DNA of 34,562 bases from Planctomycetaceae bacterium (GTDB taxonomy: Bacteria > Planctomycetota > Planctomycetia > Planctomycetales > Planctomycetaceae). Numbering within the stretch: position 1 is the stretch's first letter; the number at the start of each line of letters is the position of its first letter. The notes below the pieces were generated by a model, which worked only from the letters and a program-made list of their open reading frames with translations, did not search any database and had not been told where the DNA came from. This document shows positions 1-34,562 of this stretch, in pieces. The stretch spans positions 1 to 34,562 of the forward strand of contig JALQWE010000001.1 of NCBI GenBank assembly GCA_023258825.1, read 5' to 3'. The position numbers and the translations under genes were made by a program.

Positions 1-739
1 GTTCCACACACCACAACGCCCCTTCCGCGTCCGCCATGATCACCCCCTGCTCTCCCCGGGTAATCACGCTGCGCAGACAGCCACGCTGTCTCAGACTCAA
101 CGCTGCTGCACAGGCTTCTTCGGTCGTCTGCACCGGCAGCCCCGTCAGCCGCTCCGCTTCTGTTTCGTTCGGCAAAAGCCAGTCTGCAGACAGAACAGCC
201 GTGTCCACATCCTCTCGCGCAGGAGCTGGATCCACAATCACCCGAACACCATGCCGGCGAGCCAGCAACACGGCTGCAGCGACTGTCTCCTGAGGAATTT
301 CGAACTGCAGCAACACCACGTCCGCTTCAGCAATCGCTGCCTCAGCCGCCCACACGTCTGCTGGCGTCAAAGCCGCATTCGCCCCGGGAATCACCACAAT
401 CGAATTCTGACCCCCGTCGTCCACCTGAATAACCGCCACCCCACTGCTTGTCCCCGCAGTTGTCCACACAAAACGCAGATCAATCCCCTCGCGGTGCAAA
501 CCGTCCCGCAGCAACTGCCCAAAGGCGTCGTCGCCCACACGCCCAACCATGGTCACTGCAGCCCCCAGACGCGCAGCAGCGACGGCTTGATTCGCTCCCT
601 TGCCACCCGGAATCTCCTCCAGCGATCGTCCCGAAATCGTCTCACCGGGGCGAGCGATTGTGGAACAGCGAATGACCAGGTCCATATTGATGGATCCAAT
701 CACCACAATCCCAGGCCTCCGGGAGCCTCCCGCGCTCAT
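1..739 (-). CDS. rbsK: ribokinase (PfkB family), N-terminal ~246 aa; the C-terminus lies beyond the window edge
   Basis: Absent from the ORF track because it runs off the edge. Hand translation of the minus strand from ATG (complement of 737-739) stays open to nt 1: MSAGGSRRPGIVVIGSINMDLVIRCSTIARPGETISGRSLEEIPGGKGANQAVAAARLGAAVTMVGRVGDDAFG...VVIPGANAALTP... GGKGANQAVAAAR and IPGAN match ribokinase signatures. The start overlaps the stop of the upstream hydrolase gene (ATGA). Confidence 0.85.
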   Translation of the reverse strand, partial: MSAGGSRRPGIVVIGSINMDLVIRCSTIARPGETISGRSLEEIPGGKGANQAVAAARLGAAVTMVGRVGDDAFGQLLRDGLHREGIDLRFVWTTAGTSSGVAVIQVDDGGQNSIVVIPGANAALTPADVWAAEAAIAEADVVLLQFEIPQETVAAAVLLARRHGVRVIVDPAPAREDVDTAVLSADWLLPNETEAERLTGLPVQTTEEACAAALSLRQRGCLRSVITRGEQGVIMADAEGALWCVE

Positions 740-1761
740 CGACCCTGCCCCTGCGGCGGCTCACTCGACAACTGCACCAGTGCTTCCGTCACCCGCACCT
801 GCTGCTCGGGAGTCACAGTCAAATACCGATGCAAGCCCGTTTCGCCCGGAACAAACGTCGTCAATCCCTTCTCATTCACCGTCACCGTCCCTTTCGGCGA
901 CAGACCGAAATATCCTCGGTCAGGAAACACGGCATACAGGACGCTTGTCAGGTCCCATGTCGGCCGATTGTGCGGCGGCGGCTCATACAGAACGTACGCT
1001 TCACTCAGCGGATGATGCGGAACATACTGGTAGTCCCGCTCAATACTCACGGCCGGATAGGGTATCGCCAACCCGATTTCAAAGCCGCTGTAAACAATCT
1101 CCCCCGGCCATTCCCGTGACAAGACCTGCGCTGAACTAATATCTTCCACCACGTTGTACTCCGGGTGCGGCTGGCCGTTGATCAGCGTAAACGCTCCTGC
1201 CATGACCGACAACAGTCGCACCTTCTTCTGCGCCAGCTCGCGGCCCGTCAATGGTGAAATGTCGTCAGCAGGCGACTTCAACAGGTTTGCCAGATTCGTG
1301 GAAAAACCCACCTGCACAATCACCACACTGCCATCCGCCTCGGCCGCCAACGCCTTTCGCAGGACCGCCACCGCATCCGCCGCATCCCGACCACTTTTCA
1401 AGTCGTGCGGATAACGTTCCCGTCCGCCATCCTGCTCACCAACCAGGCCCGTGAATCGGCTTTGCTGCGGGGTGATCCCGCTGCGACAGACCCCAATCGG
1501 AATCTCGCCCCGACCATAAAACGTGTTCACCGCGTCCACAAACGGAGCACACTGATCGTGGTCCTTGGTGATCGTAACGGCCACCAGCCGGCACTGACCA
1601 CGAGTCTGCAGGGCGTGAATCACTCCCATCGCCAGCACGTCGTCACAGTCGTTGCCAATATCTGTGTCGAAAATCAACGGAATGCCCGTCGGCGTCTGGC
1701 CCATAACCCGACAGGAACTTACCAAACTCAGGACCAGACACAGCAATACTCGCAACCACAT
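736..1761 (-). CDS. inosine-uridine-preferring nucleoside hydrolase family protein with an N-terminal signal peptide
   Basis: 341-aa ORF. The N-terminal aspartate cluster FDTDIGNDCDDVLAMG is a variant of the IUNH DxDxxxDD motif. It has a hydrophobic leader, MWLRVLLCLVLSLVSSC, and is translationally coupled to the ribokinase gene. Confidence 0.75.
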   Translation of the reverse strand: MWLRVLLCLVLSLVSSCRVMGQTPTGIPLIFDTDIGNDCDDVLAMGVIHALQTRGQCRLVAVTITKDHDQCAPFVDAVNTFYGRGEIPIGVCRSGITPQQSRFTGLVGEQDGGRERYPHDLKSGRDAADAVAVLRKALAAEADGSVVIVQVGFSTNLANLLKSPADDISPLTGRELAQKKVRLLSVMAGAFTLINGQPHPEYNVVEDISSAQVLSREWPGEIVYSGFEIGLAIPYPAVSIERDYQYVPHHPLSEAYVLYEPPPHNRPTWDLTSVLYAVFPDRGYFGLSPKGTVTVNEKGLTTFVPGETGLHRYLTVTPEQQVRVTEALVQLSSEPPQGQGR

Positions 1762-2011
1762 GACTCTTGTTCCGAAAAAATACAGGAGCGGCCAGCATCA
1801 TGACCACGCTGTATTTTTAGCGACCGCTCCATCGGTTTGTACAGCGTTCACCGTCAGCAGGTCTCCACTCCATGACCCGCCACAGGACTTCACAGAACGG
1901 CCCAACCGCAATCAGCCAACTCGGGACTTTGTGTGAAACACCCACCGGCCGTCTTGCAATCCACACCGGAGGTCCCGGCAACCTCAGACGACAGCTTGAA
2001 CTCGCCCGGTC

Positions 2012-3397
<1,386 letters not shown>

Positions 3398-3479
3398 GCC
3401 CCTGCATCTGAATGTTCACCGGACGCCAGAAAGGACGCCGCTGACTCGGCTTCGGCAACGCGTCCCCACCAACACCAGT

Positions 3480-3842
3480 CTACTCGGGGCGCTTGCCATG
3501 TTCCACAATCACGTTGGTCCGAATCCCGCCACGTGGTGTAAACGCTGCCTCAATTTTGATCCACCGTGGATTGGTCACCGCCACCAGATCGTCCAGAATC
3601 ATATTGGTCACACGCTCGTAATAAGCCCCGTGATTCCGGTACTGCTGCAGATACATCTTCAGCGATTTCAACTCGTAACACACCTTGTCCGCGATGTAGG
3701 TGATGGTCAGAGTCCCGAAGTCGGGCTGGCCCGTCTTCGGACACATCGACGTGAACTCCGGCGCAATTGTTTCCACCACAAAATTGCGATGCGGGAATGG
3801 ATTCTCAAAGGTTTCCAGAATATCGCGAGTTGGGTCTGCCAT
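3480..3842 (-). CDS. queF: NADPH-dependent 7-cyano-7-deazaguanine (preQ0) reductase, type I
   Basis: 120 aa. Catalytic Cys context [20 protein letters not shown] and the QueF motif [16 protein letters not shown]. Confidence 0.93.
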
Positions 3843-4033
3843 AGCGTCTACTCAAATTCCGTCAGATTCCGTAAGAAAACAGCCGTCACAGGCCGGAAAT
3901 TACCGTCTGACCCCCATCATAGTCCGCTCCCCCGCGTCTCAAACAACGCGAACCTTCCGAACAGGGGAATTCTCACAGAATGTCCTGCACAGCTCGGCCA
4001 AAACGCCCACGCCGACTCCGCCTGAGCGACTCT

Positions 4034-5386
4034 TCAACCCGTCACTCCCAGCAAACGCTTGACCCGCGTCTCAATCTGAGTCAAAACCTCGTAGTCACTG
4101 GGGTGCGGTGATGCAAATGCCGGACGCAGCGGTATCGGCACATCATCCATCCGATACACCGTGCCTCCTGTGTTGATCCCGTAGGTCGCCACTGAAAATG
4201 CCACCGTGGCCGCACGAGTCGTCGGGGTCTCTTTCGTATCCAGCGCAATAAACGGGATCGCAGCCAGATGTTCCCTCGCCGGTTGCGAAAAATTGGCCAT
4301 CGGGTCGCAGGCAATCGTCATCCCGCAGTCCGCTTCCCGATTCGCAAGAACGTCCGATGTTGTGTATTCCCCCGGATTGAATCGCGGATACCCGCGCGCA
4401 TGGTTGACACCAAACGGATAACCCGTCCGCCAGGACACCACGTTGTCGGCCCCCGTCACATTGCCGTGTCCCCGGTTCGGCTTGGCCACAAAACGAGTGT
4501 GAGCGTTCATGTCACGCGTCAACGCAAGCAGCGCTTCCGTGTTGGCATGCTTGCCACGCGTCATCGTCAGCCCCATCCCAAAGAAAATCACCCCGAACTT
4601 CGATGCTTTCATGCGTTCCATCAGGTCCTGCCAAACGGCGAACTCTACTCCCGTGTCTCGCTTCACCTGCTCAGGATCCAGGTCCAGTCCCTTCGCAAGG
4701 GCACGCAGTGTCCACAGGGCCTCGAAGTCTTTCTTCGGCTTGATCTGAATGAAGATGTCCGCCGCCTTCGCACTCTTTGTCCGCCGCACGTCCACAACCA
4801 CACACGTCCGGTCCTTGCGACCGTTAGGAACGAATAAACCCTTGGGCATCAGGCTGTATTTGGTGAAATGCCGAGGGTGACTTTCGGCTGGGTTCGATCC
4901 CCAGAACAGAATCATGTCCCCGCGATTTGCCACTTCCCCCAGCGAACACGTGACCTCGCCCACTCCCTGAAACGCCATGCCGCTCGGACCATGGCAGACA
5001 CTCGTTGTGGTATCCACAGTCCCGCCGATCCAGTCGCAGATCCCCACCGCAACCCGCTGAGCCTCGCAGGGGGAATCACTCAGGCCGTAAATGATCGGGT
5101 ACTTCCCCTCCGTCAGTATCTTCGCCGCTCGGTCGTAACCTTCTTCCAAAGTCGCAGGACGACCCTCAATCAGGCAACTGGAACGCTCTTCCACGCTGTG
5201 GTTCAGAAACCACGCTTTTCCCAGCACGCAGGCCCGCTTGGCTTCGACAATGTGGTTGTCTTTCACGCTCAGGTCAATGTCATCACAGACACAACCGCAG
5301 AAGGTGCAAACCGCATCCTCTATGATCTTCAGTTCCCCGGGAACACATGCTGTGGGTGCGTTCGCTTCAATGGATGCCGCTGTCAT
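4034..5386 (-). CDS. formylmethanofuran dehydrogenase subunit B-like molybdopterin oxidoreductase (FwdB/FmdB/FhcB family)
   Basis: 450 aa. The N-terminal Cys cluster CTFCGCVCDD...C (C27-x2-C30-x3-C34 ... C53) is typical of the 4Fe-4S domain of FwdB-type proteins. Overall length and the TSVCHGPSG segment fit the family, and the gene lies directly downstream of an FwdD-like gene. Confidence 0.8.
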   Translation of the reverse strand: MTAASIEANAPTACVPGELKIIEDAVCTFCGCVCDDIDLSVKDNHIVEAKRACVLGKAWFLNHSVEERSSCLIEGRPATLEEGYDRAAKILTEGKYPIIYGLSDSPCEAQRVAVGICDWIGGTVDTTTSVCHGPSGMAFQGVGEVTCSLGEVANRGDMILFWGSNPAESHPRHFTKYSLMPKGLFVPNGRKDRTCVVVDVRRTKSAKAADIFIQIKPKKDFEALWTLRALAKGLDLDPEQVKRDTGVEFAVWQDLMERMKASKFGVIFFGMGLTMTRGKHANTEALLALTRDMNAHTRFVAKPNRGHGNVTGADNVVSWRTGYPFGVNHARGYPRFNPGEYTTSDVLANREADCGMTIACDPMANFSQPAREHLAAIPFIALDTKETPTTRAATVAFSVATYGINTGGTVYRMDDVPIPLRPAFASPHPSDYEVLTQIETRVKRLLGVTG

Positions 5387-5498
5387 CGTTCTGCCTTTGT
5401 CCCGGATTCAGTCGCCCCGAACCCCAATACTGTGTTGCTTCGTCCCTGACCAGTCCCGCCCGACCAGTCCTGCCTGGCACCTGCACACCACCACCTCG

Positions 5499-5861
5499 TC
5501 AACCGACGTTGGCGCGTTCCACAAGTTCCATCGTTACTTCCATCCCTTTGCTGGTGGGCATCCCTGACCCATGAGTATCCCCGACCATCATCCGACTGGA
5601 AATATCTCCATAGGCAATGAACAGAATCCCCTCCGGCAACTCATCTTTTTTCCCTGCCGTAATGCACACTTCCACCGACTGCCCCTCTTCGCCAGTCAAG
5701 CGGACCCGGTCCCCCTCCAGCAGGCCCAGTCGCGCCATATCGCCCGGAGCCACCTGGAGGGCTCTGATTTCCTTCTGATACTTATCCTGAAACTTGCCCT
5801 CACTGATGCCACACCCCTGATCCGTGGTGCGGCCGGGGATCAGAATGAACGTGTCTGTCAT
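5499..5861 (-). CDS. formylmethanofuran dehydrogenase subunit D-like protein (molybdopterin dinucleotide-binding beta-barrel domain)
   Basis: The track ORF 5499-5900 opens with a TTG that sits inside a hairpin/T-run. The ATG at the complement of 5859-5861 gives MTDTFILIPGRTTDQG..., the usual FwdD N-terminus (FILxxGRTxxQG). About 120 aa, with ...APGDMARLGL.EGDRVRL.... Confidence 0.75.
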   Translation of the reverse strand: MTDTFILIPGRTTDQGCGISEGKFQDKYQKEIRALQVAPGDMARLGLLEGDRVRLTGEEGQSVEVCITAGKKDELPEGILFIAYGDISSRMMVGDTHGSGMPTSKGMEVTMELVERANVG

Positions 5862-5898
5862 TTTTCTGCCAAGTCCATACCCACAAAAATCAGGGTTC

Positions 5899-5919
5899 AA
5901 AAAACGGCAGTTTCTGCCG
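5899..5919 (-). terminator. putative Rho-independent terminator downstream of cysE (or a leader hairpin of fwdD)
   Basis: The minus-strand RNA reads CGGCAG-AAA-CUGCCG followed by UUUUUU. It lies 80 nt after the cysE stop and 38 nt before the fwdD ATG. The stem is short, only 6 bp. Confidence 0.4.
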
Positions 5920-5999
5920 ATCTGTCATCTCAGCCAAATACCACTATCCCGCTTTTCATCGTCAATTCCAATTCCGGGCACTGCCTGAATCAGCCACAC

Positions 6000-6809
6000 T
6001 CAGATCGATCCCCCGAGATTCAGGGCGTGATCCATGTCCAGAGCCGGCAAATTACTGACAGGTCGCCCGACGACCACCGCAGGAACCCCCGCCACCGTGC
6101 AGTGAGCCGGAACGCTTTTCAGCACCACGCTCCCCGCACCAACCTTGGCTCCCTCACCGATTTCCACGTTGCCCAGAATCTTCGCTCCGGCACCGATCAA
6201 AACTCCCCGTCGCACTTTCGGATGCCGATCACCCGTTGCTTTTCCCGTGCCACCCAGAGTCACCTCGTGAAGCAACGAAACATCGTCCTCAATCACCGCG
6301 GTTTCCCCGATCACAATCGATGTGGCATGATCCATCAGAATTCCACGGCCAATCTTCGCCGCCGGATGGATATCCACCCCGAATTCCTCTGAAATTCGGT
6401 TCTGCAGGTAAACCGCCAGCAATTCTCGCCCCTGACACCACAACCAGTGCGAAAATCGGTAGGCCGTCAGAGCATGAACCCCCTTCAGAAACAACAACGG
6501 GATCAGACAACATTTCACCGCCGGGTCGCGTTCCTGGACCGCACGAATGTCCGCACAAATGGACTCAACAATCGAACTGTCCCGACGCATCGCTTCCTGC
6601 ATAATTTCCCGCATCTGCATCGCAGACAATGTGCTGGCCGACAACTTGCCGGCCAGGTGATAACTGATCGCGTCTTCCAGACATTCGTGATTCAGAATCG
6701 TTGCGTGCAGAAAACTGGCCAGCATCGGCTCTGTGGCCGCCCGCTGCGACGCTCGCTCACGAATCGCCAGCCAGAGAGCCGTTGTGGATTCAGTTGCAGT
6801 TGTTGACAT
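6000..6809 (-). CDS. cysE: serine O-acetyltransferase
   Basis: Hexapeptide-repeat C-terminus GVDIHPAAKIGRGILMDHATSIVIGETAVIEDDVSLLHEVTLGGTGK..GDRHPKV..GVLIGAGAKILGNVEIGEGAKVGAGSVV, plus a SATase N-terminal helical domain. The likely start is MSTTATEST (complement of 6807-6809) rather than the track start at 6860. Confidence 0.9.
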   Translation of the reverse strand: MSTTATESTTALWLAIRERASQRAATEPMLASFLHATILNHECLEDAISYHLAGKLSASTLSAMQMREIMQEAMRRDSSIVESICADIRAVQERDPAVKCCLIPLLFLKGVHALTAYRFSHWLWCQGRELLAVYLQNRISEEFGVDIHPAAKIGRGILMDHATSIVIGETAVIEDDVSLLHEVTLGGTGKATGDRHPKVRRGVLIGAGAKILGNVEIGEGAKVGAGSVVLKSVPAHCTVAGVPAVVVGRPVSNLPALDMDHALNLGGSI

Positions 6810-6988
6810 GGCAATACAGTGAAAAATGGAAAGTCTTACGGACATCCAGAGCAGGAACAACCCCGAAACACCCCGGTTGCACGGTAATCTGGTCGACGCA
6901 CAACCGAAACGATATCATTCTATGGTCCATTCCGGATATCGTGACCGTCACACGACCCTCCTGTCGAGAAAATCCCGAAGGCCAGTCC

Positions 6989-7492
6989 ATGAAAAACCGC
7001 ATTCTTCGTTCTGCTGCTGCGTTTTGTGCCGGCGCCATCGCCATGGCTGCCGTCTTTACACTGCTGCCCGGGAAACTCGCCCAGGCCCCGGTTGCCAATG
7101 GAAATGACAAGTTTTCCATGATCACAGTTCCCCTGCAGGAAACCGGCGTCCCCGAAGGTGTGTTCGTACTCAATAACCTCACAGGACTGCTCGTCGGGGG
7201 TGCCATCAACGAGAGCACCTCAAAATTCAGCTACCGCTACGTCCACAATGTCGCTGCTGACTTCCAGACCGGCAACACGCCCGATCCCAAATATGCCATC
7301 GTGACCGGCCCCGCCAATCTTCGGGCATCCGGAGGTGTCCAGCCCGCATTCGGCATCATCTACGTGGCCGAGCTGTCCAGTGGACGCGTGATTGCCTACG
7401 GATTTCCGCGACCAACCAATCGCAACGTCGGGTCCACAAACCCCCTCGTAATCCTCGACTTCTTCCAGTTTGCTGAAGGTGTCGGTCAGTAA
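6989..7492 (+). CDS. small secreted protein of unknown function (167 aa)
   Basis: Internal ATG at 6989 of track ORF 6701-7492 gives MKNRILRSAAAFCAGAIAMAAVFTLLPGKLAQA, a signal-peptide-like leader. The upstream part of the ORF overlaps the divergent cysE. I recognise no domain. Confidence 0.55.
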   Translation: MKNRILRSAAAFCAGAIAMAAVFTLLPGKLAQAPVANGNDKFSMITVPLQETGVPEGVFVLNNLTGLLVGGAINESTSKFSYRYVHNVAADFQTGNTPDPKYAIVTGPANLRASGGVQPAFGIIYVAELSSGRVIAYGFPRPTNRNVGSTNPLVILDFFQFAEGVGQ

Positions 7493-7549
7493 GACACCCA
7501 CTCGGTCCTGCTGATTCTGCCGTCTATCCTCTTCATTCGGAGTGTTGCC

Positions 7550-8578
7550 GTGACCGCCCGGAAGCCCCTGTGTCTCTTCGCATGTGTCGTGTTTGCCTGT
7601 GTTTTCAATCAGGCAACCGCCGTCGCTCAGGCCAAAAAAACGCCGGAGCCCGGAAAAAAGAATGCAGTGGCGACCGGTGACGCCGCCAAAGCTCCCGCCA
7701 AACCAGGTGCGCCCGCCCAGGCCGCTAATAAAGATGGCACCATTGACGTGGTTCTGCCCACTCCGGATGGCTGGCAGATTCACTGCACCTGGTTCGAATC
7801 AGCTGCCGGTCGGGAATCGGCGTGCGCGATTCTTCTCACCGCCACCGATGGACTCGGCGAAAAAGACGCTCGCAACCGACGAGTCTGGCAACCGACCGCA
7901 CTCGCCCTCCAGAAAGCCGGCTTTGCAGTCATCACAGTCGACCTCCGCAAACACGGCGACAGCATCCCGGTGTCACCCACCGGCGAACCGCTGGCGATGA
8001 AAATCTCAAATGCAGACTACCCGCTGATGGCCAGCTCAGACCTCGAAACGGTCAAAGCCTTCCTCATGGAGCAACACAAAGCCGAGATGCTCAACATCCG
8101 CAAGCTGAGTATCGTCGCCATGGGCTCCAGTGCTCTGGTCGCCACCGCCTTCACTATCGAAGACTGGGCAAAAACCCCCTACCCGGATGCACCTACCATC
8201 GACCAGAGAACCCCTCGCGGTCAGGATGTCCGGTCCCTGATCATGTACAGCCCCAACACCACCGTCCGAGGTCTCAACACGACGGCACTTCTGAAAACCC
8301 TCAAAGGGCTCCCCGTGCCCGTCTATGTCATTGCGGCCAAAGACAACAAAGACGATGCGCGGCACGCCGACAAAGTCTTCAAGGCCATCGAACTCAAAGG
8401 CGACCAGTTCAAAGACTCCCGCAAACTTCTGCTGACCCCCGGACAAACACACGCCGAAGCCTACCTCGAAGGCCAACTCGCCGCCGCCACACAGAAAGAC
8501 ATCATCGACTTTCTGACCCGCAACGTCAAAGACCTTGAAGCCCCCTGGACCGACCGCACAGACCGCCGCACCAAATAA
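7550..8578 (+). CDS. secreted protein, alpha/beta-hydrolase-fold-like (function uncertain)
   Basis: 342 aa with a GTG start. Signal peptide MTARKPLCLFACVVFACVFNQATAVAQA, then a Lys/Pro/Ala-rich linker. The layout resembles an alpha/beta fold (..AILLTATDG.., ..VITVDLRKHGDS.., ..LSIVAMGSSALVA.., ..PVYVIAAKDN..), but there is no clean GxSxG. Confidence 0.5.
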   Translation: MTARKPLCLFACVVFACVFNQATAVAQAKKTPEPGKKNAVATGDAAKAPAKPGAPAQAANKDGTIDVVLPTPDGWQIHCTWFESAAGRESACAILLTATDGLGEKDARNRRVWQPTALALQKAGFAVITVDLRKHGDSIPVSPTGEPLAMKISNADYPLMASSDLETVKAFLMEQHKAEMLNIRKLSIVAMGSSALVATAFTIEDWAKTPYPDAPTIDQRTPRGQDVRSLIMYSPNTTVRGLNTTALLKTLKGLPVPVYVIAAKDNKDDARHADKVFKAIELKGDQFKDSRKLLLTPGQTHAEAYLEGQLAAATQKDIIDFLTRNVKDLEAPWTDRTDRRTK

Positions 8579-8580
8579 CC

Positions 8581-8950
8581 CCCGAAAGGTGCCACCCACC
8601 CAATCAGATCCCCCTGCCCGAAAGGTGCCACCCACCGGTGCTGAAGGTGCCACCCATCCAATCAGGCCCCCTGAGGACCCCAAACTGGGCAAACTGGGTG
8701 CCACCCACCGTGGCAATGCAGCCCGTTCGTATTCGCAAACACCGCTCATTAGGCTTTGTCGTCTGTTTGGAAGGTCGAATGGGCCCAGATTCGGACATAC
8801 TGGCCTTTTTCTCCACGACACAGTAAGCGAAGCACCCATGGTGCCCCCCACTTTTATCGAGCAACGCAACCAAACGCTGCCGACACAAAGAGATGGACAC
8901 AAAGAGGTGCCACCCATCCTGATTCAAAATCTGGGTGCCACCCACCGTGA
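8581..8950 (+). repeat. cluster of seven same-orientation GGTGCCACCCA motif copies (REP-like intergenic repeats)
   Basis: Motif copies at 8588, 8624, 8646, 8697, 8840 (1 mismatch), 8906 and 8934. Longer perfect sub-repeats are CCCGAAAGGTGCCACCCACC at 8581 and 8617, and CTGGGTGCCACCCACCGTG at 8694 and 8931. Confidence 0.85.
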
Positions 8951-9224
8951 TGCAAATTCTGCGTTCGGAAACAAAACCAAAGCACTGTGCTATACCGATC
9001 GTGACGCGTCGCGCCGGAAACCGAACGTTGTGTCGGCCCCCAATTACCGACACGGAAGTCTCCTATTTTCTACCGTTGACCATTTCCACTGCGGATTAGT
9101 TATCAAGAGTCTCAGAAGGACCTACTTGATCTCACCGCCCCTTCGCTGTAAATCTCAGCAGTTCAGGGTCGACTCGATGTCAAACCACCGTCTTCTTCGA
9201 TAGCAATTCAGTGCCCTGAAAAAG

Positions 9225-10292
9225 TTGGCCCTCGTTATCTCCCACACTCGGAGTCCACAGACCATGTCACACCTGAGTTCAGCCACTTCTTCCACGCGTC
9301 GCACATTTCTACAGGCGTCTGCTGCAATCGCTTTGGCAGCGACAGCGGCCCCGGAAATCGCAGCAGATCAGGATTCCGAGACTTTGATCCCCGCTGTTGA
9401 TACCCATCAACATCTGTGGGATCTGTCAAAACTGCAGTTGCCGTGGTTGAAGGGGGCGCCCAAGGTGCTCAGCAGGACCTATGGACTAAAGGAGTATGCG
9501 GAAGCCACGCGGGGCCTCAACGTTGTCCAGGCTGTGTACATGGAGGTCGACGTACGACCAGAAGATCACGTACTCGAGGCACAGATGCTTGTTGACATCT
9601 GCCGATCGGGTAAAAGTCCGACTGTTGCTGCGGTGATTTCCGGCCGCCCCGGACTTCCCACGTTCGAACAGTACATCCGCAATCTGGCCAAATCCCCGGA
9701 AATTCGCGGAGTTCGGCAAGTCCTGCACTCAGAAACAGCCCCCAAAGGAATGTGCCTCGAAACTCAGTTTGTCCGATCAATTCAACTCCTCGGGAAACTC
9801 GGCCTTAGTTTTGACCTCTGTATGCGACCGCAGGAACTGTCAGACGGAATCGCACTCGCAAAAAAATGCCCGGAAACTCGATTTATCGTTGATCACTGCG
9901 GCAATGCCGACCCTGCATCGTTTCTGGCAAAGCCTCTCCCAAACATATCACCGAAGCACGATGTGCAGAAATGGCGTGACGATATCGCTGGCCTCGCAGA
10001 CTGCAGCAACGTGATCTGCAAGATCTCCGGCGTGATCGCCAGTGCACCAAAGGAAGTCCCTTTCACCGACTCACTGGCTCCAATCATCAACCATTGTCTG
10101 GACTCGTTTGGCCCCGACCGTGTCATTTTTGGAGGAGATTGGCCAGTTTGCCTGCTGGGAGCCAGTTACCGGGAATGGATCACCACGCTTCGAACCCTGA
10201 TCGCCAACAGACCTCTTACGGAGCAGAAAAAGCTGCTTCATGAAAACGCACGTCAATTCTACAGGCTTCCTGCGGAGTCCCGCACACCCTGA
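9225..10292 (+). CDS. amidohydrolase-2 family metal-dependent hydrolase with a twin-arginine (Tat) signal
   Basis: 355 aa. Tat motif STRRTFLQASAAIALAATAAP, metal-binding VDTHQHLWD near the mature N-terminus, and C-terminal DHCG...GGDWPV typical of PF04909-type TIM-barrel hydrolases. The start may instead be the ATG at 9264. Confidence 0.75.
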   Translation: MALVISHTRSPQTMSHLSSATSSTRRTFLQASAAIALAATAAPEIAADQDSETLIPAVDTHQHLWDLSKLQLPWLKGAPKVLSRTYGLKEYAEATRGLNVVQAVYMEVDVRPEDHVLEAQMLVDICRSGKSPTVAAVISGRPGLPTFEQYIRNLAKSPEIRGVRQVLHSETAPKGMCLETQFVRSIQLLGKLGLSFDLCMRPQELSDGIALAKKCPETRFIVDHCGNADPASFLAKPLPNISPKHDVQKWRDDIAGLADCSNVICKISGVIASAPKEVPFTDSLAPIINHCLDSFGPDRVIFGGDWPVCLLGASYREWITTLRTLIANRPLTEQKKLLHENARQFYRLPAESRTP

Positions 10293-10329
10293 GTACCTCG
10301 ACAGTCCGGGATTTCCCCGAAAAATGCGC

Positions 10330-10373
10330 TCTGCCCTCTGGATCGATCTGATGTGCCTGATCCAGCGGGCAGA
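10330..10373. terminator. stem-loop between convergent genes (possible terminator)
   Basis: TCTGCCCTCTGGATC (10330-10344) pairs with GATCCAGCGGGCAGA (10359-10373): 15 bp with one mismatch and a 14-nt loop. On the minus strand the T5 run begins only 5 nt after the stem, so this is not a textbook terminator. Confidence 0.3.
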
Positions 10374-10421
10374 TGCTTTACGAGTAATCCGCCAGAGGGA
10401 ACGCGCCTTTCAGCGATCAGC

Positions 10422-11144
10422 TTATCTGAGGAAACTTAACAGAATCAATGTGCTTGCCCCCACAACGCCGACCCGGATGTTGTCGTTGATGCGGGAATTG
10501 AGAGATTCGACTATCGCGCACAAAACTACGGCTGGTGAAGTCAGTAAGAGTGCACGCAAAAGCGACAACGGTGGCTCCTGAGCCTCTGGATTCTGTGTCT
10601 CTCCCCAGTAGATCCAAGTGGTCATAATCGATCCGCAAATCAGAAAGGCCAGAAATCCTGCCCAGGATTTGGATGAGTTCCACGGAAGCGTCGGCCCCCG
10701 CAGCATCTTTCCAAACGCAGTGGCTGACCCGTCTCCAAAGGCAAGAATCGCCAGAACACCAAGCCCAACCTCCAGCCGATCCGGAAACGCCAGAATCGTT
10801 AGCAGCACCGCCAACGCGTAACCAACTACCGCCGATAGTCCGGAATCCTGCTGATGTCTCTGGATTCGGCGAAACCTCAGGTAAACGTGCGCGGCAAGCA
10901 CAAACACAACGAAAAGAATGATCGCTCGAAGCGTTTCAGACACGGGATCCGCATGGGATACCAGCTGAAGTGGAAACGCCAGCAACCCGGGAGCAATATG
11001 CCACAACCGACGACGTGACTCCTTCGAGGTCAGTGAATGAATCGCAACAAATGGCGACTGAGATGTCATATTCCGTGAAACCCTTCCGGGGGCCAAACTG
11101 CGGTAGATTCCCGGCGTTGAAAAACTCATTCTGAAGAATCTCAC
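10422..11144 (-). CDS. polytopic membrane protein, CTP-dependent polyprenol/phytol/dolichol kinase - CdsA superfamily-like
   Basis: About 6 hydrophobic segments. The motif GDGSATAFGKMLRGPTLPWNSSKSWAGFLAFLICG resembles the GDxxAxxxGxxxG...K(S/T)xxG signature of the CTP_transf_1 family. The start is ambiguous (Met at 11144, 11129 or 11069). Confidence 0.55.
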   Translation of the reverse strand: MRFFRMSFSTPGIYRSLAPGRVSRNMTSQSPFVAIHSLTSKESRRRLWHIAPGLLAFPLQLVSHADPVSETLRAIILFVVFVLAAHVYLRFRRIQRHQQDSGLSAVVGYALAVLLTILAFPDRLEVGLGVLAILAFGDGSATAFGKMLRGPTLPWNSSKSWAGFLAFLICGSIMTTWIYWGETQNPEAQEPPLSLLRALLLTSPAVVLCAIVESLNSRINDNIRVGVVGASTLILLSFLR

Positions 11145-11337
11145 GATGCCCTCCAGTTGTACTCACCGACTGATGGCACACCAACAACTCCACACCCGTG
11201 TTATTATTCGACAATTCAACACATCCGCCACAACCCCAACACGAACCACCCGCTCGCCGTCCCCCGCCTTTGACAATATTCTTTCCTGGCCTGTGAGCCC
11301 TGCTGCAGAAACTGCCGAACTCTCCACCTTGGTTCCA

Positions 11338-11348
11338 GGTGCCACCCA
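11338..11348 (+). repeat. solitary GGTGCCACCCA motif copy
   Basis: Exact 11-mer within CCAGGTGCCACCCACTGG, in the 527-bp intergenic region between two minus-strand genes. Confidence 0.7.
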
Positions 11349-11671
11349 CTGGCTCGGCTGCAGGCAGTTTGTGCGTCACTCAGTATCCTTCCGGGGCGTT
11401 TTCAGTACATTCCCGCAGTGACCTATGCCTGAAAATCCGGGTGTGTTTTCGGTCAACAAACGCAAGCTGGGGCTACCAGAGTAACGCTTTTTCAACTTGC
11501 GAAAGGTGGCCCAGCATCTGACGAAGCAGGACAGTCCCGATATCACTGAAAACAGCCTCTGACGACCGAATCAGCGGCAGGGACTGGTTTCTCGCGGGTA
11601 TTTAGCGCGAACGCGGTTCACTTGCACTCAAAAGAAGTGGCAACACGACCGCAGTGAGGTCTTCGCAATTC

Positions 11672-12634
11672 TCAGCGTGATGCGCGCACGAACCTCAGAA
11701 ACTTCACAATTTCGTCCGGCAGCGCACTCTGAAAACTCAACTGTTCATCAGTTCGAGGATGCACAAATCCAAGCACCGAGGCATGCAGTGCGAGTCTCTT
11801 CACGTGCCACGGGACTGAAGCCCAGAGTTCCGGACGGTAACGGGAGTCTCCAAGTATCGCATGTCCAGCTTCGGACATATGCACTCGAATCTGGTTGCGT
11901 CGTCCGGTCTCTAACTGAACTCTCACGTGAGTAATTGCACTGGACCTCGCTGTCTCATTGAGACGACTGACAACCTCGAAATGAGTGATTGCCAGTTCCC
12001 CGGCCTCGGCATCGCGAGTTGAATAGCGGCTGAGGTTCTTGCCCGTCGCCAGAAAACTTCGAAAGGTTCCGCTGTCCCGCTCCATGCACCCGGAAACCAA
12101 AGCGTCGTAACGCCGCTCGGGCTTTCGACGAGAAAACTGATTCTGAAGGGCATCTGCAGCAGACTGTGACTTTCCAAACACCAGTAGACCTGAAACTCCA
12201 CGATCCAGACGGTGAACCAGATAGGCACCCTGCGCCCTCGAATTCTTCCGAACGTGCTCCCCAATACGTGAGATCAGAGTATGGGGCTCACCAGCGTCCG
12301 TTGGCACGGTCAGAAGTTCAGCAGATTTGTCAACGACCAGAACATCCTTGTCTTCAAAGAGGATCGAGAACCCTCGGTGTTTTGCCTCACTGGGTCTCCG
12401 ACGCGGGGAATAGCGACGATTGGCCTCAAAGCGAATCTGAACCGAATCACCCTCCGTCAGTGGTCGCCCAGGATTCATTTCCAGTGTGCCATTCAGAGTT
12501 ACGCAGTCATGATCGAAGAGGCCCGTCACCCACGATCTCGATTCACCTGTCATTTTCTGCACACACCGGTCAATCCTGTGTCCAATCAGAAGGGTCTCCG
12601 GCTCGATGAGCAACTGCTTAACCACAAATGGCAC
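11672..12634 (-). CDS. RluA-family 23S rRNA pseudouridine synthase with an N-terminal S4-like domain
   Basis: 320 aa with the catalytic motif HRLDRGVSGLLVFGKS. The C-terminal GRRNQIRVH and LHA..L.F.HP are typical of the RluA/RluD family. Confidence 0.9.
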   Translation of the reverse strand: MPFVVKQLLIEPETLLIGHRIDRCVQKMTGESRSWVTGLFDHDCVTLNGTLEMNPGRPLTEGDSVQIRFEANRRYSPRRRPSEAKHRGFSILFEDKDVLVVDKSAELLTVPTDAGEPHTLISRIGEHVRKNSRAQGAYLVHRLDRGVSGLLVFGKSQSAADALQNQFSRRKPERRYDALVSGCMERDSGTFRSFLATGKNLSRYSTRDAEAGELAITHFEVVSRLNETARSSAITHVRVQLETGRRNQIRVHMSEAGHAILGDSRYRPELWASVPWHVKRLALHASVLGFVHPRTDEQLSFQSALPDEIVKFLRFVRASR

Positions 12635-12777
12635 GATTCATCCCCGTCTACAAATCCACTAAAGGCACACTGAGACTCACGACATCTCGAGGCTGCCTCG
12701 TGATGCCAGAGTTGAAAAAACCTGACGCTGACGCATGAACTGCACCCTTGCTCATCATCGCCGGTGATCAGATTTTC

Positions 12778-14025
12778 TTACCAGTTCCCGATGCCCCACG
12801 GCAACACCTCCACTGCGTCGCCCTCATCGTAGGCCCCGTGCTCGGGTTCCAGGCAAGCAAACCCGTTTGCCGTAACCATAGCAAGCAGATCAGCTGAATT
12901 GGTCCACGAGACGGGTTGGGCTTCCAGTGTACCATTTCCCCCGCTGAGAACCACGGGCTGATACACCGGACGGTCACCCCGAACCTGACAGCGTTGACTG
13001 AGAACCGCAGTACAAGGAACGGGATCTGCTAATCCCAGAAATCGCCCCAGGGCTGGTCTCACAAATAACTCAAAGCAAGCCAAACTGCTGACAGGGTTAC
13101 CAGGAAGCCCAAATACGAGGCAGGTGTGCGAGTCGGACCGGAAAACGCCAAACCAAACAGGCTTACCCGGCTTCATCCACACGCCGTGAAACACGCGTTT
13201 GACTCCCGCCAACAGCAACTGCTCCGGAACCAAATCCCGAATTCCGACAGACACCCCGCCCGTCATCACAAGTACGTCCGCTTGCAATCCTTCCAGAATC
13301 TTCAGCCTCAGATGTTTCGGATCATCATCGCAAATGCCCAGCACTTGAGGAAGCGCCCCTGCCGTCAGTGATTGCGCGGTTAGCATTGGCTGGATAGAAT
13401 TTCTGATCTGCCCCGGCCCGGGTGATGCTCCTGAAGGAACCAATTCACTGCCGGTAGAAACAATCGAAACAGTTGGGCGGCGCGAGACCAATACATCAAC
13501 GATTCCCAATTCGGCCATCGCTCCAATTTGTGCCGGCCGCAGGTGAATTCCTCCTTTCAGAAGGACCTCTCCCCGCCTTGCAATAGCTCCGGCTGTAAGA
13601 ATATTAAGACCGGAACTCATCTGACTCACCGGGACACCAACCCACTCCGGATCTGGGACATCGACCTGAACTCGCTCAACCGGAACAACACATGCACAAT
13701 TCTGCGGAATCGGGGCGCCCGTCATGATCTGCATCGCCTCCTGAGAATTCAGGCGACGACTGGAAATGCGACCAGCCACAATCGAGTCCACAACCCTGAG
13801 ACGGAGCAGTCCCGATGGCGGCACATAGCCACCTATTCCTGCGACATCGTCAGCGGAAATGGCAAATCCGTCCATGGTTGCCTTTGAAAATGCCGGGACA
13901 TCTTCTGGTACGACGATCGACTCCAGAAGTACTCGCCCAAGCGATTCTACCAGCGGCACCCGCTCCGAACCCGGAATGGGAACGTGGTCAAGAACCGCCT
14001 TCAATGCGTTTGAAACTGTGTACAT
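12778..14025 (-). CDS. moeA: molybdopterin molybdenumtransferase
   Basis: 415 aa with MoeA domain order and the MoCF-binding segment VLVMTGGVSVGIRDLV. ..GLPGNPVSS.. is also typical. Confidence 0.9.
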   Translation of the reverse strand: MYTVSNALKAVLDHVPIPGSERVPLVESLGRVLLESIVVPEDVPAFSKATMDGFAISADDVAGIGGYVPPSGLLRLRVVDSIVAGRISSRRLNSQEAMQIMTGAPIPQNCACVVPVERVQVDVPDPEWVGVPVSQMSSGLNILTAGAIARRGEVLLKGGIHLRPAQIGAMAELGIVDVLVSRRPTVSIVSTGSELVPSGASPGPGQIRNSIQPMLTAQSLTAGALPQVLGICDDDPKHLRLKILEGLQADVLVMTGGVSVGIRDLVPEQLLLAGVKRVFHGVWMKPGKPVWFGVFRSDSHTCLVFGLPGNPVSSLACFELFVRPALGRFLGLADPVPCTAVLSQRCQVRGDRPVYQPVVLSGGNGTLEAQPVSWTNSADLLAMVTANGFACLEPEHGAYDEGDAVEVLPWGIGNW

Positions 14026-14214
14026 CTCGCAACACTTCTCGGAGATTCCGTCAAAAAGGTTCCAGTATCGTCCCCAATCATAGCAAACCCCCGATCGGTG
14101 CCATCCATTTTTTGACCAAGGCTCTTACGTCGCACCGCGGACCATCGCGCGGACCAATACCACCCACATCTCGTGACAGATCCCGTGACGTACGCGCCGG
14201 GTGGACGCGTGCCA

Positions 14215-14225
14215 GGTGCCACCCA
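14215..14225 (+). repeat. solitary GGTGCCACCCA motif copy upstream of the Y1 transposase-like gene
   Basis: Exact 11-mer within CCAGGTGCCACCCATCTGC, 425 nt upstream of the GTG at 14650. Confidence 0.7.
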
Positions 14226-14649
14226 TCTGCTCAAGCCACAACGCGAGGACGTGCTACAAAACCTCAAGTCCTGTCGCTCACAATGTGAGTAAATTGGAAG
14301 ATATCGCAGCTGCCCGACGTCATTTCAACCACCTATAGCGCAAGGGCTTATCTGTTCGCGCGATCGCCAGTGTCGATTCAGACTGACCAATTGCAGGCGG
14401 GTCAAATCTGGGCTGCGACACCGCAAGACGGAAAGCTGGCATGCCACGAACCACGACACAACCCACAAAGCCCACCCAGTCACTACAACCCCAACAATAC
14501 CAACTCTCAACCCGAACAGAAAAAATCATCACCCCAGGAATTCCGATTCACCTTGAATAGGGCGGTATTCTATATACCCTAAAGGCTGAATATGCATACC
14601 ACCAAAACCTACTGTCATTCAGGTCACTTTTAAAAACAGCGAGGCCCAT

Positions 14650-15693
14650 GTGCCAAGAGCCAATCGTCGCGAGATCTGCAATCCGGATCAAATCCAGGTT
14701 TTTCACCTGGTCAATCGTTGTGTTCGCAGAACATTTCTATTCGGCACCGATGAGAAATCTGGAAAAGATTTCTCACATCGCAAGGCATGGATCCGACAAC
14801 GCCTTGAGGAACTCGCTGGAATTTTTGCTGTTGAAATTCTGGGCTTCGCGGTGCAAAGCAATCACCTGCATGTCGTCGTGAGAACTCGACCTGATGTGCA
14901 GAAGGGGTGGAATGATACGGAAATTGCCCAAAGGTGGTTACGACTGTTTCCGCAACGTCGTAACGAAGACAAGTCATCATGTGAACCGAACGACGCTGAG
15001 CTAAGCATTATCCTCAGTTCGGCCTCGACTCTGCTCAAGTTACGTAACCGACTCATAAGTATTTCGTGGTTCATGCGATGCGTGGCGGAGCCGATTGCGC
15101 GGCGAGGAAATCTTGAAGATGATGTCACTGGAAGATTCTGGGAAGGTCGCTTTCGAGCTCAGAGCTTACTGGACGAAAGCGCCATTGCTGCATGCATGGC
15201 CTACGTGGACTTGAATCCAATCCGATCCGGACAGGCCCTGACACCGGAAACCAGTGAATTCACCAGTGTCCGCGAACGTATCCTGGATCGCCATGATGCA
15301 GTGAACCAGCCAACTCGAGACGATGTGACCGACGGCATAGAACACGGCCCGAGGGCTGGCTGGTTATCTCCGATCAGTCTTGAAGCGTCCTCGGAACCAT
15401 CACGCAACAAAATCACGCATCGCCGAGCGAGCAACAAGGGATGTCTTCCCATGACGCTGGACCAGTATCTCGAACTGCTGGACTGGACAGGCAGACAACT
15501 GAAACAAAACTCTGGCTCCATACCACAGGAATTCCCCTCAATTCTCGAAAGACTGGACTACAAACCAGCACAATGGCTGCTTTACGTTCGACAGTTCAGG
15601 AAAGTCTTTCGAAGCGATGCGGGCACTCCGGCAAATCGCACAATATTTCGCCAACAACGTCGTTCCCGCCGCGCGATGCTCGCTGGAACCTGA
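14650..15693 (+). CDS. IS200/RAYT-like HUH Y1 tyrosine transposase homolog with a long C-terminal extension
   Basis: 347 aa with a GTG start. N-terminus MPRANRR...FHLVNRC, HUH motif SNHLHVVV, and the catalytic Tyr context FWEGRFRAQ...CMAYVDLNPIRSG. There is no partner tnpB. The gene is flanked by the GGTGCCACCCA repeats. Confidence 0.8.
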   Translation: MPRANRREICNPDQIQVFHLVNRCVRRTFLFGTDEKSGKDFSHRKAWIRQRLEELAGIFAVEILGFAVQSNHLHVVVRTRPDVQKGWNDTEIAQRWLRLFPQRRNEDKSSCEPNDAELSIILSSASTLLKLRNRLISISWFMRCVAEPIARRGNLEDDVTGRFWEGRFRAQSLLDESAIAACMAYVDLNPIRSGQALTPETSEFTSVRERILDRHDAVNQPTRDDVTDGIEHGPRAGWLSPISLEASSEPSRNKITHRRASNKGCLPMTLDQYLELLDWTGRQLKQNSGSIPQEFPSILERLDYKPAQWLLYVRQFRKVFRSDAGTPANRTIFRQQRRSRRAMLAGT

Positions 15694-16047
15694 AGGAAAT
15701 GACTTCGACTGGATTCCATGCTCTCCTGACCATTGGCCAGCCTCAGGCAATACATCTCTGTCTATCTGTGTCTTGCATACAAAAGGATGGTTTCCACTGC
15801 CGGATTGTCAAAGAGTAGCAACCCCTCTGAATATCCAGCCAGGTCCCGCCGAAGCACCATCACCGGTCTTCCGAACAAAACTTGGCGATTTCGCCGGATG
15901 CTTTGCCAATGGACCTGGCCGTCAGGTTCGAGCCCCCTCGATAGAATCGATCAAAAGACGTACTTTTCGCATGCGGATTTCCCGCAGCCCGGTCAATGTT
16001 GACATTAACGCACGTGTATCGTGCTGCTGCATCACGTCCGAAAGGCA

Positions 16048-16640
16048 ATTTCGCATGATCAATAATGCCACCCGCTCAACGCTGGTCGCTTTAGGAGTTG
16101 AAAGTGCCACCCACTGGAGTTGAAAGTGCCACCCACTTGCCAGCACCATCGCTCTCGTTGAAAAACAAAGCGTCCATGCTGAGTACCGGCTGAACTGCGG
16201 GGCAAGCTGGTCTTTCCTGATTCGGAATCCGGCCCCGTAAATCATCTCAACAAAGATGGGTGGCACTTTCAAGGGTGGGCGGCACGTTATGGGCGGCGGC
16301 GGCATCACGCCTGGAAGGCCATTTCGCATGATCAATAATGCCACAGCTCGACGCCGGTCACTTCAAGAGTTGAAGGTGCCACCCATTTGCCAGCACCATC
16401 GCTCCCGTTGAAAAACAAAACGTCCACGCTGAGTACCGGCTGAACTGCAGGGCAAGCTGGTCTTCCCTGATTCGGAATCTGGCCCCGTAAATCATCTCGA
16501 CAAAGATGGGTGGCGCCGGATTTTCATTCCTGAATTCCTCAAAAGTGGGTGGCACTGTCGAGGGTGGGTGGCACGTAATGGGCACGGCACGCAATGGGCA
16601 GCACACTATGGGCAGATTCTCGATGGTAACGCAACTTTGC
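16048..16640. repeat. tandem ~250-273-bp mosaic repeat (two units) built from forward and inverted GTGCCACCCA motifs
   Basis: Both units open with ATTTCGCATGATCAATAATGCCAC (16048 and 16321). 16117-16266 aligns to 16367-16516 at about 93% identity. Motif copies are forward at 16103, 16125 and 16375, and inverted at 16257, 16276, 16507, 16546 and 16565. Confidence 0.9.
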
Positions 16641-16738
16641 GGATTTGCTGAGTGGTGCTCGCCCATGCATAATACCGTACCGGCATCGATTCAGACTGTC
16701 GGCATTGGGCACCAGCATTTTTCAGGTTTCGGGAACTC

Positions 16739-17416
16739 ATGAGTTTTGATGTCGAAATACGTGCTGTTGTGTTTGACCTCGATGGCACCATGCTCAACAC
16801 AGAAGATATCTTTGAGCTGGCGGGACAGGAACTGATGGCGCGTCGAGGGCTGCAGATGACGGACCCCATTCGCCGTGCCATGCTGGGACGACGACCGCAC
16901 GAGGCCTTTACCGCTCTTAAGTCACTGGCCCACCTGCCGGATGAGGTCGAGGACCTGATGGCCGAGACAAAGCAGATCTTTCGAATACTGGCCGAGAATT
17001 CACTCGCCCTGATGCCTGGCCTGCCCGAAATACTGTCGCTCACGGATGCACGTAAGTTGCCCCGAGCTGTCGCAACATCATCACCTCGGTCCTATCTGCA
17101 GTGGCTGCTTCAGAAACTACAACTTCAGCCACACTTTGTTTTCGCACTCACGGCCGAGGACGTCACGCACGGAAAGCCTCATCCTGAAATCTACGAGGTA
17201 GCGGCTCAACGTCTTGGTGTCCATCCATCCCAGATGCTGGTACTTGAAGACAGCGAAACCGGCACCAGAGCCGCAGCGGCGGCCGGAGCTTTCGTGGTCG
17301 CGGTTCCAAATCGACATACAGACTATGGGGATTTCAGTATGAGCCATCTTCGGATTGAAAGCCTTCTGGACGAGCGACTGCACACCCTGCTCCGCAGCTC
17401 CAGTGATGAATCCTGA
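16739..17416 (+). CDS. HAD-superfamily hydrolase, subfamily IA (phosphatase / beta-phosphoglucomutase-like)
   Basis: 225 aa. Motif I VVFDLDGTMLNTE, motif II ATSS, and motif III/IV KPHPEIY...LVLEDSETGTRAAAAAG. Confidence 0.88.
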   Translation: MSFDVEIRAVVFDLDGTMLNTEDIFELAGQELMARRGLQMTDPIRRAMLGRRPHEAFTALKSLAHLPDEVEDLMAETKQIFRILAENSLALMPGLPEILSLTDARKLPRAVATSSPRSYLQWLLQKLQLQPHFVFALTAEDVTHGKPHPEIYEVAAQRLGVHPSQMLVLEDSETGTRAAAAAGAFVVAVPNRHTDYGDFSMSHLRIESLLDERLHTLLRSSSDES

Positions 17417-17476
17417 AATCACCGACTTGCCGGCAACTCACCCTGCATATTCTTTCCAGACCAGACAAGGAAGCTC

Positions 17477-18439
17477 GTGAATCAGCCCATTTCCCCAGGA
17501 AGACAGTCGTCCCTCGGCTCACCTCGTCACGATGCCACACTTCTACCATGGCTTCGACTACTTCGACTTCCAACAGTCTTTACTGCATTATCCAATATTT
17601 TCTGCGGCTATTTCATCACGCGGCGTCCGGAGGTTGCTGAACTCCCGCAGCACTACGATCTTTTCTTTCTGCTCATGTCCAGCGCTGGACTGTATCTGGG
17701 TGGAATGGTGCTCAATGACGTTTTCGACGCGAGTCTCGACGCCGTAGAACGACCGGAACGCCCGATTCCGTCGGGTCAGATCACACTCCGTGCCGCCGCT
17801 GTTTCTGGTTCAGTGCTCATGATCTCAGGAATTCTCAGTGCGGCTTGTGCAGGTATCACCAGCCTGGTAATTGCGATCATGATCACAGTCGCAGTCATTG
17901 CCTACAACGCGAGGCTCAAGGCTACTGTTGCTGGCCCACTGGCAATGGCGACCTGCCGATTTCTGAATCTCCTGCTGGGAACAAGCAGCGGAGTTTCCCT
18001 TTCCAGCCTGGGCACAGGATCAGGCCTTGAAGCCGCATGTGGACTTGGTCTTTATATCCTCGGAGTTACCTGGTTCTCCCGAAGTGAAACAGGAACTGGT
18101 CACCGAATCGGCATGCTGACCGGAGTTGCGTTGTTGATATCAGGCCTGGGACTTGACGCCCTGGTGGTCTACCGTCACGGGGCTACCGCAGCTGCCACAA
18201 ACGGAGGGTGCATGGCCATTCTGGTGCTGGGGCTGAACCTTGCTATGCGTGCTACAAGTGCCATCACACATGGTGGACCAGTTCGGATACAGAAAACTGT
18301 CGGACTGATGCTCCTCAGCCTGATCTTTCTCGATGCCATCATGGTTTTCTCACTGTCAGGTAACGCCAGACTCGCTGCGATCGTTATCTCCCTTGTGGCC
18401 CCCGCGATGTTGTTGCGCCGGGCAATTCCCATGAGTTGA
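17477..18439 (+). CDS. UbiA-family aromatic/polyprenyl prenyltransferase (integral membrane)
   Basis: 320 aa with a GTG start. It has the Asp-rich motif NDVFDASLDAVERPERPIPSG and about 8-9 hydrophobic helices. Confidence 0.85.
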   Translation: MNQPISPGRQSSLGSPRHDATLLPWLRLLRLPTVFTALSNIFCGYFITRRPEVAELPQHYDLFFLLMSSAGLYLGGMVLNDVFDASLDAVERPERPIPSGQITLRAAAVSGSVLMISGILSAACAGITSLVIAIMITVAVIAYNARLKATVAGPLAMATCRFLNLLLGTSSGVSLSSLGTGSGLEAACGLGLYILGVTWFSRSETGTGHRIGMLTGVALLISGLGLDALVVYRHGATAAATNGGCMAILVLGLNLAMRATSAITHGGPVRIQKTVGLMLLSLIFLDAIMVFSLSGNARLAAIVISLVAPAMLLRRAIPMS

Positions 18440-18669
18440 CTCTTGTGGGGCCCTGTCATTCTGAAGAAGTTCGTCAAAGCGTGTTCCAGCTTTTCACATC
18501 CTGATCGTTCAGATTTGAACTTCACCCGCCGCCTGCACTACAGTCCGTCATCGAGAAGTCAGAAGATTCGTTTGCAGTGTGCCCGTGAACGGCGAACTGG
18601 CAGTGACTCCTGATGGATTTGCCAACAGACCTCGACCAAAGTGCCCATTCACAATCTCAGGTCCAACCC

Positions 18670-19224
18670 ATGTACGACCGCAAACGTCTGATGCAACTGA
18701 TTCAGGATCGTGCCCTGAAATTTGGAGACTTCATACTCGCTTCCGGAAAGAAGTCCACGTACTACCTTGACGGAAAACAGGTAACCCTCAGTGCCGAAGG
18801 GTTGATGCAGATCTCCTTTGGACTCCTCGAACTCCTGAAACCTCTCGATTTCTCCGGATTTGGCGGAATGTCGATCGGAGCCGACCCGATTGTAGGTGGT
18901 GTACTGGTCGCCGCCGCCTCGCAGGGACGATCACTCCAGGGCTTTATGGTTCGAAAGGAAGCCAAGGGCCACGGAACGCAACGCTTCATCGAAGGGCCAA
19001 TCAAGCCTGGTGACAAAGTGGTGATCGTGGACGACGTGGTCACAACCGGGGGCAGCGCCCTGCTGGCAATTGATCGTGTGCAGGAATTCGGCTGCGAAGT
19101 CGTGCATGCCGTAGGAATTGTTGACCGACTTCAGGGAGGCGAGGCTGCATTCAAAGCTCGCAACATCCCTTTCTCCTCGCTGCTGACAATCCGTGACTTC
19201 GGTATCACTCCACCAGCAGAGTAG
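18670..19224 (+). CDS. pyrE: orotate phosphoribosyltransferase
   Basis: The track ORF starts at 18613. The ATG at 18670 gives MYDRKRLMQLIQDRALKFGDFILASGKKSTYYLDG, the canonical PyrE N-terminus. The PRPP-binding loop is VVIVDDVVTTGGS. Confidence 0.9.
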   Translation: MYDRKRLMQLIQDRALKFGDFILASGKKSTYYLDGKQVTLSAEGLMQISFGLLELLKPLDFSGFGGMSIGADPIVGGVLVAAASQGRSLQGFMVRKEAKGHGTQRFIEGPIKPGDKVVIVDDVVTTGGSALLAIDRVQEFGCEVVHAVGIVDRLQGGEAAFKARNIPFSSLLTIRDFGITPPAE

Positions 19225-19713
19225 CCAATTCCCTCCAAACCGCACGCTTGCCTCGAGGGTTGTTCCTGATACAGTCCCTTCAGATGGTCTGGTTTCAGAT
19301 CATCCGTCTGATCAGGTGCTCGCGGACAGCCTCATCAACACAGGTTGTGGGTGCGAGTGAAAAGGGAAGACGGTGCCCGATCATGATCGGTATTCCGTCG
19401 CGGTCCCGCCGCTGTAATCGGGGACTGTCGTAGCAATCAGCCACTGTGTCTATGCCGTTTTGTACAAAGCCCGGCAGGCACGGGAAGGCGTTACGATGGG
19501 TCGATCCGAAAGCCAGAAGACCTGCCGGATCAGACAGCAGACGTTTTCCTCGCGGAAGGGAAGTTGTCGGCACAGAACCTAAGCGATTTCCGGGCTGCTG
19601 ATGATGACCCCCCGTCAAAAAGCAGTGCTGCTGCGCGCCTCTTCTGCCGCAACATCTGAAATCGGCCACCTGTCGCCGGAAACTCCCAAACATCGCCAGA
19701 TTCGGAGTTTTCC

Positions 19714-20616
19714 TTGATTCCTCGACCTCGTGCCCATCGCACACATCGCGCATTCACCCTGATCGAATTGCTTGTTGTTATTGCCATCATTGCAGTCCTC
19801 CTCGGACTATTGCTCCCCGCTGTTCAGCAGGCCCGCGAAGCCGCTCGAAAAACGCAATGTCGCAATAATCTTAAACAGCTCGCGCTGGCACTGCACAACT
19901 ACGCTGAGGTGTATCACGAACATCTGCCTCCTTACGTGATTGAAAATCAGCAAAGGCTGACATTTCTCACCACCTATTCCGGAAACCCCGGAATGGCTCA
20001 GTATTGGTTTGGCACCGTCGACTACGTCGCCCCTACACCGGAAACTCAATTGAGCTTCTCCACCGGGCCACTCAGCCCATTTATGGAAACCAACTACGAA
20101 TCCTTTCAATGTCCGAATTTCGGTACATCGCAAATGGATCGGGTTCGCTTTGGCAGGCCCGCTACCGGATTTGGCTACAATGGCTACTACCTGTCCAGAC
20201 CAAGTGGCATTGAGTGGTTACCGCCGGACTGGAACGCCGGTCCCAGCCCCGAACCCGCAAGTCGGCAACTGCGTGATGTTCAACAAACCAGCCAGACAGT
20301 TCTTTTTGCGGACAGCGCGGCCGTCAACATCAAAACATTTTCGCCCCTTGAATTCAGCTTCGAGGAAAACTGGTTGCTGGATCCACCCAGTCGCAACTTT
20401 CCAACAATTCATTTCCGACACCTGAATTCAGCCAACGCAGCCTTTCTGGACGGACATGTGGAAAGTTTTTCATGGGCAACCTCAGTAGAAGTTCCCGGCG
20501 AAAACTACCTGTTTGAAGAACAGGTTCAGCTCATGGAAAAGAAACGACTCGGGTTCCTTTCACGGGGAAATCTCCAGAATCCAGCGTTACGCGATGAACT
20601 GTACGACCGTGAATAA
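19714..20616 (+). CDS. DUF1559 protein with a type IV pilin-like N-terminal cleavage/methylation signal
   Basis: 300 aa with a TTG start. The N-terminus is [51 protein letters not shown]. The C-terminal ..NAAFLDGHV.. is typical of the planctomycete DUF1559 family. Confidence 0.9.
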
Positions 20617-21103
20617 CAGCGTCACTCTGTTACTCTTTTCGCGCGAATGAACTTCATTCCGAAAATCAATCAACAGCGTAATTCTACCAAACCACAACCC
20701 CTCACACACCGCACATGCTTTTCCGTCAATGACGTCTGCGTCGTCAGAAGACAATGGTGCCGATAGAGATCCAATCAGACTCGGGCGTGAAAATCTCTGA
20801 CGGACAGCAGACCCGTTGATTCCGGAAACCATCTGCTCCGCTCGCACGTATGAGTTGCTGATCACTGTGGCAACAATCAATCAGGCGACAACACACAAAA
20901 GGGCTCGCCAAATTCCCTCCGCAAAAACAACTCAACAGCCCGAATTCAGTTGATTTCCATCAACGGTCCATTCCAAAATCAAGGCTCTCGCTTTCTAACC
21001 ATCAAGGTTCAGGACACCGTGATCTGCGAGCAGAGAGTTCTCTACGTCGATAAGTCGTTTACCTCATTCCGATGTCTTGCTCTGACCGTCTCTGTACCAT
21101 GTC

Positions 21104-22423
21104 TTGCCTCAAGGCCAGAAAAAGTTTTCAGGCCTACCATCGGCTCAAGTCCTTGAAAAAGATCCCACACCCTGTCGACAGATTTTCAGCATTGGCCGGC
21201 TCAACCCAGGCCGCACATTCAAAAAACCATTACCTTTCGAAGACGATTACGACGGCACGACTCCTCTACCGGCAATCTGTTCCGTAGTTCATGGATACAA
21301 ACTGATGGCTCTCCGCATTGAGCAGTCTGTCGTTCGGGGCGAAATCCGCAATTCCCGCAGAAACTCGATCTCCGGGTGGATCGAGATTCGTCGGCATGGA
21401 ATCAGGGATGGCCAGCCGATGACAGAAACAGTCCTCGCAACCCTGTCCCTCGTTGGAAACCTTGACGGTCAACTTGACGGGCGCGATTTCCGATTTCGGG
21501 TCAGGGAAGGCGACTCCTCCCAGGTGCACTCCGTACCGGAAGAAGCCTTTCACCTGCAGCAGGTCGGTGTCATCGGCGATAGCGTCTTTCGCATACTGCG
21601 AGTTCCTCTGATCCCAATCGAAGAGTTCCTGCTGGCCAGACAACGAGGAGACGCTGCCCCGGAAGAACTGCGCATGTCCGTTTATCTCGAATGGTACAGC
21701 CAGAATGGTCGCGTCGTGATGGAACTCCTCGATCCGGAAATGGATTTCGATGACGGCGAAAGGCATCTCGCGGATTGCACGCCGGATAATCTTCCTGATA
21801 CAGATCAGGTACTGCCACCGTCCATCACCACACTTTTGCGTCGCGAAGATGGAACAGTAGAAGTCTTTGACACTACACCAGACTCGGTCCTCGGCGACAA
21901 CGACTCACAGAACGAGACTGACGATGCACACTCGGCTGATGATGAATACGGCCTCTTCGAATCCAACTTCGAGCAGTTGATTCGAGAATCTGCATTGAGC
22001 GATATCCAGGACTCTGAAAGTACCAGCCAGAGTCACTGGGATGAGCTGATCCCGGGCATCCCACCTGCAATTAAGGCTCTGTATGAGCAGTGGGATGAAG
22101 TTCTGCACGGGGAACACGATCAACCATTGACCTCATTATTCGAGGAACCGCTGCGACTTCCGATACCCGGCAATCTTACCACCGAAAAGCAGGCATGGGC
22201 GGCATTGTCCTCGTTGCTAGGCGCCATGGCGATGCGAGGTGTAGGCTTTGAAATGTGCCCACATCTCAGCGCTACTGAGGCTTACAGAATGCTTGTGACA
22301 GACCTGCTGCCCGAAGTGAAGGTGCACCCGAATCTGTTGAATTCAGGCTTCGTCTGCCACCTCAGCTCGTGGGAATCCTGTGAAGAATGTCAAAACGAAG
22401 CCGACAGTGGGCCTGATCAATGA
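21104..22423 (+). CDS. hypothetical protein with an acidic central region (orphan; start uncertain)
   Basis: 439-aa ORF from TTG 21104. The first ATG is at 21305 (MALRIEQSVVRGEI..., 372 aa). It is the longest ORF in any frame here. I recognise no motif. There is an Asp/Glu/Ser-rich segment (..DNDSQNETDDAHSADDEYGLFES..) and a Cys-containing C-terminus (CHLSSWESCEECQ). Confidence 0.55.
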   Translation: MPQGQKKFSGLPSAQVLEKDPTPCRQIFSIGRLNPGRTFKKPLPFEDDYDGTTPLPAICSVVHGYKLMALRIEQSVVRGEIRNSRRNSISGWIEIRRHGIRDGQPMTETVLATLSLVGNLDGQLDGRDFRFRVREGDSSQVHSVPEEAFHLQQVGVIGDSVFRILRVPLIPIEEFLLARQRGDAAPEELRMSVYLEWYSQNGRVVMELLDPEMDFDDGERHLADCTPDNLPDTDQVLPPSITTLLRREDGTVEVFDTTPDSVLGDNDSQNETDDAHSADDEYGLFESNFEQLIRESALSDIQDSESTSQSHWDELIPGIPPAIKALYEQWDEVLHGEHDQPLTSLFEEPLRLPIPGNLTTEKQAWAALSSLLGAMAMRGVGFEMCPHLSATEAYRMLVTDLLPEVKVHPNLLNSGFVCHLSSWESCEECQNEADSGPDQ

Positions 22424-22708
22424 AATCACCTTGAGGCGGACACAGCTGCGAACTCTTTCCAACGCATCCACAAAGCCCGCCCATGACCCGCCAGCACAAC
22501 ACCATCACTCTGAAAAAATCTCACATCAACGGAAAACCTGCGGCTCAGTCCTCGAAAAGCAGTTCGCGCCAAATCCTCTCACTACCCCCCATCTTCTCAG
22601 TGTCGGGAGGAACAACAGGCATCTGGAATTCCGGTGATTAGAGAACTAGTATGTCAGATTACAGGGTCAAAAAGGTTCCCGAAAACCAGTTGCTGAAAGT
22701 TCGCCAAC

Positions 22709-23071
22709 ATGCCCAAAGTCAGGTTTGTCAACGAAAAAGTGACTGTTGACGTCACCGAAGGTGAAGATCTTCGTACTGTGGCTCGAAAAAATGGCGTGCA
22801 ACTCTACTCGGGCCCCCACAAAATCGTGAACTGCATGGGCATGGGGACTTGCTGCTCCTGTAACGTGATCATTTCGAAAGGGGCAGAAAATGTCTCGCGA
22901 AAGGGCCTGCTGGAGTCTCTCTGGAAGTGGCTCAATCCACTCCTTGGTCTCAAATTGCTCAGCAACCCCGGCAAAGAAGTTCGATTAGCCTGCCAGACAC
23001 GCGTCAATGGTGACGTCGAAGTCGAGACACATCCGCCGATCAACTGGCACGGGGAAAACTACTGGAGTTAA
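22709..23071 (+). CDS. 2Fe-2S ferredoxin-like protein
   Basis: 120 aa with a beta-grasp-like N-terminus (KVRFVNEKVTVDVTEGEDLRTVARKNGV). The Cys set is C42-x5-C48(C49)-x2-C51 ... C95 (LACQTRV). A strong terminator follows. Confidence 0.65.
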   Translation: MPKVRFVNEKVTVDVTEGEDLRTVARKNGVQLYSGPHKIVNCMGMGTCCSCNVIISKGAENVSRKGLLESLWKWLNPLLGLKLLSNPGKEVRLACQTRVNGDVEVETHPPINWHGENYWS

Positions 23072-23100
23072 ATTCTGTCTTCGTTTGGTAGACGACCATT

Positions 23101-23134
23101 CGCCGGTACCCTCGAGCAGGGCCGGCGTTTTTTA
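23101..23134 (+). terminator. Rho-independent terminator after the ferredoxin-like gene
   Basis: CGCCGG-ta-CCCT / cgagc / AGGG-CCGGCG is a GC-rich 10-bp stem with a 2-nt bulge, followed by TTTTTTATT. Confidence 0.7.
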
Positions 23135-23200
23135 TTAAGCAGGGCCTTGATCAAACCGCCTGGCGGACGGGTGCACCTGAAAAGCGACTCGCCCCCACAC

Positions 23201-23884
23201 CTATTTGCGAACGAATCGATAGCCAACACCCCGAACCGTCTCAATCAAGTCCGCCAGACGATCCATTTTCTTGCGCAAAGATCGCACATGAACGTCGATT
23301 GTCCGCTCCAACGAGTTCGCATCCTCGCCTCGAGACGTTTCCATGAGTTCGTTTCTTGAAAACGGTCGCCCGGGCTGAGCCATCAGTGTCCAGAGCATGC
23401 GAAACTCTGTCGGTGTCAGTTCAACTTGCTGCCCCTCAAAGGTCGCAACATGGTTGGCACGATCAATTTCTATCCCGTGGAGACTGAGCACCGTCTTCCC
23501 TGACTCTGCCGTCTCCACCCGTCGCAGCAACGCCTTGACTCGATGAATCAGGGGCTGGACTCGAAAGGGCTTCGTCACGTAGTCATCAGCGCCCATATTG
23601 AAACCGACGATTTCATCAGTTTCCGCACCACGTGCAGTCAGCATCATCACGGGGATCGTACGGGTCTTGGGTTCGCTTTTCAGAATTCGGCAGATCTGAA
23701 GCCCATCAATCCCCGGTAGCATCAGGTCCAGAATAACAAGATCCGGCAGCAGAGTCTGAGCTCGGGCAAGACCGCCCCGACCATCTCGCTCCCACTGAAC
23801 ATTAAATCCTTCTTTTCGCAGATTGTACGTCACGACATCTGCGATGGACTGTTCATCTTCAATGACCAGAATAGTTGCCTGCAT
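23201..23884 (-). CDS. phoB: OmpR/PhoB-family response regulator (phosphate regulon)
   Basis: 227 aa. Receiver domain (ILVIEDE..., DLVILDLMLPGIDG, KPF) plus a winged-helix C-terminus (LTPTEFRMLWTL...VDVHVRSLRKK...IETVRGVGYRF). It is the last gene of the pstSCAB-phoU block. Confidence 0.88.
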   Translation of the reverse strand: MQATILVIEDEQSIADVVTYNLRKEGFNVQWERDGRGGLARAQTLLPDLVILDLMLPGIDGLQICRILKSEPKTRTIPVMMLTARGAETDEIVGFNMGADDYVTKPFRVQPLIHRVKALLRRVETAESGKTVLSLHGIEIDRANHVATFEGQQVELTPTEFRMLWTLMAQPGRPFSRNELMETSRGEDANSLERTIDVHVRSLRKKMDRLADLIETVRGVGYRFVRK

Positions 23885-24028
23885 GGAGCGGGATATGCCT
23901 GAGAATGTTAGCCGGAACCGCCCACAGGAAATCCCGCAGCGTTCAGGAAGTCATACCAGGGAGCGATTTCCTGCCATTCGAACGAAAGCCCGAATCAGCT
24001 CGAGGGGACTTCACCCCCGATTCGGCAA

Positions 24029-24724
24029 CTATTCTGCACCTCCAACCCTTGGATTTCCGGATCGGCGAGGCAGTCCTGGATGCCGAACAATTGCTCCCTC
24101 TACCAGATAAACAACATCTTCAGCGATATTGGTTGCATGGTCCGCCACTCGCTCAACATGACGAATCACCGAAAACAGATGCAGCCCGGGCTCTATCAAT
24201 TCCGGCCGCTGTTTCACCACACCAACAACGTCATTAATCAGATCACGATTCAGCTGGTCTACCCCCTCATCACGAAGGCACACCCGCCGGGCGAGATTCA
24301 CGTTCTGCTGCACGAAAGCATCAATGCTGTCGTGCAGCATGCTTAACGCCTCGCGAGTCATCTCTCCCAACCGCCCCGGCATCGGGAAAGCACCATGCTG
24401 AGCTATCCCGGCGGATCTCTCGGCAATACTGACCGCCAGATCAGCGACACGCTCAAGCTCAGCACAAATCTTCATCACCACAGTCACCCGGCGCAGATCG
24501 TTCGCCACAGGGTGGTAAAGCGCCAGAATCTTTAAACACTCCTCCTCAATCCGAATATCCCACTCGTCCACCTCACGGTCGCGACTGGAAAGCTCAAGAG
24601 ACAGATCGGTCCGTCCAGAACGCAAACCATCAACTGCGTCATGGATCAACTCCTCCACCGCCGAGCACATCGCCAGAATACTGCGATGCAGTTGTTCCAT
24701 TTCCCGAACAAAGTGAATCGTCAT
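24029..24724 (-). CDS. phoU: phosphate signalling complex protein PhoU
   Basis: Two PhoU repeats carrying ELERVADLAVSIAE and HVERVADHATNIAEDVVY. The likely start is MTIHFVREMEQL (complement of 24722-24724), not the track start at 24856. Confidence 0.9.
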   Translation of the reverse strand: MTIHFVREMEQLHRSILAMCSAVEELIHDAVDGLRSGRTDLSLELSSRDREVDEWDIRIEEECLKILALYHPVANDLRRVTVVMKICAELERVADLAVSIAERSAGIAQHGAFPMPGRLGEMTREALSMLHDSIDAFVQQNVNLARRVCLRDEGVDQLNRDLINDVVGVVKQRPELIEPGLHLFSVIRHVERVADHATNIAEDVVYLVEGAIVRHPGLPRRSGNPRVGGAE

Positions 24725-24790
24725 TAACCGAATCCTGATCAGACAGATCCGGCGGTCGCCTGTTGCAACCATCGGAGTGTGATGCTGAAT

Positions 24791-24808
24791 TGTTAAGTTT
24801 CTGTTAAG
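24791..24808 (-). promoter_or_regulatory. Pho-box-like direct repeat upstream of phoU
   Basis: The plus strand has TGTTAAG at 24791 and 24802 (11-bp period). Read with transcription it is CTTAACAgaaaCTTAACA, 67-84 nt upstream of the phoU ATG. Confidence 0.4.
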
Positions 24809-24910
24809 TATCCTGCGAAAATCAGCATGTGGACTGCCGATGTTCAGCACTCGCAATTCAGGCTACCGCTGCAGCTGTCTGCGATAACGGAGCCATGGCT
24901 GTGTCCGTAA

Positions 24911-25834
24911 TCAACCGAATCTTCCGGTAATGTAATCTTCCGTTTGCTTTTCCGAGGGACTGGTGAAAATCTGCATCGTTGGGCCACATTCAACAAGATG
25001 CCCCTTGAAGAAAAATGCCGTTTGATGGCTGACTCGCGATGCCTGCTGCATATTGTGCGTAACAATCACAATCGTGTAGTTCGCACACAACTCACCGATC
25101 AGGTTCTCGATGCGGTCAGTGCTCGCAGGATCCAGTGCTGAGGCAGGCTCATCCATCAGTATGATGCGTGGATTGGTCGCCAACGTTCTGGCAATACAAA
25201 GCCGCTGCTGCTGTCCACCAGACAAGGCCATCGCCGACGTGTGTAACCGATCACGAACCTCCTCCCATAACGCCGCTTTCCGAAGGCAGGATTCCACGAG
25301 ATCAGCCAGCACAGAACGATTTTTCTCTCCCGCAACTCGCGGACCATAGGCAACGTTATCAAAAATTGATTTTGGAAACGGCGTGGACTTCTGGAAGACC
25401 ATGCCCACATGCTTCCGCAGCAGCACAACATCCACGGCTGGATCCATGATGTTCTGACCCTCGACAAGGCACTCACCTGTGCACTTTGTTCCCTCTACCA
25501 GGTCATTCATCCGATTCAGCGTCCGCAGAAACGTACTTTTCCCACAGCCGGAAGGACCAATCAGCGCCGTCACGGATCGCTCAGGCACCATCAGTGAAAT
25601 GTCAAACAGGACCTGATGCTCTCCGTAGTAGAAGTTCATATTTCTTACATCAATCGCCGCTGCGTGCGATGACGTGTCAAGGTTGCGGTCCACACCGCGA
25701 ACCGAAGGCGGCACTGAAAGTCCTGAATTACGTTCCGCCATGTCAGCACCACCCTCAACATCAAACCACTGGCCACTCAAACAGGCGGCCTCACGATCTT
25801 TCACTACCAGTTCCTGCCTGCCGGAAACAGCCAT
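24911..25834 (-). CDS. pstB: phosphate ABC transporter ATP-binding protein
   Basis: 307 aa. Walker [13 protein letters not shown] signature [16 protein letters not shown], Walker [12 protein letters not shown], and the PstB-typical C-terminus ..YITGRFG. Confidence 0.95.
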
Positions 25835-25873
25835 TCTCTCAGAATGACGGACGTCTCCGGGATTCAGTCAAAA

Positions 25874-26929
25874 CTACCATTTCAATCCACGTGCTGTCTT
25901 CGCCCGAATAATCATGGCTGTCGCATTGATCAGCAACAGCACAACCAGCAACACAACAATGCCGGATGCAGCAACCGCAGTGAAGCGATCCTGAGGATCC
26001 GGCTGCTTGGACCAGTCGTAAATCTCAACAGGCATCGCAGTGAACTGATCAAATGGCACTGACAGAACCCTGGTCGGATTCGTAATCAACTGCAATGGCG
26101 ACTCAATCCCACCCGGACACATTGACGCGACCGTAAGCACACCAATCATCATCAAAGGTGCCGCTTCACCCATGGCGCGCGAGATTGAAAGAATTACACC
26201 CGTCGAAATCCCCGGCAGTGCGGCAGGGATCACCTGACGCCAGATTGTCTGCCATCGTGTCGCCCCAAGAGCCAGTGAGGCTATCCGGATGGAAGACGGT
26301 ACGGCACGCAATGCTTCCTGCGACGCAATAATCACTGTGGGCAGAACCACCAGACTCATCGTCATTGCCCCAACCAGCACATTTCCATCAAAAATCTCCA
26401 GTTGCAGCAATCGCACGCGAAACAACCCCATCACATTGATCGCGTGTCGCCCGTCAAAAAGTTCCTGCAGGAATAAGGTCATCGGACGAAAGGCCGTTAG
26501 CCCCAGAATCCCGTAAACAATGGACGGCACACCTGCCAGATTTGAAAGATTCACCTTGATGACTCGCACGATCACGTTATCCCGAGCCAACTCTTCAAGG
26601 TACACAGCAGAGCCCACCCCGATCGGAATGGAAAAACAGGCTGTTAACAGTACCAGCCAGAACGTTCCCCACACGCCGGCGAGAATTCCACATCGAGCCG
26701 GATTCATCGAGTAATGATTCACCAGAAACCCCGGAGACAATCGCCCCAGACTGTTCCAGACAATTGACGTCAACAGCACTGCCAGCACCGCGAGTGCGCC
26801 GTAAGTCATCAGCCGGCAAACCCACTTGAATATCAATGACAGGAGCAACCGACGACGAATCGTGGAGTCCCCCCCCGATGAAAAACTGATCTCCGGTGAT
26901 GCGATCTGACTTCCGGCCGCCACACTCAC
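25874..26929 (-). CDS. pstA: phosphate ABC transporter permease PstA
   Basis: 351-aa polytopic protein with an EAA-like loop (SQEALRAVPSSIRIASLALGATRWQTIW). It is third in the pst operon, and its GTG start overlaps the pstC stop (GTGA). Confidence 0.88.
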   Translation of the reverse strand: MSVAAGSQIASPEISFSSGGDSTIRRRLLLSLIFKWVCRLMTYGALAVLAVLLTSIVWNSLGRLSPGFLVNHYSMNPARCGILAGVWGTFWLVLLTACFSIPIGVGSAVYLEELARDNVIVRVIKVNLSNLAGVPSIVYGILGLTAFRPMTLFLQELFDGRHAINVMGLFRVRLLQLEIFDGNVLVGAMTMSLVVLPTVIIASQEALRAVPSSIRIASLALGATRWQTIWRQVIPAALPGISTGVILSISRAMGEAAPLMMIGVLTVASMCPGGIESPLQLITNPTRVLSVPFDQFTAMPVEIYDWSKQPDPQDRFTAVAASGIVVLLVVLLLINATAMIIRAKTARGLKW

Positions 26930-27867
26930 TGATACACCTCACGAAATCGCCGCATGATCCAACCGGACAGCAGGTTGATCGCCAGGGTAATGACAAACAG
27001 CGTAATGCCTACCGCATACATACTCATTCGACTGATCGAATCTGCCGCACTGTCTCCTGTGCTCGCGTGAACCATGAACCCAGTCATCGTCTGCGAACCA
27101 CGCAGTGGATTGAGTGTCAAAAGCGGATTGCCGCCGGCCGCTATCGCGACAGCCATCGTCTCTCCTACAGCCCTCGAAAATGCCAGCAGAAAGGAGGCCA
27201 GGATCCCCGACAATGCCGCAGGGACAACAACGCGAGCCGACACGTCAAACCGAGTGCTGCCCAGTGCAAACGCCGCCTCTCGCAGACTCCGCGGTACCGA
27301 CCGAATCACATCCTCACTGAGCGACGCAATCAGAGGCGTCACCATAATCCCCACAACGATCCCGGCACTCAAGCTATTAAAGACAGCCACATCCATCCCA
27401 AGCCATTGCAACAGCGGCTTCAGAATCCATGGCGTGATAAACTTCAATGCAAAAAAACCAAAGACCACTGAAGGAATACCCGCGAGAATCTCCAGAACAG
27501 GCTTTAACCACTCACGCTCCCTCGGGTGCGCGTACTCACTCATGTAGATCGCTGCACCCAAACCGGCAGGAATACTCACCGCCGATGCAATGAAGGCCAC
27601 CAGAAAGGTACCCGACAGCAGTGGCCAGATTCCGAACTGCCCGCCCTCGCCATCGCGGGGCTTCCACTGAGTCGACGTCAGAAACTCCGCCAGTGACACC
27701 CGCTCAAAAAACGCCACTTTTGAGCCCGGAGCATATACAGCATTACTGAGCAGCACAAAGATGATCGCCGCGGTCGTCAGCACCGATAAAGCGGCACACA
27801 CAAACAACGCCCACTGAATGAACGTTTCGTGCCGACGATGAATACGACGAGTCGCCCAGGAAGGCAT
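26926..27867 (-). CDS. pstC: phosphate ABC transporter permease PstC
   Basis: 313-aa polytopic protein with an EAA loop (SEDVIRSVPRSLREAAFALGSTRFD). It is second in the pst operon. Confidence 0.88.
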   Translation of the reverse strand: MPSWATRRIHRRHETFIQWALFVCAALSVLTTAAIIFVLLSNAVYAPGSKVAFFERVSLAEFLTSTQWKPRDGEGGQFGIWPLLSGTFLVAFIASAVSIPAGLGAAIYMSEYAHPREREWLKPVLEILAGIPSVVFGFFALKFITPWILKPLLQWLGMDVAVFNSLSAGIVVGIMVTPLIASLSEDVIRSVPRSLREAAFALGSTRFDVSARVVVPAALSGILASFLLAFSRAVGETMAVAIAAGGNPLLTLNPLRGSQTMTGFMVHASTGDSAADSISRMSMYAVGITLFVITLAINLLSGWIMRRFREVYQ

Positions 27868-28170
27868 AAACTCAGTTACTCGACAGTTTGAGGGAAATCA
27901 CGAATCAAACCTGACAGTACGTCGAAAGTATCCCCGAGATACGACTGCCCTGAAAACCTCAGACTCACGAGGGGCGTCAGACGACCTTTCAACAGACTCC
28001 TGATTCCACATTCTGACAAACAGACACTCCCTGTCCAACCAGCAGGGAACTCAAAAAAACACTTTCCCGAGTTCCCCGCAGTTACATCGCTGCTGACCGG
28101 CACCAATCCAACCACTTTCCGGTGAATCCCAACGCACCACCTGCAGCTCCTCCCGGAGCCACATCATCAC

Positions 28171-29148
28171 TCACTTCGCGGACGTCGCCGCATCCAGTGC
28201 TTCCACGGATGCTTTCAAGTCCGCTTCTGCGAGGGGCACGTAACCCACTTTGCTTACCTGTGCCTGCCCTTCACTCAGAAAGAACCTCGCAAAATCCTGA
28301 ACCTCCGGGCGAGCCAGCGACTTCCTGTTCACGTAAATAAACAATGGACGCGACAACGGCTTGTAGGCTCCCGTCTGCACACTCTCGGTCGAGGGCAATA
28401 CGCCATCAGCGGCACTTTCCGTCGACGACACCCTTAATGCCTTGACCTTGTCCTGGTTTGAAAAGTAGTAGGCACAACCAAAAAATCCCATGCCCCCCTT
28501 TTCACCGGAAACTCCAGTAATCGTCACGTTGTCGTCCGCACTGGCACTGTAGTTGTCCGTGATCAGATCCTCTTTCCCGTTGATCACCTCCGTGAAGTAG
28601 TCAAACGTACCCGACTCTTCCCCAGGGCCAAACAGAGCGATCGGCACGTCCGGCCATGACGGATCCACGTCTTTCCATGACTTCACCGCACTTCCTGGCT
28701 CCCAGATCTTTTTCAACTGCGCCACGGTGATCGAGTCAACCCAGTCATTCTCCCGATTCACACACACCGTCAAGCCATCCAACGCAATTTTCAACTCCAG
28801 TAACTCAATCCCGTTTTTTTCACAATCTGATCGCTCTGACTCCTTCACCGGACGCGATGCATTGGCAATATCAATCCGCCCGGCAATCATCTCCTTGAAA
28901 CCAGTCCCAGTCCCAGTCACTTTCAAGGCAACTTTTGTATCCGTAAAACGCGACTCAAACTCCTCCTGCACGGCAGCGGCAACCTTGGCCACAGTGCTGG
29001 ACCCGTCAACCTGAATCCGCTTCGAACTCTCTGCAGCGGCAGGTGCCTCACCAGCAGACGAGCCCGGCGCATCCACAGACTCTACTGTGCACCCCGCAAC
29101 CATCAACACCATCGCCAGATACACGCCCAGTTTCACACACTCTCTCAT
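28171..29148 (-). CDS. pstS: phosphate ABC transporter substrate-binding lipoprotein PstS
   Basis: The likely start is MRECVKLGVYLAMVLMVAGC (lipobox VAGC; complement of 29146-29148), not the track start at 29229. The PBP-fold motifs GSSTV... and TGTGTGF are typical of PstS. Confidence 0.9.
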   Translation of the reverse strand: MRECVKLGVYLAMVLMVAGCTVESVDAPGSSAGEAPAAAESSKRIQVDGSSTVAKVAAAVQEEFESRFTDTKVALKVTGTGTGFKEMIAGRIDIANASRPVKESERSDCEKNGIELLELKIALDGLTVCVNRENDWVDSITVAQLKKIWEPGSAVKSWKDVDPSWPDVPIALFGPGEESGTFDYFTEVINGKEDLITDNYSASADDNVTITGVSGEKGGMGFFGCAYYFSNQDKVKALRVSSTESAADGVLPSTESVQTGAYKPLSRPLFIYVNRKSLARPEVQDFARFFLSEGQAQVSKVGYVPLAEADLKASVEALDAATSAK

Positions 29149-29255
29149 GGTTCTTTCCAGTGAATCAATTCCGCCAGTATTCTGACACCCGCCGCCAGTA
29201 ACCGGCCGCAGACAACAACGCCAAAACACCTCTCTCGTTCAGTTCAACACCGAAT

Positions 29256-29273
29256 TGTTAAGAATCGGTTAAG
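29256..29273 (-). promoter_or_regulatory. Pho-box-like direct repeat upstream of pstS
   Basis: The plus strand has TGTTAAG at 29256 and GGTTAAG at 29267 (11-bp period). Read with transcription it is CTTAACCgattCTTAACA, 108-125 nt upstream of the pstS ATG. The same ATTGTTAAG word occurs at the phoU site. Confidence 0.45.
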
Positions 29274-29582
29274 AAAAACAATCGAATCCACAACCACGCT
29301 ATCACACTCTCCTGTCGTTCCCCCAAGGCTAAACACCGACTTCCCGATCCCCAACTAAGGTTCGGCCAACTGAGGAGAAATTCCCCGGCGGCGAAAAATT
29401 CTCCACCAAATCGGCCACCCAATCACCGCCTTTTCTTCGAATTCCGTCAATCAGACTCCGGTACGGAATTTGCCAATCTGCCTACCTCGATGTCATTTTT
29501 CCGGAAACATTTCCAAAACTCTGAGCTACCGATTGTCTGCCATGAACGTTCTCAGGGGCGATGGATTACACAGGGCATTCGC

Positions 29583-30608
29583 ATGAAAAACGATCTGCGT
29601 CGCCGATCAAGCGGATTCACGCTCATCGAATTACTTGTCGTGATTGCGATCATTGCAATTCTCGTCGCTCTTTTGCTGCCTGCCGTTCAACAGGCCCGAG
29701 AAGCCGCTCGCCGAACTCAATGCCGAAATCACTTGAAGCAAATTGCCCTCGCCGTGGCAAACTACGAGTCCGCTTTCGGTCTGCTGCCACCCAGCATGGC
29801 AGTAAATCCCAATCTGACCACAAATGCCTCATGGTCTATTCACGGTCGCATTCTTCCGTATCTGGAACAAGTGTCGCTGTATCAACAAATTGATCTCTCG
29901 AAATCGTGGGGTAACTTTCCGGTTATCAGCAATTTTCGAGTTCCCGTTTACGCATGTCCGTCCGACCCGAAATCTGATCGCCCACGCGATACAGGGACCA
30001 ATGGAATTTTTCTGCTCCCCACCTGCTACGGCTTCAATTTCGGAACATGGCTGGTCTACAACCCCGTTACGGGCGCTGGCGGCGATGGCATCACTTTTCC
30101 GAACTCCCGTATTCGTTTTGCTGACCTGACCGACGGAACCAGCAATACCCTGCTGGCTTCAGAGGTACACGCATGGACCGCCTACACCAGAAATGGCGGA
30201 CCACCGTCCACTGCCGTCCCGAATACCATTGCCGACGTGGCCCTCTACGCAGCCTCCGGATTACGAGATCGGATCCTGCCAGCAACAAAAGATGGAACGG
30301 GACACACGGAATGGGCCAATGGCCATTCCCACCACAGCGGCTTTACGACCACACTCACGCCCAACTCAAACGTCGTCTTTGTCGATAACGGTGTCACTTA
30401 CCAGAACACGGACTACGCGTCACGCCAGGAAGGCAGTTCCCTGACGTCTGTCAGCTATTCCGCACTGAACTCTCGCAGTTATCACACGGGAAGTGTTCAC
30501 TCTGCTCTGTGCGACGGCTCTGTTCGAGTCGTCAGTTCCAGTATCGATCTCAGAGTCTGGAGAGCACTTGGAAGCCGCGATGGCGGGGAAGTAGCAACTG
30601 GTTTCTGA
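29583..30608 (+). CDS. DUF1559 protein with a type IV pilin-like N-terminal cleavage/methylation signal
   Basis: The ATG at 29583 gives [61 protein letters not shown]. The C-terminal ..ALCDGSVR.. is typical of the family. The track start at 29490 adds an unlikely leader. Confidence 0.9.
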
Positions 30609-30644
30609 TTTCAGAGGAATCTTCCGGTCAGCTACCCCTCCTGA

Positions 30645-31343
30645 TCACCCGGAGGAATCTGTGCACTCCTGCTGAATTTCAGCAAACCAACTCTGCAGCC
30701 AGAGCCGGGGAATTCCAATAGAACAGACCTCAACTGTCCCTGTAAACCTGTCAGCGCCCGAAAACTCAAACCCCCGCTTTCTGGCGACAAAAGTCACAGT
30801 TCTGTCAGCTCGAACGCAGACTCCACGGACTGCTCCTGTGTCGCAATCCATACCTGACGGCAGATCCACGGCCAGCACTGCCGCTCCGGACTGATTGATC
30901 TGCTGAATCGCCTCGACGTATGGACTGACAACTTCTCCCCGAATCCCCGTGCCCAGCAAGGCGTCTACGATCAGATCACGTTTTGACAAGCCACGTAGAG
31001 CATCTCTGAGTTCTGCTGCATCTGGCTTCCGTACAACCATGCCCGATCGAATCAGAATGTCGAAGTTTGTCTGCGCATCGCTGCTGAGTACTCGATTTCC
31101 CGACACCAGAAACACCTCAGCAGAGATGCCCTCCGCAGCCAGCAGACGTGCTACAGCAAGGCCGTCACCCCCATTGTTTCCGTGTCCGGCCATGATCAGA
31201 ATTCGCTGCCATGAACCACTCTGAGCGATCGCGCGACAAACCCCGCGAGCCGCATTCTCCATCAACAACAGGCCGGGGATCCCCAGCAGGCGAATTGCAT
31301 CCTGATCCAGTCTCCGAACCTGATCGCGCGTCAGGAATTCCAT
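30645..31343 (-). CDS. nnrE: NAD(P)H-hydrate epimerase (stand-alone YjeF N-terminal domain)
   Basis: 232 aa. Contains LMENAARGV and GHGNNGGDGLAVARLL, signatures of the YjeF_N domain. There is no C-terminal dehydratase domain. Confidence 0.85.
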   Translation of the reverse strand: MEFLTRDQVRRLDQDAIRLLGIPGLLLMENAARGVCRAIAQSGSWQRILIMAGHGNNGGDGLAVARLLAAEGISAEVFLVSGNRVLSSDAQTNFDILIRSGMVVRKPDAAELRDALRGLSKRDLIVDALLGTGIRGEVVSPYVEAIQQINQSGAAVLAVDLPSGMDCDTGAVRGVCVRADRTVTFVARKRGFEFSGADRFTGTVEVCSIGIPRLWLQSWFAEIQQECTDSSG

Positions 31344-31401
31344 GTCGCCAACTCCGGGTTTTCACCATTCACCGAAGAGCTCTGCACGCAGTCTCCCGCG
31401 A

Positions 31402-32493
31402 TCAGCCAGCAACACCGGATGCTGAGCGCAGTCGAGATGCGGCCGAACGCAGCAATTCCGCTGTCGTATTCAGGTCAATACAACCGTCGGTGATACTAAC
31501 TCCATATTTCAACGCCCCTGGATCATCCCCCAGCGTCTGTGCTCCCTCATGGAGATTGCTCTCCAGCATCAACCCCACGATCTCATCATTGCCCGCAGCA
31601 CGCTGCTCGATCACATCCGACCAGACTTCCGGTTGCCGTCGATAGTCCTTGCTGGAATTTGCATGGCTGCAATCCACCACCAGCCTCGGAGGTAGCTTTG
31701 CTGACCTCAGCATTCGACTGGCCTCAGCCACTGCTTCCGCATGGTAGTTCGGACCAGATCGCCCTCCTCGCAGAATCAGGTGCCCATACTCATTACCACG
31801 TGTAGTCATGACACACGTCTTGCCATCATGATTAATCCCAAGGAAATGATGCGACGCACTGGCCGCTTTCATTGCATTGATGGCCACTTCCAGACTGCCC
31901 TCCGTGCTGTTCTTGAACCCCACTGGCATCGACAGACCACTCGCCATCTGTCGATGCGTCGGAGATTCCGTCGTTCGAGCACCAATCGATGCCAGCGTAA
32001 TCAGGTCAGCGATGTACTGCGGCGTAATCGGTTCAAGCATCTCGGTAGCCGCCGGCAACCCGACACAGTTGATGTCACAAAGAATCCGCCTCGCTCTGCG
32101 AAGCCCCTCCGCGATGTCAAAGGTATCATTCAGATGCGGATCGTTGATCATGCCTTTCCAGCCCACCGTCGTCCGGGGTTTTTCAAAGTACACACGCATG
32201 ACCACCAGAATGGAATCACCGACCTCGTCAGCCACGACCTTCAGCCCGCGAGCATACTCCAGCGCCATTTCGGTGTCGTGAATTGAGCAGGGGCCAACGA
32301 TGGCAATCACCCGCTTGTCTTTGCCCTTCAGAACATCGCACACCGCGCTACGCGAACGCCAGACATGGTTGGCAACTTCGGCCGTCAGCGGGTACTCCCG
32401 TTTCAGTTCAGCCGGAGAAATCAATGGCAGCGTACCACAAATGTTGACGTCCTGCAGGGAGGGCTCAGCTGTATTCGTTTCGGAGGGTTTCAT
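31402..32493 (-). CDS. aroG: 3-deoxy-7-phosphoheptulonate (DAHP) synthase, class I
   Basis: The segment IVGPCSIHD..ALEYA, GLPAATE and KPRT..GWKG are class I-alpha signatures. The likely start is MKPSETNT (complement of 32491-32493). Isozyme/feedback type cannot be told from sequence, so the symbol is generic. Confidence 0.92.
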   Translation of the reverse strand: MKPSETNTAEPSLQDVNICGTLPLISPAELKREYPLTAEVANHVWRSRSAVCDVLKGKDKRVIAIVGPCSIHDTEMALEYARGLKVVADEVGDSILVVMRVYFEKPRTTVGWKGMINDPHLNDTFDIAEGLRRARRILCDINCVGLPAATEMLEPITPQYIADLITLASIGARTTESPTHRQMASGLSMPVGFKNSTEGSLEVAINAMKAASASHHFLGINHDGKTCVMTTRGNEYGHLILRGGRSGPNYHAEAVAEASRMLRSAKLPPRLVVDCSHANSSKDYRRQPEVWSDVIEQRAAGNDEIVGLMLESNLHEGAQTLGDDPGALKYGVSITDGCIDLNTTAELLRSAASRLRSASGVAG

Positions 32494-32939
32494 CAGTCGT
32501 ATCCGGCCACACCCATTCCGGTGGACCATCCGGGAAATACCATCGGGGCAACTTCGGGCCAGGCCGCAGTTGTTATCTCTGCCTGATCGGCGGACACAGG
32601 ATGCAACAGAGTCACCCAGGAGCCCTCACGCTCGGCAACATGTCATCTTCGGGCCGGTTCATCTGCGACCGCAGATCCGGACGCCTAACCTGAATCAGCC
32701 CGAAGAACCCCAAGTATCCGGCAATGGATGACCTTTCGCAAGAACAGGCCTGAAAATGTGACGGAGTTGAGCGGATTCGAGCCCCGGCCCGGAAATTTCA
32801 TGAGTGTTTTCGCAGATTCGACGGGTTCTTCAGACGAGAAGGGCACAATCACACACGGGATTCCCCCCGAAAGAAACGGCACACATTCCTCCGGTCGGTG
32901 ATGAAATCTTCAGATCGCCTTTCACCGATGCTCGATGGA

Positions 32940-33971
32940 TTAGCGGTCCAGATCTTTCGCAACCACGACAATGTGCTGCCCCTTGGGGACCGGCGCGGCC
33001 CACGCCTGCGCCAGCACAACCCCATCAAGGGCTGCCACACAGGCATAAGGTGGAAGATCAAACTGATCAAAGTCGTGCAGATAGCCTACCGTCTGACCTT
33101 TCTTCACAGCTGTGCCACATTCCACCAATGGCTCATAATGCCCGGCAAAGGGTGCTGGAATGAAGCAGCCACGATCCACCATCTCCAGTCTCTTCTGAGT
33201 TCCCGCTTTGTGGTGGGCTATGGGCTCAATCGTTCCAGACATCAGTCCATTGTTGATCAGGGCCGCAAGGACTCCCTGTCGACCGTAACGAACACCCTCC
33301 GGATTCACCGCTCGCCCCCAACCCAACTCTGTGCCAACAGTGATCTTCCCCAATCGCTCCGCCTCAGAGGGAAGAAGCCCGGGCGTCTGATTCTGATAAA
33401 TCATCAGAGCCGGCGTCCCGAACCATCGTGCCGTCTCCTCAATTTTTGCAGCCTGCAGCGGATCATCAACCGGATGATAATTCGCACATATCGCAAATCG
33501 TGCCACATCGCCACCAGAGTGCAGATCCAGCACGATGTGCACGCGTGGCCAGATGTACGTTCTCACAAAGTCTGCAATTCGATGAGTGATTCCAGACAGA
33601 GCGGGGTGGCGGCCGGCACCGTCTACAAATGCCCGATTCAGGTTCACCCCATCATCCATACGACTCTCCCGAGTTCCACTCAGAAAGGCTGACGGATTCA
33701 GAACGGGGATCAGAATTATTCGGCCACGCACGTCCTCGAAACGAATCTCACGAACCAGGTGCTTTAATGCCACAGGGCCTTCATATTCATTGCCATGGTT
33801 CGATCCAAACGCAACCAGTCCCTGCCCCTCACTGGCCTCCGGCCCCACAAACACAGTCAGCGGAAACAAGTGGTCCCCCCAAATGCTGTCGTGCTCCAGT
33901 GCCACCCAGTAATCACGTCGCCCTGGTGAATCCAGATCCAGTCGCTCCGGTCGCACGATCTCTCTGAGCAT
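32940..33971 (-). CDS. succinylglutamate desuccinylase/aspartoacylase (AstE/AspA) family zinc deacylase
   Basis: 343 aa with the zinc-binding motif GSNHGNEYEG near the N-terminus and a later LDLHSGG. The length and C-terminal beta domain fit the family. Confidence 0.78.
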   Translation of the reverse strand: MLREIVRPERLDLDSPGRRDYWVALEHDSIWGDHLFPLTVFVGPEASEGQGLVAFGSNHGNEYEGPVALKHLVREIRFEDVRGRIILIPVLNPSAFLSGTRESRMDDGVNLNRAFVDGAGRHPALSGITHRIADFVRTYIWPRVHIVLDLHSGGDVARFAICANYHPVDDPLQAAKIEETARWFGTPALMIYQNQTPGLLPSEAERLGKITVGTELGWGRAVNPEGVRYGRQGVLAALINNGLMSGTIEPIAHHKAGTQKRLEMVDRGCFIPAPFAGHYEPLVECGTAVKKGQTVGYLHDFDQFDLPPYACVAALDGVVLAQAWAAPVPKGQHIVVVAKDLDR

Positions 33972-34179
33972 TTTCTCGTCCCCTGTTCCTCATATCGTCA
34001 GTACAACTTAAAAACAGCCTGCAACCACCAGGACACCCTCAACCACTCACCCCATGGTGGCAACTCGGGAATTGTGACGGGAACCCCGAAACCTGAAAAG
34101 CCTGAATCAGACAACGGCACCTGGCATCCACTCAAACCAAGCTCACTAGGTGCCATGCACCTCATTAGCCCCATGCGAG

Positions 34180-34204
34180 AAAAAACTGGTCAAGATGACC
34201 AGTT
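34180..34204 (-). terminator. Rho-independent terminator for a minus-strand transcript entering from the right edge
   Basis: AACTGGTCA-aga-TGACCAGTT is a perfect 9-bp stem (34184-34204). On the minus strand it is followed directly by a T run (complement of A34180-34183). Confidence 0.55.
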
Positions 34205-34562
34205 TCAATCTCAACCCACTTGAGTCGAATGTGTCGACATACCCTGGCCCACAAACGTGTGCCGTGCTGTGGTTCTTTTACGGCCGACTGTGCAGGCGCG
34301 ATGCCTGGGAATCTCTGATTCCGACTCTCAAGGCAGTGAAAGGCGCAGCAGAGACGGTTTTTCCACTCAGAATCTGAATTCTATCTGCGTCACTTCCGTA
34401 CCAATACCGCCGAGCAGTCCGCGTTATTCAGCGGGGGCCGGAATCTTTCAGCGCTGCGACGGGGTACTTCGGCAGTTTCGTCTCAGGCTGCTGACATTTG
34501 CAAGGGCCTCCGGACGTCCTGCTTCCGTGCGGAATCGCCGGCGGAAGTTGCGCACGAGATCC

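Follow-up and report, generated by a model that had tools for sequence, protein, structure and literature searches.

A TnpA_Y1 subclass 2.3-type HUH gene with oriented, hairpin-free repeats in a planctomycete: a probable TIRtron-like cassette

The standard example of a domesticated transposase that lives with its own miniature repeats is the RAYT/REP system. To our knowledge, all the characterised REP/RAYT cases use hairpin DNA. The TnpA proteins of the IS200/IS605 family are ~150 aa long, have a Y...Q motif and subterminal hairpins, are frequently accompanied by tnpB and occur in near-identical multiple copies. The criteria for a RAYT or REPtron (Nunvar 2010; Ton-Hoang 2012; Bertels & Rainey) are palindromic hairpin REPs with 5' GT[AG]G, inverted flanking repeats, a single vertically inherited gene and repeats that occur genome-wide at high copy. 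TIRtrons, or TIRYTs, combine a RAYT-like gene with non-REP terminal inverted repeats (TIRs), and these may form moderately abundant repeat families of singles, dimers or clusters with the common motif GGGGWSAS (Di Nocera, De Gregorio & Rocco 2013; PMC3733652). The published TIRYTs were placed in subclasses 2.1, 2.2 and 2.5 of TnpA_Y1, not in 2.3 (PMC6006769).

Subclass 2.3 has the HuH motif NHYH, the W motif WE and the Y motif YVDLNP, with a median HuH-to-Y distance of 110 aa and a median protein length of 325 aa (Quentin, Siguier, Chandler & Fichant 2018; PMC6006769). Its core is enlarged by a conserved 55-aa insertion between β3 and αC and by ~10 aa between β1 and αA, and its tail consists of a proximal TS motif and a subclass-specific distal domain. 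The members, ~3.9 per genome, occur mainly in Chromatiales and Alteromonadales, and the survey detected no REP-like sequences with them (PMC6006769). Here, we compare these systems with a planctomycete locus that an earlier note had read as an atypical RAYT/REP pair. In our reading, it is probably a chromosomally fixed, domesticated TIRtron-like cassette composed of a Y1 HUH gene and oriented cognate sites without hairpins.

The Y1 HUH protein and its class

The open reading frame at 14650-15693 of the window (the whole stretch analysed, 34.5 kb, which is an entire metagenome contig) contains SNHLHVVV and MAYVDLNPIRSG, and both the HUH motif and the catalytic Tyr context ascribed to it in the earlier note are present. 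The catalytic motifs are N71-H72-L73-H74, W164-E165 and Y185-VDLNP, and T205-S206 is found in the tail. N71, H72, H74, W164, Y185, D187, L188, N189 and P190 are invariant among 36 homologs. The Y1 assignment proposed earlier also holds at the profile level, where Pfam Y1_Tnp matches residues 18-83 with an E value of 8e-4. The NCBIfam model REP_Tyr_transpos matches residues 156-199 (E 6e-7) at 29 bits against a family cutoff of 80; with the NCBIfam IS200 model, the E value is 0.07.

The AF2 model of the 347-aa protein (pLDDT 73) places helices at residues 81-135, an insertion of ~55 aa, between the HUH strand (72-79) and a long helix (138-156), and predicts an all-helical C-terminal domain at residues ~195-347. 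The C-terminal extension had been put at 190 aa; instead, ~150 aa lie past the catalytic Tyr, and the remainder is the ~55-aa helical insertion before the Tyr helix. The top Foldseek match of the model is E. coli TnpA_REP (4er8_A, E 7e-4, prob 1.0), followed by the ISDra2 and IS608 TnpA structures (2xm3, 2vic and 2a6m). In PDB sequence searches, the single sequence has no match and the best match of the profile is ISDra2 TnpA at E = 1.3. An hhalign comparison with the small classical RAYT of locus L089 aligns the HUH strands, with no significance overall. Taken with the predicted structure, the frame is an intact Y1 HUH protein with a Y1 fold. The C-terminal domain has no Pfam match at E ≤10, and a separate AF2 model of it (pLDDT 68) matches nothing in the PDB significantly; we therefore make no claim of an HTH.

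The catalytic core is shared with the TnpA proteins of IS608 and ISDra2. However, the window protein has Y...NP and not Y...Q, its 347 aa exceed the IS200/IS605 length and its DNA has no subterminal hairpins; as previously noted, no tnpB lies in the neighbourhood of the gene. In addition, the ends are inverted, whereas those of IS200/IS605 share a strand, and within its lineage the gene is apparently not multi-copy. The closest solved structure is that of a RAYT, 4ER8, although the window protein is twice as long as RAYTs, with the insertion and the C-terminal domain.

By its motifs and full-length homology, the protein fits TnpA_Y1 subclass 2.3. It has NHLH (L for Y), WE and YVDLNP, and the gammaproteobacterial homolog at locus L045 has NHYH, WE and YVDLNP. 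The distance from H72 to Y185 is 113 aa, compared with the published 110, and the β3-αC insertion is present in the AF2 model. T205-S206 is conserved and the distal block LDWTGRQ is common to L045. In tblastn searches, residues 1 to ~325 are 37-43% identical to Alteromonadales members, and the related loci are from Pseudoalteromonas, Thalassotalea, Alteromonas, Shewanella and Microbulbifer. The planctomycete host and the syntenic, apparently single gene differ from the published account. Classical RAYTs (Bertels groups 2/3; subclasses 2.2/2.5) are a different type of protein. The subclass is large, with 1195 clusters at 50% identity that match at E ≤1e-30. We know of no DNA partner and no function for subclass 2.3.

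Repeat copies in the window

Counting both strands, the window has 23 matches to GGTGCCACCCA with at most one mismatch. In dinucleotide-preserving shuffles the count is 0.82 +/- 0.94 (maximum 4), and none of 100 reaches 23, which bears out the over-representation noted earlier. The commonest 10-mer in the window is GTGCCACCCA, with 16 exact copies, and the commonest 9-mer is TGCCACCCA, with 17. The strong copies are confined to four intergenic regions within 6 kb of the gene, in line with the earlier statement that every copy is intergenic; four genic one-mismatch matches (6246, 7969, 29783 and 33898) are within chance expectation. The features of the locus are as follows.

14650..15693, + strand: Y1 HUH gene, 347 aa, subclass 2.3 type, from the open reading frame with profile and fold matches
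14097..14107, + strand: ancestral left copy GGTGCCATCCA of the T variant, with tttt-TTGACC behind it; the moeA start codon is 72 nt away
14159-14166, + strand: degenerate copy ACCACCCA
14215..14225, + strand: copy GGTGCCACCCA upstream of the gene, of the C variant specific to this lineage; 425 nt separate it from the start codon
14470-14478, + strand: degenerate copy GCCCACCCA
16097..16135, + strand: two tandem 22-nt units, GTTGAAAGTGCCACCCACTGGA then GTTGAAAGTGCCACCCA, the left arms of doublet 1
16257..16288, - strand: inverted copies TGGGTGGCACTTTCAA and degenerate GGGTGGGCGGCAC, the right arms of doublet 1
16040-16300 and 16313-16600, no strand: two tandem modules of ~250-290 nt (repeat families D1, D6 and D8)
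16546..16575, - strand: right-side pair of copies with a 19-nt spacing, in the opposite orientation to the upstream copies
8588..8944, + strand: nine-copy cluster between an unknown 342-aa gene and an Amidohydro_2 gene
11338..11348, + strand: solo copy, intergenic, downstream of a pseudouridine synthase gene
8579-9224, 11145-11671, 14026-14649 and 15694-16738: motif-bearing intergenic regions, with Pfam-supported flanking genes

The 12 plus-strand positions listed previously (8588, 8624, 8646, 8697, 8840, 8906, 8934, 11338, 14215, 16103, 16125 and 16375) are all correct, 8840 with one mismatch, and so are the minus-strand positions 16257, 16507, 16546 and 16565; 16276 is a two-mismatch copy, GTGCCGCCCA. 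That list had overlooked the copy at 14097 (GGTGCCATCCA) and the dyad sites at 8695/8697 and 8932/8934. The distances of 425 nt upstream and 410 nt downstream of the gene stand. The flanking copies had been called direct, not inverted, which applies to the nearest pair only: 14097 and 14215 (+) face 16546 and 16565 (-) across the gene. Downstream of the gene, inverted and direct copies are both present. The direct orientation of the copies nearest the gene on both sides counts against the cassette reading.

The copies occur as a solo site (11338), dimers (8695/8697) and clusters (8588-8944 and 16097-16575), and the spacing mode is 21-23 nt, ~2 helical turns. The 8588 cluster begins 10 nt past a stop codon, with spacings of 36, 22, 51, 143, 66 and 28 nt, and contains two full dyads (TGGGTGCCACCCA), where TGGGTG-C-CACCCA is read on both strands (8695/8697 and 8932/8934). 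The GGTG-C-CACC dyad had been taken as the repeat core; it is probably incidental, and GCCACCCA is the conserved oriented part. On the right of the gene, the tandem 22-nt units are covered by repeat families D3, D4 and D12. Segments 16257-16288 and 16119-16135 form a 16-nt perfect inverted repeat around ~120 nt, and the ssDNA fold of 16095-16295 has nested long stems (-45.1 kcal/mol, z = -4.6). Each module in 16040-16600 consists of one or more + copies, a ~120-nt core and - copies, and 84% of the columns are identical between the two in a pairwise alignment with gaps counted. Both the duplication of the 250-nt modules and the tandem 22-nt units could come from replication slippage alone, which counts against a cassette.

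No copy in the window is flanked by a stem of ≥5 bp and none has a GTAG head, in contrast to the palindromic REPs with 5' GT[AG]G. The motif occupies four of ~12 large intergenic regions, all adjoining the Y1 gene, and is missing from ~8 others >200 nt in the window; this restriction to an 8-kb neighbourhood also counts against a cassette. The repeat regions match no known RNA families, a promoter and terminator scan of 13950-16800 found nothing above shuffle expectation, and there is no match to anti-phage defence models.

Motif polarity in the family and turnover in an ortholog

The exact window motif is essentially absent from 80 homologous loci (one match), and each locus was therefore searched for its own repeat. 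A test of 9-mers shared between flanks did not discriminate, since too many are shared by chance, and was dropped for a family-wide k-mer census. We then scored the core G[AC]CA[CT]CCA in the 80 loci. Within 400 nt upstream, it is found on the + strand in 45 of 69 loci and on the - strand in 1; within 700 nt downstream, the - strand carries it in 40 of 68 loci and the + strand in 4. Both halves of this arrangement occur together in 32 of 64 loci, against a background of 0.23 per kb. The survey thus shows that motif and polarity are kept at homologous loci as distant as those of Planctomycetota and Gammaproteobacteria. Unlike in the published account of subclass 2.3, a conserved oriented flanking motif is seen across the family; subclass 2.3 does have associated repeats at the sequence level, which is new relative to the published survey.

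In most loci, the proximal upstream copy lies ~70-110 nt before the start codon, and TTGAC follows it in 22 of 48 loci, compared with 1 of 76 downstream copies. Two features of the survey count against the cassette reading: the left copies in the window are 425-553 nt from the start codon versus ~90 nt in most relatives, and the exact 8-mer core is missing in about a third of the family loci, several of which have variants such as GGACAG or AGTGCCAYGCAC. The motif variants seen in the family are GACACCCA, GCCATCCA, GCCACCCA and GGACAG. Stems of ≥5 bp flank 8% of the family copies and 4% of the controls. The idea that the motif is the loop of a stem-loop applies to a minority only, such as L037 and the CAATCGG-TGCCACCCA-CCGATTG arrays, and was rejected as a general rule.

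In gammaproteobacteria, alignment of copies shows the motif to lie at the termini of mobile, gene-bearing 1.3-kb units that are 97% identical at distant sites. Loci L045 and L049, which belong to one genome, share 97% identity across 1307 nt, with the homology ending at the motifs; L037 has at least five motif-bounded 1.3-kb units; and on a Saccharobesus plasmid a gene-less inverted motif pair adjoins the gene. PGAP labels these relatives 'transposase'. The multi-copy relatives with defined ends, and this label, would suit an ordinary active insertion sequence of which the window contains one copy by chance, but we regard this as very improbable for the planctomycete. The identical protein is found on seven contigs, and the six shown, from six different samples, all have one chromosomal context, which the 65%-identical ortholog shares. 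The protein is present in SRR10083240, SRR10083287, DRR731563, SRR31243275 and ERZ27292787/8. In addition, the protein database has no close paralogs, a long stretch separates the left copy from the gene, and modules without the gene intervene on the right.

The ortholog, P0003, keeps the order moeA, Y1, HAD-ubiA within an eight-gene synteny. Its Y1 protein is 65% identical to that of the window, compared with 55-86% for the neighbouring proteins, and a set of 5.8 billion proteins contains no relatives between 65% and 90% identity. The comparison shows that the gene has been kept between moeA and the HAD-hydrolase gene since a split that now stands at 65% protein identity. The ortholog carries a one-base motif variant, GTGCCATCCA, in the corresponding intergenic regions. 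The window has 17 C-variant copies and one T-variant copy; the ortholog has no C and four to five T copies. The sole T-variant copy of the window is the conserved left copy at 14097, which aligns at 12 of 12 positions (CGGTGCCATCCA) with the upstream copy of the ortholog, and the rest of this intergenic region is unalignable. Two T-variant copies of the ortholog lie in the intergenic region of the 8588 cluster, and two copies lie in that of the 11338 copy at non-homologous positions. The module material of 16040-16600 is missing from the ortholog, where the intergenic region measures 448 nt versus 1046 nt here. The 16546-16575 pair is 164-193 nt before the HAD gene and a pair in the ortholog is at a comparable 136-181 nt; the right-hand alignment is too diverged to call positional orthology of these copies.

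Three types of gene-less derivative are present in the window, as solo sites, as tandem units of 22 nt and as inverted doublets that measure ~155-190 nt, and all but one carry the C variant. The four intergenic regions closest to the gene have gathered such derivatives, which carry a lineage-specific base variant. In the three identical-protein contigs checked, the array positions are those of the window, which gives no sign of ongoing activity. These unchanged positions, the confinement of the copies to 8 kb, and the tandem 22-nt units and adjacent 84%-identical modules, which resemble local duplications, would fit a relic: a one-time transposon left behind with its original ends, whose extra copies arose through slippage, tandem duplication and local recombination and whose protein no longer acts on them, having another host function or none. 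We consider this history unlikely, since slippage cannot carry copies into four intergenic regions or to non-homologous positions within a shared one, and it leaves unexplained why nearly all dispersed copies have the derived base and the ancestral left copy the old one. The invariant catalytic residues, and a rate of evolution of the gene that does not exceed that of the housekeeping genes beside it, also speak against it.

Metagenome arrays and the reading of the locus

Arrays of the window's 10-mer, mostly phased at 21-23 nt as in the window, are found at no fewer than 120 metagenome loci, in keeping with dispersal of the site, and some of these loci have planctomycete-type genes such as DUF1501, DUF1549 and DUF1553. 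A Y1 homolog is near the array at 1 of 120 loci, and some arrays are coding, with repeat periods of 15, 21 or 39 nt; both observations count against the cassette. A 'stop-free stretch' test of the coding status of arrays was uninformative because the repeats create long spurious ORFs. The single gene-linked locus, and the matches to the doubled motif that are coding low-complexity repeats, could suggest an artefact of chance or composition, or repeats that have nothing to do with the gene, such as the sites of an unrelated host factor. Such an origin is hardly credible given that 0 of 100 shuffles reach the observed count and that the oriented motif is conserved across phyla (+:- of 45:1 upstream and 4:40 downstream).

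The 21-23-nt spacing mode in the window and in the metagenome arrays also bears on a cis-regulatory or architectural role, in which a domesticated DNA-binding factor would use the phased arrays as iteron-like platforms without transposition of sites, with effects on transcription, replication or nucleoid structure. A ~22-bp phasing is typical of the iteron arrays of HUH Rep origins; this is a resemblance only, and no link to a replication origin or to a known BIME-binding host factor was found. The proximal copy that abuts a TTGAC box in relatives, the conserved copy within the divergent promoter region of moeA and Y1 and the motif copies without hairpin potential are in keeping with such a role. 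However, HUH and Tyr are invariant and would be unneeded for pure DNA binding, the C-terminal domain has no recognisable DNA-binding fold, the gammaproteobacterial motif forms the ends of mobile units and copy positions turn over between orthologous intergenic regions. We judge a purely regulatory platform to be distinctly improbable.

Among the described systems, the TIRtron offers the best comparison. The window Y1 gene is flanked by non-hairpin inverted repeats that occur as singles, dimers and clusters, and GGGGWSAS resembles the family core (GGGACACC...). The (A/G)GGGACAC of some gammaproteobacterial relatives nearly fits GGGGWSAS, and the window GGTGCCAC / AGGTGCCAC is not a strict match. 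Published descriptions of TIRtrons, on the other hand, include neither 22-nt phased tandem arrays nor a left copy that abuts the promoter. As in the RAYT/REP-REPIN systems of E. coli and Pseudomonas (groups 2 and 3), inverted cognate repeats flank the gene, inverted doublets are formed and lineage-specific repeat variants match the gene; the one context on the contigs and the synteny with the ortholog speak for a single, vertically inherited gene here too. The short oriented units combined with other modules in intergenic DNA resemble BIME mosaics, again as a resemblance only. From the proposed RAYT/REP pair, we thus retain a non-IS200 Y1 gene tied to a short repeat in a REPtron-like layout, backed by the cross-phylum motif polarity and the one-base variant of the syntenic ortholog, and set aside the classical RAYT.

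In the domesticated TIRtron-like cassette that we favour, an intact predicted nuclease is bracketed by its putative cognate site RGTGCCACCCAY, on the + strand upstream and inverted downstream. The protein would bind RGTGCCACCCAY and nick and rejoin DNA at or beside this site by HUH/Tyr chemistry, probably on single strands. Insertion adjoining an existing site would generate the tandem arrays, and the promoter-proximal left copy, which is found at a TTGAC -35-like box in relatives, may let the protein regulate its own gene. A further step is possible, which we propose tentatively: subclass 2.3 may be a distinct HUH system with a short, non-hairpin oriented site, and its planctomycete member a resident 'array builder' that spreads 21-23-nt phased arrays and inverted doublets in trans through intergenic DNA, with concerted evolution. 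Such a hairpin-free counterpart of RAYT/REPIN would have been overlooked because searches sought palindromes or abundant 16-mers.

In summary, the subclass 2.3 family gains a concrete candidate DNA substrate. Repeat surveys by palindromes or 16-mers would miss this class of hairpin-free oriented sites, and the family offers a natural gradation between mobile elements and a gene that has become resident.

The Y1 protein and its subclass

The 347-aa product of the Y1 gene contains both the HUH motif SNHLHVVV and the tyrosine context MAYVDLNPIRSG, as the earlier note had read them, and N71, H72, H74, W164, Y185, D187, L188, N189, P190 and T205 are invariant in 36 homologs. The Pfam Y1_Tnp profile, which that note had proposed as a check, matches the HUH half (residues 18-83) with an E value of 8e-4, slightly under its gathering score, and the NCBIfam profile REP_Tyr_transpos matches the Tyr half (residues 156-199; E 6e-7), far under its cutoff. 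We modelled the protein with AlphaFold2 using 36 homologs as input (mean pLDDT 73). The top PDB match of the model is E. coli TnpA_REP with bound REP hairpin (4er8_A, E 7e-4), followed by the ISDra2, IS608 and Sulfolobus IS200-type transposases. In the model, two parts account for the extra length of the protein: helices inserted between the HUH strand and the helix before the Tyr helix (about residues 81-135), and an all-helical C-terminal region of about 150 aa. The proposed C-terminal extension is therefore present, at about 150 rather than 190 aa, and the insertion makes up the rest. The C-terminal region has no Pfam match, and a structural search with a separate model of it gave no significant match. 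No tnpB gene adjoins the Y1 gene, as had been stated, and no defence model matched at the locus.

Relatives of the protein number more than 6,600 in a 90%-clustered set, with the IMG label 'REP element-mobilizing transposase RayT', and 1,195 clusters of a 50%-clustered library have an E value of 1e-30 or better. Full-length homologs with 37-43% identity occur in Verrucomicrobia and many marine Gammaproteobacteria, and PGAP labels them 'transposase'. In its features the Y1 protein matches TnpA_Y1 subclass 2.3 as described by Quentin, Siguier, Chandler and Fichant (PMC6006769). Members of that subclass have a median of 325 aa, carry NHYH, WE and YVDLNP with 110 aa from HuH to Tyr, have 55 extra residues inserted between beta3 and alphaC, and end in a tail with a TS motif and a distal domain specific to the subclass. 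Compared with this description, the window protein has NHLH, WE, YVDLNP, a distance of 113 aa and the TS motif, and it shares a distal LDWTGRQ block with a gammaproteobacterial archetype.

An oriented motif around the gene

Counting both strands, the 34,562-nt window has 23 matches to the motif GGTGCCACCCA at up to one mismatch. Shuffles that preserve dinucleotides give 0.82 +/- 0.94 matches and 0 of 100 reach 23, which bears out the over-representation claimed in the earlier note; it is scarcely credible that the copies arose by chance or are unrelated to the gene. The commonest 10-mer of the window is GTGCCACCCA (16 exact copies) and the commonest 9-mer is TGCCACCCA (17 copies). The aligned copies give the consensus R-GTGCCACCCA-Y with weak flanks, and the full dyad TGGGTG-C-CACCCA is readable on both strands at 8695/8697 and 8932/8934. 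The coordinates listed earlier are correct apart from 16276, a two-mismatch copy; the list lacked 14097 (GGTGCCATCCA) and the dyad reading at these two places. With borders set by ORFs that have support from Pfam or sister-contig gene calls, all strong copies are confined to four intergenic regions, and about eight other window intergenic regions longer than 200 nt contain none. Thus, the motif is intergenic, as had been claimed for every copy, and clustered around ORF 14650-15693. No known RNA family was found in the repeat regions of the window.

Motif copies by intergenic region, in the window and in the syntenic ortholog P0003 (contig L087)
8579-9224, upstream of the amidohydrolase gene: nine in the window, two in the ortholog
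11145-11671, downstream of the pseudouridine synthase gene: one in the window, two in the ortholog
14026-14649, between moeA and Y1: two intact plus two degenerate in the window, one in the ortholog
15694-16738, downstream of Y1: eight in the window, two in the ortholog

The exact window motif is essentially absent from 80 homolog loci (one match), each of which has its own enriched flank motif. On the plus strand within 300 nt upstream, GACACCC is found at 34 of 66 loci compared with 7 of 188 control windows, and ACACCCA at 31 of 66 compared with 6 of 188; downstream of the homolog genes, their complements predominate. A common 8-mer core, G[AC]CA[CT]CCA, takes in GACACCCA of gammaproteobacteria and GCCA[TC]CCA of planctomycetes, and its background is 0.23 per kb, strands combined. 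Within 400 nt upstream, the core lies on the plus strand at 45 of 69 loci and on the minus strand at one; within 700 nt downstream, it lies on the minus strand at 40 of 68 and on the plus strand at four. Both rules hold jointly at 32 of 64 loci. The promoter-proximal upstream copy is usually about 70-110 nt ahead of the start codon, with TTGAC following within 22 nt at 22 of 48 loci, compared with 1 of 76 downstream copies. The left copies in the window are 425-553 nt from the start codon, compared with about 90 nt in relatives. The repeat is a property of the gene family, not of the window alone.

A flanking stem of at least 5 bp is found in 8% of family copies, 4% of controls and none of the window copies. 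Family copies are generally non-hairpin, which is probably why REP searches missed the subclass 2.3 motif. Quentin et al. reported no REP-like sequences for this subclass. The survey by Bertels et al. relied on 16-mer abundance across genomes, and none of its groups is equivalent to subclass 2.3. The closest published description is the TIRtron, a RAYT-like gene between non-hairpin inverted repeats, many with GGGGWSAS, which form families as singles, dimers and clusters (Di Nocera et al., PMC3733652); Quentin et al. placed these examples in subclasses 2.1, 2.2 and 2.5, not 2.3 (PMC6006769). The earlier interpretation as a RAYT/REP pair stands in part: the locus fits the subclass 2.3/TIRtron type, with non-hairpin copies.

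A resident gene and its changing sites

The identical Y1 protein is encoded on seven contigs; the six inspected, each from a different sample, share the order moeA(-)/Y1(+)/HAD/ubiA. The next-nearest database relative, P0003, is just 65% identical. It shares with the window the same eight-gene synteny (pseudouridine synthase, moeA, Y1, HAD, ubiA, phosphoribosyltransferase, DUF1559 and a conserved ORF of about 380-440 aa), and the neighbour proteins have 55-86% identity, a range spanning that of Y1. Therefore, the Y1 gene appears vertically inherited at one site, evolving like its housekeeping neighbours. That it is an ordinary multi-copy IS is very unlikely.

Within this gene order, a strong cobalamin riboswitch (108 bits; 19297-19543, plus strand) lies upstream of the DUF1559/N-methyl gene 19714-20616 (pseudopilin-like, SBP_bac_10), which is followed by the 439-aa ORF 21104-22423; the order of this region is the same on the ortholog contig. 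A B12 riboswitch ahead of a DUF1559 gene is unusual. A 156-nt direct repeat of 75% identity (19748-19903 and 29611-29766) corresponds to the N-terminal regions of this gene and its paralog 29490-30608.

At the P0003 locus, the one-base variant GTGCCATCCACCC is found on the plus strand upstream of Y1 and twice on the minus strand downstream, as well as in the intergenic regions that precede the amidohydrolase gene and follow the pseudouridine synthase gene. The window has 17 C variants and one T variant, and the ortholog has no C and four to five T variants. The lone window T copy (14097) aligns at 12 of 12 positions with the upstream copy of the ortholog, within an otherwise unalignable intergenic region, and retains the motif-TTGAC module. 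Downstream of the pseudouridine synthase gene, the copies of the two loci are at non-homologous positions. The variant split, the conserved T copy and the non-homologous positions suggest turnover, not static sites. Our reading for this lineage is a fixed gene whose sites alone multiply.

Downstream of the gene, 16040-16600 holds two tandem modules of about 250-290 nt, identical in 84% of alignment columns with gaps counted; in each, one or two plus copies precede and two or three minus copies follow a core of about 120 nt. The core of module 1 lies between TTGAAAGTGCCACCCA and its exact complement, a 16-nt inverted repeat, and the resulting 155-nt doublet is predicted to fold as single-stranded DNA into nested long stems (-45 kcal/mol, z = -4.6). 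The plus copies include a 22-nt tandem pair (16103/16125), and the same spacing recurs at 8624/8646. The tandem-module material is missing from the intergenic region of the ortholog (448 nt compared with 1,046 nt). The final two minus copies (16546 and 16565) are about as far from the HAD gene as the ortholog's pair, and are likely the original right side.

In JGI metagenome contigs, pairs of GTGCCACCCA copies spaced by 8-30 nt occur at 120 loci or more. Among those listed, the spacing mode is 21-23 nt, many have long arrays into which modules of about 100-140 nt are interspersed, the window's own species is absent, and only L209 has a Y1 homolog near the array, with the copies upstream of that homolog and in plus sense to it. 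The hairpin form CAATCGG-TGCCACCCA-CCGATTG is found at 19 or more metagenome loci. Some arrays are clearly coding repeats, with a period of 15, 21 or 39 nt. Where non-coding arrays lie on long contigs, DUF1501, DUF1549 and DUF1553 genes, typical of planctomycetes, are found there too. Such a pattern would be expected from dispersal in trans, although it is not proof.

At seven loci (L105, L170, L134, L140, L144, L173 and L180), the unit ccaATCG-GTGCCACCCA-cc recurs with a 22-23-nt period in long non-coding arrays, interspersed with repeated modules of about 100-140 nt; the final unit has an 8-bp stem (CCAATCGG/CCGATTGG) and the loop TGCCACCCA. No Y1 gene lies within the stretches of these loci that were analysed. 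L209 (5352 nt) has fragments of two different subclass 2.3 homologs, one per end, whose identities to the window protein are 76% and 46%, and two GTGCCACCCA copies directly upstream of the closer one.

Motif-bounded units and a proposed role of the Y1 protein

One Pseudomonadales genome has two loci (L045 and L049) 1.9 Mb apart that are 97% identical across 1,307 nt; the homology starts with TGGACACCCAT and ends with TGGGTGTCTATTAT, and the flanks are unrelated. Microbulbifer thermotolerans has at least five units of 1.3 kb, 84-88% identical, with the same motif bounds. On a Saccharobesus plasmid, a motif pair surrounds the Y1 gene and a passenger ORF, and a gene-less 330-nt inverted pair adjoins it. 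Judged from these boundaries, the motif delimits mobile units in some relatives' genomes. That the Y1 protein only binds DNA, on iteron-like platforms, and mobilises nothing seems improbable.

Outside the element, L045 has the left end with its TTGAC promoter module three times in tandem (9672-9960), and L049 has the right end twice (11190-11290). In M. thermotolerans DSM 19189 (L037, 8900-20400), the five or more units and fragments lie within 11 kb with spacers of 0.5-1.2 kb, and the array is a local pile-up of the 1.3-kb element. In Saccharobesus litoralis (L212, plasmid NZ_CP026605.1, 16995-23290), the pair at 18226 (+) and 21309 (-) surrounds a 420-aa hypothetical gene and the Y1 'transposase' gene, and the gene-less pair (16995/17029 (+) and 17355 (-)) lies beside toxin-antitoxin genes. 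In L089 (JGI Ga0590115_0001039, 899-3400), the subclass 2.3 gene 899-1945 adjoins a small classical Y1_Tnp gene (2130-2573, minus strand, 147 aa) bracketed by its own GCCGGCTGAAGCC repeat arrays at 2052-2130 (-), 2634-2712 (+) and 3300-3378 (+); thus, two different Y1/repeat systems lie side by side.

The best-supported explanation, which we regard as probable, is a domesticated TIRtron-type cassette in which a catalytically intact subclass 2.3 Y1 nuclease acts on an oriented site. What has been observed in its support is the fold with its invariant residues, the polarity and the termini, together with the synteny and the variant pattern; we infer binding, cleavage, strandedness and autoregulation by the Y1 protein. 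The nuclease would recognize the oriented site, and HUH/Tyr chemistry would cut and rejoin DNA at or near it. In some gammaproteobacteria this activity may move entire gene-bearing units; in the planctomycete lineage, multiplication would be limited to solo sites, tandem units and inverted doublets, all gene-less and close to the resident gene. Tandem arrays and clustered elements would follow from insertion beside an existing site. This cassette reading has weaknesses: the left copies of the window lie farther from the start codon than is usual in relatives, and array positions in three checked identical-protein contigs are those of the window, which gives no sign of recent change. The unchanged positions favour a stranded relic whose arrays were enlarged by slippage, which is able to generate tandem repeats; we consider this unlikely, though the most plausible of the alternatives.

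Y1 'RAYT-like' genes with non-hairpin inverted repeats (TIRtrons) and protein subclass 2.3 itself are already known. Relative to the published accounts compared, what appears new is that a cognate motif, conserved and oriented with a defined polarity, accompanies subclass 2.3 and is linked to the gene promoter, and that this motif delimits mobile units in some genomes. A planctomycete clade would represent the domesticated state, in which 22-nt phased arrays proliferate locally and evolve in concert.
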